Below the pieces are notes generated by a model. It saw nothing but the letters and a program-made list of their open reading frames with translations. It was not told where the DNA came from and made no database searches. From Escherichia phage phiC120, in sequence record KY703222: a DNA stretch of 64,000 nt; one strand, written 5' to 3'. This document shows, piece after piece, positions 1 through 64,000 of this stretch. Position 1 is the first letter of the stretch, and every line of letters begins with the position of its first letter. The translations under genes were made by a program, and so were the position numbers.

Positions 1-365
1 AGTAACTCTGAAGTGTCTTCGACTAGTTTAGCCCATTTAGAGAATCGTCGGCCACGTGGAATTGCCGCCATCATATAGTTGAAGTGCGCTTCATCACTTA
101 ATTCAGAACCGACTAAGTTCATCATGTAAACGGCTGGCATACATTCTGGGAACTGGGATAATGAGTTCTCAACCATAAATTTTGAGTAGTCGACCTGAGC
201 AATTGACATAGATTTCTTTTCATTAATAGCATTAATGATTTTAAAGAATTCATTCTCAGGTTTTTCTTTAAACATGTCAGCACATTTTTGAATCGCAACA
301 GCGTCGTTAGACTTCCATGCAATTTGGTGCTCGTTAAGTTGGACGTCATCATCAAATAAGTTCAT
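1..365 (-). CDS. 62: Clamp loader small subunit gp62, 5' portion (3' end lies beyond window start)
   Basis: ATG at 365..363 directly downstream of gene 44; hand translation [19 protein letters not shown]...[34 protein letters not shown] matches T4 gp62; absent from ORF track because truncated. Confidence 0.8.
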
Positions 366-366
366 A

Positions 367-1329
367 TTATTTCCAAGTCAGTTCGCAGGTCAGTTGAAGA
401 AGCATATACATAACATGTAATTCAATATTACTTGCTAATCCATGAAACTTATTATTTTCGCCTGCAATTTCATAAAGCGAAATAATACTTTTACCTGGTG
501 CAACTTTGTCATAACACTCAGAAACTAATTTATCGATGAACCATGAATAATCTGCGGCATATTTTGGAGCTAATGCACGAAGCTGTTTGATATCTTTATT
601 TTTCATTGCTTCTATGACATCATCTACCGTGCCACGATCATTGGTTACAATCGACAAAATACCTGCATCAAGAACACCTTTAGACGAGTACTGGTCTAAT
701 TGACCAATTGTACGACGAAAGTCTGGGAAGTTCTTTTTAACCAGAGCTGCAACAACTTTCATATCAGCGATTTCGATATTTTCGTTCTTACAGATTTCAA
801 CCATACGATGAATCATTTTCTTCATCATCGATATTTTATCTTCTTCGGTTGGACGTCCGAATTCGATAACTCGACAACGACTACGTAACGGTTCGATAAT
901 TCCATCGATGTTGTTGGCAGTAATAATAATAGAACAGTTACTAGAGAATTCTTCCATGAATGTACGAAGGTGACGTTGTGATTCAGCGAGGCCACTACGG
1001 TCAAATTCATCAATAACAATAACTTTAGGCTTGCCTTCCATTGAGACTGAACGAGCGAATGCAGTTAACGGACCACGCACAAAATCAATCTTACAATCAG
1101 AACCGTTGACGAACATCATTTCGGCATTGATATCATTACATAATGCTTTTGCTACGGTTGTTTTACCGGTACCAGGAGATGGAGAGTGTAAAATAATATG
1201 AGGAAGTTTTCCTTTAGATACTAAAGACTTGAATGTTTCATGGTCATACGCAGGCAGAATACATTCGTCAATGGAAGAAGGACGATATTTCTGTTCTAGA
1301 ATGTGTTCTTTGGAATTGATAGTAATCAT
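367..1329 (-). CDS. 44: Clamp loader large subunit gp44 (AAA+ ATPase)
   Basis: 320 aa; Walker [11 protein letters not shown], Walker B VIVIDEFD; N-terminus [18 protein letters not shown] as in T4 gp44. Confidence 0.93.
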
Positions 1330-1404
1330 GTAATTTTCCTCATTATCATTAAACTGGAGGATTTCTCCTCCATAATCGTATCACATTAAACTTAAAGCTT
1401 TGAC

Positions 1405-2091
1405 TTAGAAGTCGTGAGTAGAATCGGCTTCCATTGCAATAACATAACTTACTTGAGAGCTTTCAAACTTAGCTGCAACTTTATCACCAGCTCCCCACAA
1501 CATTACTTTATAGTTACCTGGCTGGATTTTCATATTAGCCATATTGATTACGAAGTTAAAGTTGTTAGAACCATCATAATCGGTAAGAGTCAAAGAATAC
1601 TTAGGACGAGTTAGACCGGAATCTTCAACTTTATTATAGCCATTGATAACAATTTTACCATCTTTATTTGTAATAGCAATTGTATCAATCTGGAGACCAC
1701 GTGAAACTCGAAGCAATTGTTGAAGGTCTTCAGCTTTAATTTCAGTAATCACAGAAGCCACTGGGAATTGAATTGGCTTATTAGGAAAAACAATGGTGCT
1801 CTTGTCGGCAGCAGGCCAATAAACTGTGGAACGTGTATCTGCAATTTTAATATTGCCATCAGTGTGCATTGAAATTTCAGCATCATCAGACACTAGACTC
1901 AAAATGCTTAAGAAGCTATTCAAATCATAAAGTGCTACGTCAAAATCAATTTCATCAGAGATATTTGCTTCCGCATAAGTGGTGCCATTAACTGCACGAG
2001 TCATAATAAATTTACCTTGACTCAGCAGAATGCCTGAGTTAATAGAGGCAAAGTTTTTCAGAATAGCGATAGTATCTTTAGACAGTTTCAT
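1405..2091 (-). CDS. 45: Sliding clamp gp45
   Basis: ORF 1405..2106; start placed at internal Met (MKLSKDTIAILKNF...) giving 228 aa as in T4 gp45; C-terminus ...ALEADSTHDF. Confidence 0.92.
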   Translation of the reverse strand: MKLSKDTIAILKNFASINSGILLSQGKFIMTRAVNGTTYAEANISDEIDFDVALYDLNSFLSILSLVSDDAEISMHTDGNIKIADTRSTVYWPAADKSTIVFPNKPIQFPVASVITEIKAEDLQQLLRVSRGLQIDTIAITNKDGKIVINGYNKVEDSGLTRPKYSLTLTDYDGSNNFNFVINMANMKIQPGNYKVMLWGAGDKVAAKFESSQVSYVIAMEADSTHDF

Positions 2092-2133
2092 TTTATTTCC
2101 TTTCAAGACAATTCAAAGTTTATAACAAATTTA

Positions 2134-2550
2134 TTATGCAGCAACCATCTGCTTTTTAATAGCTTCAGGCAGTGATTCAATATATTCTGGAATTTTAGAA
2201 GCAACAATTTCGCCGGCTGCAATTAGCTGTTCGTCGGCATCAACACAGTAGAAATCTTCCAGACGCTCAGAACCATCTTTATCAAGAACGATTTTTCCAC
2301 CAGCTTCAATAGAATCTTTATAGTGCTTACGCATCAGATGAATCCACATATCAGATACATCGTTATCAATAAAACCATAAATCATAAAACGAGTTTCTTG
2401 TGGCAAAGATTGAAGCTTTTTAGCACTTGCGTCATCACAATGCAGGACCCATGCTTTACGAACACGATTATGGTTATGCGGGTTAGCGTCAGTACGGATA
2501 GAAGTAACTTTCAGATCAGCAGCAGTAAAACCTTTAGCAGTGGTAAACAT
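2134..2550 (-). CDS. rpbA: RNA polymerase-binding protein RpbA (positional assignment)
   Basis: 138-aa ORF immediately upstream of gene 45, the T4 rpbA position; sequence not independently recognised. Confidence 0.5.
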   Translation of the reverse strand: MFTTAKGFTAADLKVTSIRTDANPHNHNRVRKAWVLHCDDASAKKLQSLPQETRFMIYGFIDNDVSDMWIHLMRKHYKDSIEAGGKIVLDKDGSERLEDFYCVDADEQLIAAGEIVASKIPEYIESLPEAIKKQMVAA

Positions 2551-2562
2551 ATTATTTCTCTC

Positions 2563-2763
2563 TTATTCGTAGAAGTCGGTAACTGTCCATGCGGAATTGC
2601 GATTAGACATTATTTTATTATACTCATCTTTAAAAGCAGATTTGAGCATTTGTTCAGTAACAATATGTTCTTCACCTGAAAACGTATTGGTCAAAACATA
2701 TTTTTTAATTTCAGGGACAACGAGAAGATGTTGTCCGGTTGAATACTCCATGTTGTTCTCCAT
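2563..2763 (-). CDS. Hypothetical protein (T4 45.x position)
   Basis: 66-aa ORF in operon orientation between rpbA and gene 46. Confidence 0.4.
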   Translation of the reverse strand: MENNMEYSTGQHLLVVPEIKKYVLTNTFSGEEHIVTEQMLKSAFKDEYNKIMSNRNSAWTVTDFYE

Positions 2764-2805
2764 TTAATTTGATGTGGTCATTATAACCACATCATGTTAA
2801 AGCGT

Positions 2806-4494
2806 TTATGAAACAGTCATCACAGTAAATCGTCCAACTTTGCTCATTTGAAGATGTTGTCCATAACGTTGAGGGTCATGGTCTCGATGAGAGATAATGA
2901 ACACATTAGTATTTTGTAAACTTCCAAGAATGGTATCTATAGCCTTAACAGCTTCAGAATCAACTGCCCCATCAAAAACCTCATCAAGAATCAACGTGTT
3001 GATTTTAACACCAGAAACTTTTTCAGCAATATCTCGCCATGTAAACAACAATGCGATATCGATACGTGCCTTTTCACCTTGACTAAATGAAGCATAACTA
3101 AAATCTTCACGACCACGTGATTTTATAGATTCATTGAATTCTTCATCAATAGAAAACACGTAATCAGCTTCCATGATTTTAAGATAATGGTTAATCTGCT
3201 TGTTGAAGAGAGGCACATATTTTTTAATGATAGCACCTTTAATACCAGAATCTTTTAACATATCTGTGATAATACCACGATGGTATTTTTCAAGAACGAT
3301 ATCCGATTTTGTTTTAATGATTTTATCAAGTTCTTTTTGAAGCAAAGCTATCTCATCGGCATGGTCGATAAATTCCGCCGAGGCTTGTTCTATTGCAGCT
3401 TTAACTTTCTTAGCTTTATCAATAGTGGCAATCATTGCTTGTTTCTTGGTACGGATATCAGATGCAAGGTCCTGTTTAGTCTTAACATTAGCTCGATATT
3501 CGTCCACTAGGACACTCAGATTATCTCTGTGACAGGTAAGTTGTTCGAATGAGTGATTACATTCATGAAGCTTATCGGTAATCTTAGAGACAATAGGATC
3601 ACCCTGGTGCAACTGTGATGCACAAGTAGGACATGTACCGCCATCATGATACATCTTAATAACTTTGTTATATGAGTCAATTTTAGATTTAATCAATAAT
3701 GCTTCTTGTCCGATCTTGTTGAATGCCTCAGTAGGGTCTTCGTCAAGAACGATATTAAGTAGTCGCTCATTAGCTTCTTCGATTTCTGCTTTTAATGACC
3801 GAGCTTCTTTGGCTAGGTCGTCATACATATTCTGTAGACGTGCTACATTATCGCCAGATAATTTCTTTTGGCGTTCGATATTCTCGTTATAAATCTTAAT
3901 TTGTTGGATAATACCATCTTTCTTGGCATCGAGAACTTGACCCTGGGAATTAAGTTCTCGAACTTGAGACTTATTGATTTTATCCATTTCAGCGAGTGTT
4001 CCAACTTCTAATAAGTCTTCAACAAGCTTTCTGCGAGCAGGGGTGCTAAGAGCCATGAAAGGGGTATACCCTGCCGTCCCAAGCACAACGATCTGTTTAA
4101 AAGACGCGTATGACATTCCGATGCTACGTTCAAATTCTTCTTGGAAGTCACGACTGCTGGCAGATTCATCAAGACGAACACCGTCAACGGAGATTTCGAA
4201 AATATTGGGCTTTTGGCCTCGTTTAATGAAGTATTTTTTATCATCGAATTCCATCCAAAGCTCAACTAAGAGCTCTTTCTTGTTCGTGCTATTAATGATT
4301 TGTCCTTTCTTAACATCACGAAATGGTTTACCGAAAAGTCCGAAAGTAATGGCTTCTAACATCGTAGATTTACCACCACCATTTTTACCAGTGATTAATG
4401 TCTTTTGGACTTTATCTAATTGGATATCAATAGGATTCCCACCTACCGACATGATGTTTTGATAACGAACACGATTTAATTTAAATGATTTCAT
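2806..4494 (-). CDS. 46: Recombination endonuclease subunit gp46 (Rad50/SbcC-like ATPase)
   Basis: 562 aa; N-terminal Walker A GKNGGGKST, long coiled-coil middle, C-terminal signature/Walker B LILDEVFDGAVD. Confidence 0.92.
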   Translation of the reverse strand: MKSFKLNRVRYQNIMSVGGNPIDIQLDKVQKTLITGKNGGGKSTMLEAITFGLFGKPFRDVKKGQIINSTNKKELLVELWMEFDDKKYFIKRGQKPNIFEISVDGVRLDESASSRDFQEEFERSIGMSYASFKQIVVLGTAGYTPFMALSTPARRKLVEDLLEVGTLAEMDKINKSQVRELNSQGQVLDAKKDGIIQQIKIYNENIERQKKLSGDNVARLQNMYDDLAKEARSLKAEIEEANERLLNIVLDEDPTEAFNKIGQEALLIKSKIDSYNKVIKMYHDGGTCPTCASQLHQGDPIVSKITDKLHECNHSFEQLTCHRDNLSVLVDEYRANVKTKQDLASDIRTKKQAMIATIDKAKKVKAAIEQASAEFIDHADEIALLQKELDKIIKTKSDIVLEKYHRGIITDMLKDSGIKGAIIKKYVPLFNKQINHYLKIMEADYVFSIDEEFNESIKSRGREDFSYASFSQGEKARIDIALLFTWRDIAEKVSGVKINTLILDEVFDGAVDSEAVKAIDTILGSLQNTNVFIISHRDHDPQRYGQHLQMSKVGRFTVMTVS

Positions 4495-4745
4495 ATGTAT
4501 TCTCTTCGAATGAAGTCCTCTACATATTTTAACATGTCATCCCTATCAGCAAAATATTCATCTAGTTCTGCATACATAACAACACCTGGGGCGTACTCAC
4601 AGGTAACATACATTGTTCCAAAGAAACGAGGAGTTGATTCCTCGTAATTCTCAGTCCATTCAACGATACCAATATAACCGTCACCAATACTAAATTCGTG
4701 ACGATGGATTTCATAGTCAGTCTTCGTCATTATACGCATCCTCAA
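4491..4745 (-). CDS. Hypothetical protein (46.1 position)
   Basis: 84-aa ORF overlapping gene 46 start by 4 nt. Confidence 0.5.
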   Translation of the reverse strand: MRMRIMTKTDYEIHRHEFSIGDGYIGIVEWTENYEESTPRFFGTMYVTCEYAPGVVMYAELDEYFADRDDMLKYVEDFIRREYI

Positions 4746-4974
4746 TACACGCTTCAGCCATTTTAAGAATAGAGCCAGGAGTATCGTTGTCCATTATATT
4801 AAAGCTAAATTCAATAGCCCAGTCGGTGCAGACATGAACTGCTTTAACTTCATTGCCTTCAACGCGTAATGGCTCAATCCAATACTTGATAGTGTTCTCG
4901 AATCCATCATCATCTTTAACGTCTATTTCAACTTCAAGCCCGAGCCCAGCATTGTTAAATTCATCTAAAGTCAT
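4717..4974 (-). CDS. Hypothetical acidic protein (46.2 position)
   Basis: 85-aa ORF between 46.1 and 47, overlapping both neighbours. Confidence 0.45.
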   Translation of the reverse strand: MTLDEFNNAGLGLEVEIDVKDDDGFENTIKYWIEPLRVEGNEVKAVHVCTDWAIEFSFNIMDNDTPGSILKMAEACIEDAYNDED

Positions 4975-5990
4975 TGTGTTGCCTCAATATAAAGTTCGTT
5001 AGAATATTTGACCAGCGCTTCTCTGTCTTCGTCTGAGATATCTGGAATCGCGTCAATATATTCTTTAATGATATCTTGAAGTGATTTAATCTCGATTTCC
5101 TGGTCGTCATCAGATTCAACACTGTTATCAACTTTAGAAACCATACGAAGAGAGTGAACTACTTTTTCAAGTTCAGATTCAAACTTAGTCAATTCTGAAT
5201 CAATTTCTGATACTATAACACGTACGGCTAGATTAGTATAATCAGAATAATTGATTTTGCCTTTAAATGGATAAGTGATTCGTCGATGCCATGTTGTTTC
5301 ATTAGGAATAAATTCCATACGTTCAACATCAGTGTCAAATACCCAGAATCCACGTGGGTCGTTCTCGTCACCTGCAGTAAGGGTCCATGGTGTCCCAATA
5401 TATTTGACGTTAGCAGCTTCAGAGATTGTGTGGAAGTGGCCAGACCAGACTTGTTTATATGTCTTTAAGAAATCGGGTTCAAGCCCATGAGACTTCATTC
5501 CTTTATAGAAATAAAAGCCGTTCAGTTCCCAGTGACCAACACAATACGCAGCAGAAGAAGTCTTGATGTGCTCTAAGATTTCACCTGTATTTTCTTCACA
5601 CATCCATGGAACGATATCAATCAGACATCCGTCAAAATCTACAGTAGTTGGATGTTCGTAAATAGTAAAGTTTTCAAATTGAGTTAACAATTCAGAAACA
5701 GTGTTAGGTGTTATTGTATTCTTAAACGCCATGTCATGGTTTCCTATCGTGACATGAACGTGAATGCCTGCTTTAGAAATCATATCAACGATTTCACGAT
5801 TGAATTCCATTGTACGATGTGTAATTGCTTTACGGACGTCGAACCAATCGCCGTACTGAATCCAAGTTTTAATCCCGTGTTTCTTAGAGTATTCAATTGC
5901 TTGACGAATACCATCACGTTGAATATCTTGGACCCATGGGTCATCTTGTTTGACTCCGATATGGAAGTCGCCTAAGTGCAAAATTTTCAT
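4971..5990 (-). CDS. 47: Recombination endonuclease subunit gp47 (Mre11/SbcD-like phosphoesterase)
   Basis: 339 aa; calcineurin-like motifs MKILHLGDFHIG, GDWFD, GNHD, GHFH. Confidence 0.92.
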   Translation of the reverse strand: MKILHLGDFHIGVKQDDPWVQDIQRDGIRQAIEYSKKHGIKTWIQYGDWFDVRKAITHRTMEFNREIVDMISKAGIHVHVTIGNHDMAFKNTITPNTVSELLTQFENFTIYEHPTTVDFDGCLIDIVPWMCEENTGEILEHIKTSSAAYCVGHWELNGFYFYKGMKSHGLEPDFLKTYKQVWSGHFHTISEAANVKYIGTPWTLTAGDENDPRGFWVFDTDVERMEFIPNETTWHRRITYPFKGKINYSDYTNLAVRVIVSEIDSELTKFESELEKVVHSLRMVSKVDNSVESDDDQEIEIKSLQDIIKEYIDAIPDISDEDREALVKYSNELYIEATQ

Positions 5991-6034
5991 ATTATTTCCT
6001 CATTAGTTAATTCATTCTATCATCCGTTTATAAA

Positions 6035-6060
6035 GCAAAAAAGGAACTCCGAAGAGTTCC
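6035..6060 (-). terminator. Intrinsic terminator (UUCG-loop hairpin plus U-tract)
   Basis: Minus strand GGAACUC-UUCG-GAGUUCC followed by UUUUUU, between the small ORF and gene 47. Confidence 0.7.
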
Positions 6061-6233
6061 TATCCACATAGTACACCGTACAGAGGCTCATTTGAACTTT
6101 TAAATCGAATGGGCTTGTACGTAATAGTTCCTTCGGCTTTAGCTTTATCATAAGACTCTTTAAAACGTCTCATTCTTTCTGCTTTGCCTTTACGGATTTT
6201 ATCGAAATTTTCAGAAGTCGGGATGTTCGTCAT
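6060..6233 (-). CDS. Small hypothetical protein (57 aa)
   Basis: Hand-translated ORF MTNIPTSENFDKIRKGKAERMRRFKESYDKAKAEGTITYKPIRFKSSNEPLYGVLCG ending at the terminator hairpin; below the ORF track size cutoff. Confidence 0.3.
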   Translation of the reverse strand: MTNIPTSENFDKIRKGKAERMRRFKESYDKAKAEGTITYKPIRFKSSNEPLYGVLCG

Positions 6234-6272
6234 GCATAAGCACCTCTCAGAAAATGCCTAAATCGATTTCTC

Positions 6273-6494
6273 TCATCGTTTCCACCATTTCTTAACTTGA
6301 AATGAATCAACCCACACGAGTTGTTTTGGGTCTGCCTTTACAATAGGCGGACAAATTTCTGTAATAGAACCGTCGTGATATTCCTTTTCAGAAATTTTAA
6401 CACAAAGAGGACCTCCCAATTTAAGGGTGAACCCTGCGTTCAGATTCAGACGTTTAAACTTTGTTTGAACTAGCGCCATTAATAATGTCCTCAA
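6273..6494 (-). CDS. Hypothetical protein
   Basis: 73-aa ORF in the 47-55 interval where T4 carries a-gt. Confidence 0.4.
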   Translation of the reverse strand: MRTLLMALVQTKFKRLNLNAGFTLKLGGPLCVKISEKEYHDGSITEICPPIVKADPKQLVWVDSFQVKKWWKR

Positions 6495-6777
6495 TAGCCT
6501 GACGAGTAGTAACCCATTGGATTTTAATTAACTTGTCATTATATGGTTGTCGTAGAATATCCCGAGATTTCTTAATAGCATATTCGTAAGCTTCGAAGTT
6601 GTTTTGAATTGCTGCTTCTTGAGCGTGAGCATAAAGACGGTTTAGTTCAAAACGATTCTTTTTAAGAATCTTTTCGGATTTTTTACGTGCTTCAGCTTCA
6701 TTTTTCTTTTGTATTTCTTGTAGCATTTTAGCTACTACATCTTCTGCTTCTTTATTTTCAATAATCTCGGTAGTCAT
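6454..6777 (-). CDS. Hypothetical protein
   Basis: 107-aa charged, helical ORF. Confidence 0.5.
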   Translation of the reverse strand: MTTEIIENKEAEDVVAKMLQEIQKKNEAEARKKSEKILKKNRFELNRLYAHAQEAAIQNNFEAYEYAIKKSRDILRQPYNDKLIKIQWVTTRQAIEDIINGASSNKV

Positions 6778-6778
6778 A

Positions 6779-6994
6779 TTATCTCATTAAATTAAAATAA
6801 AAACGTCCGTCCTCTTCAATACAGAACTCGTACTCAACTGGAGTCCCATTTATCGAAAATGACACGTCATGTGGGTTCAAAGGGTCGATGTCAAAATTAA
6901 TTTTAAATTCTCGACCCAACAGTTTTACTAAATAAGGGATTGCTTCGTCAAAAGGTTCTTCTAAGTAGTTAGAGATGTCAATTGTCATCCTCAT
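6779..6994 (-). CDS. Hypothetical protein (start uncertain)
   Basis: ORF 6779..7072 overlaps the gene 55 3' end; internal Met chosen as start. Confidence 0.4.
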
Positions 6995-7553
6995 ATAAAA
7001 AATCCAAACTAGGCGAATCGCTAACAACTTCCTTCTTTTCAGCCCCAGGAGCTTTATAAGCGGATTCTTCATAATGCGTCATTTTATCGTAGATGTCTTG
7101 AATAAACGTTTCATCTACCAACGCTACCATATCATCGTCATGACTGTCGTAGACATTATGAACGAAGTAACTATATTTCTTTGCAACTTCCTTACGTTCT
7201 TTTTTGATACGTTGGACAAAAGCATTAAAACAAGCTCGAGTTATGTATGCATGTGGGTTATTGTACTTAGTTTCGTCGAAATTATGAAGTCCCTTAATCG
7301 AGGCTTCAATCCCATCTGCAATCATCTCCTGCTTCCAAGACTGGGTATATCCTGAAAAGTTGAAACGTTTGGACAGGCCTTCGGCGATAAGCATAATTGC
7401 TAAACCGATGGTATCATTCTGACGAATAATTTTGTTTGGGTCTTTATTATTTAAGAGCTCCTTTTTCCACTCGATTATAGCAGCGAGAAGCTCTTTATTA
7501 TTCACATAGTTATTTTTAGGTTTTTGTTCAGTCATAAGTACCTCTTGGCTCAA
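6978..7553 (-). CDS. 55: Late-transcription sigma factor gp55
   Basis: 191 aa; [19 protein letters not shown]...[38 protein letters not shown] matches T4 gp55. Confidence 0.9.
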
Positions 7554-7690
7554 TTCATAGGTCTATTATATCATAATATTTAGAGACCTATCTTAAAGCA
7601 CGAGATACTATCAAAGATACGTAACTTTCATAAAGTTGACGACTTAAAATTCACCAAACTTTTCTTCGGTTATAGCAATTCGAGATAGTT

Positions 7691-7918
7691 TCATTCTAAT
7701 TCCTTCGCTGCAAATAAGGCAGCATCCAACGAATCAAATTGGTCAACGAAATCAATATTCAACGCATCGTCAACCGTAGCATATAACCACCATTGTTTGA
7801 ATTCGTATTCTAGAATAAATCCAGGACCTTCAATCTGAGGAAGACCTAGGCTATTTGTACCAACTTCGTAACCAGCTAGACGCAGGTCATTAATCAAAGT
7901 TTCTGTTAATACGCTCAT
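7691..7918 (-). CDS. Hypothetical protein
   Basis: 75-aa ORF. Confidence 0.45.
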   Translation of the reverse strand: MSVLTETLINDLRLAGYEVGTNSLGLPQIEGPGFILEYEFKQWWLYATVDDALNIDFVDQFDSLDAALFAAKELE

Positions 7919-8247
7919 TTTGCCGCCTTAACAATTTTCAGGTCAATGAATTTTTTCTTACGTTGATTTTTCATACGACGGATAGTCTTTTCAGAGATTT
8001 CATGTTTCTGATAAGCTTTAGATTCAACACCAAATGCAGCAACGTCAAATTCAGAAAGAATATATTGTACTAGAATTTCACGAATAGAATTACGTCCAAT
8101 TTTCTGGTCGTGTTTTTGCATGATTTCATAAAGACGGAATTCCCACGCATCAAGAACTTGAGGAGTAACAATATTGCCGGATTCCAGAAGAGCAACAACT
8201 TTATCGAAAGCGAAAGAATTAACTACGTTTTTGATTTTAGTAGACAT
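7915..8247 (-). CDS. Hypothetical protein (start at internal Met with GAGGA SD)
   Basis: ORF 7915..8286; the first ATG sits inside a -10 TATAAT box, so the second Met (MSTKIKN...) is preferred. Confidence 0.45.
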   Translation of the reverse strand: MSTKIKNVVNSFAFDKVVALLESGNIVTPQVLDAWEFRLYEIMQKHDQKIGRNSIREILVQYILSEFDVAAFGVESKAYQKHEISEKTIRRMKNQRKKKFIDLKIVKAAK

Positions 8248-8284
8248 ATTATTTTCCTCGGTTATTTTATTATCCAACGAGAGC

Positions 8285-8313
8285 ATTATACTCTGCTCTC
8301 AAGAGTCTGTACA
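8285..8313 (-). promoter_or_regulatory. Early-type promoter (TGTACA-N17-TATAAT), copy 1 of a duplicated 55-bp cassette
   Basis: Near-identical 55-bp block at 8262..8316 and 38572..38625; palindrome GAGAGCA...GCTCTC flanks the -10. Confidence 0.5.
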
Positions 8314-8554
8314 CTATTTTTTAAGCATGAAAAGCAAGTAATTTGTATCACGTGGAGTAATATCAACACCCATATCAAAGATGCCTTTATAGATTGGGTA
8401 TTTGTTTTCGGTTGTATCGAAGCTGAAACTATTTCCATCACATCTAACAGTAATAGCATCTGTTAAAATGTCATACTCAATCCTAACAATTGAATCCCCA
8501 ATTTTAACGTCGAGGTGTTTTTTTGAATTTGATAAAATCTAATTCTTCGGCCAT
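8314..8554 (-). pseudogene. Small gene interrupted by a frameshift at an A7 run (intact product about 79 aa)
   Basis: ATG 8554 with GAGGA SD; frame stops after 16 codons and the ORF continues in a second frame after the T7/A7 run at 8518..8524; removing one A gives MAEELDFIKFKKHLDVKIGDSIVRIEYD...NYLLFMLKK. Confidence 0.4.
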
Positions 8555-8617
8555 GATATTTTCCTCATTTTAAGACGGCAGGAAGATAATAACATGTCTT
8601 CCTATCGTTGTACATTA

Positions 8618-8830
8618 TTAACCGAACTTTTTAGCGCCTTTCCAGCCTTCGTACATAACTGCACAAGTCAATAGTACAGCATGTTGGCATTCTTTGTATT
8701 TGTAAACCCAGAACCAGCGTAAGAAGTCTTCATCCTCAACGCCGTTGAGTTTCATATTGGCAAAGAATTCTGCACGTTCTTCACGAAGCTTTTGCGATAA
8801 CATAGATTCAGGATTCATTTTATATTCCAT
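8618..8830 (-). CDS. Hypothetical protein
   Basis: 70-aa ORF. Confidence 0.45.
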   Translation of the reverse strand: MEYKMNPESMLSQKLREERAEFFANMKLNGVEDEDFLRWFWVYKYKECQHAVLLTCAVMYEGWKGAKKFG

Positions 8831-8956
8831 GCCCCATTTTCATCGATGAACTTAATCCAGTCATTTACAGACCATTTAGTTGTATCACCCTTTGGATTAA
8901 CATTTAAAGTATATAATCCCTGCTTAAAAAGCATTCGTTTGATATTCATAATTTCC

Positions 8957-9277
8957 TCAACTGTAACGATAACATTCGTTAGCTTTACGTTTGGCTTCAG
9001 TATGAGAAGTATTATAATCATAATCTTCTTTACTGTAAACATCCTTTTTCAACTTACGAACTTCTTTGCGGAGTTGTCGATTCATTTCGTTCTTGACTTC
9101 AGAATCAACACCTTTCATACGTTTCCATTTATCTGAGCGGAAGATGTTTTCAACCATGTCTTTGTGGCTAACACCATCAGGAGCTTTACGCTTACCAAAA
9201 TAGTCGTAATCGCGAACTTTCAAATCTTTACGACGATATGTTTTACCCATAAGTACCTCAGAGGTTGATTGATACAA
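8957..9277 (-). CDS. Hypothetical basic protein
   Basis: 106-aa ORF rich in K/R. Confidence 0.45.
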   Translation of the reverse strand: MYQSTSEVLMGKTYRRKDLKVRDYDYFGKRKAPDGVSHKDMVENIFRSDKWKRMKGVDSEVKNEMNRQLRKEVRKLKKDVYSKEDYDYNTSHTEAKRKANECYRYS

Positions 9278-9506
9278 TGCGTTTGATAAAATTCACTTCA
9301 CTTACTGAAAGGTCTTTAAGACCGATTGATTCTAAACGCTGAGTAAGCGTCAACATCGGGATATAATCCCAATGAGTTTTATTTGCTTGATAAGTACGAA
9401 CGCCATTAGCAATTTCAACATGCAAATCGGAAATGGTAACGAATACCAGACGCTCGTCATTAACTTTAAGGGTTAGAACAACTTTCTTTGAATCTAAACT
9501 AATCAT
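9258..9506 (-). CDS. Hypothetical protein
   Basis: 82-aa ORF. Confidence 0.45.
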   Translation of the reverse strand: MISLDSKKVVLTLKVNDERLVFVTISDLHVEIANGVRTYQANKTHWDYIPMLTLTQRLESIGLKDLSVSEVNFIKRIVSINL

Positions 9507-9685
9507 GTCTTAATTTCCTTCGCAATTGAACAGAAGATACCACGGTCACAAAGCATTTCACCAATTTCTGGATATTTGATTGAACGGTACCAAACATCCA
9601 GGCTTGAAACTTTGGTTATCTGTACTGCATTACCGTTGACCGAATAGTACTGGTCAACCTTAATTTCTTTATCTTCAATTGTCAT
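9503..9685 (-). CDS. Hypothetical protein (start at internal Met)
   Basis: ORF 9503..9724; MTIEDKEIK start preceded by GAGGAA SD and an early-type promoter. Confidence 0.45.
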   Translation of the reverse strand: MTIEDKEIKVDQYYSVNGNAVQITKVSSLDVWYRSIKYPEIGEMLCDRGIFCSIAKEIKT

Positions 9686-9714
9686 TTTATTTTCCTCTAT
9701 AGTAGATGGTGTTA

Positions 9715-9743
9715 ATCTTAACATATCTATCGAGGATGTAAAC
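9715..9743 (-). promoter_or_regulatory. Early-type promoter (GTTTAC -35) with imperfect anti-SD arm
   Basis: GTTTAC-N17-TAAGAT; spacer ATCCTCGATAG is complementary (9 of 11) to the downstream CTATAGAGGAA SD region. Confidence 0.45.
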
Positions 9744-9852
9744 TGTTTTATGAAAATATTTTTTGATTTGAGAGGGGCACAAGGAGATAGTGAAGTGAAG
9801 ATTCCAATGGATTATATTAGAAATGAGATAAAGAAGACCAGGCGGCACCTGG

Positions 9853-10176
9853 TCAATCTTCTATGATATCAGAGTCATATCCTAATGAAATCAAGGACTT
9901 TTTAAACTCTGCAATATTCTTTTGTTTCTTATCATTTAAAAATATGACAGGATAACGAATATTAAGTGAAGTGAATCCTGCACGTTTAGCAAGAGATACG
10001 ATTAAAGGACGGTCATATTCAATCTTACCATTATTAGTGAGGACTTTATAAAATGTATAAGGAGCATTGAGCTCCTTTAAAAGTTTTGTAACAGTATAAC
10101 ATCCTGGACAACGTCCAACTTCTTCAGGGATGCCATAAATTTCAATCTTGTTCTTTAAGTTCGAGTTTTGTTCCAC
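9853..10176 (-). CDS. nrdH: Glutaredoxin-like protein NrdH (start uncertain, possibly GTG)
   Basis: KIEIYGIPEEVGRCPGCYTV redox CxxC motif; no in-frame ATG near the expected start; GTG at 10176 preceded by AAGGA. Confidence 0.6.
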   Translation of the reverse strand: MEQNSNLKNKIEIYGIPEEVGRCPGCYTVTKLLKELNAPYTFYKVLTNNGKIEYDRPLIVSLAKRAGFTSLNIRYPVIFLNDKKQKNIAEFKKSLISLGYDSDIIED

Positions 10177-10459
10177 GAGAAATAATTCCTTGGTAAGCCC
10201 AATAAGGAGGATTAACAGAATCCTCACCAGAGTTTTCTTCAGGAAAATAAACCTGGATAACGAAGCCGGATTCATCAAAGGTAAAATAAACCGTAGGCAG
10301 TTCACCTAACAAATCGGCACGAGCGTTGATTTCTTCGAGGTCTTGTTCACGTCCAGCCCAGAAGCTTGGGTTCAGACTACATTCATAGAAATAATAGTCA
10401 TTACCGAACATATCAAAACCATTCCAACTCTCTACCACATACCGCTCAAAACTAATCAT
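10142..10459 (-). CDS. Hypothetical acidic protein
   Basis: 105-aa ORF overlapping the nrdH start. Confidence 0.45.
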   Translation of the reverse strand: MISFERYVVESWNGFDMFGNDYYFYECSLNPSFWAGREQDLEEINARADLLGELPTVYFTFDESGFVIQVYFPEENSGEDSVNPPYWAYQGIISRGTKLELKEQD

Positions 10460-10461
10460 AA

Positions 10462-10677
10462 TTAAGCCTTTTTATCAAGAACAGAATTCAGTTTATTAGT
10501 AATTTTGTCCAAACGTTCATTGAATTCGCTGGAGGATAAACCCTTTTCTGGAGAAATTAAACTAATCACGAAAAATACACCAGTAAAAGGAATAAGAAAA
10601 ATAGCTCCAACTGCCATAAACAAAAAGAACGTTACAGTTGTAAGAAAATCAGCTAAACCTTTACGAAATTTGTACAT
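10462..10677 (-). CDS. Small membrane protein
   Basis: 71 aa with hydrophobic segment TVTFFLFMAVGAIFLIPFTGVFFVISLI. Confidence 0.5.
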   Translation of the reverse strand: MYKFRKGLADFLTTVTFFLFMAVGAIFLIPFTGVFFVISLISPEKGLSSSEFNERLDKITNKLNSVLDKKA

Positions 10678-10787
10678 ATTTACCCTTAATTAACTAAGCA
10701 TTGATAATCATTAAACTATATTGCGAATAAAATTCTGGACCAAAACGAAAAATCATATCATTTATAGTATCCATAATGTAATTCAAT

Positions 10788-11258
10788 TTAATCATGTTTC
10801 CACACCCCATCGGTATTTGACCAAAGACGCTGATTATCTGATCCTCGCCACAGTTTTTTGGTCGGAAGATTTTTCTCATACTTCCCATCAATAATAACAT
10901 CAACATATTTAAGCATTTCTAGTTGTTTAATATCTTCAAACTTATATCCTGTCCACAACCAAATGCTTTTATTAGGATAAAGATTTTTTACTGTTTGAGC
11001 AATGCGATGAATAACATCTCGGTTATCAGGATAGAGAGGGTCTCCTCCGGTTATAGTTAATCCTTCTATATAATCATTATTCAAACATTCAATCAATTGT
11101 TCTAGTGTTTCACCAGTGAATGGAATACCATTTCTAGCATTCCATGTTGATTTATTATAACACCCTTCGCATTTATGCAAACAACCTGTAACGAAAAGAA
11201 CGACCCTGCATCCAGGGCCATTCACAAAATCGCAAGGATAAAATCTATCATAATTCAT
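10788..11258 (-). CDS. nrdG: Anaerobic ribonucleotide reductase activating protein NrdG (radical SAM)
   Basis: 156 aa; cysteine-rich N-terminus FVNGPGCRVVLFVTGCLHKCEGCYN. Confidence 0.9.
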   Translation of the reverse strand: MNYDRFYPCDFVNGPGCRVVLFVTGCLHKCEGCYNKSTWNARNGIPFTGETLEQLIECLNNDYIEGLTITGGDPLYPDNRDVIHRIAQTVKNLYPNKSIWLWTGYKFEDIKQLEMLKYVDVIIDGKYEKNLPTKKLWRGSDNQRLWSNTDGVWKHD

Positions 11259-13072
11259 TGGTGTTTAACCCTATGCATGATTTCTTTATTTTTACCGAGA
11301 TTAAATCCGCGTTCGTTCGGATTTCCCAAATAACCGCATGTTCTTCTTATGGTGTTCATCTTTTTAGGATCAGTTTCTCCGCAAACTGAACAAACAAATC
11401 CGTTTTCAGTAGGAGTCATTTCATGGGTACTTCCACATGTAAAACATTTATCTACTGGCATATTAACACCAAAATAATCTAAATGTTGTGCAGCATAATC
11501 CCAGACGGCCTCAAGTCCCTTTAAATTGTTTTTCATATCTGGAAGTTCAACATAAGAAATGTGACCACCTGTCGCAATGAAATGATACGGCGCTTCACGA
11601 GAAATCTTTTCAAACGGAGTAATATTTTCTTCTACTGAAACGTGGAAACTATTAGTGTACCAGCCTTTATCGGTAACATCTTTTACGCTTCCATATTTTT
11701 CTGTATCAAGTTTACAGAAGCGATAACACAAGTTTTCAGCAGGAGTAGAATACAAGCTAAAAGCAAATCCAGTTCTTTCAGTCCACTGTTTAAGATGAGC
11801 ATTCATTTTAGTTAAAATTTCTTGCCCAATATCACGACCGACAAGAATATTCAATTCATGAATACCAATATATCCTAAAGACACTGAACTTCTACCGTTT
11901 TTAAATAACTCAATTATGTCGTCATCAGGTTTAAGACGAACACCGAATGCACCTTCTTGGTAAAGAATAGGAGCAACAGTCGCTTTAACTCCTTTTAAGG
12001 AACTAATTCTACACATCAAAGCTTCAAAACATAAATCCATTCGTTCATTGAATAATTCAACAAATTTCTGTTCGTTAAATTGCGTTCCAATATAAGAATC
12101 TAATGCGATACGAGGAAGATTCAGTGTTACAACACCGAGATTATTACGTCCATCAAGAATTTCATTACCAGTCGAATCTTTCCATACGCTCAAGAAACTA
12201 CGACAGCCCATTGGAGAAACAGGAATAGATGAGCCAGTGATAGCTTTATTATTCTTAACAGAAATAATGTCAGGATACATTCTTTTGCTTGCACACTCTA
12301 GAGCGAGTTGCTTAATATCATAGTTCGGATCGTCTTTATAAAGATTAACACCCTCTTCGACAAACATAACAAGTTTAGGGAAAATAGGAGTTATTCCATC
12401 ACGACCAAGTCCTTTAATCCGATTTTTCAGAATTGCTTTCTGAATCATTCGTTCAGTCCAATCAGTTCCAGTACCAAATGTAATTGTTACAAAAGGCGTT
12501 TGTCCGTTTGAACTAAAGAGAGTATTTACTTCATATTCATAAGCTTGAAATGCGTCATATACATCTTTTTCTGTTTTAGATTGAGCATAATTCAGAATGT
12601 CTGGTATTTGCCATTTTTCTGCATCTTCAACATGTTTAGCGTATGTACGTTTAACATAAGGAGAAAGAACTTTATCGACATTCGCAAATGTAGTTCCGCC
12701 GTACTGATGTGAAGCAACTTGTGCAGTAATTTGTGCCATAATTGCAGTAGCAACACCAATCGATTTAGGCGTTTCAATTTGAGCATTGCCTAATTTAAAT
12801 CCGTTCTCAAGCATCCCCTTTAAATCGACTAAACAGCAATTGGTAAACGGAAGAGCAGGAGAATAATCAATATCATGCATGTGAATGATTCCGCTTTCAT
12901 GCGCATTCATAATAAAAGACGGGACCATATTTTTGGCAATGTGTTTAGACACAATACCAGCCATAAGGTCCCGTTGAGTTGGAAAAACACGAGAATCTTT
13001 ATTAGCATTCTCGTTCAAAAGATCTTTATTAGTTTTATAAATTAATCCTTCAATTTCTTTTTCAATTTTCAT
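11255..13072 (-). CDS. nrdD: Anaerobic ribonucleoside-triphosphate reductase NrdD, uninterrupted
   Basis: 605 aa; C-terminal glycyl-radical region RRTCGYLG and zinc-ribbon cysteines CFTCGS...CSVCG; single continuous ORF. Confidence 0.93.
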   Translation of the reverse strand: MKIEKEIEGLIYKTNKDLLNENANKDSRVFPTQRDLMAGIVSKHIAKNMVPSFIMNAHESGIIHMHDIDYSPALPFTNCCLVDLKGMLENGFKLGNAQIETPKSIGVATAIMAQITAQVASHQYGGTTFANVDKVLSPYVKRTYAKHVEDAEKWQIPDILNYAQSKTEKDVYDAFQAYEYEVNTLFSSNGQTPFVTITFGTGTDWTERMIQKAILKNRIKGLGRDGITPIFPKLVMFVEEGVNLYKDDPNYDIKQLALECASKRMYPDIISVKNNKAITGSSIPVSPMGCRSFLSVWKDSTGNEILDGRNNLGVVTLNLPRIALDSYIGTQFNEQKFVELFNERMDLCFEALMCRISSLKGVKATVAPILYQEGAFGVRLKPDDDIIELFKNGRSSVSLGYIGIHELNILVGRDIGQEILTKMNAHLKQWTERTGFAFSLYSTPAENLCYRFCKLDTEKYGSVKDVTDKGWYTNSFHVSVEENITPFEKISREAPYHFIATGGHISYVELPDMKNNLKGLEAVWDYAAQHLDYFGVNMPVDKCFTCGSTHEMTPTENGFVCSVCGETDPKKMNTIRRTCGYLGNPNERGFNLGKNKEIMHRVKHQ

Positions 13073-13542
13073 TTTAAACTCTTTCTAAGCTGCTTTTTGA
13101 ATGAAGCTATTAATTGTGTTTTAGTATCAGATTCATTATATTCAAATCCTCTTTGAAGCATCTCGGACATCATTTCCTCTTTACCTAGTCTTGAGAACTC
13201 TTTAGTTTTGTCTGGAACAAAATTAGGATGGATATTATTATCAGAATAATCTTGTTTCAAATAAGCAAGAAGAGATTCAAGCCATTCGAGGTAGTCGACA
13301 TCACGACCTTTAAGACCAGAACGGTTGAACTTATGCTTCATTTGGCCTTCTGCTGCGTTGCACAGATTACAGAGTAATCCACGAACTCTACCGGCTTTTG
13401 GCCCGTTTAACTCGTGGTCGTGGTCAAGATGGTTACCTTGAACATCAGGGTCTAATTCACGGTGGCAAATAGGACACTTACCGTTCTGTGCATCATAAAA
13501 TTTTTGTTTTTCTTCTTTATATTTTGCGCCTGATAATAACAT
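13069..13542 (-). CDS. 49: Endonuclease VII (Holliday junction resolvase) gp49
   Basis: 157 aa; zinc-binding CPICHRELD...HLDHDHEL...CNLCN as in T4 endo VII. Confidence 0.9.
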   Translation of the reverse strand: MLLSGAKYKEEKQKFYDAQNGKCPICHRELDPDVQGNHLDHDHELNGPKAGRVRGLLCNLCNAAEGQMKHKFNRSGLKGRDVDYLEWLESLLAYLKQDYSDNNIHPNFVPDKTKEFSRLGKEEMMSEMLQRGFEYNESDTKTQLIASFKKQLRKSLK

Positions 13543-13548
13543 GATAAA

Positions 13549-13571
13549 CCCTTACCTTAAATAGATAAGGG
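13549..13571 (-). promoter_or_regulatory. RBS-sequestering hairpin upstream of gene 49
   Basis: Minus-strand arms CCCUUAUC / GGUAAGGG (8 bp with one G-U); the 3' arm holds the AAGG Shine-Dalgarno. Confidence 0.55.
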
Positions 13572-13572
13572 T

Positions 13573-13580
13573 ATTTATAA
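13573..13580 (-). promoter_or_regulatory. Late promoter TATAAATA for gene 49
   Basis: Minus-strand TATAAATA abutting the 5' arm of the hairpin that covers the gene 49 RBS. Confidence 0.65.
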
Positions 13581-13581
13581 T

Positions 13582-13761
13582 TTAATAAATGTTATAAAAG
13601 TCACGATGGAAACGTTTGTATTGACGAATCATTCTTTTAGTAGGACGTGTTACCGAAATGATTGAAGTCCTCATGTTCGGATTGTTTGGAGCACCAATTA
13701 TAACAAATTTCCAAGATTTTTGGCCGTTTGTTCTTTCGCCAAAAAATAATGCAGTTTTCAT
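13582..13761 (-). CDS. Small basic protein, paralogue of 14186..14356
   Basis: Hand translation MKTALFFGERTNGQKSWKFVIIGAPNNPNMRTSIISVTRPTKRMIRQYKRFHRDFYNIY (59 aa); shares C-terminal TRPTKR...KR.HR.FY with the 14186 ORF. Confidence 0.35.
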   Translation of the reverse strand: MKTALFFGERTNGQKSWKFVIIGAPNNPNMRTSIISVTRPTKRMIRQYKRFHRDFYNIY

Positions 13762-13770
13762 AATAAGCCC

Positions 13771-14184
13771 TTAACTTAAACGTCTTTCTAAATATTCAAT
13801 GTATTCCGCTGCGGCTTGCATCAGATTACCTTCATAACCGTCATTATTTTCTTGACCGGCTAATTTAGCTAAAGCATAAGAAATACGTTCACCTTCGAAT
13901 TCGCCAAGACCACCATCACAAACTACTTGGTCAATTTCTTCGAGTTCATCTATTGAATGGGATTCCCAGAAGCACCAAAGAGGAGTATCACGGTCATAGA
14001 TGCAAAGTTTCTCACCTGTGTTCAACATCACTTCGTTAATGCCATGGTCGCCATAACCATCTTCGGTAGTAGTACCAATTACCTTGATGATTGTGCCTTT
14101 CTTTAATTCAGGAAACTTGACTTGTAGTTCTTCATCTTCTTTAACAATCTTGAACCATTTACCGCGAGTTTCAGAAATATTCAT
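13771..14184 (-). CDS. Hypothetical protein (T4 pin-region position; start at internal Met)
   Basis: ORF 13771..14322; MNISETRGKW start chosen to avoid overlap with the upstream paralogue. Confidence 0.4.
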   Translation of the reverse strand: MNISETRGKWFKIVKEDEELQVKFPELKKGTIIKVIGTTTEDGYGDHGINEVMLNTGEKLCIYDRDTPLWCFWESHSIDELEEIDQVVCDGGLGEFEGERISYALAKLAGQENNDGYEGNLMQAAAEYIEYLERRLS

Positions 14185-14185
14185 A

Positions 14186-14356
14186 TCAATATTCTCTATA
14201 AAAGTTACGATGAGAACGTTTAGCTTTGCGAAGCTGACGTTTAGTAGGACGAACTGTAAATGGTTGTCCAGAGAAAAAATTCGGATCGGTTTTAATAAGC
14301 AAATACCAATCATGCTTGCCATTTTTTAATAAACGGTACAATAATTTAACTTGCAT
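14186..14356 (-). CDS. Small basic protein, paralogue of 13582..13761
   Basis: ORF 14186..14383; MQVKLLYRLLKNGKHDWYLLIKTDPNFFSGQPFTVRPTKRQLRKAKRSHRNFYREY. Confidence 0.35.
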   Translation of the reverse strand: MQVKLLYRLLKNGKHDWYLLIKTDPNFFSGQPFTVRPTKRQLRKAKRSHRNFYREY

Positions 14357-14484
14357 AATAATCTCTTCCCATCTCCATATCAATTAATTCATTTATTGAA
14401 GGTTCATCATAACATGGTTCTTCGTCGTTGTAAACCGTTTCGACGTCTGGCTCGACAGTCTCCCATCGAGCAGAATACCACGGT

Positions 14485-14841
14485 TTAACCCCGGAGTTTA
14501 TTGAGCTCTTCATAATCAATCCAGGATTCTAGCCCTGATGGCAGGTCACATTCAATGTTCCACAGAAGCTCTTCAATGGCTTGCAGGCGATTATATTCTT
14601 CAACGGTAATGGTAACCATTGGTTCAACCGGTTTTGCCTTTTTAACCATCATGTCATTCATCAGGACGTAAAGGTCATCACGAACGACAGTGTCGTTCCA
14701 TCCCCATGATTTGGCTTCGTAAGCTAATGATGAAGGGAGCACATTTAAAACTTCAATAATAGTTGGAGCATCAGGACCAAGTTCATTGGCACAAACTTCG
14801 TATACATCTTGGAAATCTTTAAGATTTAATGAATATGTCAT
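14485..14841 (-). CDS. Hypothetical protein
   Basis: 118-aa ORF; the 17 nt upstream of its ATG duplicate the 3' end of nrdC. Confidence 0.5.
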   Translation of the reverse strand: MTYSLNLKDFQDVYEVCANELGPDAPTIIEVLNVLPSSLAYEAKSWGWNDTVVRDDLYVLMNDMMVKKAKPVEPMVTITVEEYNRLQAIEELLWNIECDLPSGLESWIDYEELNKLRG

Positions 14842-14859
14842 TTAAAATATTCTCGCAGG

Positions 14860-15156
14860 TTATTGTTCTACCCATGCACAGGAAACTTCGAAGTCAGGAC
14901 CACCGTATTCCCAGTGGTATTCACCGACAGGAATAAAGTCGCCATGCTCATTTTCTTCATAGTCCTCAGGCTCAAGGCCAACGAATCGCCATTGGACACC
15001 GATGATTCTATTACCCATCATTACTCGAAATTCGCCCCATGGATTATCAATAGCATACTGAATATCGTTCTTAGCACGAGAGCACATTTCTTGATATAAC
15101 AAAGTTTCTAATTCGTCCTGGTCATAAGGGCCTGGGAAAGTTAAATCGATATTCAT
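14860..15156 (-). CDS. Hypothetical acidic protein
   Basis: 98-aa ORF; ATG overlaps the nrdC stop (ATGA). Confidence 0.5.
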   Translation of the reverse strand: MNIDLTFPGPYDQDELETLLYQEMCSRAKNDIQYAIDNPWGEFRVMMGNRIIGVQWRFVGLEPEDYEENEHGDFIPVGEYHWEYGGPDFEVSCAWVEQ

Positions 15157-15416
15157 TTAAAATATTCTCGCAGTTGGTCAAATCCACCAATGTGACTTCC
15201 GTCAGGAGCAAACACTTGAGGCATAGTCAATCCGACTTGTGATTCACGTCCAAGCTTAACCAGAAGCTCAGCAATTTTCTCATCGTCGAACACACCTTTT
15301 TCTGGCATAACATTAATGAATTCGAATGGTTGTTTTTTAACAGTCAGCAATCGTTTCGCATTATCACAATAAATGCATTTATGAATAGTAGAGTCATACC
15401 CGTACACTTTAAACAT
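15153..15416 (-). CDS. nrdC: Thioredoxin/glutaredoxin NrdC
   Basis: MFKVYGYDSTIHKCIYCDNAKRLLTVKKQPFEFINVMPEKGVFDDEKIAELL closely matches T4 NrdC; 87 aa from internal Met. Confidence 0.9.
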   Translation of the reverse strand: MFKVYGYDSTIHKCIYCDNAKRLLTVKKQPFEFINVMPEKGVFDDEKIAELLVKLGRESQVGLTMPQVFAPDGSHIGGFDQLREYFK

Positions 15417-15822
15417 TATTTTTCCTTTCATCGATTAAATATGCAATGCCAAATACAATACATGTAATAAAACCTGTGATACAGATAGAAACCAACAACA
15501 CTGTACCAAAGAACCAAATCAAGTTATCTTTAGTAGTTTGTTTGATATCCATCTCACGAATTTCTATAGCTATCGTATCACCTTTATTCAGAAGCGTATA
15601 AAACGACGGTGATACACGCCTGTCAAAAACTCGTCCTTGCTCATCTTTATAGACTGCAATAAATTCTAATTTAGAATATTTTCCTGTAGATTGGCCTGAG
15701 ATTAATTCCACTACCTCCACAGGAATTACTTTAGTTTCCATGTAAGTATTCTGGCTGTTCCAAATGAATGGAATAATAGCAAAAACTAAAGCTGCGATAA
15801 AACAACGAAGGCTATATCTCAT
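15409..15822 (-). CDS. Membrane protein (two predicted TM segments)
   Basis: 137 aa; hydrophobic N- and C-terminal segments. Confidence 0.5.
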   Translation of the reverse strand: MRYSLRCFIAALVFAIIPFIWNSQNTYMETKVIPVEVVELISGQSTGKYSKLEFIAVYKDEQGRVFDRRVSPSFYTLLNKGDTIAIEIREMDIKQTTKDNLIWFFGTVLLVSICITGFITCIVFGIAYLIDERKNNV

Positions 15823-16127
15823 TATAATGTTCTCTCAAATTTGTGGAAGCATTTACGGCATTTCAATTTCAAGTTATCAGTGGTCCAGTTAACCAGTTGG
15901 ACTTGGATAGTTCCACATTCCGGACATGGATGTTTTGCTGCCGATTTGGCAGCATTTTCACGTCGTTCAACCATTTTCATGATTTCGTTCCATGCCGGAG
16001 GAACGAACTCTTCTTCATCGTGGATATTATCTCGCTGAACAAATTCAATCTTTGAACTATCATCAATAAACTTAACCAAGCTGTTATTAGTGCTCATATC
16101 AATATCCTCTAAAAGACGTAGGTTCAT
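15822..16127 (-). CDS. Zinc-ribbon protein
   Basis: 101 aa; CPECG...CRKCFHKF. Confidence 0.5.
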   Translation of the reverse strand: MNLRLLEDIDMSTNNSLVKFIDDSSKIEFVQRDNIHDEEEFVPPAWNEIMKMVERRENAAKSAAKHPCPECGTIQVQLVNWTTDNLKLKCRKCFHKFERTL

Positions 16128-17077
16128 TATAACACCTCAATGGCATTTCGTAAACCATCCGCTTTCGCATTCAGAGCTTTTAACGATTTAGTTTGTTCTG
16201 CAATCTGGGCTTCGACTTCTTTCAGACGAGATTTGAGATATTCGCGTTCTTCTCTTAAGTTATCAACTTTTTCTGCTTTAGGTTCTTTAATAGGCTTAGG
16301 CTTATACTCGTTAGGGTTCTTCAACTTAATTTGAATGCGAGAACTGTATAACATTGAACCATTATCTTCGGTTTCATCATACATTTCTACCACGTCCATG
16401 ATTCTTAACATCATGCGAAGTTTATAAGACAGCGAACGAATGGTTTTGTTGCGCTTATTAATTTCTTCGGCTTTCATAGTACCGAGATTACGTGAGTAAT
16501 AATAAGGAACCTGGATATCAATTGATAACGACGCGGTGCCATTACCGGTTGGTTTGAATACTGCAGTAACCCAATCTTTAACATGAACTTTATTTGTACG
16601 ATCATCACCGCCTGTGAATAATTTACGTGAATGTTTAAAAAGCATATTCACTTGGTTATTGAATTCACAAGCAAATTTATCAGCAAATTTAGTTTCAGGA
16701 ATGGTAGATAACCAATCAGCCAAATGAGTCTTTTTAACATCATTAACAATAGTGAATTCAACCAAATCTGTTTTAGATGTCACAGATTTAATAAAGCTCG
16801 GTTTCATAAAGTTTTTAATGTTATCGCGAGCTACAGTAGAAGATAATAAACGAGAACGTTTAAACCATTGAAGCAGCGTCCCTAATGAATGAGAATACGC
16901 ATTTTGAGTATCTTTACAGATATGATTTTCTTGGCCTGTGTATGTACCAAAATCGCGAAGAATACCACTTACTACATCTCGGTGTGGAACATCAAATCCT
17001 AGTGCGCCAACAGCGCGCTGGGCGTGAACGTTAGCGATAAGTCCTGCAAAGTAATCAATGTAATGTGAACGTGTCAT
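16127..17077 (-). CDS. Hypothetical protein with C-terminal coiled coil
   Basis: 316-aa ORF; own early-type promoter upstream. Confidence 0.55.
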   Translation of the reverse strand: MTRSHYIDYFAGLIANVHAQRAVGALGFDVPHRDVVSGILRDFGTYTGQENHICKDTQNAYSHSLGTLLQWFKRSRLLSSTVARDNIKNFMKPSFIKSVTSKTDLVEFTIVNDVKKTHLADWLSTIPETKFADKFACEFNNQVNMLFKHSRKLFTGGDDRTNKVHVKDWVTAVFKPTGNGTASLSIDIQVPYYYSRNLGTMKAEEINKRNKTIRSLSYKLRMMLRIMDVVEMYDETEDNGSMLYSSRIQIKLKNPNEYKPKPIKEPKAEKVDNLREEREYLKSRLKEVEAQIAEQTKSLKALNAKADGLRNAIEVL

Positions 17078-17105
17078 AATATTTTCCTCTCGTTAAGATA
17101 GATTC

Positions 17106-17135
17106 ATTATACTCCAACCATCCTTGGTTGTAAAC
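17106..17135 (-). promoter_or_regulatory. Early-type promoter GTTTAC-N18-TATAAT
   Basis: Upstream of gene 16127..17077; sequence repeated at 18116..18145. Confidence 0.55.
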
Positions 17136-17139
17136 TATT

Positions 17140-18099
17140 TTATGATTTTAATGCATTCATTGCGTTAAAAAGTTTAGAATACTGCAACTGGAGATTCGTT
17201 ACAACACTTTGAGCATCACGAAGCTTAGCTTGTGCTTTGTCAAGTTCAACAGACAGTTGGTCTACAGTAGCCTTGATTTGATTGTAATGGTAATCTTCGG
17301 CCGGAATAAGGTCATTAGAAACATTTAGTTTTACTGCAGACAGTTTGCACACATTTGGCAAACCTTTAAACATTGATTTACCCGAAGTAGAATAAGCACT
17401 TAGGACTTCGGCCTGTTCAATTGGGGTCCCAGTAAGCGATGCTTCAAACAATGCATTTTCTTTTTTAAGATTTTGATAGTATTCAGAGTCTTTGTGCCAC
17501 CATGGCGCAGGAACCTTTTTACCAATAGATACACGAGCCTGGATAGCGATATGGCCCTTATTCTTGATAGGGTCGATAATATTAAGCTCACGAGAATAAA
17601 TTGCTTTAATCTGGTGAATATTATCACCTAACACTTCCAACGCTTGGTGGAATACACGAGCAACGTTATCATTCTTAGGTTTATACGTAAGAGTGAACTC
17701 GTTCTCACTGATAACCATGATTTCTAACTTATCATAAGTATATTTCAAATGTTTCATGTTAATTGCTTGAGGACGAATACGAGAAGCAATGGCCATCAGA
17801 TTGTTAAGGTTATTCCGGAACTGCTTAGCGAAATATTGTCCTTCACCGCCAATACAAAAATTACGAAGTTTCTGTTTGGCTAATAAACGGCTGAACTCGC
17901 CATTTTTAATGAACTCTTTAACTGGTGTGTTAGTAACGCATTCAAATTGAGTAAACTTACGAGAAGTAATCCCATAATATGAACAGACTTCCTCAATCTC
18001 TTCAGGAGTCTTTACAGGCATACGGATAGGATTAGGTCCTGGAGTATATGCGTTCGAGGTAAATTCTTTGATAAGTTCTTTACGTGTAATAAAAGCCAT
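17140..18099 (-). CDS. Hypothetical protein with C-terminal coiled coil
   Basis: 319-aa ORF; upstream repeat shared with the 16127 gene. Confidence 0.55.
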   Translation of the reverse strand: MAFITRKELIKEFTSNAYTPGPNPIRMPVKTPEEIEEVCSYYGITSRKFTQFECVTNTPVKEFIKNGEFSRLLAKQKLRNFCIGGEGQYFAKQFRNNLNNLMAIASRIRPQAINMKHLKYTYDKLEIMVISENEFTLTYKPKNDNVARVFHQALEVLGDNIHQIKAIYSRELNIIDPIKNKGHIAIQARVSIGKKVPAPWWHKDSEYYQNLKKENALFEASLTGTPIEQAEVLSAYSTSGKSMFKGLPNVCKLSAVKLNVSNDLIPAEDYHYNQIKATVDQLSVELDKAQAKLRDAQSVVTNLQLQYSKLFNAMNALKS

Positions 18100-18115
18100 T
18101 TTATATTCCTCATGT

Positions 18116-18145
18116 TGAAAAATTTATTATACTCCAACCATCCTT
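18116..18145 (-). promoter_or_regulatory. Early-type promoter ATGTAC-N18-TATAAT
   Basis: Upstream of gene 17140..18099; shares the block tatactccaaccatccttggttgta with 17106..17135. Confidence 0.5.
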
Positions 18146-18154
18146 GGTTGTACA

Positions 18155-19150
18155 TCATTCCTTAAGAAGTTTTACTACTTGAATAAGATTAGCTCGTTCT
18201 GTTTTATTTTTACCATTTAAGCCTGCTAATCGTGAGATTTCATCGTCAGTCTGTTGAATAGTTACATTAAGTTCGTTAATCAAAGCTTCAAAGTATTTGA
18301 TTTGCTCAGCATGTTTTGATTCAAATTTCTGAACAGGAATAACGTCTTGGTTCAGTTCATCAATAAGGTCTTTAAGAGCATCTTCTTGGTTGATATCATA
18401 TTCAACTTCTTTTATTTCTTCAACGAGCTCGTCTTTATATCTAACGTCTTTTAGTCCTGGTGCTGGTCCTGAAATCTCTTCTTTAAGAGTACAAACATAT
18501 CCAATACGGTATCCAGTTCCGTCTCGCTTGATATCAACTTCGTCGATAAATCCACAATGTTTAAGCCCGGAGCCGATTATGTCAAAATATCCTTGACGTC
18601 GTCCTTCAAACGTTACACGAACTACTAAGACAGTTTTACCTGCAACCTTTTGAAGCTCACATTTATAAAAGTCAGTTGAACCTGAATAACGTGGATGAGT
18701 TTTAAAGTTCATCTGACGATCTAGGCCCATTTGTAAGCGTGCTGTTACGGCCATAAAACGTGTTTGGTTCTCGTTAAGATGAGCAACAATCCATTTCAAA
18801 GGCATTTTACACTGTTCACGGCCGAACAAATCAGTACGTCCTAGATTACGCAGGATGTTGTTAGAGTTAATCATCGACAGAACGTTAAGTTTATTCAGCG
18901 CGCTGAAGATTCCATCAGCCATTGATTTTCCATAACCTTTACACGCTTTAATAAGTGCTCGCGGCAGATTAGTATAGATTTCAGACGGCATATGAAAATC
19001 AAATTTACTAGTCAGTAATTGATGAACTTGGATAGCAATTTGTTCATAATTAAGTGCCCTGCGATCATTATGGTCTTTAAACCATACTTTAATCTGTGAA
19101 GCACATAAACCGTTAATTTCATGTTTTACCGCATCAGATGTAATGCTCAT
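18155..19150 (-). CDS. Hypothetical protein with C-terminal coiled coil
   Basis: 331-aa ORF. Confidence 0.55.
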   Translation of the reverse strand: MSITSDAVKHEINGLCASQIKVWFKDHNDRRALNYEQIAIQVHQLLTSKFDFHMPSEIYTNLPRALIKACKGYGKSMADGIFSALNKLNVLSMINSNNILRNLGRTDLFGREQCKMPLKWIVAHLNENQTRFMAVTARLQMGLDRQMNFKTHPRYSGSTDFYKCELQKVAGKTVLVVRVTFEGRRQGYFDIIGSGLKHCGFIDEVDIKRDGTGYRIGYVCTLKEEISGPAPGLKDVRYKDELVEEIKEVEYDINQEDALKDLIDELNQDVIPVQKFESKHAEQIKYFEALINELNVTIQQTDDEISRLAGLNGKNKTERANLIQVVKLLKE

Positions 19151-19212
19151 AACTATTTCCTCAGATTGAATTGGAACTCAAAACCATTATAACCCGTCCT
19201 TGGGTAAAGCGT

Positions 19213-19740
19213 TTATGCGTGAACCGTCTTTAAACGTTCTTCAAATTTCCGAAGAGTACTAATACGTTCTGCTTTCTGTTTTGTATAGTTTGCAATACGT
19301 TCTGAAGTGAGAGCGTATCGTTCGTTTACTGATTCTTTCATGAAGTCAGGGATTTCACGAGAAGCTTTAATTTCATCAAACTTATCGAGTACTGCCTGGT
19401 CTTCAGCAATTAAATTTTCGTACATCTCGATATCTTTCTTGATGAAGTCGATATCTTCCTGGGTTACTTTGGATAAACGAGATGCTTTATCCTTTTTGTA
19501 CTGCTCGTTAGTTTCACGAGACCAGAATAATGTACGTTTTTTGTTAGTGTTTTTGTAGACTTCCACAATTCCAACTGAATCGATGATAACAATCCAATTC
19601 CAGCGAGATTTGAAAATCTGACCTCCGTCCACGGTAATCTCGTTACCATAAGCAACGTCATTAAAGAACTTGCTTTGTGCTTCAGATTTAAATTTACCGT
19701 CGTTATAATTTACCAGGTTGAAAATATCTTTAGCGTTCAT
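19213..19740 (-). CDS. Hypothetical protein
   Basis: 175-aa ORF with early-type promoter at 19768..19796. Confidence 0.5.
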   Translation of the reverse strand: MNAKDIFNLVNYNDGKFKSEAQSKFFNDVAYGNEITVDGGQIFKSRWNWIVIIDSVGIVEVYKNTNKKRTLFWSRETNEQYKKDKASRLSKVTQEDIDFIKKDIEMYENLIAEDQAVLDKFDEIKASREIPDFMKESVNERYALTSERIANYTKQKAERISTLRKFEERLKTVHA

Positions 19741-19767
19741 GTTTTACCTCCAGTAGTTGATAGGTCT

Positions 19768-19796
19768 ATAATAACATAACCATAGACCTTGTAAAC
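19768..19796 (-). promoter_or_regulatory. Early-type promoter GTTTAC-N17-TATTAT with palindrome AGGTCTAT / ATAGACCT
   Basis: Upstream of gene 19213..19740. Confidence 0.55.
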
Positions 19797-19798
19797 AA

Positions 19799-20074
19799 CT
19801 AAAAGAAACTTTTTTCGGTATTTTTTCCACTGAACCAAACAGACTTCGGGATTTTTTGTAATTTTTCAGATTTAAGTTTCTCTTCCTGTTCTTTCTTATA
19901 TACACTCTTGTCGTACTGGAGCATCTCTATGGCATTCTTTTGCAAACGATCTAAGGTAATTAAGGCTTTAGTTTTTCCTTTCAAGGAAGAGTCCTGGCGA
20001 ACCTCCTCGCTATATTGTTCTGTTGCACTAATCATACGATGGGCATATAATTCACGACTGGCTTGGATATTCAT
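19799..20074 (-). CDS. Hypothetical protein
   Basis: 91-aa ORF. Confidence 0.4.
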   Translation of the reverse strand: MNIQASRELYAHRMISATEQYSEEVRQDSSLKGKTKALITLDRLQKNAIEMLQYDKSVYKKEQEEKLKSEKLQKIPKSVWFSGKNTEKSFF

Positions 20075-20081
20075 AATTTCC

Positions 20082-21062
20082 TCATTTCAGTAAAGTAACT
20101 TCCGAGATTTCCTCCCAACCATCTTTATCGGTTGAAATAAAATCTGCTACATAAAGAGCCGTACGTAATGATACATTGCGAAGACGAGATACGTTAGCCT
20201 TCATCCAGGACAATGCTTTGTACGTTTCAGCATCAGTCAAGCCACGTTTCTGCATCATGTCAGTAGATAATATTACATCTTCAACTCGAACCATAATCTC
20301 TTCATTAGAGTGTACTCCAAGGTCGAGATACACTGAACGAGATACTAAAGCTTGAAGGTGCGGAGCAAGTTTCGAACCGCGTTCTAACTCTTTATCAATA
20401 TCAACGTTTGTAATGAAAACGATAGTACCTTCAAACTCAAATTCTTTATCAATACCCTTATCATCAAGATAAGATGACGCAGTGCTCCAGCAAACTTTGC
20501 GTTTATCGCCAGTATCTAATGCGGCTTTAAGAAGGTTCAAGATGTCCATATCCGAGAATACGTCAACGTCGTCGATTAAGAGAACGCTGTCTGCATCACG
20601 GTTGAGCCAAAGTTGTTCGTAAAGGCCAATACCTGAGATTTTACCATTAATGCTTTTGTATTTGATGAAACCATTATCATTAGCATTATTAAGCGCTTTA
20701 TCCAGAGAATACGTCTTACCAATACCTGCTGCACCTGAAATAATGAGTGAACGAATTTTGCCATCGATAATGCCATTCGTCATCATGTTCATTACTTTAA
20801 AGCGTTTGTTGATACGAGTTTTCATATCTTCCGCGTTTTCAACAACTGCAACTGGTGATGTCTCAACTCCTTCCATTACGATGTCTGATTTGAAGACCCA
20901 TACTCCACGTTCAGAACCATCAATCATAACGAAAATTTTACCGTCACCTAAGTGGGAACATTCAGGATTAAGCTTTGCCGGGAACCATGTCTTTGTGGCA
21001 ACATAAGAACCAGAGATTTCGTTATTACGATAGATACCTTTTTTGATTTGAACGTTGAACAT
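20082..21062 (-). CDS. AAA+ family ATPase
   Basis: Walker A LIISGAAGIGKTYSL, Walker B SVLLIDDVD; start at internal Met MFNVQ with GGAG SD. Confidence 0.7.
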   Translation of the reverse strand: MFNVQIKKGIYRNNEISGSYVATKTWFPAKLNPECSHLGDGKIFVMIDGSERGVWVFKSDIVMEGVETSPVAVVENAEDMKTRINKRFKVMNMMTNGIIDGKIRSLIISGAAGIGKTYSLDKALNNANDNGFIKYKSINGKISGIGLYEQLWLNRDADSVLLIDDVDVFSDMDILNLLKAALDTGDKRKVCWSTASSYLDDKGIDKEFEFEGTIVFITNVDIDKELERGSKLAPHLQALVSRSVYLDLGVHSNEEIMVRVEDVILSTDMMQKRGLTDAETYKALSWMKANVSRLRNVSLRTALYVADFISTDKDGWEEISEVTLLK

Positions 21063-21101
21063 TTTATTCTCCAAATTTACTCATTTCGTTTCGATAGGTC
21101 T

Positions 21102-21130
21102 ATAATAACATGTTTAAAGCAAAAGTAAAC
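21102..21130 (-). promoter_or_regulatory. Early-type promoter GTTTAC-N17-TATTAT
   Basis: Upstream of the AAA+ ATPase gene; conserved box GATAGGTCTATAATAACA. Confidence 0.55.
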
Positions 21131-21132
21131 AA

Positions 21133-21351
21133 TTATTTGCGATGAGATTTTTTGGTAAGAGGTTGAAAGAACACTGCTTTACCAGCAGGAGTCAAAGTGA
21201 CTCGTAATGCATTACCGATTCCCAAGGATGCTTTAACCAGACCTTTAGATTTCAGTTCACCGAATGCTTGTCGTTGGTCTGCATCACGAGTGTTAACCAT
21301 AAGTCCTTTATCACCAGCTTCACGAATCATTTCTAACATTTTGGTTTTCAT
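21133..21351 (-). CDS. Small basic protein
   Basis: 72-aa ORF between the ATPase and the nucleotidyltransferase-like gene. Confidence 0.45.
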   Translation of the reverse strand: MKTKMLEMIREAGDKGLMVNTRDADQRQAFGELKSKGLVKASLGIGNALRVTLTPAGKAVFFQPLTKKSHRK

Positions 21352-21381
21352 TTTGTTTTCTCCTCTTGTTTTGATAGGTCT

Positions 21382-21410
21382 ATAATAACATATCCTAAAA
21401 GCATGTACAC
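21382..21410 (-). promoter_or_regulatory. Early-type promoter GTGTAC-N17-TATTAT
   Basis: Upstream of gene 21133..21351; same conserved box. Confidence 0.5.
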
Positions 21411-21440
21411 TACTTTTTAAAAATATTTTGACCCCCTAAA

Positions 21441-21454
21441 GGGCCCGAAGGCCC
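21441..21454 (-). terminator. GC hairpin with UUCG loop after the nucleotidyltransferase-like gene (terminator or RNA stabiliser)
   Basis: GGGCC-UUCG-GGCCC on the minus strand; only a short U-tract. Confidence 0.45.
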
Positions 21455-21457
21455 TTA

Positions 21458-22444
21458 TCATTTATAGTATGAATTGTGATTTTCTAAGTAGACTTGCTCA
21501 AGGAAGTCATCCCAGAAACTCATATCTACTTTTTGCTGCATACCGTTCTTAGCAGCTTGTTCTGCCGCATGTTCAACTTGGTCAACGATATCTTCTAAGA
21601 ATTCTTGTACGGTTTTAAACGTATGTTTACCAAGCTTAACATCGAGAATAAATGGAGCATCCTGAAGCGGGTAAACCAGGTCGCCGGTTTTGTAAATTTC
21701 TAAGAGCTGAAGTCCACCACGGCACGCGTGACTCAATGCTTTCCAATCAATACCTTCATTGGCTTCTGCCTTACGAGCACGTTCACCGTAGTTCTCTTCA
21801 AGTTTAACCAGGATGGCATTGAACTCTTTGTTAGTTAACGTATCTTGGAATTTACGGTCTAACAGACTATAGAATGTTTGCTTACCTGTTTTCTCGTTTT
21901 CAGTTTCAACCCATGAAGCAAATTCACTTACAGGCAGAACATTCTTCATATGTGATAAACGAATTACTGCACCATTATCAAAGTATTGTCCCCATTCATT
22001 AGAACGTTTAAGGGCTTGACGAAGAACAGCCAGTCGAGAACCCTTGACGCCATATTTAGAAGCTTGCTTACGGACATACCCTAAATAAGATTTCATGTTA
22101 GTGGTATAGAAACGAGACCTGTTGTCTTGAATATACTTCCATACATCAGGCAAATCAGATTTAACTACTAGACTTTGTGGAGTGTGAAGCATATCTAATG
22201 CGACGGTTTCACCGTCTGCAGCTAGTTTAAAGAAATATTTGAGACTATACAACTCATGATCCACGTCGTCTTTTGTGTTCTTAGAAGCAGTGTTATTCGT
22301 GTTCTTGCTCATGTGTTCTTTAACGTTACCGGTCAAGATATCACGAGCATGAGGGACATAAATTTCTTTAAAATCGACGTCAGATTCAGGAGTAGACGTT
22401 CCATAAAGGTGGCTACCAAAGTAAGCCTTAACAATCGTTTTCAT
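21458..22444 (-). CDS. Predicted Pol-beta-superfamily nucleotidyltransferase
   Basis: N-terminal YFGSHLYGTSTPESDVDFKEIYV fits the hG[GS]-x(9-13)-DhD motif, with a downstream acidic residue (ALDMLH); C-terminal helical domain. Confidence 0.55.
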   Translation of the reverse strand: MKTIVKAYFGSHLYGTSTPESDVDFKEIYVPHARDILTGNVKEHMSKNTNNTASKNTKDDVDHELYSLKYFFKLAADGETVALDMLHTPQSLVVKSDLPDVWKYIQDNRSRFYTTNMKSYLGYVRKQASKYGVKGSRLAVLRQALKRSNEWGQYFDNGAVIRLSHMKNVLPVSEFASWVETENEKTGKQTFYSLLDRKFQDTLTNKEFNAILVKLEENYGERARKAEANEGIDWKALSHACRGGLQLLEIYKTGDLVYPLQDAPFILDVKLGKHTFKTVQEFLEDIVDQVEHAAEQAAKNGMQQKVDMSFWDDFLEQVYLENHNSYYK

Positions 22445-22917
22445 TATTTAGCCTTATATTCAAGAGTAGGACAGACTTTTTCTTTACGAGCTTTAAGGTA
22501 TTCACCTATTAATGATTTCTTACGTTCAATAGGCTCAAGTCCATTTTTAATTCGTTCTTGGTTTTGTGCAATGAGCTCAACTTCTTTATAATACTTCCGC
22601 TCTCTGTATAAGTCGATTAGCCACGGTATGCCTAATACTAAAACTATAGAAATACCAACACATAATGCAATGAATAAAACACCTACGCCAATTGAGGCCG
22701 GAACCAATGTCCATAAACTACTAAAGACAAAGAATTTAGTTAAAATTTCCTGGCCAATGATCGTGGCTGCTGCTAAAATCGCAAATCCAATAATCGAAAC
22801 AAACAATACCGGGAGAAACGTTTTCCAAAAATAAGCACACAACGTTTTCGGACGATTCCATGTACTATTGAACGCGGCATAAATTTTAAAGTGCCAAGAG
22901 TTTTCATTGATAATCAT
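22444..22917 (-). CDS. Membrane protein (about three TM segments)
   Basis: 157 aa with long hydrophobic stretches. Confidence 0.5.
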   Translation of the reverse strand: MIINENSWHFKIYAAFNSTWNRPKTLCAYFWKTFLPVLFVSIIGFAILAAATIIGQEILTKFFVFSSLWTLVPASIGVGVLFIALCVGISIVLVLGIPWLIDLYRERKYYKEVELIAQNQERIKNGLEPIERKKSLIGEYLKARKEKVCPTLEYKAK

Positions 22918-22926
22918 AATAATTCC

Positions 22927-23469
22927 TTATTTCAAAGTCGGGATAATAGAATCAAGATAAGCTTTAAGAGCAACTGCTTCATCTTTGTCTAATGTAACGA
23001 TATGTTGACGAAGGTCATCAATTTGGCGAATAACTACGACATCGCCGTCTTCATAAGAAGGATTAACGCTCAGGACCGTTGTAGAGTCAGGGTTGTCCGG
23101 ATTTGTAATAAAAGCATTACGGCATTTAGCCCATTGAAGTTTGGCTTTTTTGGCTGTTTCAGATTCCATGAATTCTTTCACCTTAGTGACGAATGTTTTC
23201 CAATTATTAATAGAAAAACATTCGTCTTCAGTTTCGATATTAACCCCACTATAAAGTCCGTGATAAAAACGAACTTGAAGGTCTTCATCAATGTTAATTA
23301 CAGATGCATGGCCTGGTGGATTGAGTTTCAAAATCTTGTCCAGTTCCATAGGAAGAATAGTAACCGCATCATCTTCTTGTGTCAGAACGTAAGCATAACC
23401 ACGTTTTTCGATACATAAATCGCCAAACAACTCGGTTGTTTCAATTACAGTTTTCATATTATTCACCAA
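22927..23469 (-). CDS. Hypothetical protein
   Basis: 180-aa ORF. Confidence 0.5.
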   Translation of the reverse strand: MVNNMKTVIETTELFGDLCIEKRGYAYVLTQEDDAVTILPMELDKILKLNPPGHASVINIDEDLQVRFYHGLYSGVNIETEDECFSINNWKTFVTKVKEFMESETAKKAKLQWAKCRNAFITNPDNPDSTTVLSVNPSYEDGDVVVIRQIDDLRQHIVTLDKDEAVALKAYLDSIIPTLK

Positions 23470-23773
23470 TTAAAGTTTCAACAAAATTCACCAAATCATT
23501 CAGACAAGCATCAACCTGTTTTTCATAAAAGTCTTCGTTATCATTTACTGCATGATAAGCTACATCATTCAAATCTGAATCGGCTTCACGTAAGTTACGG
23601 ATAAGTTCCATCAATTTATTAGCTTGTTCACGGGTCATTTTACCATACTCGTTTCAATAAGATTCACTATGCCGTTTACCATGTTATAAGTAAACATCGG
23701 ATAATTGTATTGTACTACAATATAAGCGATAAGCAAAAGTTTCATTTTGTTCTCCGTTCGTTTTGGTAGGACT

Positions 23774-23803
23774 ACTATAACATAGTCCTACCAAGATGTA
23801 AAC
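23774..23803 (-). promoter_or_regulatory. Early-type promoter GTTTAC-N18-TATAGT inside a 10-bp palindrome
   Basis: GGTAGGACTA-ctataaca-TAGTCCTACC. Confidence 0.5.
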
Positions 23804-24036
23804 TACCGATTGTGTTTTAAATGTTGATAAAGTTCTTCAACTTGTTTAGGGTCCAAAACAATTAAGTCATTTTCTTGTCGAAGATAAATCCATCCCTTAT
23901 CCCCAGGACCATTTTTACAAAACATCGCCACCATATCATCATCTTCAGCGCTTTCAGGTAAAAGTTCAAGTACACCGTCTTCAGATTTTCCAGTATAATC
24001 GTAAAGCATAATATCCTCACATAATCTCGTTAACAT
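23803..24036 (-). CDS. Hypothetical protein
   Basis: 77-aa ORF. Confidence 0.45.
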   Translation of the reverse strand: MLTRLCEDIMLYDYTGKSEDGVLELLPESAEDDDMVAMFCKNGPGDKGWIYLRQENDLIVLDPKQVEELYQHLKHNR

Positions 24037-24196
24037 ACATTTGCAATTCAGTGTGCGTATCAGCCATCTTTTTCATTGCCTTATTGATATCGATATCACC
24101 GTCTTCACACCCATGGGCATTTTCCCAATCGGATACAGCGTTAGCGTACTCTTCAATCAAAAACATTAACTTAGAAATTTTTTCTTTACGTGACAT
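24017..24196 (-). CDS. Hypothetical protein (start at internal Met)
   Basis: ORF 24017..24235; MSRKEKISKL start with GAGGAG SD. Confidence 0.45.
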   Translation of the reverse strand: MSRKEKISKLMFLIEEYANAVSDWENAHGCEDGDIDINKAMKKMADTHTELQMYVNEIM

Positions 24197-24223
24197 AACG
24201 TTCTCCTCTAGTAAGTAAGGTCT

Positions 24224-24252
24224 ACTATAACACAACCTGAGGAGAAGTAAAC
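24224..24252 (-). promoter_or_regulatory. Early-type promoter (GTTTAC-N17-TATAGT) with anti-SD arm
   Basis: 8-bp inverted repeat TTCTCCTC (24201..24208) / GAGGAGAA (24239..24246) links the spacer to the SD of the 24196 gene. Confidence 0.55.
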
Positions 24253-24262
24253 TGATAGATGC

Positions 24263-24291
24263 AAAAAAGCCCCAACCTTTCGGAAGGGGCT
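24263..24291 (-). terminator. Intrinsic terminator after rI
   Basis: Minus strand AGCCCCUUCCGAAAGGUUGGGGCU followed by UUUUUU. Confidence 0.7.
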
Positions 24292-24297
24292 AGTAAA

Positions 24298-24599
24298 TTA
24301 GATAGATGTAGGCTCTAATTTTATTTTCATGAACTCAGCAAATTTTCTGGCAGTTTTTATGCCTTGTTCATGACATTCAAATGCATCATCACAGGGGCTA
24401 TTTTTGTAATGCTTTGCCATATACTTATAAAATTTTTCAGAATTCTCAACATTTTGAATTTCGAACAAAGTATATACGTTTTTAATCCCTGATTCCATAA
24501 AGTTATCAAAGTACGGGTCAACATATGCAGTGCCAACAATAGGAGTTGTTGCTGCAAAAACCCCAGCATCGCCATGACAGCTATCGCTCTTAAGGCCAT
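24298..24599 (-). pseudogene. rI: Lysis-inhibition regulator rI, interrupted by a frameshift
   Basis: ATG 24599 with AGGAGG SD encodes MALRAIAVMAMLG (signal anchor as in T4 rI), then the frame is lost at GGGGTTTTT (24552..24564); the rI-like remainder ...DPYFDNFMESGIKNVYTLFE... is in another frame (ORF 24298..24498). Confidence 0.6.
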
Positions 24600-24611
24600 A
24601 TAGGCCTCCTG

Positions 24612-24824
24612 TTAATTTTGGCCAGTATTTATTTTTCGCCTTTGAACGGCCTTAACATCTGCGAGGTATTTTTCCAGCTTGCGCTTGCGTGTATAATCAG
24701 CTTTAGAACCAGTTTGACGAATATCCTCGTTTAAATGAGAAATAGAATGTCCTAATTCTCTTCGGATTTCGTCCAATTGGGTTACAGTAAGATTACGAAG
24801 TTGTCTTTCGTTTAATTGCTGCAT
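24612..24824 (-). CDS. Hypothetical protein (rI.1 position)
   Basis: 70-aa ORF between rI and tk. Confidence 0.45.
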
Positions 24825-24851
24825 ATATACCTCTTGGTTAGATATTAGTAT

Positions 24852-25433
24852 TTATAACAACCCTGTCAAATCATTCCAATGCTTCCGGCATAATGACACG
24901 TATCTATCGGTATCACCAATTTCAATTTGACTGCCATCTGTAATTGGAAGTCCGTCTTCCGTGACTCTAGCTACCATTGTGGCCTTTTTACCGCAATGAC
25001 AGACACCTTTAAGTTCAACAAGCTTATCGGCAATAGCCATTAATGCTTGAGAACCTTCAAATAGATTACCTTTAAAATCTGTTCGTAGTCCGTATGCCAT
25101 TACCGGCACATTGTATACGTCAACAATACGACTAAGTTGATACACCTTTTCAGTAGTTAAGAACTGAGCTTCGTCAACAAATACACAGTGAATATCCTTT
25201 TGTGCTGCAGCCCATTTATAAAATTCAAAGATATCCATGTCTTTTGTAATTATATTGGCATCCTGACGAATACCAATACGAGAGACTATTTCACCTTTTG
25301 AATCGCGAGTATCAATAGCCGGTTTAAGAACTAATACACCCATGCCACGTTCTTTATAGTTATGTGCGGCAGTAAGTAATGAAGCAGACTTACCAGCGTT
25401 CATAGCGGCATAGGTAAAAATTAAACTAGCCAT
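24852..25433 (-). CDS. tk: Thymidine kinase
   Basis: 193 aa; P-loop YAAMNAGKSASLL; zinc ribbon CHCGKKA...CRKH. Confidence 0.93.
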   Translation of the reverse strand: MASLIFTYAAMNAGKSASLLTAAHNYKERGMGVLVLKPAIDTRDSKGEIVSRIGIRQDANIITKDMDIFEFYKWAAAQKDIHCVFVDEAQFLTTEKVYQLSRIVDVYNVPVMAYGLRTDFKGNLFEGSQALMAIADKLVELKGVCHCGKKATMVARVTEDGLPITDGSQIEIGDTDRYVSLCRKHWNDLTGLL

Positions 25434-25442
25434 AAGAGTCCC

Positions 25443-25625
25443 TTATAGTGAATTCACGTAGTCAATGAGTTCTTGTTCTTTCCTGTCAAATGATTCCATC
25501 AATGCTTGATATTCTTCGTCTGTTAAAGGAGCATATTCATCGTACGCATTGGTGGCTGCTTGCTCATCCAATAGGTCATGGATAAGTTCGAACAGTTTAG
25601 TTTTCTCTTCTTTAGTCAATTTCAT
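25443..25625 (-). CDS. Hypothetical acidic protein (tk.1 position)
   Basis: 60-aa ORF. Confidence 0.4.
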   Translation of the reverse strand: MKLTKEEKTKLFELIHDLLDEQAATNAYDEYAPLTDEEYQALMESFDRKEQELIDYVNSL

Positions 25626-25849
25626 TTAGGTTCACCTTCTTTAACGAAATCTGGGTAAGGGTAAAATCCTGAGTAAAACCCTTCACCTTTATGATTGCTA
25701 CAACCTTTGTTCGAACAGTAACACCAATAATCAAAATCACAAGCCATTTCGTCATTGCATAAAGCAAAAACTACAGGCCATTCGCATTTTTCGCATTTAG
25801 CACCTGTAAGAATTTTTGTTTGGCTCATAACCATTTGACCTGCATGCAA
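25622..25849 (-). CDS. Cysteine-rich small protein
   Basis: 75 aa with several Cys pairs (CEKCEW...CYCSNKGC). Confidence 0.45.
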   Translation of the reverse strand: MHAGQMVMSQTKILTGAKCEKCEWPVVFALCNDEMACDFDYWCYCSNKGCSNHKGEGFYSGFYPYPDFVKEGEPK

Positions 25850-26052
25850 TATTCTTCGACATGCTTTTTACGACCTTTCTTATCAATAAAGGTATATTCC
25901 ATAAAGCGTCCATGATAACGACGTTCAACATCGTGAGGGGTGTTAATAGGACACTTAGTCTGACGAATTTCTTCCCATTCACGAATAATAACTGCTTTAT
26001 TCTTTGGGTCATACGGGTGAGGATAATGCACATTCATAACAATGGTTCCCAA
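25825..26052 (-). CDS. Hypothetical protein
   Basis: 75-aa ORF. Confidence 0.4.
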   Translation of the reverse strand: MGTIVMNVHYPHPYDPKNKAVIIREWEEIRQTKCPINTPHDVERRYHGRFMEYTFIDKKGRKKHVEEYCMQVKWL

Positions 26053-26501
26053 TCAACAATCACAATTTCTAGTTTAGTGGAATATGTATCAAGAATTTCT
26101 TCAATGATATCCCAGTTTCCACCACCTATACCTGCTCCAATTCTTGGCATGTAAATCACAGGCTTTGTTATCTTATTTTTTCCGAATTCATTTAATTCTA
26201 TTATACAATTCATTAAAGCAGAGTACTCAAAATTAGGTCCCGGCTCAAACTGAGTATAAAGATTAAAGCAATAAGCTTTATGAGTCTTAAAATATTTTTC
26301 ATAAACCGAATAAGTCCCAAGTTTAGACTCGTCTCCGAATTCAGTTTGAAGTTTATCGGCTTCCAGAATTTTTGGATAAGCCTTTGCCAATTGACCTGCT
26401 ACACCGGCGCCCATTGTATGAAAACAATTGCACCCATGAGCAATATTATTACCTTTAGAAAACAGGGCGACAATATCGCCCTTGATATAGTTTTTAATCA
26501 C
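26034..26501 (-). CDS. Macro-domain protein, TARG1/DarG-like
   Basis: 155 aa; GDIVALFSKGNNIAHGCNCFHTMGAGVAGQL and PRIGAGIGGGNWDIIEEIL resemble the two glycine-rich ADP-ribose-binding loops of TARG1-type macro domains. Confidence 0.55.
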   Translation of the reverse strand: MIKNYIKGDIVALFSKGNNIAHGCNCFHTMGAGVAGQLAKAYPKILEADKLQTEFGDESKLGTYSVYEKYFKTHKAYCFNLYTQFEPGPNFEYSALMNCIIELNEFGKNKITKPVIYMPRIGAGIGGGNWDIIEEILDTYSTKLEIVIVDWEPLL

Positions 26502-26841
26502 TTGCTACAAGTCCTCTAGTATAAGAGTCAACTAGACGGTCCACCATAGAATTGCATGCTGCCTTATCTTTAGGTTCCGCCACCGAGCATTCTAATATTT
26601 GCCATTTTTTATGATATCGTTTAATTAAGGTAGACGCCTTGAACCTACTAGACGCCCCATCTTTTTCTCCGTCTTTATACGCATATAACAATTTTTGTGA
26701 AAAATCTACTTTACACTCTTGACTTTTACCACAGTAATCAGACGCCGTTCTGTTTGTATACTCCGTTACATCAGTATATGTAGTATTAGCAAGAGCGTTA
26801 AATGAAACCAAGCTAACTATTAAAGCCAACATTTTGGTCAT
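26494..26841 (-). CDS. Secreted protein (position of T4 vs, 115 aa)
   Basis: N-terminal signal peptide MTKMLALIVSLVSFNALA; 115 aa. Confidence 0.45.
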   Translation of the reverse strand: MTKMLALIVSLVSFNALANTTYTDVTEYTNRTASDYCGKSQECKVDFSQKLLYAYKDGEKDGASSRFKASTLIKRYHKKWQILECSVAEPKDKAACNSMVDRLVDSYTRGLVASD

Positions 26842-27380
26842 TCTTTTATTTCCAGTAGTTTATTTGATTTAAGGTAATTAGCCTTTTCTAGGACTTCAGA
26901 AGCATATTTACTTCCAGCACTTGTCTTCCATCCCGCATTATATGAGGATATAGCTTTTCTTATATCCCCGTTATGTATATTTAACCAATAAGAAAATTCG
27001 ATATAAGCCCATCTGGCTGAATTAGACCGCTTAGATAGCATTTTCTTAATTTGGGCATCAGTCATATTATAACCAAGCTGGTTAATTCTTGCCCTCATTG
27101 TTGGTAGATAGTTTTGGAACATTCCATACGCATGGTGACCTTTCTTATCTTTAAGATTAATACCGGCAGATGATTCTTGCCATAGTATTGCGGCCATTAT
27201 GTATCCAAGTCCTTTCTTATGCATATTTTCATGCGTTTTAAATTTTCCGTCCTTAGAAAATTGTTCCCCAAACTGATAAGCATAATTCAAGTTATCGAGT
27301 TGGACATTACTAAAAGTATGCTCGGAGCTATGTGCTGATAATGAAAGAGCAAATAGACCAGCGAGTAGTGCTTTTCTCAT
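26838..27380 (-). CDS. Secreted lytic-transglycosylase-like protein (vs.1 position)
   Basis: Signal peptide MRKALLAGLFALSLSA; LWQESSAG resembles the SLT catalytic E-S motif. Confidence 0.55.
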   Translation of the reverse strand: MRKALLAGLFALSLSAHSSEHTFSNVQLDNLNYAYQFGEQFSKDGKFKTHENMHKKGLGYIMAAILWQESSAGINLKDKKGHHAYGMFQNYLPTMRARINQLGYNMTDAQIKKMLSKRSNSARWAYIEFSYWLNIHNGDIRKAISSYNAGWKTSAGSKYASEVLEKANYLKSNKLLEIKE

Positions 27381-27388
27381 GTTTACCT

Positions 27389-27847
27389 CTAGATTTTAAT
27401 CACTGCTTTAGAAGCTTTTCCTGGTAGTCGTTTATTGTTAATAATAGCCATTCTACATTGAAGAGTCTTCATTTTGAATGCCGGATTTTCGCGACAAACT
27501 GTAAGGCCTAACCAAAGATTTCCATCAGTTATTTCTAAACGGCCTGGGCGGTATTCGACACCTTCGACAAAATCTTCATCAACATCTGGACGTGCCGGCA
27601 TTGATAAAAATTCTGCAACTTCTTTAACGTGATTTTTTACTTTACGAAATAATTCAAAAACGTAATTCTCATCTATTTCTCTCTGGATGGCACGATCTAA
27701 GAGATGTTGAGAATACTTGATATGAAAGCCTGGTAGTCCAAGAGACTTTGCAGCATCTTTTATACCGGCATTGATTTGACGAAACTCCGTTTCAAAGATT
27801 CGACGGAGTTTATTGCGACGGATAAAAACTTCCGAATTGATAGTCAT
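27389..27847 (-). CDS. regB: Endoribonuclease RegB
   Basis: 152 aa; MTINSEVFIRRNKLRR...YSQHLLDRAIQREIDENYVFELF...LQCRMAIINNKRLPGKASKAVIKI matches T4 RegB. Confidence 0.85.
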   Translation of the reverse strand: MTINSEVFIRRNKLRRIFETEFRQINAGIKDAAKSLGLPGFHIKYSQHLLDRAIQREIDENYVFELFRKVKNHVKEVAEFLSMPARPDVDEDFVEGVEYRPGRLEITDGNLWLGLTVCRENPAFKMKTLQCRMAIINNKRLPGKASKAVIKI

Positions 27848-27875
27848 TTTTATTTCTCCTCTAGTTGACAGGTCT

Positions 27876-27904
27876 ATAGTAACACAACTAGAGGAGAAGT
27901 AAAC
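27876..27904 (-). promoter_or_regulatory. Early-type promoter (GTTTAC -35, TACTAT -10) for regB with anti-SD arm in the spacer
   Basis: Minus strand GTTTAC-N17-TACTAT; 12-bp perfect inverted repeat 27856..27867 / 27885..27896 pairs the spacer with the regB SD GAGGAG. Confidence 0.6.
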
Positions 27905-27908
27905 TACT

Positions 27909-28124
27909 TTATTGATAAAATGGAGTTAAAGTCCAAGATTCTTTAGATACCATATCGGCGAAATGTCTCATCTCTTCGATTTGGCGACGACGCTGGTCAG
28001 CATAATCTTCTTCGCCTTCTTCCTTACAATCTTCAAGGTCTTCTTCAAGATACTTTAAGTATTCACTACAAATTTTGTTGACCTTTTCCTGGAAGTCCAA
28101 TAACCCAGTAATAGTAGAAGCCAT
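27909..28124 (-). CDS. Hypothetical acidic protein (vs.3 position)
   Basis: 71-aa ORF. Confidence 0.45.
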   Translation of the reverse strand: MASTITGLLDFQEKVNKICSEYLKYLEEDLEDCKEEGEEDYADQRRRQIEEMRHFADMVSKESWTLTPFYQ

Positions 28125-28390
28125 TAGTATTTTTCCTCAGGACGAAATACTGCACGACAGGCCCACATGCTGGCTTCTTTTAGATGTTGCTTAGCGTACT
28201 TAAGAGCCTGCACTGCATCCATATCTTCTTTGGTTTGATGCTCTGTTTCATTTTCTTTCAAGATATAGGCTTCTTCAATCAGAGCATCAAACATCAATCC
28301 AAGACGGACTTCTGCATCTTTAATAGCGTTCACTTTACCTATTTTATCGTCGGTATGTGGCTTGTAGCCTTTAATATCTTCAATCGACAT
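28124..28390 (-). CDS. Small protein at the T4 vs.4 (Acb2) position; candidate anti-CBASS cyclic-nucleotide sponge
   Basis: ORF 28124..28558 with start at internal Met 28390 (GAGGA SD; ATG overlaps upstream stop); 88 aa MSIEDIKGYKPHTDDKIGKV...; assignment is positional only. Confidence 0.4.
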   Translation of the reverse strand: MSIEDIKGYKPHTDDKIGKVNAIKDAEVRLGLMFDALIEEAYILKENETEHQTKEDMDAVQALKYAKQHLKEASMWACRAVFRPEEKY

Positions 28391-28604
28391 AAGGAATTTC
28401 CTCATCGGTGGCAAGGTCATATTCGACCAATTGGATAGGCTCATTAATACCATATCCACGTACAATGATATCAGTTGTCGGATAGTTTCCAGTAATATCA
28501 CCCATTCTAAATGCTTCAGTGAATGATTGCTCGCCTGAGCAACTAAACCAGGCGGCAAAACATTTTAAAACATCTTCAGACCCTTCTATAATCAATTTAG
28601 CCAT
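28380..28604 (-). CDS. Hypothetical protein (vs.5 position)
   Basis: 74-aa ORF, stop overlaps the next ATG. Confidence 0.45.
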   Translation of the reverse strand: MAKLIIEGSEDVLKCFAAWFSCSGEQSFTEAFRMGDITGNYPTTDIIVRGYGINEPIQLVEYDLATDEEIPYVD

Positions 28605-28966
28605 TATAGACTCTCAGTAAAGGTACGAGCGATAACGTCGCGCTGCTGTTCCGGAGTCAGAGAGTTAAAGCGAACTGCATAACCGGATACACGGATGGTC
28701 AGCTGCGGATATTTTTCCGGATGCTTAACTGCATCTTCCAGAGTTTCCCGACGCAGAACGTTAACGTTCAGATGTTGACCACCTTCAATTTTAACTTTAG
28801 GTTGATGTTCAATTTCAATTTCACGGGCATTCAAACCGTAGAAAATTTCCGGGTCTACAATAGCGTCTTCTTTAAAAGTCTTAGAGACAATAATCCGGGC
28901 TTGAGTACCGTCTTCAAAATAAATAGTGCCTTTATGTGTACCTTCAAGAATTTGATATGCTTTCAT
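28604..28966 (-). CDS. Hypothetical protein (vs.6 position)
   Basis: 120-aa ORF. Confidence 0.5.
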
Positions 28967-28972
28967 ATAACC

Positions 28973-29281
28973 TCAATTAGAAAATAAATTTATCCAAGTT
29001 TTTTCTTTAATCAAAAATGGGTCGGAATTAAACGCCATTAAACTTTGAGTGATTAATCCCTTAAATGGCCCATCAATAAATTCCATTTTGAAATGCGGAA
29101 TACTAGTCATCAGTCGTGCATTAGGAGCAGTACAAAGAACCTGCTGCCCTGCGAACGGACCTTTAGTCAAACGATATCGTTTAGGTTTAAAATGGTAAAT
29201 CTCGTAATTTTCTACAAGAGCCCTTTTATTGCATACTGGGCTGTTATAACAATACTCAAAAACTTCAATAGTGGTCATCAT
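28973..29281 (-). CDS. Hypothetical protein (vs.7 position)
   Basis: 102-aa ORF. Confidence 0.45.
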   Translation of the reverse strand: MMTTIEVFEYCYNSPVCNKRALVENYEIYHFKPKRYRLTKGPFAGQQVLCTAPNARLMTSIPHFKMEFIDGPFKGLITQSLMAFNSDPFLIKEKTWINLFSN

Positions 29282-29817
29282 TGCATTCCAATCACAAAAA
29301 ATTGAGGACGAGCATTACCGCCGTTGCAATATTTGCTTTTGCAACAGTGTTGGACTGTTTTAATATGTACATTGTAAATCTTATCCATATCAGGAGCTTT
29401 AATAGGCTCGTCAATTATGTATAGAATACGAGAAAGCGTTAATCCACGGAATTTAGAACCTTCATTGCCAATAAAACTACGAACAGAATCAGTAAATAAA
29501 CGGAATCGAATATCGTCGCTAGAATAACGAGAAAATTCTTTTTTAATGTTGCCAGCAGAAATTTTAGAATAAGCTGAAGTATTAGAAAGAACAATAACTG
29601 TTCCGCCATCATACAGCCAATTAACAGCAAAATTAGTTACTGCGGTCGATTTACCTGATTGTCTGCCGCCGTCTAAACGAAGTGTACAGTACTGCTTGAG
29701 TACGTCTTCAAATGGTGGGGCATAACCGTTCTTACAAATTTCTTCTACTCTAGCATCAGAATGGTGTGTAAAAGCATTCATCAGGGATAGATAAGGTCCG
29801 GTTAAAAATGTTCTCAT
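29278..29817 (-). CDS. P-loop NTPase (vs.8 position)
   Basis: 179 aa; Walker A LDGGRQSGKSTAV. Confidence 0.5.
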   Translation of the reverse strand: MRTFLTGPYLSLMNAFTHHSDARVEEICKNGYAPPFEDVLKQYCTLRLDGGRQSGKSTAVTNFAVNWLYDGGTVIVLSNTSAYSKISAGNIKKEFSRYSSDDIRFRLFTDSVRSFIGNEGSKFRGLTLSRILYIIDEPIKAPDMDKIYNVHIKTVQHCCKSKYCNGGNARPQFFVIGMQ

Positions 29818-29991
29818 TTAGTTTCTCTTTTAGGTTGGGGCCATTCCATGGCACATGTTAGGTCCTTCGACTCGCTATGTAAACCCATTACCGCACTTGG
29901 GCTCGACCTTATTACAGGTTGGAAAAGGTACATCACTCAGAGGACTCGACGTTCATGAGGAGAGGTTGCGTTTCCCTTTATTAGGCAAGAA

Positions 29992-30321
29992 TTATACTCT
30001 AGGCTTTTGAGCTTGTTTGGTATTGGATTCCCATGCGGCTTTGGTAATTTTGTTAGCGGCATAACCAAAGGCATTAGATAGAACACCTTTAGAGTTGAAT
30101 ACATCCAATCCAATAAGTACACCAGCTGCGTTAAATTTAGGAGCAAAGTATGCATTAGTTTTAGAAAGAGCTTTTTTCAATTCAGGGTCTTGAACCAAGC
30201 CATCAAAAACGCCTTTACCATTTACTTTATATGTTACTTTGGGATTTTTACCTTCTTCGATAGCAGCTTTCTGTTCCGCAGATAATGTAACTTCAGTGAT
30301 AAATTCTTGATACGTTTTCAT
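29992..30321 (-). CDS. Internal protein with capsid targeting sequence (IP-like)
   Basis: N-terminus MKTYQEFITE equals the T4 internal-protein capsid targeting sequence; Ala/Lys-rich 109 aa. Confidence 0.7.
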   Translation of the reverse strand: MKTYQEFITEVTLSAEQKAAIEEGKNPKVTYKVNGKGVFDGLVQDPELKKALSKTNAYFAPKFNAAGVLIGLDVFNSKGVLSNAFGYAANKITKAAWESNTKQAQKPRV

Positions 30322-30350
30322 ATGTTTCCTTTAAATGTAAATAGGCCTTA

Positions 30351-30929
30351 TTAATTACCACGGGCCGCATTAGCGACGGCGTAAGCGTACTGAACATTAG
30401 CGTCTTTAAACGTACCTTTAGAGGTATCTATTTCTGCCTTAAAGCCACCTTTAGCCATAACATCGGCAAATTCTTTACGGAAAGTCATTGCATCAAGACC
30501 TTTCCATGATGATTTATGCTTGGCAAATTCAAGACCAGCGTAGTTGACAGCTTTAGCCAATTTATTATCAATGACCCATTTACCTGCTTTAGGCACAAAC
30601 TTCGGGCCTTTTTGTTTAGAGAACAGTTTTAAATTCCAGCGACGAAGGTCACTGTCGGCTTTAACAAAAGCTGCGTCTAAGTTACTAGCAACAACATCTT
30701 CAATATGAGCAAATTTAAGTCCGTCAACTTCAATATTTAGATCGTTACGCCAGCGTAGTCCTTCCCAAGCGAAGGCTTTAAAATCAGAAGCTTTTGTGGC
30801 TAGATATCGTTCAAGTGGAGCAGTTTTAGGGTCAAAACCATTTCCGCCACGATAATTCCACTCGTCCTTATTAATGCCTTGAGCTTTTCCTGCAAAGGCC
30901 TCGGCGATAAATTCTTTATATGTTTTCAT
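30351..30929 (-). CDS. Internal protein with capsid targeting sequence (IP-like)
   Basis: N-terminus MKTYKEFIAE; 192 aa. Confidence 0.7.
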   Translation of the reverse strand: MKTYKEFIAEAFAGKAQGINKDEWNYRGGNGFDPKTAPLERYLATKASDFKAFAWEGLRWRNDLNIEVDGLKFAHIEDVVASNLDAAFVKADSDLRRWNLKLFSKQKGPKFVPKAGKWVIDNKLAKAVNYAGLEFAKHKSSWKGLDAMTFRKEFADVMAKGGFKAEIDTSKGTFKDANVQYAYAVANAARGN

Positions 30930-30959
30930 TTTTGTTTCCTTGTTTGTTTTGATAGAGTA

Positions 30960-30989
30960 ATTATACCATATTAATACTTAAGCGTAAAC
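30960..30989 (-). promoter_or_regulatory. Early-type promoter GTTTAC-N18-TATAAT
   Basis: Upstream of the IP-like gene 30351..30929. Confidence 0.5.
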
Positions 30990-30992
30990 AAT

Positions 30993-31253
30993 TTAAGCTT
31001 TACCGCCAGAAATAATTCCGAAGTTGTTAAAATCGTATCCAATATCATCAGCATCTACTTTAGGACTTGCTACAACATAAGCAATTTCACTACGTTTTGC
31101 ATAGGTGTTGATTTCTTTACCATCGCCACCTAAGAAAGAATACCCATTACGTTTTAATGAGCCAAAGTCTTCCGCATCACCAATGAAAGCTTTAACTTTA
31201 AATTTGGGGTCTTTGGCATCCGCTTCAGTGATAAATTCTTGATACATTTTCAT
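30993..31253 (-). CDS. Internal protein with capsid targeting sequence (IP-like)
   Basis: N-terminus MKMYQEFITE; 86 aa. Confidence 0.65.
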   Translation of the reverse strand: MKMYQEFITEADAKDPKFKVKAFIGDAEDFGSLKRNGYSFLGGDGKEINTYAKRSEIAYVVASPKVDADDIGYDFNNFGIISGGKA

Positions 31254-31259
31254 TTTTCC

Positions 31260-31673
31260 TTAGTAAATTGATTTACCATAGTATTTGTACCAAGTGGGAC
31301 GTTGAGCAATTTTTTCATCTAAGCGTGCTTGACTTATCGCAATGGACGCTTCGGACGGGACATAATTATTACGAAATTCTACAGGAATGTCGGAAATATC
31401 CTGGACTGTCGTGTCCTTGATTTTGAAACCACGTTTCAAACATTCAGCTATTAGCTCGATTTGACGTAAACGTAAAAATTCGAGTTTGTCGTAAAAGAAT
31501 GTTACGTGGCCCGTGCCTAAAATAAATGTTGGAGAGATTTTAAAATCTTTTACACGTTTACCATTTTGAACATGTTTACGGACTGCACCGAATACACGAG
31601 GTAATTCACGATACTCAGCCATAAGATGTTGGTCGGTCAGTTCAGAAACAAGTGTTAAATTGATACGAGTCAT
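31260..31673 (-). CDS. denV: Endonuclease V (pyrimidine-dimer DNA glycosylase) DenV
   Basis: [34 protein letters not shown]...[10 protein letters not shown] matches T4 endo V; start at internal Met of ORF 31260..31685. Confidence 0.92.
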
Positions 31674-31700
31674 AATTTCCTCCAAGTAGTTGATAGATGT

Positions 31701-31730
31701 ATAGTATCAAAACCCTTGGAGGAAGTAAAC
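31701..31730 (-). promoter_or_regulatory. Early-type promoter for denV with anti-SD arm in the spacer
   Basis: GTTTAC -35 at 31725..31730; 10-bp perfect inverted repeat 31677..31686 / 31715..31724 pairs the spacer with the denV SD GGAGG. Confidence 0.6.
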
Positions 31731-31731
31731 A

Positions 31732-32013
31732 CTATTTTTCTGAAGCGCCTGAAATATATTTTTCAAGACGTTGTTTCATTAACGAGCCGTTCTTAGCGAT
31801 TTCTTCCGGTTTATCGCACATACGCAGCAGTGCTTCAAGCTTAACGATATCACTGGTGCGCTCAAATTTGCGAGTATCTATCTTACTGGCAAGTTCAGAA
31901 ATACGTGCTAATAGACTTTCAGCTTCAACTAAAGCTGCACCTAGCTTAGTTGCAAATGTGTCAGTAGCTTCGTTAAGAATAGATTCTGATAAAAATTCAC
32001 TATATGTTTTCAT
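31732..32013 (-). CDS. Internal protein with capsid targeting sequence (ipII/ipIII position)
   Basis: Start at internal Met gives [10 protein letters not shown]; sits between denV and e as T4 ipII/ipIII do. Confidence 0.65.
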
Positions 32014-32498
32014 ATATACGCTTTCCAAGTTCCTGTTTTAAATGTTGAGATTACGCGTTTCGCGCGATTAGGTGTCTGACGATACCATTTAGATTGGGCT
32101 AGATTTACTGCCGCTTCATCCCAACGTTTCTGTTGAAGCATACGAAGAGAATTAGTAAAACCAGCAACGCCTGCTACACCCATTTGAAAGACCATATTGA
32201 CCAATGCACATCGACGAACCGCATCTAAAGAATCATATACCGGTTTAAGTTTAGCATTACCCAAGATTCCGCGAACGGCTTTATCGACGTCTTCATTAAA
32301 TAGCTTTTCAGCCTCATCAAGGGTAATTGTACCGTTGCATTTACGACCGATCATTCTGTCAAGTTCAGCTTTAGCTACGGCTAAAGACGGGTTCTTTGTT
32401 ACTAAATGGCCTATGCCAATCGTCCAAAAGCCTTCGGTGTCTTTGTATAAAGTCAGTCTAAGACCTTCGTCATTACGAAGCATTTCAAATATATTCAT
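32010..32498 (-). CDS. e: Lysozyme (endolysin)
   Basis: 162 aa [32 protein letters not shown]...[18 protein letters not shown], near-identical to T4 lysozyme including the catalytic Glu/Asp/Thr context. Confidence 0.97.
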
Positions 32499-32500
32499 AA

Positions 32501-32524
32501 TACCTCCTACGTTTATAGGAGGTA
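32501..32524 (-). promoter_or_regulatory. RBS-sequestering hairpin upstream of lysozyme gene e
   Basis: Perfect 9-bp inverted repeat TACCTCCTA / TAGGAGGTA; the SD AGGAGG is in the 3' arm 4 nt from the ATG; loop contains a late-promoter-like TATAAACG. Confidence 0.7.
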
Positions 32525-32532
32525 TTTATTAC

Positions 32533-32991
32533 TTATAGGATGGTAGTGAGCACCTTATATAATGATTTGCCCATTACATATTCCCATTGAGAAGGTTTAA
32601 TTAAAGCGAATGCATCAAATTCAGGAATCTGTCGTCCGTCTGGGAATGTATGATAGGAATTACAAACACTGTTTCTGAATTGCTCGTGCTCTACAGGGAT
32701 GGTATATTGGAATAGATGAATATTCTTATTGTCTGAGTAATGATGTTCGCCTAGGTCTTTCAGGAAGGCAGGGTCATATTGTGTAAACCCAGTTTCTTCT
32801 TCGCATTCACGAATAGCGGCTTCAATAGGAGATTCACCTGGCTCGACACGGCCTTTAGGAATATCCCACCGATGAGCTAATGCACCTTTAGGACGAGAAC
32901 CAGTTACACGGCCCATGAATAACTCTTTATCTTTTGTCATGAAGATAATACCGGCTGATAGTTCTTTCACTTTATTTTTCTTACTCATCAT
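32533..32991 (-). CDS. nudE: Nudix hydrolase NudE (e.1)
   Basis: Nudix box GRVEPGESPIEAAIRECEEETG. Confidence 0.88.
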   Translation of the reverse strand: MMSKKNKVKELSAGIIFMTKDKELFMGRVTGSRPKGALAHRWDIPKGRVEPGESPIEAAIRECEEETGFTQYDPAFLKDLGEHHYSDNKNIHLFQYTIPVEHEQFRNSVCNSYHTFPDGRQIPEFDAFALIKPSQWEYVMGKSLYKVLTTIL

Positions 32992-33232
32992 CTCGGTCCC
33001 ATGATTTGGCCATTAATTCGGACATAAATTCTTCAATGCGCGTTTCTTTAGATGGACTTTCACTATTAGAAACCGCAAGTTTGTAATCTGCAATAGGACA
33101 GAACATATCAAGGTCCATATTAAGATCGTCTTTGATTTTTTCTTCTGACACATCTTTATCATATGTGTACAGATAACTATCACATGATTCTGATTTAATG
33201 TAAATTGCTATACTCATCTCAAATTCCTGCAT
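32981..33232 (-). CDS. Hypothetical acidic protein
   Basis: 83-aa ORF. Confidence 0.45.
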   Translation of the reverse strand: MQEFEMSIAIYIKSESCDSYLYTYDKDVSEEKIKDDLNMDLDMFCPIADYKLAVSNSESPSKETRIEEFMSELMAKSWDRDDE

Positions 33233-33705
33233 TCGGTAATAAAACGTTCAACTTCATTATTCTTGGCCTTTATCTTGTCTTTACGTTCCTGTAAACTACT
33301 TTTAACAAGATTAATAATGATGCCTATAGTACCTCCACCAATAATACCACCAATAATACTTACGATAGTAGATGCTAATAATATAGCGATAATATCTGGT
33401 ATGGCAAAGGCACTTACTTTAGTACTAAAAAACCATACCGACGGTACAAATATAATCCATCCTGTTATCCATTGGCACTTATTGAAAAACTTTTCAAGCT
33501 CAGCTTGAGTTGTTCGTATTACTTCATCGATAGGTTGATATCCATTAATGTATCTGTTCACGATAATACCTGCTGGCTGGTCGATTTTAAATTCTTGACA
33601 AATACGTTTCACTAAGTAGGATGGACATCCTGTCCAATCTACTGAATAGTACGAAATACCTTCATTACCGTCGTCTATATTAGACCAATATGTTTTGTTA
33701 ATCAT
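33214..33705 (-). CDS. Membrane protein
   Basis: 163 aa; hydrophobic segments WITGWIIFVPSVWFF and IIAILLASTIVSIIGGIIGGGTIGIIINLV. Confidence 0.5.
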   Translation of the reverse strand: MINKTYWSNIDDGNEGISYYSVDWTGCPSYLVKRICQEFKIDQPAGIIVNRYINGYQPIDEVIRTTQAELEKFFNKCQWITGWIIFVPSVWFFSTKVSAFAIPDIIAILLASTIVSIIGGIIGGGTIGIIINLVKSSLQERKDKIKAKNNEVERFITECRNLR

Positions 33706-34391
33706 TACCAGCCTTCCATAGGGAATTCCAGATAAACTTGAGCATTGACACGAATTTCATTAGTAATCTTTTTAACTCGGTCTGTATTACGAGATACACG
33801 TCCGAACCAACGCCATCCATTACTAATTGCACGAGAACCAGTGTGCCATGTTTGCCAATCAAACTGAAGAAGAGTACGGTCCGGAGCTTCCCATTTCTCT
33901 AGTTCACCTTTTTCAATTTTTTCGAGGACTTCTTTGTGCCACTGGCGATAGATAAGTTCGCCATCAGGAATCTGACTGAACTCTGCAGTTCCTGTTGCAA
34001 AATGAGTAGGACACACATCAGCGTTAACAAGACCAAGAATATGTTCAGAATGGTAACGAGGGTTATCATAGTCAGGTTGTCCTGCAGTAATAAAGTGTTG
34101 GCCGACTGGAATATCAGGGCGAGGAACATCATCATGGTGATATCCAGGAATAGCAGGATACCAACCAGGCATCAGCATGTGGACTCGTGAATCAAATACT
34201 ACATCCGAGCCTTTCCAATCGTCAGGGAGATTTTGGATAAAGCTACGAGTAATTGGACCACCGTTATCCCAAGCAAAACTCAAATCACAGTTAAAGAACA
34301 TTGGTTCATTTTTGATTTGGTCATTTTGTACGTTATGAGCAAAACCACCTACTGCACGAGCTTGACTATTAAACACTTTAGAACTATTCAT
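33705..34391 (-). CDS. Hypothetical protein (His/Asp-rich)
   Basis: 228-aa ORF; GYHHDDV and HSEH clusters of unclear significance. Confidence 0.5.
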   Translation of the reverse strand: MNSSKVFNSQARAVGGFAHNVQNDQIKNEPMFFNCDLSFAWDNGGPITRSFIQNLPDDWKGSDVVFDSRVHMLMPGWYPAIPGYHHDDVPRPDIPVGQHFITAGQPDYDNPRYHSEHILGLVNADVCPTHFATGTAEFSQIPDGELIYRQWHKEVLEKIEKGELEKWEAPDRTLLQFDWQTWHTGSRAISNGWRWFGRVSRNTDRVKKITNEIRVNAQVYLEFPMEGW

Positions 34392-34392
34392 A

Positions 34393-34698
34393 TTATTTTC
34401 CTCGGCATTCTTTAATGAAATTTTCTAGATTGGTAGATTCAATAGCTTTTTTACGAGCTTCTGCATGTTCTTCTTCAGACAATTTACATTTATAATTAAC
34501 CCAGACGTTATGGTCAAAACTAGTCGTGGCATATAATAACAAAGCCCCGACGAATAATAAAAATGGTGATAAGAATACAAAACCAGGAACACCATCCATA
34601 TCGTAAGCCTTTTGTAATACTGCAACAGAAAGAGCTGCGTAAAAAGGTGATGCAAATATTGTAAAAAGACCAATTCGGTTGGTTTCGCCTAATTTCAT
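34393..34698 (-). CDS. Membrane protein
   Basis: 101 aa with two hydrophobic helices. Confidence 0.5.
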   Translation of the reverse strand: MKLGETNRIGLFTIFASPFYAALSVAVLQKAYDMDGVPGFVFLSPFLLFVGALLLYATTSFDHNVWVNYKCKLSEEEHAEARKKAIESTNLENFIKECRGK

Positions 34699-34726
34699 AA
34701 TATTCTCCTCATGTTTTAATAGGACT

Positions 34727-34756
34727 ACTATAACATAGTCCTATAATTGTGTAAAC
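34727..34756 (-). promoter_or_regulatory. Early-type promoter GTTTAC-N18-TATAGT inside palindrome ATAGGACTA / TAGTCCTAT
   Basis: Upstream of gene 34393..34698. Confidence 0.5.
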
Positions 34757-34768
34757 AGTTTTGTGAAA

Positions 34769-35725
34769 TTATTTGAAAGGTTTTACCATATGGAAATTTT
34801 GTTTGAAACGTTTGACGTAATCATCATGTCCTAAGCTTTGATACATACTTACTACTTTGCTGTAGTTTTCCCAAGCGTATTCACGAAACCAACCGGAGGT
34901 GATGCTTGTACAGACTTTTTCCAATGCCATCATAAAACTATCACGTGGATGGATTTTAAAGTCATTAGGAATCTGAGAACGTTCTAATGCTAGTACACAT
35001 GATTCTTCGTATACACCGGCTAATTTGACCATTTCTGGTAATGATTCGAACTTCTCGCGTGAGGTCATGACTTCAGAACCATCTTTCATATAAAATGTAT
35101 ACGCTGGACGGTCTGTTAGTGCAATGGCTTCGTGAATAGTATCATGATCGTATGTGTAGATATCATCTTTAAAGAATGCGCTTTTAGAAGTGTCAAGAAC
35201 TGGGTGAGCATAGTTCAAGGTTTCTTTCTGGCGTTTCAGCATAATTTCAGTAAGTTCATCGTTCAGTTTAACACCTTTACCACGAAGATACTGAATATGG
35301 TTCATAGTCTTTAAAAAGAATGGATTATTTTTCTTGAAACGATGAGACATCTTAATTGCAAGACACAACTCAGGAGTTGCCCAGTAAAACCCGTTCAAAC
35401 GGTCTTTAGTCAAATTTTTCTTGGCATATTTTAAAAGGTCATAAGAAGACGTGAAATCTTCAGGAGTGAGTTCACCGACTAATTCACGGACATTAGTGAT
35501 TGCCGGAACAATATATGCTTCAAAATGAGTTTCGCGTCCATTATGGAAGCATTTGAAAACTTGGACATCAGGGTTATCTTGGTGAACATATACGCCCATC
35601 ATTTGATTTTTGAATGCATTCCAAGAACCTTGGTCCGCAATAAAGTCCCAATCGCTATTTTTGATAGCGCTAGAATCAATAAGACCATGATAGTGAAGTG
35701 CACGAGAACCAATAACCAACATCAT
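34769..35725 (-). CDS. Hypothetical protein
   Basis: 318-aa ORF; N-terminal IGSRALHYHG...SDWDF weakly reminiscent of a nucleotidyltransferase motif. Confidence 0.5.
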   Translation of the reverse strand: MMLVIGSRALHYHGLIDSSAIKNSDWDFIADQGSWNAFKNQMMGVYVHQDNPDVQVFKCFHNGRETHFEAYIVPAITNVRELVGELTPEDFTSSYDLLKYAKKNLTKDRLNGFYWATPELCLAIKMSHRFKKNNPFFLKTMNHIQYLRGKGVKLNDELTEIMLKRQKETLNYAHPVLDTSKSAFFKDDIYTYDHDTIHEAIALTDRPAYTFYMKDGSEVMTSREKFESLPEMVKLAGVYEESCVLALERSQIPNDFKIHPRDSFMMALEKVCTSITSGWFREYAWENYSKVVSMYQSLGHDDYVKRFKQNFHMVKPFK

Positions 35726-35753
35726 AATATTTTCCTCGGATTAATTCATTAAC

Positions 35754-35993
35754 TTAAATTTCACGACATGCGATATCATATTCATCCCAGAGGTCATCGT
35801 GTGAAGCCTCTACCAATGGAACGATTGTACCGTTTATGTCTTCATTATAAGGACAAATTGTACAGTGCGCATCTTCGAATCGTATGCCTTTGTGTTCAGA
35901 TTTTTTATAACGCATATCGAATATCTTTGCAAACTTTTCACGAGTAATAGTTTTAGCAACTACTTCGGTTCCGATACTTTCGTAATAAATCAT
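35754..35993 (-). CDS. Hypothetical protein (start at internal Met)
   Basis: ORF 35754..36005; GGAG SD precedes the second Met. Confidence 0.45.
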   Translation of the reverse strand: MIYYESIGTEVVAKTITREKFAKIFDMRYKKSEHKGIRFEDAHCTICPYNEDINGTIVPLVEASHDDLWDEYDIACREI

Positions 35994-36020
35994 TGTAGAC
36001 TCCATTTAATTTGATAGGAC

Positions 36021-36050
36021 TACTATAACATAGCCCTATCTTGTTGTAAA
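36021..36050 (-). promoter_or_regulatory. Early-type promoter GTTTAC-N18-TATAGT
   Basis: Upstream of gene 35754..35993; box GATAGGACTACTATAACATAGCCCTATC. Confidence 0.5.
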
Positions 36051-36055
36051 CTGTT

Positions 36056-36253
36056 TTAGCAAGAATAACTAGATGATACCCAGCCTTGAATAGTAATGCT
36101 ATTATTGGATAATGAGATCGCGTCCTGGAGATTCAGACCTGCGTTATCTTCAATCCACAATGTAACTTCTTCGCGTTCTTCTGTTGCAATCTGGAACAGG
36201 TTTTCTAGAGCAGCTACTGCGGTACGTACAGCACAATCTAATTCACGAGACAT
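36056..36253 (-). CDS. Small protein with C-terminal WVSSSYSC (paralogue family)
   Basis: 65 aa ending ...QGWVSSSYSC. Confidence 0.45.
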   Translation of the reverse strand: MSRELDCAVRTAVAALENLFQIATEEREEVTLWIEDNAGLNLQDAISLSNNSITIQGWVSSSYSC

Positions 36254-36262
36254 ATGGTTTCC

Positions 36263-36535
36263 TTAGCAAGTGTGAGAAGATGCAACCCATCCGCCGTCTT
36301 CAAGGCTCAGGTTGTAGTCGTATTGGTAAACGTCGGCCCATTCAGCATAACCGTTTTTTGTACAACGTTCAAGATCGGCTTTAAGATGTCCGGGTGAATG
36401 ATAGGTTCCACCCATACCATAAGCTGGATACAAGTCGAATGTTGTATTTTGTTTATTAGCAATTTCTTTGGCTGCCTCAATAGCTGCATAGATTTTTGCT
36501 ACGGCTTCAGCCAGTTCGGTTTGTTCTTTAGACAT
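36263..36535 (-). CDS. Small protein with C-terminal WVASSHTC (paralogue family)
   Basis: 90 aa ending ...GGWVASSHTC. Confidence 0.5.
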   Translation of the reverse strand: MSKEQTELAEAVAKIYAAIEAAKEIANKQNTTFDLYPAYGMGGTYHSPGHLKADLERCTKNGYAEWADVYQYDYNLSLEDGGWVASSHTC

Positions 36536-36544
36536 AATGATTCC

Positions 36545-36850
36545 TTAGCACAACGCAGAAGACGAAACCCAAGCACCTTCAGTAATAACGTAACCATTAC
36601 CTTCACGCTTAACATCGCCACCATTATTTTCAATTTCATCTTTCATCCACTGGGATACAATTTCACCCTTAGGATAATAAGTACGACCGCTACCATAATC
36701 ACCTACAGAAAACGATACGGCGTATTGGTCTGCGATCTTTGTTGCTTCTTCTTCGATACGTTCAGCTTGATTCAGAAGTTTATAAATTGCATCTGAAGCG
36801 GATTTGGCATCATTAAACTCTGGTACTTTAATTTCAATAATCTTACTCAT
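36545..36850 (-). CDS. Small protein with C-terminal WVSSSALC (paralogue family)
   Basis: 101 aa ending ...GAWVSSSALC. Confidence 0.5.
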   Translation of the reverse strand: MSKIIEIKVPEFNDAKSASDAIYKLLNQAERIEEEATKIADQYAVSFSVGDYGSGRTYYPKGEIVSQWMKDEIENNGGDVKREGNGYVITEGAWVSSSALC

Positions 36851-36948
36851 TTTCTACATTCCTTAATAAAGTTTTCGATTGTTTCATTTTCACGTCTAGC
36901 TAGGAGTTCATTATAACTAATCATTTGAGAAGCGTAAACAGCATAAAT

Positions 36949-37341
36949 TCAGTTCAGGCTTTTGCATCTTATTTCCTTAACGAATTCCATAGCTTCTTCA
37001 TATTCATACTTTTTAACAGCTTCATCATACTGAGCTTGGGCTTTTGCGCACTGAACTTTCCATTCTCTTAATCGGGCTCTGTGATGACGGCCTTGGTGCC
37101 AATATCCTACCCAATTAATAGGCATTAATAAAAACGGTACAATAAGTGGTGCGACGAACATTAATGAAAACGCTGCATCAGACGATATAACTTTATTGGA
37201 ATCTAAAATAGCTCCTATAATCATAAAGATTAAAAATGCTAAAGCTAAAATAGGACCAAATAGTACTTCATTTGGGATTAATTTACGCTTGTATTCATAC
37301 GCCCAGGGCTTAATTGGCATGTATAGGGTTGGCTTTGACAT
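36949..37341 (-). CDS. Membrane protein (start uncertain)
   Basis: ORF 36949..37371; two hydrophobic helices then basic tail RHHRARLREWK. Confidence 0.45.
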   Translation of the reverse strand: MSKPTLYMPIKPWAYEYKRKLIPNEVLFGPILALAFLIFMIIGAILDSNKVISSDAAFSLMFVAPLIVPFLLMPINWVGYWHQGRHHRARLREWKVQCAKAQAQYDEAVKKYEYEEAMEFVKEIRCKSLN

Positions 37342-37906
37342 ATTCTCTACATTCCATAATAAATTGCTCAAGGATTAAATTGTTAGTGAAATTAGGACTA
37401 ACAACCATAGTTTCATAAAGCGCATCAATAGCACTTAAAGCATCAACTCTTTTAAGCAAAGGCTTGCCTTCATACATAGTTTCAGAATCGACGATTAACG
37501 TAAAGTAATATTTTTTATTATCGACTAGAACTTCTGTATCGATATAAAACATATTAGACCTCAGAAGCTTATCTCTAAAACCATAATAATCTTCAGAGCG
37601 TTCGCTGATATATTCCAATTCAGTGTTTAAACAACAAACAGACCATGTAGGAGCAACGAAATCAGTGAATCTAATATCATGATCTGCAACTAGTTTAGCA
37701 ATAGCTCCGATATCATGAATCATAATACCTGGGGCTAATAAAGATTTTCGGTTATTTGCATATTCAGTTGTCTCATAAGAAGACGACCAATACCATTTAC
37801 GTCCAGTTGCAACATATCGTAATGAATCAACTAAAGACGTAGGTGGATTTACCTTATCTCGGAACTCTTCGAACATTGAGTCAATATCATTATTTTGGTT
37901 TCGCAT
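37310..37906 (-). CDS. Hypothetical protein (start uncertain)
   Basis: ORF 37310..37927, 205 aa. Confidence 0.5.
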   Translation of the reverse strand: MRNQNNDIDSMFEEFRDKVNPPTSLVDSLRYVATGRKWYWSSSYETTEYANNRKSLLAPGIMIHDIGAIAKLVADHDIRFTDFVAPTWSVCCLNTELEYISERSEDYYGFRDKLLRSNMFYIDTEVLVDNKKYYFTLIVDSETMYEGKPLLKRVDALSAIDALYETMVVSPNFTNNLILEQFIMECREYVKANPIHAN

Positions 37907-37955
37907 GTTAACTCCTTTATTATCCAAAAGGAGGACCGGAGTCCTCCGTATTATT

Positions 37956-38549
37956 TTATTTCAAAGAGTTAATATATTCTTGTACATCAGCAGAAGTGGT
38001 TTCAACACCGGCTGGAGTGCCATTGAATGTTTCAACACGAGTCAGAGTGTCTTCGATATCAACCTTAGTCAGTGCAGCAATTTCGATTACATCATCAGCC
38101 GTAGAGATACCAAGGGCATTGGCTGCTCGAGTTTCGCGGATGTATTCAAGTTTGATTGCCAGATTCTGACGAGCATCATCAAGTTCAACCACCTTACGAG
38201 CAATTTCAATTCGCATGGCGGCATACCCGTCAGCTTTTGTATTAAGTTGTTCGGCGGTTCGACGATACAGAAGACCAAGCTTAGCATGCATGGTAACATC
38301 TTGTCCTTCAGCCAGGAGCTTACGAATTTCACGTTCCTTAGAAGCGGCTTGCTTGTTCTTTTCATTAACAAGTTCGCGAATACGTTTTTCTTCATTAATA
38401 GATTTAATAGAAGCAGTTTTTAGTTCTTTGATTTGGGTAATCAACTTATCTGCAGCTGCGTTATACTGTTCTTCGACAGTCAGATTTTTAGCCATAGCAG
38501 TACCCAGTTTAGTGCGGATGAATTCAACAAGTTTCTTCAGTGTGTTCAT
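37956..38549 (-). CDS. Coiled-coil protein
   Basis: ORF 37956..38564; start at [10 protein letters not shown] after the upstream repeat cassette; highly helical. Confidence 0.5.
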
Positions 38550-38591
38550 ATTATTACCTTTCAATTGGTGGTTTTATTATCCAACGAGAGC

Positions 38592-38620
38592 ATTATACTC
38601 TGCTCTCAAGAGTTTGTAAA
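38592..38620 (-). promoter_or_regulatory. Early-type promoter, copy 2 of the duplicated cassette
   Basis: Same sequence as at 8285..8313, upstream of the 37956..38549 gene. Confidence 0.5.
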
Positions 38621-38848
38621 TTATTTTTTAATCAAATTGACATAAAACTTGGCGTCTTCTGGGTGCATGCCTTCGCAGTATTCTTCAACCATGAACTTCT
38701 TAACAGCTTCATAAGGACCACTCAGATTAAGCTCAGTTGTCCAGAACTTGGAATCTTGGACTGAATCGATACGAACTTCAGGGTGACGGTTGCGAATAAC
38801 TTCTTCGGTGTATTCATAATCAACGACATCAATACTAACTGTAGCCAT
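38621..38848 (-). CDS. Hypothetical protein
   Basis: 75-aa ORF with AGGAG SD and early-type promoter. Confidence 0.5.
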   Translation of the reverse strand: MATVSIDVVDYEYTEEVIRNRHPEVRIDSVQDSKFWTTELNLSGPYEAVKKFMVEEYCEGMHPEDAKFYVNLIKK

Positions 38849-38906
38849 TTTGTTTCTCCTCTTGATTTGATAGGTCTATAGTAACACCGTCCATGGTGTT
38901 TGTACA

Positions 38907-39437
38907 TCATTTATTTTTAATTTTGCAAATTTTTCCAGCTTCGATACATGCAGCATAGATGATGCTCTGGGCAATTTTATTGCTAGTAGACCTTGCAATC
39001 ACACTAAGAACAATTTCTTTTTCTTCACCACCACAACCCCAGGACCTTTGCTCATGAGTACCTTTAACTACGGCTGAAACTTCAACAGAACGTCCGCCAT
39101 CAGAAGTTTTAACATCTACAACCCAATCGCCATCTTTCTCTTCAACCTGTGGTTTATCCCAAGAAATACTAATATATGATTCACTGTCAATAGAAGTCGC
39201 CGGGTTTTTCTTTACTGTAAGACCTTCACTTTCCAGCCATTCAATAGTATTTGCGCATAAATCAGAAGAACACCTCATCGGAAACTGGCAAGATTTTTCA
39301 CCTTTAGCTGCAGCGTTATACATCTTTTCTAAAATACGCTTTTGCACGTTTTTAAAAATAGTTTCAGCAGATTCTTCAGATTTTTTATTCAGTTCAGTAT
39401 AAAGACTCATAACATTCTTCTCATTAATAGGGCTCAT
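38907..39437 (-). CDS. Hypothetical protein
   Basis: 176-aa ORF. Confidence 0.5.
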   Translation of the reverse strand: MSPINEKNVMSLYTELNKKSEESAETIFKNVQKRILEKMYNAAAKGEKSCQFPMRCSSDLCANTIEWLESEGLTVKKNPATSIDSESYISISWDKPQVEEKDGDWVVDVKTSDGGRSVEVSAVVKGTHEQRSWGCGGEEKEIVLSVIARSTSNKIAQSIIYAACIEAGKICKIKNK

Positions 39438-39467
39438 AATATCTCAATCATAAGCCCATGTACGCAT

Positions 39468-39743
39468 TTATTTCATATTATCGAAATATTCTTCAGCGAT
39501 TTCGACATTATCATGGTAAACTTTAGAAGACAGTTTAACATAACCTTCTGCCGTGAACATATTAATCACAACCTTTATAGTATACCACTGTCCGTCTTCA
39601 TTACCCATTACTGCGTAAGTTTCAAACATCGGATGGTCAGGTCCAATAACTTTAATATCATTCACCGTACGTCCGAAATCTTCTGGAACGCATTTCATAA
39701 AGAAGTTGAACAGTTCACCGTAATTATCCATTTCATTCTCCAA
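39468..39743 (-). CDS. Hypothetical protein
   Basis: 91-aa ORF. Confidence 0.5.
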   Translation of the reverse strand: MENEMDNYGELFNFFMKCVPEDFGRTVNDIKVIGPDHPMFETYAVMGNEDGQWYTIKVVINMFTAEGYVKLSSKVYHDNVEIAEEYFDNMK

Positions 39744-39773
39744 GGTTTTTCTGTATCGGTAGTTGATAGTTGT

Positions 39774-39803
39774 ATAGTACCACGGAAGAACAGGGATGTA
39801 AAC
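39774..39803 (-). promoter_or_regulatory. Early-type promoter GTTTAC-N18-TACTAT
   Basis: Upstream of gene 39468..39743. Confidence 0.5.
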
Positions 39804-39833
39804 AGTTTTGTGAAAAATTTTTTAAAAAGTTTT

Positions 39834-39857
39834 GGGGAATTCTAGGGCAGGGAGGGG
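39834..39857 (+). other. G-quadruplex-forming motif in an AT-rich intergenic region
   Basis: GGGG-N7-GGG-N2-GGG-N1-GGGG on the plus strand. Confidence 0.4.
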
Positions 39858-39905
39858 AAATCAAAGGATAGGATAATATATTATAAAGGGTATAAACTAA
39901 ATGAT

Positions 39906-39931
39906 GCCTAGAGAGGCCCAGAGAGGCCTAG
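39906..39931. repeat. Tandem direct repeat AGAGAGGCC x2
   Basis: gcctAGAGAGGCCcAGAGAGGCCtag in the 39744..39969 intergenic region. Confidence 0.5.
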
Positions 39932-39935
39932 ATAC

Positions 39936-39966
39936 CAAAAAGCCCTATCATTTAGATAGGGCTTTA
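39936..39966 (-). terminator. Intrinsic terminator after IP-like gene 39970..40533
   Basis: Minus strand AAAGCCCUAUC-UAAAU-GAUAGGGCU followed by UUUUU. Confidence 0.65.
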
Positions 39967-39969
39967 AAA

Positions 39970-40533
39970 TTATTTACCTAGTTTAGTTATTATAGCTTCG
40001 GCAGCAGCTTTTAGCTTAGATGCAGTGTTAATACGATTTTTAATTTCAGTATACGCATCGCCAAGAACATCAAGGCTATCAGAATAAACACTTACACTAT
40101 TGCGTTCGCTATTTGAAATAGAACCTTTAGTTTTACGATCAAAATCAGTGTACACGTCTTGAAGATCACGGGCTGCCTTCTTTGCATCATCCAATGCATC
40201 AAGAGCTTTATTCAAAGCATTGACATATTTTTTAGTGTCAAACATATTCTTAGAAATTTTAACAGGTGCACGTTCAGGAGTAGATAAGGCGGATTTAGGA
40301 ACCTGCGTGCCAGATGCCAGTTTCTTAGAAATTTTGAAAAATGCTTTATTTAAACTATTTTCTTGACTCATCGTAAAAGAACTAGTATCGATGTTATACA
40401 TTTCAATAGCTTTAGCTTTCCACTTAAGAAAATCGCCACGGTCTTTTGGATCCAAGTTGAAGAATACTTTAGTAAGATCTGCTTCAGATGGTAATTTTGC
40501 TGCTTCGGTTAAAAATTCGGCGTAGGTTTTCAT
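39970..40533 (-). CDS. Internal protein with capsid targeting sequence (IP-like)
   Basis: N-terminus MKTYAEFLTE; 187 aa. Confidence 0.65.
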   Translation of the reverse strand: MKTYAEFLTEAAKLPSEADLTKVFFNLDPKDRGDFLKWKAKAIEMYNIDTSSFTMSQENSLNKAFFKISKKLASGTQVPKSALSTPERAPVKISKNMFDTKKYVNALNKALDALDDAKKAARDLQDVYTDFDRKTKGSISNSERNSVSVYSDSLDVLGDAYTEIKNRINTASKLKAAAEAIITKLGK

Positions 40534-40658
40534 TTAAAATCCTTGAAATAATTTATCGGTTGGTTATTAATTATTTATTACTTTGGTATTATCAGTAACA
40601 GCATTCTCTGAGAGATTCAAACTAAAAAGCCCCAACCTTTTGGCTAAGGCTAAGAATG

Positions 40659-41123
40659 TTATTTGATTTGTTTAGCAGACCAAATGCGGTCTTTAATAAG
40701 TTTTTGGATATCTTCAACATACTCAAGGCTATGAGCGTGAGGATTATCTTTGAAGCTATGTGCTCGTGCCAGTTTCTGGCCTTCAGTTTTGATTACCAAA
40801 AGTTCTTTAAGAATTGCTTCATACTTAGAAATAATTCCTTTGGCGATATTTTTTTCTTGAGCTGCTTTAGGGCCCGCTTTTGGTGCTGGTGCTTTACCTG
40901 TAGCTTTCTGGAACAATTCACCTGATGCAGCTAGGCTTTTAAAAACTCGGCTAACAGTATTAGCATTAGTAAAACCTTCGGCTTTAAAATCTCTAATAAA
41001 ACGGAAACGTTCTTCATCAGAGGCGTCTTTGTAAGAATATTTACCTGCTTGAATTGCTGCAATCGCAGCGGCTTTTACATCTGAACTAGATTGTTCAGTC
41101 AAAAATTCTGCATATGATTTCAT
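40659..41123 (-). CDS. Internal protein with capsid targeting sequence (IP-like)
   Basis: N-terminus MKSYAEFLTE; 154 aa. Confidence 0.65.
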   Translation of the reverse strand: MKSYAEFLTEQSSSDVKAAAIAAIQAGKYSYKDASDEERFRFIRDFKAEGFTNANTVSRVFKSLAASGELFQKATGKAPAPKAGPKAAQEKNIAKGIISKYEAILKELLVIKTEGQKLARAHSFKDNPHAHSLEYVEDIQKLIKDRIWSAKQIK

Positions 41124-41167
41124 GTTACTTTTCCTAAGTTAATTAACTTATCTATTTATTATTATGC

Positions 41168-41195
41168 AAAAAAGCCCCAACCTTTCGGAAGGGGC
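41168..41195 (-). terminator. Intrinsic terminator downstream of the tRNA/ncRNA locus
   Basis: Same hairpin sequence as at 24269..24290, followed by a U-tract on the minus strand. Confidence 0.7.
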
Positions 41196-41507
41196 TAAGC
41201 CTTGCGGCAACCTTGTCGGGGTTCCACCTGCTAAGGCAAGTGTTTGTACGAAACGCCGGGATTCGAACCCGGTTATTAAGCAGTTGACGCTACTCAATAT
41301 TTTTAAAAGGCCATATCTCGACCATATCCGAACGTTCCGTCAAAAACGCTACTCGGCTTACGGCAAAGATATTTCCTCGAATCGATAATTCTGTGCGCCG
41401 TTTCTGCTGTGATGTAAGGGGATATTAACGAATCATAAAGATTTATTAAGACCAGTCCTTACTCAGGGAACATCAGTCCGACGACTTGCCGGTAGCGACC
41501 CGGCTTC
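41196..41507 (-). ncRNA. Structured non-coding region with a tRNA-like T-arm/acceptor end; candidate small stable RNA(s) co-transcribed with the tRNAs
   Basis: No ORF; minus strand reads CCGGGTTCGAATCCCGG (T-arm-like, 41255..41271) followed by an acceptor-like strand, but no canonical anticodon arm; several short hairpins; terminator follows at 41168..41195. Confidence 0.3.
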
Positions 41508-41852
41508 TTATTTTGGCATATCATCAATTTGTTCTCGACGCCGACGCCATAGATTAATCGCTTCATAGGCACATTCTGCGTTTGGTATATGACGGCAATA
41601 ATATAATGATTCATGTTTCTGAAACCGATGTTGCAATGGGATTTCGTTTAAAAGGTCTTTGCGATCAAAGTATTCAAAACTAGTTAACCCGGAACGGTTT
41701 TTAATGAACTTCCAATGACCGAATTCATTTTGAACATAGATGTAATCGGCGTGTTGATAAAGTGAATTAATCAATCGGTCTGAAATAACTGTATCATGTT
41801 CGTTAAAATAAAACGTTAAATCATGAACTACTAAATAGACATTACCTTTCAT
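41508..41852 (-). CDS. Hypothetical protein (start at internal Met)
   Basis: ORF 41508..41900 would overlap tRNA-Arg; MKGNVYLVVHD start chosen. Confidence 0.4.
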   Translation of the reverse strand: MKGNVYLVVHDLTFYFNEHDTVISDRLINSLYQHADYIYVQNEFGHWKFIKNRSGLTSFEYFDRKDLLNEIPLQHRFQKHESLYYCRHIPNAECAYEAINLWRRRREQIDDMPK

Positions 41853-41870
41853 ATTTTCCTCACTTATAAT

Positions 41871-41947
<77 letters not shown>

Positions 41948-41953
41948 AATATA

Positions 41954-42027
41954 TGACCCAGACCAGATTCGAACTGGTAACCTTTCCCTTATGAGGGGAC
42001 TGCTGCTAACCGTTGAGCTACAGGGCC
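41954..42027 (-). tRNA. tRNA-like gene with CAU anticodon (Met or Ile2), non-canonical stems
   Basis: Minus strand GGCCCTG...ACCAG-TTCGAAT-CTGGT-CTGGGTC-A; anticodon loop CUCAUAA; one U-U mismatch in the acceptor stem and an irregular D-arm. Confidence 0.6.
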
Positions 42028-42106
42028 TAAATAACTTTCTATTATGAAAGGCACTTTAGAGCACCTTTGGTAATAGAGGGTATGAATTAATAATAACACA
42101 TAATTC

Positions 42107-42622
42107 TTAAAGCAAATCAATCATTTTAACAGTCGGCAAAACGATTTCTTCTTCAATATAAGCAAATTCAACACATTCGACTACACGCAAGAAATCATAA
42201 TCATAATATTCAGAAGCATGGCCAAGAATATCAATGAGACCTTCTGATACTAAATATCCATTCTCACGGAACAGGTCAAATACACGTGATTCGTCTTCTT
42301 CAGATTTATTACCAAGGTCGACTTCAATATCAAAGACCTTTTTAATGAATTCTGGATAAAGCTGGTCTGAGAACAGTCCTTCAACCAGATATTCGTAGAT
42401 AATAAGCGAGCAATCACTGAATGGTGTATTACCGCAATAACGTTCGGCTTTGGTGCTAGAATGACGACTCTTAAATTTCTTCAAAAGATATTTAAACTGT
42501 TGGAGCTCATGCTCTTCCACTTCAAACAATGTTTTGGTTTTATAGTTGTCACCATCGTTTTCATAGGTAGTGACATCAATTACGTAACCTTTAGGTATTG
42601 TACTGCCTAAACAAATATTCAT
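42107..42622 (-). CDS. Hypothetical acidic protein
   Basis: 171-aa ORF. Confidence 0.5.
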   Translation of the reverse strand: MNICLGSTIPKGYVIDVTTYENDGDNYKTKTLFEVEEHELQQFKYLLKKFKSRHSSTKAERYCGNTPFSDCSLIIYEYLVEGLFSDQLYPEFIKKVFDIEVDLGNKSEEDESRVFDLFRENGYLVSEGLIDILGHASEYYDYDFLRVVECVEFAYIEEEIVLPTVKMIDLL

Positions 42623-42626
42623 TTAC

Positions 42627-42917
42627 TCACCGTACCATATTAATGTAATTATATTCAATGCAACGTAATTTCAAAGGATTCTTGAAAATATCATATTCAA
42701 GAGGGCCTTTTTCTGTTTCAATAAAGAAATCAAAGTTAACTGTGTTAAATTTATAATCTTCACAGAGTAATTTAACTTGCGAAGACGATCGGTCGATATA
42801 AACCTTTTCAACCTCAAAGTTAGTCAGAATACCGTAGTCATCAACTAGTGCTTTAGCTGCACGTTGATCGCTTTCGTATCCGTTCTCAATAGATGACACT
42901 TTAGCATAAAGAATCAT
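42627..42917 (-). CDS. Hypothetical protein
   Basis: 96-aa ORF. Confidence 0.45.
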   Translation of the reverse strand: MILYAKVSSIENGYESDQRAAKALVDDYGILTNFEVEKVYIDRSSSQVKLLCEDYKFNTVNFDFFIETEKGPLEYDIFKNPLKLRCIEYNYINMVR

Positions 42918-43276
42918 GAATGTTCCACCACTTCAAAGCTATGGGCATCAACAATATGATACCAGTCAAAATTTTCTTCTGCGTTTTTATAAATTTCGCG
43001 AAGAGCCTCAACAGTTTTTCCTGTAGCAACAAGGTCGTCAATACCACCAAGAGGATAACAGTCGTAACCAGCAAACAGAAGGAAATTAATAGTTTCTGTA
43101 GGTTCTGGATGCAGAACACCGTTATCATCTACCACTTCAAAGAAAGTGTAAGAAGGAGTACAAGTTTTAATCCAAGCCCATGCTTGAGATGCCGAATCAA
43201 ATGGTCTACGTATCAAACGACAATCAGGGTCTTTAGAAGGATTTGCTTCAAAATCTGCATATACATGATATTTCAT
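42914..43276 (-). CDS. Hypothetical protein
   Basis: 120-aa ORF. Confidence 0.5.
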   Translation of the reverse strand: MKYHVYADFEANPSKDPDCRLIRRPFDSASQAWAWIKTCTPSYTFFEVVDDNGVLHPEPTETINFLLFAGYDCYPLGGIDDLVATGKTVEALREIYKNAEENFDWYHIVDAHSFEVVEHS

Positions 43277-43462
43277 TTACTCACCTTTTGCAATTTTATC
43301 CATAACAATAGCGATTAAACCGATTAGAAATGCTACTACCAATGAGATAGAATTTTCGGTTGTTGTCAGTAGTCCGCAAATGAATCCTACAAACATCGAA
43401 AAACTAAAAGCCATTGAAGCAATTACTACAGCAACATTACGAATCAGTTCAGCGCGTTTCAT
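43277..43462 (-). CDS. Small membrane protein
   Basis: 61 aa, mostly hydrophobic. Confidence 0.45.
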   Translation of the reverse strand: MKRAELIRNVAVVIASMAFSFSMFVGFICGLLTTTENSISLVVAFLIGLIAIVMDKIAKGE

Positions 43463-43500
43463 TTTATTTCTCCATTTACTCGTTTTGTTTTGATAGGACT

Positions 43501-43530
43501 ACTATAACATAGTCCTATCGGCATGTAAAC
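43501..43530 (-). promoter_or_regulatory. Early-type promoter GTTTAC-N18-TATAGT inside palindrome ATAGGACTA / TAGTCCTAT
   Basis: Upstream of gene 43277..43462. Confidence 0.5.
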
Positions 43531-43533
43531 TAC

Positions 43534-43821
43534 TTACAGAAGAGTTTTTGCAATAATTTTAAGCTGAGCTACAGAAATATGCTTAGCTTTAAACAGTGCA
43601 GTCTCTTCAGCCGGAGAGATAACAATAGTAGCGCCATCTTTCTTAGCAGACCATCCGTCCCCTAAGTAAACAGTACCTTTTACTTCTTCACCGTCAACCA
43701 GACTAATCATTGGTTTACCCTCACGTCCTTTATTTGTTTTAATAACTTCAGAAGTAAGGGACGCTTCGGTCAGAGTAGAAACGTTAGCAACAGGTGATAT
43801 AAATTCTTTATAGGTTTTCAT
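43534..43821 (-). CDS. Internal protein I-like (ipI position) with variant capsid targeting sequence
   Basis: 95 aa; N-terminus MKTYKEFISPVANVSTLTE; immediately upstream of 57B as T4 ipI is. Confidence 0.65.
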   Translation of the reverse strand: MKTYKEFISPVANVSTLTEASLTSEVIKTNKGREGKPMISLVDGEEVKGTVYLGDGWSAKKDGATIVISPAEETALFKAKHISVAQLKIIAKTLL

Positions 43822-43855
43822 TTTATTTCCTTGAGGCTGTTTATTTGATAGGATG

Positions 43856-43885
43856 ATAGTAACACACCATCATCTTTATGTAAAC
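43856..43885 (-). promoter_or_regulatory. Early-type promoter GTTTAC-N18-TACTAT for the ipI-like gene
   Basis: Upstream of 43534..43821. Confidence 0.5.
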
Positions 43886-43898
43886 TGTTTTGTGAAAA

Positions 43899-44584
<686 letters not shown>

Positions 44585-44588
44585 TTTA

Positions 44589-45323
44589 TTACCTTAAGAT
44601 TTTTTCAATTTTAGAATAAAGCTCTTCTAACGAGCCGTCGTTTGTAATAACTAAGTCGCCTTCTTCAATAGGCAACCCAGCTTCTGTAATATGTTTATCA
44701 GTGGATTCCTTACCAGAGCGAACCACATGAATAACTGTAGCACCCATCGCTCTAGCGGTTTCCATTTCATGGACTTGTCGTGTATCGGTCACAACGTAGT
44801 AATCGAAATCACTTCCAATATAATCCATATAGTTTAATGCAAAAAGCTTAACCCAATACATACGGTCAAATAAATTAACGACAACATCCGTACCGAGGGC
44901 TTGCATAAGACGGCGGATCGACCATGTGTCGTTGATATTATTTATAGCTTCACGCAAGGCTTCGTACGGTTTAATATCTAGATATGAATATCCACCTTCT
45001 AGTGATGATAATACGTTAACACCATTAATTGGCAGGTATTGTCGTTGTAAATAAATTAGTGTTTCTTCCATTAATTCAATAACATCTAATTTATTGAGAT
45101 TTAATGGTGTTTCACGGTCGTATCCAATGCCTTCAAAGTATTCATATTTCAACTCGGTGAATACATCAGGGTTTTCGACATGTTTACGCTCCCAAGCTAT
45201 TGCTAGAGCGTCTTTAATTGGATATGCTAATTGATATTTTATGGATTTAAAGTTTGAATTGATGTAATCAGCAGTAGTGTCTTTACCACTACGTTTGATG
45301 CCGCTTAAAAAGATTAGCTCCAT
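44589..45323 (-). CDS. 1: Deoxynucleoside monophosphate kinase gp1
   Basis: MELIFLSGIKRSGKDTTADYI...MYWVKLFALNY...ATVIHVVRSGK...GDLVITNDGSLEEL matches T4 gp1. Confidence 0.92.
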   Translation of the reverse strand: MELIFLSGIKRSGKDTTADYINSNFKSIKYQLAYPIKDALAIAWERKHVENPDVFTELKYEYFEGIGYDRETPLNLNKLDVIELMEETLIYLQRQYLPINGVNVLSSLEGGYSYLDIKPYEALREAINNINDTWSIRRLMQALGTDVVVNLFDRMYWVKLFALNYMDYIGSDFDYYVVTDTRQVHEMETARAMGATVIHVVRSGKESTDKHITEAGLPIEEGDLVITNDGSLEELYSKIEKILR

Positions 45324-45377
45324 AGGTTTTTCCTCATATAATTTATGAACGATTATAACATATGGAGCTAGAAGCGA

Positions 45378-45968
45378 TTAGCGCAAGGAAGGGTGTCTAG
45401 AAATGGATTTAGATTCGGCAGCCTGACGTGGTTGTTGAGATACAATGACTTCACCGTCTTTTTCTATCGTCATATACGCGTAATGAATAGTTGCTACGCA
45501 AGTAACGGCAGGGTCAGAGTCTTCAGTGTAACTAAATTCAATTTCGCTCAAATCAGAAATCCATGGTTTATAGAAATTTGCCGTCAAAACCACTTCAGTC
45601 TTATTGTTGTTTAAAATGTGTAAAGTAACAAACTCAGGACCATCGGCATGGGCTGTATTATGACCGGTTATATAGTTATTAGTGCTGAGCATCCATTTAT
45701 ACATGTTCATCCAGGACGTCATGTCTTCATCAACTATAAATCGTACAATAAAAGGGTCATATTCAAATGTAGTGCCTGCGCGCATTGCACGTCCTAACCC
45801 CATTGTGCCTGTCACAGTTTCAACAACAGGAATTCTCACACCTGGCAGTGGAGCTGTTTGAGCATTAAGCACAAAACCTGAAGTTCGTGTACTATCCGGG
45901 ATATCCACAACAAAGTTTGTTATATTTGTTTGGTTAAAAATCTGTCTCGCTGGACGAGTCATAAGCAC
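45378..45968 (-). CDS. 3: Tail completion / sheath stabiliser gp3 (positional)
   Basis: 196-aa ORF between genes 1 and 2. Confidence 0.6.
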   Translation of the reverse strand: MLMTRPARQIFNQTNITNFVVDIPDSTRTSGFVLNAQTAPLPGVRIPVVETVTGTMGLGRAMRAGTTFEYDPFIVRFIVDEDMTSWMNMYKWMLSTNNYITGHNTAHADGPEFVTLHILNNNKTEVVLTANFYKPWISDLSEIEFSYTEDSDPAVTCVATIHYAYMTIEKDGEVIVSQQPRQAAESKSISRHPSLR

Positions 45969-46064
45969 CTCAAAAACGCTTTAATAAAAATGCAGTATAA
46001 TGGTTTTAGGTCTCTTCCATTAATCCGGTTTAGCAGAATATCAGAAGAACGGAAGAGAATAGAA

Positions 46065-46886
46065 TTAAGATTTCCAAACAGTATTCGCAGAGAAACGTTT
46101 TCCTTTTGACATAAACTGCTGAGTAGGTAACATGATTATGTTAGCCCAGTCTTTAGGAGCTATTTCTGTTATTGTTCCTCTAATGTGGCCTGGCAGGTAT
46201 GCTTTAATCATTTTGTCAGCACCTTGAAATCCTTTCACCTTGCTCCAGTCTATCTTCAACTTTGTGTTATTAGTAATAGTAGTTGTGCTAGCATATTGCT
46301 TCAGCAATTCTTCAAGAAACTGTTGACGTGCTTTAGGCGGGATATAGTGCAAGTTTAGCCCATACATCAAATTATGTTTACCTAATCCTAAATAAATAAT
46401 CAAAGGATATCTGTCCCAATACGGCAGAGTATCTTTATGTTTAGCATCATACACGTAAGTATAAATTTTGCCTGGCGTAGGCTTGACTACTTTATGACCT
46501 TTTACACTTTTCTTAATTGTTTCAACAAACCATTTAGATGATTTGTTGTTTACTGCTGCGCCTTCATTTCTAATCTTTTCTCGTATTGAACTGCGAAACG
46601 AGTTTATCATCAGAAGTTGACGTTCTTGCTTATTGAGTTTATTTTTAGGTTTAGATTCAAGCGTTTCAATTTTCTGTGCAGTCTTAATAGATGATGCATA
46701 TCTAGACATTGCAGATGTAAACGACGAGTATTTTATTCCTTTTGATTCTGCAAATGCTTTTGCAGTGATTCCTTTCTCTTTAGCTTTCTTGTATTCTAAT
46801 CCTATCTCAATCCATTTTCTTTCATTCATAGACTGAGCAATCTTAGGGGCTTGTACGCCTTCAGATATAATTTGGAATATGCTCAT
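46065..46886 (-). CDS. 2: DNA end-protector protein gp2 (positional)
   Basis: 273-aa basic ORF between genes 3 and 4, size matches T4 gp2. Confidence 0.65.
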
Positions 46887-46888
46887 AA

Positions 46889-47338
46889 TTACCCCTTGTA
46901 TCCGAGTTTCCTAAGTCCGTCTTCGGTTAGAACTCGAAATTTTATATTTCTCTTTTCAGCAACAGCTGAAGCAGCTTTCCATTTGTCACAGTTCACAGAC
47001 CAGGTGTATATTTCATTCATATAACGTTTCTTTGCTGCGGTCGTAAGATTTGCAGGCTTAATAGGTGGCTGAGTTTCTTTCTTTGGTTTTATTTCTACAA
47101 AGAACTCTTGACCTGATGCATCTTTCATCCATATATCCATAAAGTATCGACGTTTTTTACCTTCTGCGTTACAGAAATATGGAATTACTGCTGTTTCGCT
47201 GCCCCATGCAATAATTTCTGGATTTTTATCTAACCATTCGAAAAAGAATTTTTCCCAGTTTGAACGATACGTTATTTTGGTATGGTCTCCACGGTATTTT
47301 TTTAAATTTTTTGGGACCCATTTACCAGAGTAGGCCAT
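46889..47338 (-). CDS. 4: Head completion protein gp4
   Basis: ORF 46889..47482; start at internal Met ([11 protein letters not shown]...) gives about 149 aa and frees the divergent late-promoter region. Confidence 0.7.
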
Positions 47339-47349
47339 GTTGTCCTCCT

Positions 47350-47357
47350 TATAAATA
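47350..47357 (+). promoter_or_regulatory. Late promoter TATAAATA for gene 53
   Basis: Exact T4 late-promoter octamer about 43 nt upstream of the gene 53 start. Confidence 0.7.
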
Positions 47358-47364
47358 GTATTAT

Positions 47365-47372
47365 TATTTATA
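47365..47372 (-). promoter_or_regulatory. Late promoter TATAAATA for gene 4 (divergent from the gene 53 promoter)
   Basis: Minus-strand TATAAATA about 27 nt upstream of the gene 4 ATG. Confidence 0.65.
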
Positions 47373-47399
47373 CCAATTTCATATTGGAAGGAGACTATC

Positions 47400-47975
47400 T
47401 TGTTATTTACATTCTTCGACCCAATAGGATATAGTGCTAAAACCATTAATAAGAACGCACCTACTATTCCTATGACAGACATATTTCGTAATTATAAAGA
47501 GTACTTTAAACGTGTTGCGACCAACTATAGATTACAAACTTATTATATTAAAGGTTCTCCACGCCCAGAAGAACTAGCAAATATCATTTATGGTAATCCA
47601 CAATTATACTGGGTCCTTTTGATGTGTAATGACAATTACGACCCGTATTATGGTTGGATTACATCTCAGGAAGCAGCGTATCAAGCGTCTATTCAGAAAT
47701 ATGCAAATGCTGGCGGAGACCAAATTCTTTATCATATTAACGAAAAACGCGAGAAATTTTATAACTTAGTTTCATATCCAGATGAGCCATTAGTATGGTA
47801 TGATAAAGGCGACAAAGCTCGTAAGTATCCGCAATATAAAGGACCTTTAGCTGCAGTAGATACTTATGAAGCAGCTGTACTAGATAACGAAAAACTTCGT
47901 AAAATAAAAATTGTTGCAAAGGAAGATATAAACTCGTTTATCACTGATTTGATTCGTGAGATGGAGATTGCATAA
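47400..47975 (+). CDS. 53: Baseplate wedge protein gp53
   Basis: 191 aa MLFTFFDPIGYSAKTINKNAPTIPMTDIF...; start codon at 47400 reads TTG, with AGGAG 6 nt upstream. Confidence 0.8.
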   Translation: MLFTFFDPIGYSAKTINKNAPTIPMTDIFRNYKEYFKRVATNYRLQTYYIKGSPRPEELANIIYGNPQLYWVLLMCNDNYDPYYGWITSQEAAYQASIQKYANAGGDQILYHINEKREKFYNLVSYPDEPLVWYDKGDKARKYPQYKGPLAAVDTYEAAVLDNEKLRKIKIVAKEDINSFITDLIREMEIA

Positions 47976-49708
47976 TGGAAATGATTAGTAGTAGCCTTAA
48001 TTGGTTCGTTGGTGTTGTTGAAGACAGAATGGACCCATTGAAACAAGGGCGTGTTCGAGTTCGAGTCGTAGGACTTCATCCAGCGCAGAGAGCACAAGGT
48101 GACGTACAAGGTATTCCTACCGAAAAACTTCCATGGATGACTGTTATTCAACCTATTACATCGGCATCAATGTCGGGTATTGGTGGTTCTGTTACAGGCC
48201 CTGTCGAAGGAACTCGAGTATATGGTCATTTCTTAGACAAATGGAAAACAAACGGTATTGTACTCGGTACATATGGTGGAATTGTACGCGAAAAGCCTAA
48301 TAGACTAGAAGGTTTTTCCGACCCTACAGGTCAATATCCACGACGTTTAGGTAATGATACGAACGTATTAAACCAAGGTGGTGAAGCTGGTTATTATTCG
48401 AATTCTAACGTAATTCAAGACAACAACTTGGATTATGGTATAAACCCAGATGATACAGATTTAGCAAATATTCCAGAAGATGATGACCCTAATTTTACAA
48501 TAACAGAAATGTTACGTCGTGATGAAGGTCTTCGTGATAAAGTGTATTGGGACCATCTAGGGTATCCTACAGTAGGTATTGGACACCTTATCGTAATGGA
48601 AAAGACCCGAGACATGACTCGAATTAATAAATTGTTATCCGATCAAGTAGGGCGTGAAGTAACAGGAAATCCAGGAACTATTACATTAGAAGAAGCAACA
48701 GCTCTATTTGAGAAGGACCTTGCTAAGATGCAGAAAGACATTCGTTCTAATTCTAAAGTAGGTCCTGTTTATGCTAAAATGAACAGGTCTCGTCAAATGG
48801 CATTAGAAAACATGTGCTTCCAAATGGGCGTTGGCGGTGTAGCAAAATTCAATACTATGCTTAAAGCAATGGCCACAGGTGATTGGAAAACTGCATACAA
48901 ATCTGGGCGTGATTCATTATGGTTCCAACAGACTAAAGGGCGTGCTTCACGTGTAACAACAATTATTTTAACTGGTAACATGGAATCATATGGCGTTCCT
49001 GTTAAAACACCACCTTCACCAGGAGTCGGTGCCGATTTAGTTACTAGAAATACCGATTCAGAAGACCCTGCCGGTCCTCCTGTTCCATTAGATTCACGCA
49101 TCCTTTTTAAAGAACCAGAATCAAGTTATCGTGGTGAGTATCCGTATGTTCATGCTATGGAAACAGAAAGTGGTCATATCCAAGAATTTGACGATACTCC
49201 AGGTAATGAACGTTATCGCTTAGTTCATCCAACAGGGTCATATGAGGAAGTTTCTCCGTCTGGGCGTCGTACTCGTAAAACTGTAGAAGACCTTTTTGAC
49301 ATCACTAATGGTGATGGGAACTTTTTGATTTCTGGCGATAAGCTTGTTAACGTTGGTGCTAATGAAATATATTATAACATGGCAGACCGCCTCCATCAAA
49401 TAGATGGCAATGACACAATCTTTATTCGTGGCAACCAAGTTAAAACTGTTGAAGGCGATGGAACTCTTTACGTTAAGGGCAATATCAAAATAGTCGTTGA
49501 CGGGAATGCAGATATTCTTGTTAAAGGCGATGCTAAAACTCAAGTTGAAGGTAATCATGACTATACTGTCAATGGTAATGTTAAATGGACTGTTAATGGT
49601 AATGTTGATATGACTGTTGCTGGGGATTGGGCAGAAACGATGTCTACAATGAGCTCAGTAGCTTCAGGACAATATACTGTTGACGGATCTCGTATTGATA
49701 TTGGGTAA
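47975..49708 (+). CDS. 5: Baseplate hub and tail lysozyme gp5
   Basis: 577 aa; N-terminal OB domain, central lysozyme domain (EGLRDKVYWDHLGYPTVGIGHL), C-terminal VxGxxxxxV beta-helix repeats. Confidence 0.93.
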   Translation: MEMISSSLNWFVGVVEDRMDPLKQGRVRVRVVGLHPAQRAQGDVQGIPTEKLPWMTVIQPITSASMSGIGGSVTGPVEGTRVYGHFLDKWKTNGIVLGTYGGIVREKPNRLEGFSDPTGQYPRRLGNDTNVLNQGGEAGYYSNSNVIQDNNLDYGINPDDTDLANIPEDDDPNFTITEMLRRDEGLRDKVYWDHLGYPTVGIGHLIVMEKTRDMTRINKLLSDQVGREVTGNPGTITLEEATALFEKDLAKMQKDIRSNSKVGPVYAKMNRSRQMALENMCFQMGVGGVAKFNTMLKAMATGDWKTAYKSGRDSLWFQQTKGRASRVTTIILTGNMESYGVPVKTPPSPGVGADLVTRNTDSEDPAGPPVPLDSRILFKEPESSYRGEYPYVHAMETESGHIQEFDDTPGNERYRLVHPTGSYEEVSPSGRRTRKTVEDLFDITNGDGNFLISGDKLVNVGANEIYYNMADRLHQIDGNDTIFIRGNQVKTVEGDGTLYVKGNIKIVVDGNADILVKGDAKTQVEGNHDYTVNGNVKWTVNGNVDMTVAGDWAETMSTMSSVASGQYTVDGSRIDIG

Positions 49709-49711
49709 TAT

Positions 49712-50227
49712 ATGGCACAAATACTTCCTTTAAATACCGACTTAGGAGAAGACATGGAAGGGGCGTCTATTGACGTCCTTTTTACTCCGCAGTTAGAAAC
49801 TACCGAAACTTTGGTGTCAATAAATATAATAGATTATGAACCAACACAAGGCATTACAGTTGACGGTAATCACTTATATGGAACATATGAAAGCGTATTT
49901 AGCTTTTCTTCAGATGCATTGAAATATCGATTAAACGATGATTTTAAAACTGCATCTTCATGGGAAGATTTACCACAAGACCAAAGCACTCAACTATATT
50001 TGTGGAGAGCTCCTCAGAACCTCCGTAAAGTATTTAGTTATACGGTTGAAATGATTTATAACTACCAAGAAGAAAGTTCATCAGGCGGTTCTAGAAGTGA
50101 CTCTGGTACAGAACCTCCACCGGCTCCAGTACAAAAAACTCTTACTAAGGTTTATACAAAAACTATAGTAGGAAATTGGAGCAAATGGGCTCAACAATTA
50201 CGAAACTATGTTTATGCGAGGCCATAA
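49712..50227 (+). CDS. 5.1: Baseplate-associated protein gp5.1
   Basis: 171-aa ORF directly after gene 5. Confidence 0.6.
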
Positions 50228-50229
50228 AA

Positions 50230-50523
50230 ATGTCTGGATTAAGTTACGACCAGTGCGTTACAACAGGTCATGAAGCATGGCCTCCTACAGTAATTAATGC
50301 TTCTCAATCTAAAGTATTCACCGGCGGTATTCCTGTTCTTGTAGCAGGAGACCAAATAACACCTCATACAGAAATTAAAAAACCGTACGAGACTCATGGT
50401 GGTGTTACTGAACCTCGTACATCTAAAGTATATGTCACCGGTAAAAAGGCCGTTCAAATGGCTGACCCAATTTCATGCGGGGACACTGTTTCTCAGGCCT
50501 CGTCAAAAGTCTTTATAAAATAG
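50230..50523 (+). CDS. 5.4: PAAR-repeat spike tip protein gp5.4
   Basis: ORF 50176..50523; start at internal Met gives 97 aa as in T4 gp5.4. Confidence 0.65.
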
Positions 50524-50531
50524 GAATTAAA

Positions 50532-52502
50532 ATGGCAAACACTCCTGTAAATTATCAGTTAGTCAGAACGGCGAATGCTATTCCCGAAATTTTTATCGGG
50601 GGCACATTTGCCGAAATTAAAACAAATATAATCGAATGGCTCAATGGACAGAACGAATTTCTTGATTATGATTTTGAAGGTTCGCGTTTAAACGTATTGT
50701 GTGACCTTTTAGCATATAATACTCTTTATATCCAACAGTTCAGTAATAGTGCAGTGTATGAAAGCTTTATGCGTACTGCTAACTTGCGCAGTTCCGTTGT
50801 ACAAGCGGCTCAGGATAATGGATATCTGCCTGCATCTAAATCGGCAGCACAAACAGAAATTATGCTCACATGTACGGATGCATTAAATAGAAACTATATC
50901 ACTATTCCGCGTGGTACTCGTTTCCTGGCGTATGCTAAAGGTACTTCTGTTAACCCGTATAACTTTGTTTCCACCGAAGACGTCATTGTAGTTAAAGACA
51001 AAAATAATCAATATTTCCCACGTCTTAGGTTAGCTCAGGGACGTATTGTTCGTACTGAATTAACATTTGATAAATTAAAACCTATCATTATTCGTGATAA
51101 GAACATTGACCGTAATTTGGTTAAATTGTATGTTGACGGAGCAGAATGGATTAACTGGACTCGCAAATCGATGGTTCATGCTGGTTCTACTTCAACCATT
51201 TATTATATGCGAGAAACTGTTGACGGGAACACTGAATTTTATTTTGGTGAAGGTGAAATCTCTATTAACACATCAGAAGGTGCTTTAACATCTAACTACA
51301 TTGGCGGCCTTAAACCTGTCCAGGGTTCTAAAATCGTAATTGAATATATTTCTACTAATGGTGCTGAAGCAAATGGTGCAGTAGGATTCTCTTATGCTGA
51401 TACATTAGCTAATATCACAGTTATTGGAATTAATGAAAACCCAAGTAATAACCCTGACTTCGTTGGTGCTGATGGCGGTGGCGACCCTGAAGATATTGAA
51501 CGTATCCGTGAATTAGGTACAATTAAACGCGAAACTCAACAACGATGTGTGACTGCGACCGATTACGACACATTCGTCTCTGAACGATTTGGTTCTATTA
51601 TTCAAGCGGTTCAGACATTTACGGATTCATCTAAGCCTGGGTACGCATTTATTGCTGCTAAACCTAAGTCTGGGCTATATTTGACTTCCGTCCAACGAGA
51701 CGATATTAAAAATTATCTTAATGAGTATAACTTAGGGACGATAACTCCTGTTGTTATTTCTCCTGATTATTTGTTTATTAAAATGAATATTCGCGTTACG
51801 TATGCATTGAACAAATTACAGGAATCTGAACAATGGTTAGAAGGCCAAATTATTAATAAAATCGACCGGTATTATATTGAAGACGTGGAAATTTTTAACT
51901 CGTCATTCGCAAAATCTAAAATGCTAACGTATGTAGATGACGCAGATATTTCTATCATTGGTTCGTCTGCGACTATTCAAATGGTTCGCGAGGTACAGAA
52001 CTTCTACAAAACACCTGAAACAGGTATTAAATACAATAACCAGATTAAAGATAGAACATTAGAATCTAACGTGTTTTCATTTGATAGTTTACGCGTTGAC
52101 CCTGAAACGGAAGCTACTATTAAATACGACGTTCGCATTGTAGGTTCAGATAGAAATGACCGTGGCATTGGACAAGTTATTATTGGCCCGTTTGCAGATG
52201 GCGACGTTATAGAAAATGCTTATATTCAACCATATACTGGTGACGATTTTAATAAACTTCATGTTACGGACGGAAGAAACAAATATTACTCTATAGGTGA
52301 AGTAAATTATCCGGCTGATTCAATTTATTGGAATATAGCTAAAATTGATTTAACTTCTGATAGGTTTGAAGTTCAAACTATTGAACTCTATTCAGACCCA
52401 GCTGATGATGTTATCTTTACTAAAGACGGGTCATTAATTGTATTTGAAAATGACTTACGTCCGCAATATTTAACCATAGATTTGGAGCCTATTTCACAAT
52501 GA
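50532..52502 (+). CDS. 6: Baseplate wedge protein gp6
   Basis: ORF 50475..52502; MANTPVNYQLVRT start gives 656 aa. Confidence 0.85.
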   Translation: MANTPVNYQLVRTANAIPEIFIGGTFAEIKTNIIEWLNGQNEFLDYDFEGSRLNVLCDLLAYNTLYIQQFSNSAVYESFMRTANLRSSVVQAAQDNGYLPASKSAAQTEIMLTCTDALNRNYITIPRGTRFLAYAKGTSVNPYNFVSTEDVIVVKDKNNQYFPRLRLAQGRIVRTELTFDKLKPIIIRDKNIDRNLVKLYVDGAEWINWTRKSMVHAGSTSTIYYMRETVDGNTEFYFGEGEISINTSEGALTSNYIGGLKPVQGSKIVIEYISTNGAEANGAVGFSYADTLANITVIGINENPSNNPDFVGADGGGDPEDIERIRELGTIKRETQQRCVTATDYDTFVSERFGSIIQAVQTFTDSSKPGYAFIAAKPKSGLYLTSVQRDDIKNYLNEYNLGTITPVVISPDYLFIKMNIRVTYALNKLQESEQWLEGQIINKIDRYYIEDVEIFNSSFAKSKMLTYVDDADISIIGSSATIQMVREVQNFYKTPETGIKYNNQIKDRTLESNVFSFDSLRVDPETEATIKYDVRIVGSDRNDRGIGQVIIGPFADGDVIENAYIQPYTGDDFNKLHVTDGRNKYYSIGEVNYPADSIYWNIAKIDLTSDRFEVQTIELYSDPADDVIFTKDGSLIVFENDLRPQYLTIDLEPISQ

Positions 52503-55500
52503 CAGTAAAAGCGCCAGCAGTCACGAGTCTCAGATTATCTAAATTGTCCGCAAACCAAGTTCAAATTCGCTGGGATGAGGTTGGCGCTAATTTCTACTAT
52601 TTTGTGGAAATAGCTGAGACCAAAACAGCTAACGGGGAAGCAATTCCCCGTAATAGCTATAGATGGACTAATTTAGGATATACCGCTGATAACAATTTCT
52701 TTGAGTCTGGTTTAAATTCATTAACAACATATATGATGCGTGTGGCTACAGCAGCGGAGGGATTTGAGCAGTCTGATTGGAGATACACTGAAGAGTTTGA
52801 AACATTTGAAATAAACGCTTACACATTCCAACATATGATTGAAATGCAATTAGCTAACGAGTTTATTTCTGAAAAATTTACAAAAAATAATACAAACTAC
52901 GTTGATTTTAATAATGACACGATCATGGCAGCACTGATGAGCGAGTCGTTCCAATTCAGTCCTGCATACACCGATGTGTCATCGATTAGAAATTTTATAA
53001 TTGGTGAAAATCAGTATCATGAAATCCAGGGGCATATCCAGGATGTATGTAAAGATATAAATCGAGTATATCTAATGGAATCTGAAGGAATTCTTTACCT
53101 TTTTGAAAGATTCCAACCTATTGTAAAAGTGTCTAATGATAAAGGCCAAACATGGAAAGCGGTTAAATTGCTTAATGACCGTGTAGGATATCCACTTTCA
53201 CGAACCGTATATTACCAATCAGAATATACGACGTATTTGCTCGGCTATGATAAGATTTTTTACGGGCGTAAATCATCCGATATTCGTTGGTCTGCTGATG
53301 ATGTTCGTTTCAGTTCACAAGACGTAACATTTGCTAAAATCGGGGATAAATTAAATTTAGGTTTTGATGTAGAGATTTTCGGTACATACGCGTCATTACC
53401 AGGAAACGTATCACGTATTGCAGAAGCTATTACTTGTAATGATGACTATGTTTATATTGCGGCCAGAGATAAAGTTCGCTTCGTTAAAACCAGTAACGCT
53501 CCTATTGATTCAGATCCATTATCTCCGACCTATTCCGAACGGTTGTTTGAACCTGAGACGTTTACAATAACAGGCAACCCTAAAGCAGTTTGTTATAAAA
53601 TGGATTCTGTTGGTGGAAGAATATTCGCTCTTATTATTGGTGAAGTTGAAAACGTTAATGACGACCCAAGAACAAAGCCTATTTTGGATTCCGTTGATAA
53701 AGGTGTATACGTTTTAGACCATGACGCTGGAACATTTAAAAGGATATTTGGTAATACCGAAGAAGAACGCCGTCGTATAGAACCGGCTTTCACCAATATG
53801 TCTACTGATGGTGTTGAGCTTTATATCTCTTCTAGTAATTTTAAATTTTTAGAATCTGATATTGTTGACGACCCAGAAACGCAATCTAAGTACGGACTTT
53901 TGGGAGCAGTTAAGTATGAATATCCTAGAGAATGGCTCGCAGATAAACATTACCATATGATGATTTTCGCATCAAACGAAGAAAGTAATTGGGAAACTTT
54001 TTCACCAACTCCTATGCAGTATTATGCAGAACCTTTCTTTAGTTATTCTAGAAAATCAGGCACACGTTCTTGGATTAATAACTCTGATAGAGCGGTAGTG
54101 ATTTATTCTGATTTGCTTTACACAAAGGTAGTGGAAAGCTACCCTAGCACTTCACCTGATCGTAAAGTTCACGAATACTGGAATGACGGCGATTGTAAGA
54201 TTGTTATGCCGAATATAGAATTCACTGGATTTAAAAAATACGCATCTGGTATGTTGTTTTATAAATCATCAGGTGAAATAATTTCATATTACGATTTTAG
54301 TTATCGTGTTAGAGATAACGTTTCTATAATTTGGAAGCCCACTAACGTATTTTTGACCGCCTCATTACAAAACCAAGAAAAAGAAACTTCTTGGGTTCCT
54401 GTTGAAGAGACAGGTCTAGCTGACCCGGATTTACGCCCATTACTCACTACAATGATGCCAGAGTCTTATCTGTTGGATAATACAAACTTTGAAGCATTTT
54501 GTGAAGCGTATATTCAATATCTTTCTGATGGATACGGGACTCATTATAATAACTTATTGAATTTGATTAAAAATAAATACCCACGAGAAGAACACGCATG
54601 GGAATATCTTTGGTCTGAAATTTATAAACGGAACATTTATTTGAATGCTGAGAAACGTGATTTAGTTTCTAGGTTCTTTGAGTCCAGAAGTTATGATTTT
54701 TATTCTACTAAAGGAACTGAAGCATCGTATAAGTTTTTGTTTAAAGTTCTTTATAACGAAGACGTTGAAGTGGAAATCGAGTCATCTGCTGGAACAGAGT
54801 ATGATATCATAATTCAATCTGATTCTATAAGTGAAGATTTGGTTGGACAAACTATATACACCGCTACAGGTAGATGTAATGTTACATATTTAGAAAGAAG
54901 CTATTCTAAAGGTAAATTACAATGGACTGTGACTATTCATAACCTTTTAGGTAGGCTTTTAGTCGGACAAGAAGTAAAAGCCGAAAGACTAGCAGATTTT
55001 GAAGGTGAAATAGTTCGCGGTATTAAAGGTAAAGAACTTGCCCAAAACACTATCGATTATTTTAATCGTGGTAGAGCTTATTACGTCATGAAAATAAAGT
55101 CAAATCTTCCATCCTCTCGTTGGAAATCTGACGTACTACGTTTTGTACATCCGGTAGGATTTGGATTTATTGCAATAACCTTATTAACAATGTTTATTAA
55201 TACAGGATTAACGCTTAAACATGTTGAAACTATTATTAATAAATATAAAAATTATAAGTGGGATTCCGGACTGCCTACGGAATATGCAGACCGCGTCGCT
55301 CGTTTAGACCCTCAAGGTAATGTAGAATTCAATCCTGTTACAGGTGAAGTAATTTATGATGCTGGTCCTTATGCCGGTATCGAATACCCTTTACCTGCAA
55401 ATTATAATGAAGAAAATGATAACTCTATTTTCCAAGGACAATTACCGTCCGAACGACGCAAGCCGATGAGCCCATTATTTGATGCATCAGGTACAACGTT

Positions 55501-55597
55501 CTCTAGATTTAGAGAGCTTGTTAATGAAAGATTGTTAGATAACGTGGGAAATCCTAGAGACCCGATTAATCCACCACAGGTTAAATTAGATGAATGA
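52499..55597 (+). CDS. 7: Baseplate wedge protein gp7
   Basis: 1032 aa, same length as T4 gp7; overlaps gene 6 stop. Confidence 0.85.
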   Translation: MTVKAPAVTSLRLSKLSANQVQIRWDEVGANFYYFVEIAETKTANGEAIPRNSYRWTNLGYTADNNFFESGLNSLTTYMMRVATAAEGFEQSDWRYTEEFETFEINAYTFQHMIEMQLANEFISEKFTKNNTNYVDFNNDTIMAALMSESFQFSPAYTDVSSIRNFIIGENQYHEIQGHIQDVCKDINRVYLMESEGILYLFERFQPIVKVSNDKGQTWKAVKLLNDRVGYPLSRTVYYQSEYTTYLLGYDKIFYGRKSSDIRWSADDVRFSSQDVTFAKIGDKLNLGFDVEIFGTYASLPGNVSRIAEAITCNDDYVYIAARDKVRFVKTSNAPIDSDPLSPTYSERLFEPETFTITGNPKAVCYKMDSVGGRIFALIIGEVENVNDDPRTKPILDSVDKGVYVLDHDAGTFKRIFGNTEEERRRIEPAFTNMSTDGVELYISSSNFKFLESDIVDDPETQSKYGLLGAVKYEYPREWLADKHYHMMIFASNEESNWETFSPTPMQYYAEPFFSYSRKSGTRSWINNSDRAVVIYSDLLYTKVVESYPSTSPDRKVHEYWNDGDCKIVMPNIEFTGFKKYASGMLFYKSSGEIISYYDFSYRVRDNVSIIWKPTNVFLTASLQNQEKETSWVPVEETGLADPDLRPLLTTMMPESYLLDNTNFEAFCEAYIQYLSDGYGTHYNNLLNLIKNKYPREEHAWEYLWSEIYKRNIYLNAEKRDLVSRFFESRSYDFYSTKGTEASYKFLFKVLYNEDVEVEIESSAGTEYDIIIQSDSISEDLVGQTIYTATGRCNVTYLERSYSKGKLQWTVTIHNLLGRLLVGQEVKAERLADFEGEIVRGIKGKELAQNTIDYFNRGRAYYVMKIKSNLPSSRWKSDVLRFVHPVGFGFIAITLLTMFINTGLTLKHVETIINKYKNYKWDSGLPTEYADRVARLDPQGNVEFNPVTGEVIYDAGPYAGIEYPLPANYNEENDNSIFQGQLPSERRKPMSPLFDASGTTFSRFRELVNERLLDNVGNPRDPINPPQVKLDE

Positions 55598-56594
55598 TTC
55601 AAGTGTTGTCTATCGTTCGATAGTTACTTCAAAATTTAGAACTGAAAAAATGTTGAATTTCTACAATTCAATAGGTGATGGTGATAATAAAAACACCATC
55701 TTTATAACGTTTGGTCGGTCTGAACCATGGGCTGCTAATGAAAATGAGGTGGGCTTCGCCCCACCGTATCCAACAGACTCGGTTTTAGGTGTAACAGATA
55801 TGTGGACTAACATGATGGGTTTAGTTAAAGTTATCCCATCTATGTTAGACTCTGTTATTCCTAGACGTGACTGGGGAGATATTCGTTATCCGGACCCTTA
55901 TACATTCAAAATAAATGATATAGTCGTATGTAATACAGCCCCATATAATGCCACTGAAGTCGGAGCTGGATGGTTAGTATACCGTTGCGTAGATGTTCCT
56001 GATGTTGGGATGTGTTCTATTGAGTCTCTCGACAACAAAGAAGAATGTCTTAAATTAGGCGGTAAATGGACTCCATCTGTTAGGTCTTTAACCCCTCCTG
56101 AAGGCCGTGGAGACGCTGAAGGGATTATCGAAGTTGGTGATGGATATATATGGGAGTATCTTTATGAGATTCCACCCGATGTGTCTATAAACCGATGTAC
56201 TAATGAATATATAGTCGTTCCATGGCCGGAAGAAGTTAAAGAAGACCCTGCTCGTTGGGGATATGAAAACAATCTAACCTGGCAACAAGATGATTTTGGC
56301 CTTGTGTATAGAGTTAAAGCAAACATAATTCGTTTTAAAGCCTATTTAGACTCAGTTTATTTCCCTAATGCAGCACTGCCTGGTAATAAAGGATTTAGAC
56401 AAATTTCTATTATCACAAACCCGTTGGAAGCTAAACTCCGTCCTAATGACCCTAATATAAAAGCTGAAAAGGATTATTATGACCCCAGAGATTTACAGCG
56501 TCATTCCGGTGAAATGATTTATATGGAAAACCGTCCACCTATTATTATGGCAATGGACCAAACCGAAGAGATCAATATTTTGTTTATGTTCTAA
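55590..56594 (+). CDS. 8: Baseplate wedge protein gp8
   Basis: 334 aa as in T4 gp8. Confidence 0.85.
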   Translation: MNDSSVVYRSIVTSKFRTEKMLNFYNSIGDGDNKNTIFITFGRSEPWAANENEVGFAPPYPTDSVLGVTDMWTNMMGLVKVIPSMLDSVIPRRDWGDIRYPDPYTFKINDIVVCNTAPYNATEVGAGWLVYRCVDVPDVGMCSIESLDNKEECLKLGGKWTPSVRSLTPPEGRGDAEGIIEVGDGYIWEYLYEIPPDVSINRCTNEYIVVPWPEEVKEDPARWGYENNLTWQQDDFGLVYRVKANIIRFKAYLDSVYFPNAALPGNKGFRQISIITNPLEAKLRPNDPNIKAEKDYYDPRDLQRHSGEMIYMENRPPIIMAMDQTEEINILFMF

Positions 56595-56598
56595 TTTA

Positions 56599-56620
56599 GG
56601 GAGACTTCGGTCTCCCTTTC
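56599..56620 (+). terminator. Hairpin terminator between genes 8 and 9
   Basis: GGGAGAC-UUCG-GUCUCCC followed by UUUC. Confidence 0.6.
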
Positions 56621-56623
56621 GTG

Positions 56624-56631
56624 TATAAATA
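56624..56631 (+). promoter_or_regulatory. Late promoter TATAAATA for gene 9
   Basis: Octamer 26 nt upstream of the gene 9 ATG, after the gp8 terminator hairpin. Confidence 0.7.
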
Positions 56632-56656
56632 GTATAAACTATTAAGGATTAGCCAC

Positions 56657-57520
56657 ATGTATATTCAAACTCCAAAACAATTGATTGACGTTGGCGAAAT
56701 TGGTAACGCTTCTACAGGCGATATCCTTTTTGACGGCGGTGTTAAAATAAACAATGATATAAATGCTATTTACAATGCGTTTGGCGACCAACGAAAAATG
56801 GCAACTGCTAATGGGACAGGACCAAATGGACAAATAATCCATGCTACTGGATACTACCAAAAAGGAGGTCCTACTGATTATTTCACCCCTGTTCCAGTAG
56901 GAAGTAGACACGACATAGATGCTTCTACTGGTGGTGTTATTGTTACTGTTGCTAGAGGTGAACTCGGTGATTCCGTGGAATTTATAAATTCAAACGGGTC
57001 AATTTCGGTAAACAACCCATTAAGTATCCAAGCATTAGATTCTATTAAAGGTGTTGCAGGTAATTTAGTTATAACTACACCTTATACTAAAGTTACTCTT
57101 CGTTGTATTTCTTCTGGTACAGGCGGTTCAATATGGGATTATTCTACAGAAAGTATGTTTAGTCATACCGAAATTCCTGTAGACGGGACATGGAATATTA
57201 TTTCAGACTATGTCAATATTCCTCTATTTTATAAAACTGAATATAATGCTGCTAAACTTTTGGTTACATGCCAATCTGCCAACGGCAGAAAAATTAAATC
57301 ATGCGAAATAAATATTCTAATAGATACAATTAATTCAAGAGTTATTTCAACTGAATACGCAGTGATGCGCGTTGGTAATGATAACGAAGAAGATGAAATT
57401 GCGAATATTAGTTTTTCGATAATTAACAATTTTGCCACTATGACAGTTTCTTCATATATAAATGGTCTTCGAGTGGCAGCTAAAGTTATTTCAACTCAGA
57501 AAATTAGGGTCGCTCAATAA
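56657..57520 (+). CDS. 9: Baseplate protein gp9 (long tail fibre attachment)
   Basis: 287 aa MYIQTPKQLIDVGEIGNASTGDILFDGG... Confidence 0.85.
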   Translation: MYIQTPKQLIDVGEIGNASTGDILFDGGVKINNDINAIYNAFGDQRKMATANGTGPNGQIIHATGYYQKGGPTDYFTPVPVGSRHDIDASTGGVIVTVARGELGDSVEFINSNGSISVNNPLSIQALDSIKGVAGNLVITTPYTKVTLRCISSGTGGSIWDYSTESMFSHTEIPVDGTWNIISDYVNIPLFYKTEYNAAKLLVTCQSANGRKIKSCEINILIDTINSRVISTEYAVMRVGNDNEEDEIANISFSIINNFATMTVSSYINGLRVAAKVISTQKIRVAQ

Positions 57521-59334
57521 TGAAACAAAATATTAAAATTGGGAACGTCGTTGATGACGGACAAGGCGATTACCTTCGTCGTGGTGGTGCAAAAATTAAT
57601 GAAAACTTTGATGAGTTGTATTATGAATTAGGCGATGGCGAAGTTCCATATTCCGCTGGTGCCTGGAAAACATACCATTCTTCAGATGGACTTAATTTAG
57701 CTGCTGAATGGGGTAAATCATACGCAATTGATACTTCAACAGGGCGTGTTTCTATAAATTTACCTAAAGGAACAGTGGAAGATTATAATAAAGTAATTAG
57801 AGCCCGTGATGTATTCGCCACATGGAATATTAACCCTGTAACATTAATTGCTGCTAGCGGTGATACTATTAAAGGTTCTTCTAACCCAGTAGAAATCAAT
57901 GTGCAGTTTTCAGACTTAGAATTAGTTTACTGTTCTCCTGGGCGCTGGGAATACGTTAAAAATAAACAAATAGACAAAATTACTAGTTCTGATATTAGTA
58001 GTGTAGCTCGTAAAGAATTTTTAGTCGAAGTTCAAGGTCAAACTGATTTTCTTGATGTATTTGGGTCTGTTTCTTATAATGTGAATAATATCCGTGTAAA
58101 ACATCGTGGTAACGAATTATACTACGGTGATGCGTTCAGTGACAATAGTGACTTTGGTTCTCCTGGAGCTAATCCTGGAGAAATCGTTGCACTAGATGGT
58201 AAAAACATCCGTCTAAGACAACCGTGTAATATCGGCGACACCGTACAAATTGAAACCTTTTTGGATGGGATTACACAATTACGCAGTTCTTATTCTCGCC
58301 GCCAAATACGTATTTTAGATTCGAAATTAACAACCCGTCCTTCCTTAGAAGGAAGTGTATATGTCGCTGATTTGTCAACTTTGAAATCTATTCCTTTTTC
58401 TGCATTTGGAGTTAATCCTTCAGAACCGGTCAATACCAATTCTTTAGAAGTTCGTTTTAATGGTATTCTTCAAGAATTAGCTGGTACTGTTGGTTTACCT
58501 ATGTTCAGATGTGAAGGCGCTGACGCAGAAACTTCTACCGAGTGTTCAGCTTTAGGTGGGACTTGGGTTACATCTAACACAGATTATTCTATTGAATATG
58601 ATGATAACGATGCAACTATCGCACGTGCTTTAGTCTTTGACCGTAAGTTTGAAGACCAAGACATTATTGATATTACATGGTTTAATAACGATTTAGGCAC
58701 TTTATTAAGTATCGATGACATTTTAGATACAACTGATGAAAGGTATGTCGCACAAGGTGCAACCGTAAATGTGACAGGCGATGTGGCTTTGACCGATTTC
58801 AATAATATCGGATGGCCTAATGTAGAATCTGTTCCTGCATATAGCAGGGAATTCTCGTCTATTGCAAATATTTTTAACACCATTTACCCTGTCGGTACTA
58901 TTTACGAAAATGCAGTGAACCCTAATAACCCAGCCACGTATTTAGGATTTGGCTCTTGGAAATTATGGGGGCAAGGAAAAGTATTAGTTGGATGGAACGA
59001 CGATATTAGCGATCCTAATTTTGCATTAAATAATAACGACCTTGATTCTAGCGGGAATCCTACACATACCGCCGGTGGAACAGTCGGAACAACGTCTAAC
59101 ACACTAACTAATTCTGATTTACCTCCTACTCAAACTGACGAGAAAGTTCTTATTTCCGATGAGAACGGTACAATTATTATTGGTGGTTGTCAATACGACC
59201 CTGATGCAGAAGGTCCTATATACACCAAATACCGTGAAGGCCACGCCACAACGAATAGTACACACATACCGCCTCAAGCCGTAAATAATATTCAACCGTC
59301 AGTTACCGTATACCGTTGGGTAAGGATTGCATAA
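57520..59334 (+). CDS. 10: Baseplate protein gp10
   Basis: 604 aa [23 protein letters not shown]... Confidence 0.85.
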
Positions 59335-59993
59335 TGACCATACTTAATACTAAAGCGGGAGTAATATCCCGCGAAGCAGATTTTTTAGGATTTAGAAAAA
59401 ATCCTACTCAAATTGATATTTTAAACAACCAAGGCGTAGGTTCTGTAACTATTTCTCAATTGGCAAAAGGATTCTACGACGATAACGTAGAATCTGCAAT
59501 AAACGATGTTCATAATATTGCTAGAGCAGATGTAGGAACAGTTACAATTAACACCTCAGGTGTATCTCCTGAAGGAACTTCACAGGTAGATTATTGGTCC
59601 TTTAGTGGAAGTGTAACTGACCCTAGTTTGCCCGATGGAAGCCCTGTTATTGTAAAAGTTTACGGGCTTCCTGTTAATGCTACTGTAGGTATGACAGCCG
59701 ACGAATTTGTTGTACAATTACGTACTACTCTCCGGAATGCGATTTCCGACCAAATGGCTATTGCAGAGTATAAAGATGACCCTACTGTTGGGACTAAATT
59801 ACAAATAACATATTTAGATAACCAAAGACACGTACTCCCAACGTATTCCTCTTATGGTATCACGGTTTCTCAAGAAATAGTGTCTCAGGCTAAGTCCGGG
59901 TACGGCACTTGGAATTTACTAGGTGCGCAAACCATTACTCTTGACAACCATATTTCACCTACAACCTTTTATTATTTTGTGAGAACCGCATGA
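59334..59993 (+). CDS. 11: Baseplate protein gp11 (short tail fibre attachment)
   Basis: ORF 59316..59993; ATG at 59334 gives 219 aa as in T4 gp11. Confidence 0.85.
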
Positions 59994-61540
59994 GTAACAA
60001 TACATATCAACACGTTTCGAATGAATCGGTATATGTTGAATTTGACCCGGTAGGGTCAAATTTTGATAGTTCAATAACCAATGTCCAGGCAGCCTTAGCC
60101 TCAATTAGCGCATATGGTGTTAAAGGTGTTCCGGACGCAAGCGAAGCAGAAAAAGGTGTAATTCAATTAGCGACAGAACAAGAAGTTCTTGATGGATTTA
60201 ATAGTACTAAAGCCGTTACACCAGCCACATTAAATGCAAGACTTCAGTATCCGAACGCGTCAGAAACACAATACGGTGTAACTAAATATGCAACACAAGA
60301 GGAAGCCATTGCCGGCACTTTAGACACTGTTTCTATTACTCCACTTAAATTAAACCAAACTATTGATAACACGTTCTCTACTCGTTATTCCACCGAAACA
60401 ACTAACGGTGTTATTAAAATTGCAACTCAAACCGCTGCACTTGCCGGGTCTGATGATACCACGGCAATGACACCGCTTAAAACTCAGCAATTAGCAATAA
60501 AATTAATTTCTCAAATAGCTCCTAATAACGACCCGGCTTCAGAATCTATTACTGGTGTTGTGCGTTTAGCTACGGTGGCTCAAACACGTCAAGGAACTCT
60601 TCGCGAAGGATATGCAATTTCCCCATATACCTTTATGAATTCTGTTGCAACACAAGAATATAAAGGTGTTATACGTCTAGGAACACAAACGGAAATTAAT
60701 AGTAATTTAGGAGATGTTGCTGTAACAGGTGAAACGCTAAATGGTAGAGGAGCTACCGGTTCTATGCGTGGAGTCGTAAAATTAACGACGCAGGCCGGTG
60801 TTGCACCCGAAGGCGATAGTTCTGGAGCATTAGCATGGAACGCAGATGTAATTAATACACGCGGTGGGCAAACTATTAATGGTTCTTTAAATTTAGACCA
60901 TCTCACGGCAAATGGAATTTGGTCACGTGGTGGAATGTGGAAAAACGGTGACCAGCCGGTTGCAACAGAGCGATATGCATCTGAACGTGTTCCTGTTGGA
61001 ACAATTCAAATGTTCGCAGGTGATAGCGCTCCTCCAGGTTGGGTTTTATGTCATGGCGGGACCGTTTCTGGGAACCAATTTCCAGACTATCGAAATGTGG
61101 TTGGAACGAGATTTGGCGGTGATTGGAATAATCCTGGAATTCCAGACATGCGCGGTCTTTTTGTTAGAGGAGCTGGTACAGGCAGCCATATTTTAAATAA
61201 TCGCGGTCAAGATGGCTATGGAAAGGATAGATTAGGTGTAGGATGTGACGGTATGCATGTTGGTGGTGTCCAAGCACAGCAAATGTCATATCATAAACAC
61301 GCTGGTGGATGGGGCGAATATCAACGTCATGAGGCACCATTCGGAGCATCCGTATATCAAGGTTATTTGGGTACTAGAAAATACGCTGATTGGGATAACG
61401 CATCATATTTCACAAATGACGGCTTCGAATTAGGTGGTCACCGCGACGCAACAGGCACTCTTAACCGTGAAGGACTTATCGGATATGAGACTCGTCCATG
61501 GAATATATCTTTAAATTATATTATTAAAGTCCATTACTAA
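59990..61540 (+). CDS. 12: Short tail fibre protein gp12
   Basis: 516 aa; repeated VTxxxLNxR / GVxKxAT motifs and His-rich C-terminal receptor-binding domain. Confidence 0.88.
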
Positions 61541-61549
61541 GGGTAAAAA

Positions 61550-62992
61550 ATGATCGAATTAAAAAGTCTACCATACGTTGATGGCCCTCCTGATGAGGGT
61601 CAAAAACGCTTAAACTGGATTAAAAATTCAGAAGAAATAACTGGCGCTGATACGTTATACGGTTCTGAAGGAGTAATGAACCGTCCAATAACAGAAGTTC
61701 AACGAAATGTAGAAACAATTAACGATAACGTTAAGACTATCGCAGAATCTTTAGATACCGCTAATGCTGATATTGTCACAATTAAAAGTATCTTGGATGT
61801 TTCTGGTGATGTAGATGCTTTAGCACAAATTGGACATAACACTGATGATATTGAAGTATTAAAACACACTGTAAATTCACACGGTGTTGATATTTTAAAC
61901 ACTGAAGAAAAACTAGATGATACTATTGCTAATATCGGAGTAGTTAATCCAGAAACAGATTCAGTGTATCGTACGGTGCGTAACGACCTTCTTTGGATTA
62001 AAACCGAATTAGGGCAATATACTGGGCAAGATATTAATGGTGTCCCGACCGAAGGTAATGAAAGCACCGGGATGAAACGACGTATTATTACTAACAGCTC
62101 AGTGTTGGTTGACCAAGGCGTTCGTTTAACCGAGTTAGAAAATAAATTTGCCGATTCTGATGTTGGGGCTCTGACAACCGAAGTTGAAAACCTCCGTCAA
62201 GAAATAGGTCCTAGACCATCGTTAACAGTACCGGTTTACACTCGTTTATCCGGTATTGATTCATCCATTTCTATCCAAACTAGAGATATTGCGGCATTAA
62301 AAGATTTTGTTGGATATCCTAATTCAACCGCTATTAAAACTCAAGTCGAGGCCAATCGTCTTTCTATATCAACAATAAATTCAGACATTAACTCGCCTGG
62401 CGGTATTAAACCACGTTTGACAACGTTAGAAACTACTATAGGCTCTCCAGATTTACCAACTACTCTTCAGGGTAAGATCAAATTAAATACCGATTCCATT
62501 TCAGGTATTAACACAGTTTTAGGTGTTGATTCTTCTAGTGGTTTACGTTTTAATGTAGCATGGCTTAATCAGGTGGTTGGAGTTGATTCAAACGGTGGAC
62601 AACCTGAACCGGCTGGTTCACTTTTATATAGGACTCGTGTTCTTGAAACTGGTGTTACCGACCTAGGCAATAACATTCAAAACGTTCAAACTGAATTGGG
62701 AACTAATTCGTCCGGTATTAAAGGACAAGTAACTAGTTTAAATAAACTTATAAGCGGTACCAACCCAAACGGTCAAACCGTAGAAGAACGTGGTATATTG
62801 CCAACGGTTAAAAACCATGACACAACAATTATGGCTTTAACTACGCGTGTTACCACTTTAGAAACCGACCTTGCTGAAGCAGAAGCAGAAATTCAGGCCC
62901 TTAAAGAGGCTGGATATATCGAAGATGCTCCTTCAGACGGTAAATTCTATGTTCGTAAAGATGGTGCTTGGGTTGAACTTCCTACAGCTTAA
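61550..62992 (+). CDS. wac: Fibritin (whisker) Wac
   Basis: 480-aa coiled coil ending in foldon GYIEDAPSDGKFYVRKDGAWVELPTA. Confidence 0.9.
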   Translation: MIELKSLPYVDGPPDEGQKRLNWIKNSEEITGADTLYGSEGVMNRPITEVQRNVETINDNVKTIAESLDTANADIVTIKSILDVSGDVDALAQIGHNTDDIEVLKHTVNSHGVDILNTEEKLDDTIANIGVVNPETDSVYRTVRNDLLWIKTELGQYTGQDINGVPTEGNESTGMKRRIITNSSVLVDQGVRLTELENKFADSDVGALTTEVENLRQEIGPRPSLTVPVYTRLSGIDSSISIQTRDIAALKDFVGYPNSTAIKTQVEANRLSISTINSDINSPGGIKPRLTTLETTIGSPDLPTTLQGKIKLNTDSISGINTVLGVDSSSGLRFNVAWLNQVVGVDSNGGQPEPAGSLLYRTRVLETGVTDLGNNIQNVQTELGTNSSGIKGQVTSLNKLISGTNPNGQTVEERGILPTVKNHDTTIMALTTRVTTLETDLAEAEAEIQALKEAGYIEDAPSDGKFYVRKDGAWVELPTA

Positions 62993-62998
62993 TGAAAA

Positions 62999-63012
62999 GG
63001 GCCTTCGGGCCC
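62999..63012 (+). terminator. GC hairpin with UUCG loop after wac
   Basis: GGGCC-UUCG-GGCCC 7 nt after the wac stop; no U-tract. Confidence 0.45.
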
Positions 63013-63024
63013 TAAAGGATTTAT

Positions 63025-63966
63025 ATGTCAGGTTATAATGCACAAAACCCTAAAGAATTAAAGGATGTAATATTACGTCGTTTAGGCGCTCCTATTGTAA
63101 ATGTTGAATTAACTACAGACCAAATTTATGATTGTATTTCCAGAGCATTAGAACTTTATGGCGAATATCATTTTGATGGATTGAATAAAGGTTTCCATGT
63201 ATTTTTTGTTGACGACGAAGAAAAATACCGTCACGGCGTATTTGATATGCGTGGTTCTAATGTATTTGCTGTAACAAGAATTATAAGAACAAACGTTGGC
63301 TCTATTACTTCAATGGATGGTAACGCAACTTATCCATGGTTCACTGATTTCCTTTTAGGAATGGCAGGCGTTTCTGGTGGTATGGGTAGTAATTGTGGTA
63401 AATTCTACGGTCCGAACGCTTTTGGTGCCGACCTCGGGTATTATTCTCAATTAGTATCTTATATGGGTATGCTTCAAGATATGATTGCTCCTCTTCCAGA
63501 TTTTTGGTTTAACTCTGCAAACGAGCAATTAAAAGTAATGGGTAACTTTAGACAGAAAGATGTTATTATCGTTGAATCGTATGTTCGCTCTTATATTGAG
63601 ACACATAAGATGGTAGGAAATACAGTAGGTTATGGACAGGTCGGTCCTCGTGATTCATGGTCTATTTCTGAGCGGTATGACAACCCAGACCATAATTTAG
63701 TCGGACGTCGAGTTGGTGAAGATCCTGCAACTAAACAAGGCGCATATAACAACCGCTGGGTTAAAGATTATGCAACTGCATTAGCTAAAGAGCTTAATGG
63801 ACAAATTCTTGCTAAACATCAAGGTATGATGTTACCAGGCGGTGTCACTGTTGATGGTGTTCGATTAATTGAAGAAGCCCGTTTAGAGAAAGAAGCTTTA
63901 CGAGAAGAGTTATATTTACTGGAGTTATATTTACTGGACCCTCCTGCAGGTATTTTGGTAGGTTAA
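63025..63966 (+). CDS. 13: Neck protein gp13
   Basis: 313-aa ORF after wac, T4 gp13 position and size. Confidence 0.8.
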
Positions 63967-64000
63967 AGCCCGACTAGTATACTCGTATAAGGTTTAATAT

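Follow-up and report, generated by a model that had tools for sequence, protein, structure and literature searches.

Two leader-bearing genes at the rnaC/e.8 junction of a Mosigvirus genome probably encode capsid-targeted internal proteins of a family widespread in T4-like phages

The window analysed here, a 64-kb stretch of DNA of the Mosigvirus (RB69/PhAPEC2) type, carries two adjacent genes, designated g154 and g187, at the junction between rnaC and e.8. An earlier note on this DNA had given the coordinates, lengths and N-termini of both ORFs exactly; the strand, which the note left out, is minus for both. The genes and their flanking signals, in 5' to 3' order along the minus strand, are as follows:

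41165..41205, minus strand: hairpin with T-run at the 3' end of the homologue of rnaC (species 1 RNA), which aligns with T4 rnaC
41153..41160, minus strand: late-promoter-like motif AATAAATA upstream of g154
41132..41135, minus strand: Shine-Dalgarno sequence AGGA of g154, read from the sequence
40659..41123, minus strand: g154, 154 aa, leader MKSYAEFLTE, member of PHROG 2280
41094..41123, minus strand: codons 1-10 of g154, the capsid-targeting leader with the L-T-E cleavage motif
40628..40651, minus strand: intrinsic terminator of g154, hairpin and T-run (-14.7 kcal/mol, z -2.9)
40572..40579, minus strand: late-promoter-like motif AATAAATA upstream of g187
40540..40544, minus strand: Shine-Dalgarno sequence AAGGA of g187, read from the sequence
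39970..40533, minus strand: g187, 187 aa, leader MKTYAEFLTE, PHROG 2280, equivalent to RB69ORF149c/148c and bas37_0243
40504..40533, minus strand: codons 1-10 of g187, the capsid-targeting leader with the L-T-E cleavage motif
39939..39965, no strand assigned: terminator of g187, hairpin with T-runs on both strands (-17.7 kcal/mol, z -4.5)

Both leaders match MKTY-x-EF-(I/L)-x-E at the initiator methionine, the corresponding sequence of T4 IPII and IPIII being MKTYQEFIAE. Furthermore, residue 10 closes an [LIV]xE motif in each protein, exactly as in IPII and IPIII, so that the earlier proposal of a shared targeting signal holds, and cleavage by the prohead protease gp21 is predicted after Glu10 of both products. 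The first ten codons of the two genes differ by four synonymous changes and a single Thr/Ser replacement; the leader is thus conserved as a peptide and not as DNA. Beyond the leader, both proteins are basic and all-helical, with pI values (9.6 for g154, 9.4 for g187) comparable to those of IPII and IPIII. The AF2 models, whose confidence is modest (pLDDT 73 and 62), share one architecture, in which the leader is followed by a small helical N-domain, a linker rich in Pro, Ala and Lys, and a long antiparallel helical hairpin. Exposure to gp21 might be expected to leave proteins poor in internal [LI]xE sites; no such depletion was demonstrable in either protein, a comparison that is without power because only one to two sites are expected per protein.

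The two genes do not stand alone in carrying this N-terminus. A scan of the six-frame translation of the window for MK[TSM]Y.EF[IL] recovers seven occurrences, each at the first methionine of a minus-strand ORF, while shuffled sequences (n = 200) yield a mean of 0.0. The total of seven put forward earlier, which included the ipI-like gene at 43534..43821, is therefore correct. The five occurrences outside the rnaC/e.8 junction fall at the two previously known internal-protein (Ip) loci:

43534..43821, minus strand: orthologue of IPI, first known Ip locus (Pfam IPI_T4, E = 2.6e-49)
29992..32013, minus strand: second known Ip locus, 3' of lysozyme e, with the four leader-bearing genes below
31732-32013, minus strand: leader-bearing ORF
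30993-31253, minus strand: leader-bearing ORF
30351-30929, minus strand: leader-bearing ORF, IPIII-like
29992-30321, minus strand: leader-bearing ORF

The organization of the rnaC/e.8 locus emerges from an alignment of T4 with the three intergenic regions of the window. In T4, the terminal hairpin and T-run of rnaC (...GGTTGGGGCTTTTT) continue directly into GGTATCTAAGCC..., toward e.8; in the window, the T4-type continuation (GGTATCTAGGCC...) is found only past the T-run of the g187 terminator. The upstream boundary of the insertion site is the terminal hairpin of the rnaC homologue (-21.5 kcal/mol, z -3.4), which is conserved in Bas37, G29, and PhAPEC2; Rfam holds no model that detects rnaC or rnaD homologues. 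As had been claimed, each gene is followed by its own intrinsic terminator, with a hairpin and T-run at 40651->40628 for g154 and at 39965->39939 for g187. The g154 terminator is itself a copy of the rnaC hairpin, diverged though near-identical (CTTAGCC..AAAGGTTGGGGCTTTTT), and g154 is consequently flanked by both copies. The g154 and g187 units are built alike, each consisting of (A/T)ATAAATA, a Shine-Dalgarno sequence, the coding sequence, and a hairpin ending in GGGCTTTTT. Recombination at conserved flanks clearly mobilises the cassettes.

The motif AATAAATA matches the T4 late promoter, TATAAATA, at seven of eight positions, and lies 29 and 38 nt before the ATG codons of g154 and g187, respectively. 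Only four copies occur on the minus strand of the window, and three of these precede g154, g187, and lysozyme e, a late gene, in each case 29-38 nt 5' of the ATG. The g154 allele of Tequatrovirus (Bas37, G29) and that of Yersinia phage fD1 carry a perfect TATAAATA at the same position, and the region upstream of g187, including AATAAATA, is invariant in five phages. As far as motifs can indicate, these features would fit late, monocistronic expression of both genes at the time of prohead assembly.

Profile searches place both proteins, over their full length, in a single family, PHROG 2280, which is annotated as "unknown function" (7e-53 for g187 and 3e-53 for g154) and is also matched by the distant members P0021, P0023, P0027, and P0028. 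The earlier note would have been countered by bodies that match non-IP families, but sequence searches of Pfam, NCBIfam, and PDB with g154 and g187 gave no such family above threshold; what surfaced, such as cytochrome b562 and globins, was sub-threshold noise. Searches of structure and fold libraries returned generic helical hairpins only, with nothing bearing on function. The Ip PHROGs gave no match to g154 or g187 past the first ~40 residues, Pfam IPI_T4 matches 43534-43821 only, and the mature bodies of the two proteins thus show no homology to the IPI, IPII, and IPIII sequence families. The g154/g187 family is spread over the Tevenvirinae but small: when 1.84 billion representative proteins were searched exhaustively with an HMM, only 15 clusters emerged, and all members of traced origin come from T4-like phages or phage-like metagenome contigs.

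Both are genuine genes under purifying selection: between the window and Bas37, dN/dS is 0.14 for g187 (dS 0.17) and 0.08 for g154 (dS 1.8), and the low dS of g187 suggests its recent exchange between genera. The conservation extends to the N-terminus of much more distant relatives. Homologues at 25-45% identity begin MLKFNEFLAE, MLEYSEFLKE, MLQYNEFLKESLISE, MITFNEFLNESEMINE or MISFNEFVDGNLITE, retaining the aromatic-x-E-F-(L/V) core along with one or two (L/I)xE sites; more generally, diverged members of the family keep M-x-x-[YF]-x-E-F-[LV]-x-E. A further [LI]xE frequently follows at a distance of five residues, and second sites of this kind are often located at residue 14-16.

The relationship between g154 and g187 themselves is less readily apparent. 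BLASTP aligns only the ten-residue leader, and without it the bodies score no higher than shuffled sequences in Smith-Waterman or global alignment (z about 0.95). Since these pairwise scores are not significant, the case for paralogy has to be made from other comparisons. Profiles of the two leaderless subfamilies align over 125 columns (P = 2.8e-6), P0028 is a bridging sequence with motifs common to both, and, together with the shared PHROG membership and predicted architecture, these observations make it probable, though not proven, that g154 and g187 are paralogues of one family. A pair of such genes is also found elsewhere: in Yersinia phage fHe-Yen9-01 (Tegunavirus), one gene resembling g187 and one resembling g154 stand in tandem, in reverse order, between the tRNA genes and e.6, and the g187-like branch is further present in JS98-type and Enterobacter phages. 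For these reasons, the pair is probably ancient, and T4 probably lost both members.

Identity over the 1.3-kb region amounts to 99.2% with Escherichia phage CCU7 and to 97-99% with the Mosigvirus phages phiE142 and vB_EcoM_PhAPEC2. Both genes are annotated as "hypothetical protein" in all database records; the PhAPEC2 annotation likens g187 to RB69ORF149c. The earlier statement that T4 has no genes at this locus is correct, as the 285 bp that separate e.8 from rnaC in NC_000866 contain no ORF. Close relatives differ in occupancy: T4 has neither gene, fD1 has g154 alone, RB69 has g187 alone, immediately after the rnaC hairpin, and the window, PhAPEC2, Bas46, and Bas37 have both. In the RB69 and G29 records, g187 is split by single-base deletions (at nt 368 and nt 151 of the gene, respectively), which may be real or sequencing errors.

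Across the databases, tblastn recovers g187 from 163 phage records, with about 160 intact copies, and g154 from 510, with about 470 intact copies. Matches to g187 are 95-99% identical in amino acid sequence, apart from four records at 84-95%, and are spread over Tequatrovirus and Mosigvirus; those to g154 fall into two allele groups, at >=95% and about 73% identity. Approximately 669 records carry sequences of the rnaC/e.8 junction by megablast, a figure used as a denominator alone, given that megablast joins pieces up to about 600 bp apart and so does not separate empty from occupied sites. Set against the 510 records with g154, this denominator makes the empty T4-type site the minority state. 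The best explanation for these observations is that the rnaC/e.8 site is a third internal-protein locus, absent from T4 itself.

In T4, fusion to the ten-residue leader suffices for the targeting of foreign proteins to the head, and gp21 removes this leader. By analogy with IPII and IPIII, the leader MK(T/S)YAEFLTE would dock newly made g154 and g187 to the scaffolding core of the prohead, and gp21 would then cut both after Glu10, at L-T-E. The mature proteins, of about 144 aa (g154) and 177 aa (g187), would remain in the head with the DNA and would enter the next host cell together with it. Genes 21 and 22, for the gp21 protease and the gp22-type core, lie outside the window, and the locus is 97-99% identical to complete Mosigvirus genomes. 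The proposed cut makes a specific prediction, namely an N-terminus at Ala11 (AAKLPSEADLTK) for g187 and at Gln11 (QSSSDVK) for g154.

Evidence from virions comes from phage fD1, whose g140 (157 aa, about 75-79% identity) is orthologous to g154, begins with the leader MKSYTQFLNE and, once cleaved, would be expected to start at AVLNEASSTEIQAVAK or ASSTEIQAVAK. LC-MS/MS of purified fD1 virions scored g140 as "PPAP" at the strict threshold (PMC8309999, Table S3), within a particle-associated list that is broad, comprising 113-137 of 277 gene products and including DenV, NudE, and lysozyme (PMC8309999). The fD1 protein is hence made and co-purifies with particles, a virion association that is supportive rather than decisive. 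Virion proteomics in the papers on fPS-65/90 and UFV13 is absent or limited to four gel bands. For the phage studied here, and for g187 in particular, packaging and cleavage would follow by extension from the T4 proteins; on this analogy, packaging and processing of g154 and g187 are considered likely.

The transposon screen of Bas37 (KarlGJung, a Tequatrovirus) by HIDEN-SEQ covers the locus, bas37_0243 being the orthologue of g187 (95.7% identity) and bas37_0244 that of g154. The classes below are those of Extended Data Table 7 and refer to a K-12 host without type IV restriction (10.1101/2025.11.20.689424):

bas37_0242 (e.8): 23/23 TA sites, Non-essential
bas37_0243 (g187): 1/48 TA sites, Essential
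bas37_0244 (g154): 29/34 TA sites, Non-essential
bas37_0245 (upstream neighbour): 33/38 TA sites, Non-essential

The same study classes T4 ipI, ipII, and ipIII as Non-essential, and reports bas37_0243, which its authors do not discuss, as depleted even in the reference library (10.1101/2025.11.20.689424). A deletion in the phage stock is unlikely, because about 10 reads at one site persist in both conditions. [quoted passage not shown] Given a screen with such known false positives, the absence of the gene from T4 and fD1, and its interruption in the RB69 and G29 records, true essentiality of the g187 orthologue is doubtful. Were it real, a g187-type protein would be the first (nearly) indispensable capsid-targeted internal protein, one half of an ancient pair rather than a strain-specific anti-restriction factor, a reading that is unlikely to hold. 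Its function might then be a general one in early infection or in the head interior, such as shielding or escorting injected DNA against a ubiquitous host activity, which is likewise improbable, as is the corollary that T4 lost the pair and compensated for it otherwise.

How T-even phages disarm the nucleases that attack their modified DNA is at present best discovered through the internal proteins that they inject. T4 Ip1, Ip2, and Ip3 are inhibitors of type IV restriction enzymes of the GmrSD type, with a different target for each protein (PMC12373910), and the leader-bearing Bas37_0260 inhibits McrBC (HIDEN-SEQ preprint, 10.1101/2025.11.20.689424), so that every internal protein characterised is a specific inhibitor of type IV restriction. 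Because of these precedents, an anti-defence role is considered the most likely one for g154 and g187: following injection, both would act in the first minutes of infection to shield the incoming modified DNA, most probably by inhibiting a host nuclease or a defence system stoichiometrically. Such a role is plausible but falls just short of probable. The pair fits a specific arms-race inhibitor less well, since it is conserved across genera, unlike the hypervariable Ip genes. In the HIDEN-SEQ comparison of K-12 with CFT073, bas37_0244 shows no depletion, and neither it nor bas37_0243 is among the genes highlighted for other hosts (10.1101/2025.11.20.689424).

Alternatively, the two proteins, though packaged by means of the leader, might be conserved components located in the head interior or associated with DNA, with g187 needed for viability in the phages that have it, rather than inhibitors of defence. 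They might neutralise the charge of the packaged DNA or organise it, protect a DNA end, or serve as an accessory of the core or scaffold. Such roles would suit basic proteins in which a linker rich in Pro, Ala and Lys is joined to a long coiled-coil hairpin, a low dN/dS, and an ancient pair conserved in Tequatrovirus, Mosigvirus, Tegunavirus, and phages of the Dhakavirus and Karamvirus types, as well as the "Essential" class of bas37_0243 amid neighbours and classical ip genes that are all non-essential. Yet T4 and its closest relatives are fully viable without either gene, fD1 manages with g154 only, and g187 is split by single-base deletions in RB69 and G29. The g154 orthologue is, moreover, non-essential, and HIDEN-SEQ also scores six dispensable T4 genes as essential. 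Taken together, these points make a structural role for the pair unlikely.

It could also be argued that the shared N-terminus is merely a module of recombination or translation initiation, and that g154 and g187 stay in the cytoplasm of the producing cell without being encapsidated. The cassettes do recombine at conserved flanks, and many cytoplasmic enzymes are on the fD1 particle-associated list. However, the leader has been kept as a peptide through four synonymous differences in ten codons between the two genes, and both the leader and the (L/I)xE site survive in homologues of 25-45% identity. It is, moreover, well established that the T4 leader by itself directs foreign proteins to the head, and the late-promoter-like motifs match the timing of head assembly. 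Cytoplasmic confinement of the two proteins is thus highly improbable. That one or both ORFs are spurious or decaying, as the uniform "hypothetical protein" annotation and the g187 frameshifts of two records might suggest, is effectively refuted by the intact copies in about 470 (g154) and 160 (g187) records, dN/dS of 0.08-0.14 at dS of up to 1.8, the Shine-Dalgarno sequence, promoter-like motif and terminator that each gene possesses, and the MS peptides from the g154 orthologue.

The preferred reading, in which g154 and g187 are targeted to the prohead, trimmed by gp21, and co-injected to protect the incoming DNA, is judged probable as a whole, by analogy with the T4 internal proteins; injection and function, in particular, would be carried over from those proteins. 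The interpretation in the earlier note is in this sense supported, although it missed both the probable paralogy within one widespread family and the minority status of T4. The two proteins would accordingly represent an unannotated, widespread family of a known class, that of capsid-targeted internal proteins on shuffling cassettes; a new type of system would come into question only if g187 is truly essential. In that event, the idea that no internal protein is indispensable would be overturned. The proposed third locus is filled in most T4 relatives of the phage collection (g154 in about 510 of about 670 records, g187 in 163), and its two products are candidates for anti-defence screens. A simple annotation rule also follows, by which members of PHROG 2280 would be named putative internal proteins. 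The searchable literature contains no mention of the locus tags of these genes, and describes two Ip loci (PMC12373910).

Comparison with known systems brings out both likenesses and differences. T4 IPII and IPIII share with g154 and g187 a near-identical ten-residue leader, an (L/I)xE site at residue 10, a small basic product, and a place on accessory T-even cassettes. They differ in that no similarity extends past the leader, that their locus is e/denV rather than rnaC/e.8, and that the g154/g187 family is conserved across genera as a pair, with the g187 orthologue scored as essential in one transposon screen. With regard to dispensability, gene presence is polymorphic among relatives, the g154 orthologue being Non-essential and that of g187 'Essential' in that same screen with its known false positives.

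Similarly, T4 IPI (PF11634, a GmrSD inhibitor) belongs to a set of leader genes that occur as cassettes between conserved flanking regulatory sequences, and g154 and g187 are likewise variably present among close relatives. Their bodies, however, do not match IPI_T4, and their locus is set apart by terminators derived from the rnaC hairpin and by a late-promoter-like motif; the elements present at the ipI locus of the window are instead of the early-promoter/stem-loop (PeSL) type. Repoila et al. reportedly described in 1994 a polymorphic ipI locus with the genes ip4-ip13, one of which may be related to g154 or g187. The two loci of that study are the ipI and ipII/III loci (PMC12373910).

Bas37_0260 resembles g154 and g187 as a leader-bearing protein of a T4 relative that was previously "hypothetical", and the role against type IV restriction is that of Bas37_0260 itself. 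Unlike the genes studied here, it is encoded at the ipI locus, and it is essential only conditionally, on McrBC hosts, whereas bas37_0243 shows depletion already in the reference library and no phenotype is seen for bas37_0244.

Lastly, the shuffling of cassettes has a precedent in PeSL, the mobile regulatory cassettes of T4-type genomes (PMC2839356, PMC4122927). As with PeSL, single-gene modules between repeated promoter and stem-loop motifs permit insertion and deletion by recombination. At the g154/g187 locus, by contrast, the element that recurs is a copy of the rho-independent terminator hairpin with which a stable RNA gene ends, and the promoter motif that follows it is of late type, while that of PeSL is early.

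The 187-aa capsid-targeted gene of the window (g187, 39970-40533) has an orthologue in the Tequatrovirus Bas37, bas37_0243, with which it shares 95.7% identity. In the HIDEN-SEQ transposon screen this orthologue was scored as 'Essential', with insertions at only 1 of 48 TA sites, while every one of its neighbours and every classical ip gene were non-essential; the authors of the screen did not discuss it (10.1101/2025.11.20.689424, Extended Data Table 7 for the score).

In two other phages, g187 is divided into two ORFs by a 1-base deletion, at nt 368 in RB69 (locus L007, 1501-2063) and at nt 151 in G29 (locus L009, 1501-2063). Both deletions lie outside homopolymer runs, and apart from them the two genes are near-identical to the intact alleles. 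The deletions represent either recent inactivation or sequencing error. Downstream of the intact g187 of vB_Eco_F26 lies a 40-aa ORF (locus L008, 2292-2414) that partially duplicates the 3' end of the gene, and which is apparently left over from a recombination event at the edge of the cassette.

Two relatives, P0020 and P0025, are chimeras that involve parts of the neighbouring 154-aa protein, g154. P0020 has an unrelated N-terminal part (precomputed Pfam match PF26894) followed by the 31 C-terminal residues of g154. P0025 combines the leader and N-domain of g154 with an unrelated C-terminal part (PHROGs 3720 and 13919). Thus the N-domain and C-terminal hairpin act as separable modules. Following the distant g187-like gene P0028, metagenome contig L006 carries a 144-aa ORF (2092-2526) with Pfam matches to ART-PolyVal and DUF3990, which are ADP-ribosyltransferase-like; this ORF is possibly a neighbouring conflict gene.

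Around g154 and g187, the window contains the following features:

43463-43533, minus strand: T4 early-promoter-like GTTTACA...TATAGT overlapping the stem-loop ATAGGACTA...TAGTCCTAT, downstream of the IPI orthologue
41871-42027, minus strand: two tRNA genes only, Arg-tct and one with a cat anticodon
41508-41900: RB69ORF150c-like ORF of 114-130 aa, between tRNA-Arg and the rnaD/rnaC region
~41165-41400, minus strand: homologue of the T4 stable RNA rnaC (species 1)
39900-39926: short tandem motif rich in GC (minus-strand sequence GGCCTCTCTGGGCCTCTCTAGGC), directly after the g187 terminator

The promoter-like element and stem-loop at 43463-43533 form a cassette boundary of the PeSL type, whereas the boundaries of g154 and g187 are of another kind, based on terminators. 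The GC-rich tandem motif is kept in T4, located there after rnaC. The rnaC region probably also holds a homologue of rnaD, and its 3' part is near-identical to T4. A search of this region against Rfam 15 gave no match, even at relaxed thresholds, and so no family model exists for the rnaC/rnaD RNAs. At the tRNA locus, T4 has eight genes compared with the two found here; the cat-anticodon tRNA is assigned to Met or Ile depending on the record, the Bas46 annotation being Ile (ATA).

A row of four further leader-bearing genes lies directly downstream of lysozyme e (29992-32013, minus strand), where T4 has only ipIII and ipII. Unlike the classical internal proteins, two of the four products are acidic (pI 5.0-5.5).

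Leader-bearing genes in the row after e
Gene 1, 93 aa, minus strand: starts at the end of gene e
Gene 2, 86 aa, minus strand: leader MKMYQEFITE
Gene 3, 192 aa, minus strand: IPIII-like
Gene 4, 109 aa, minus strand: leader MKTYQEFITE
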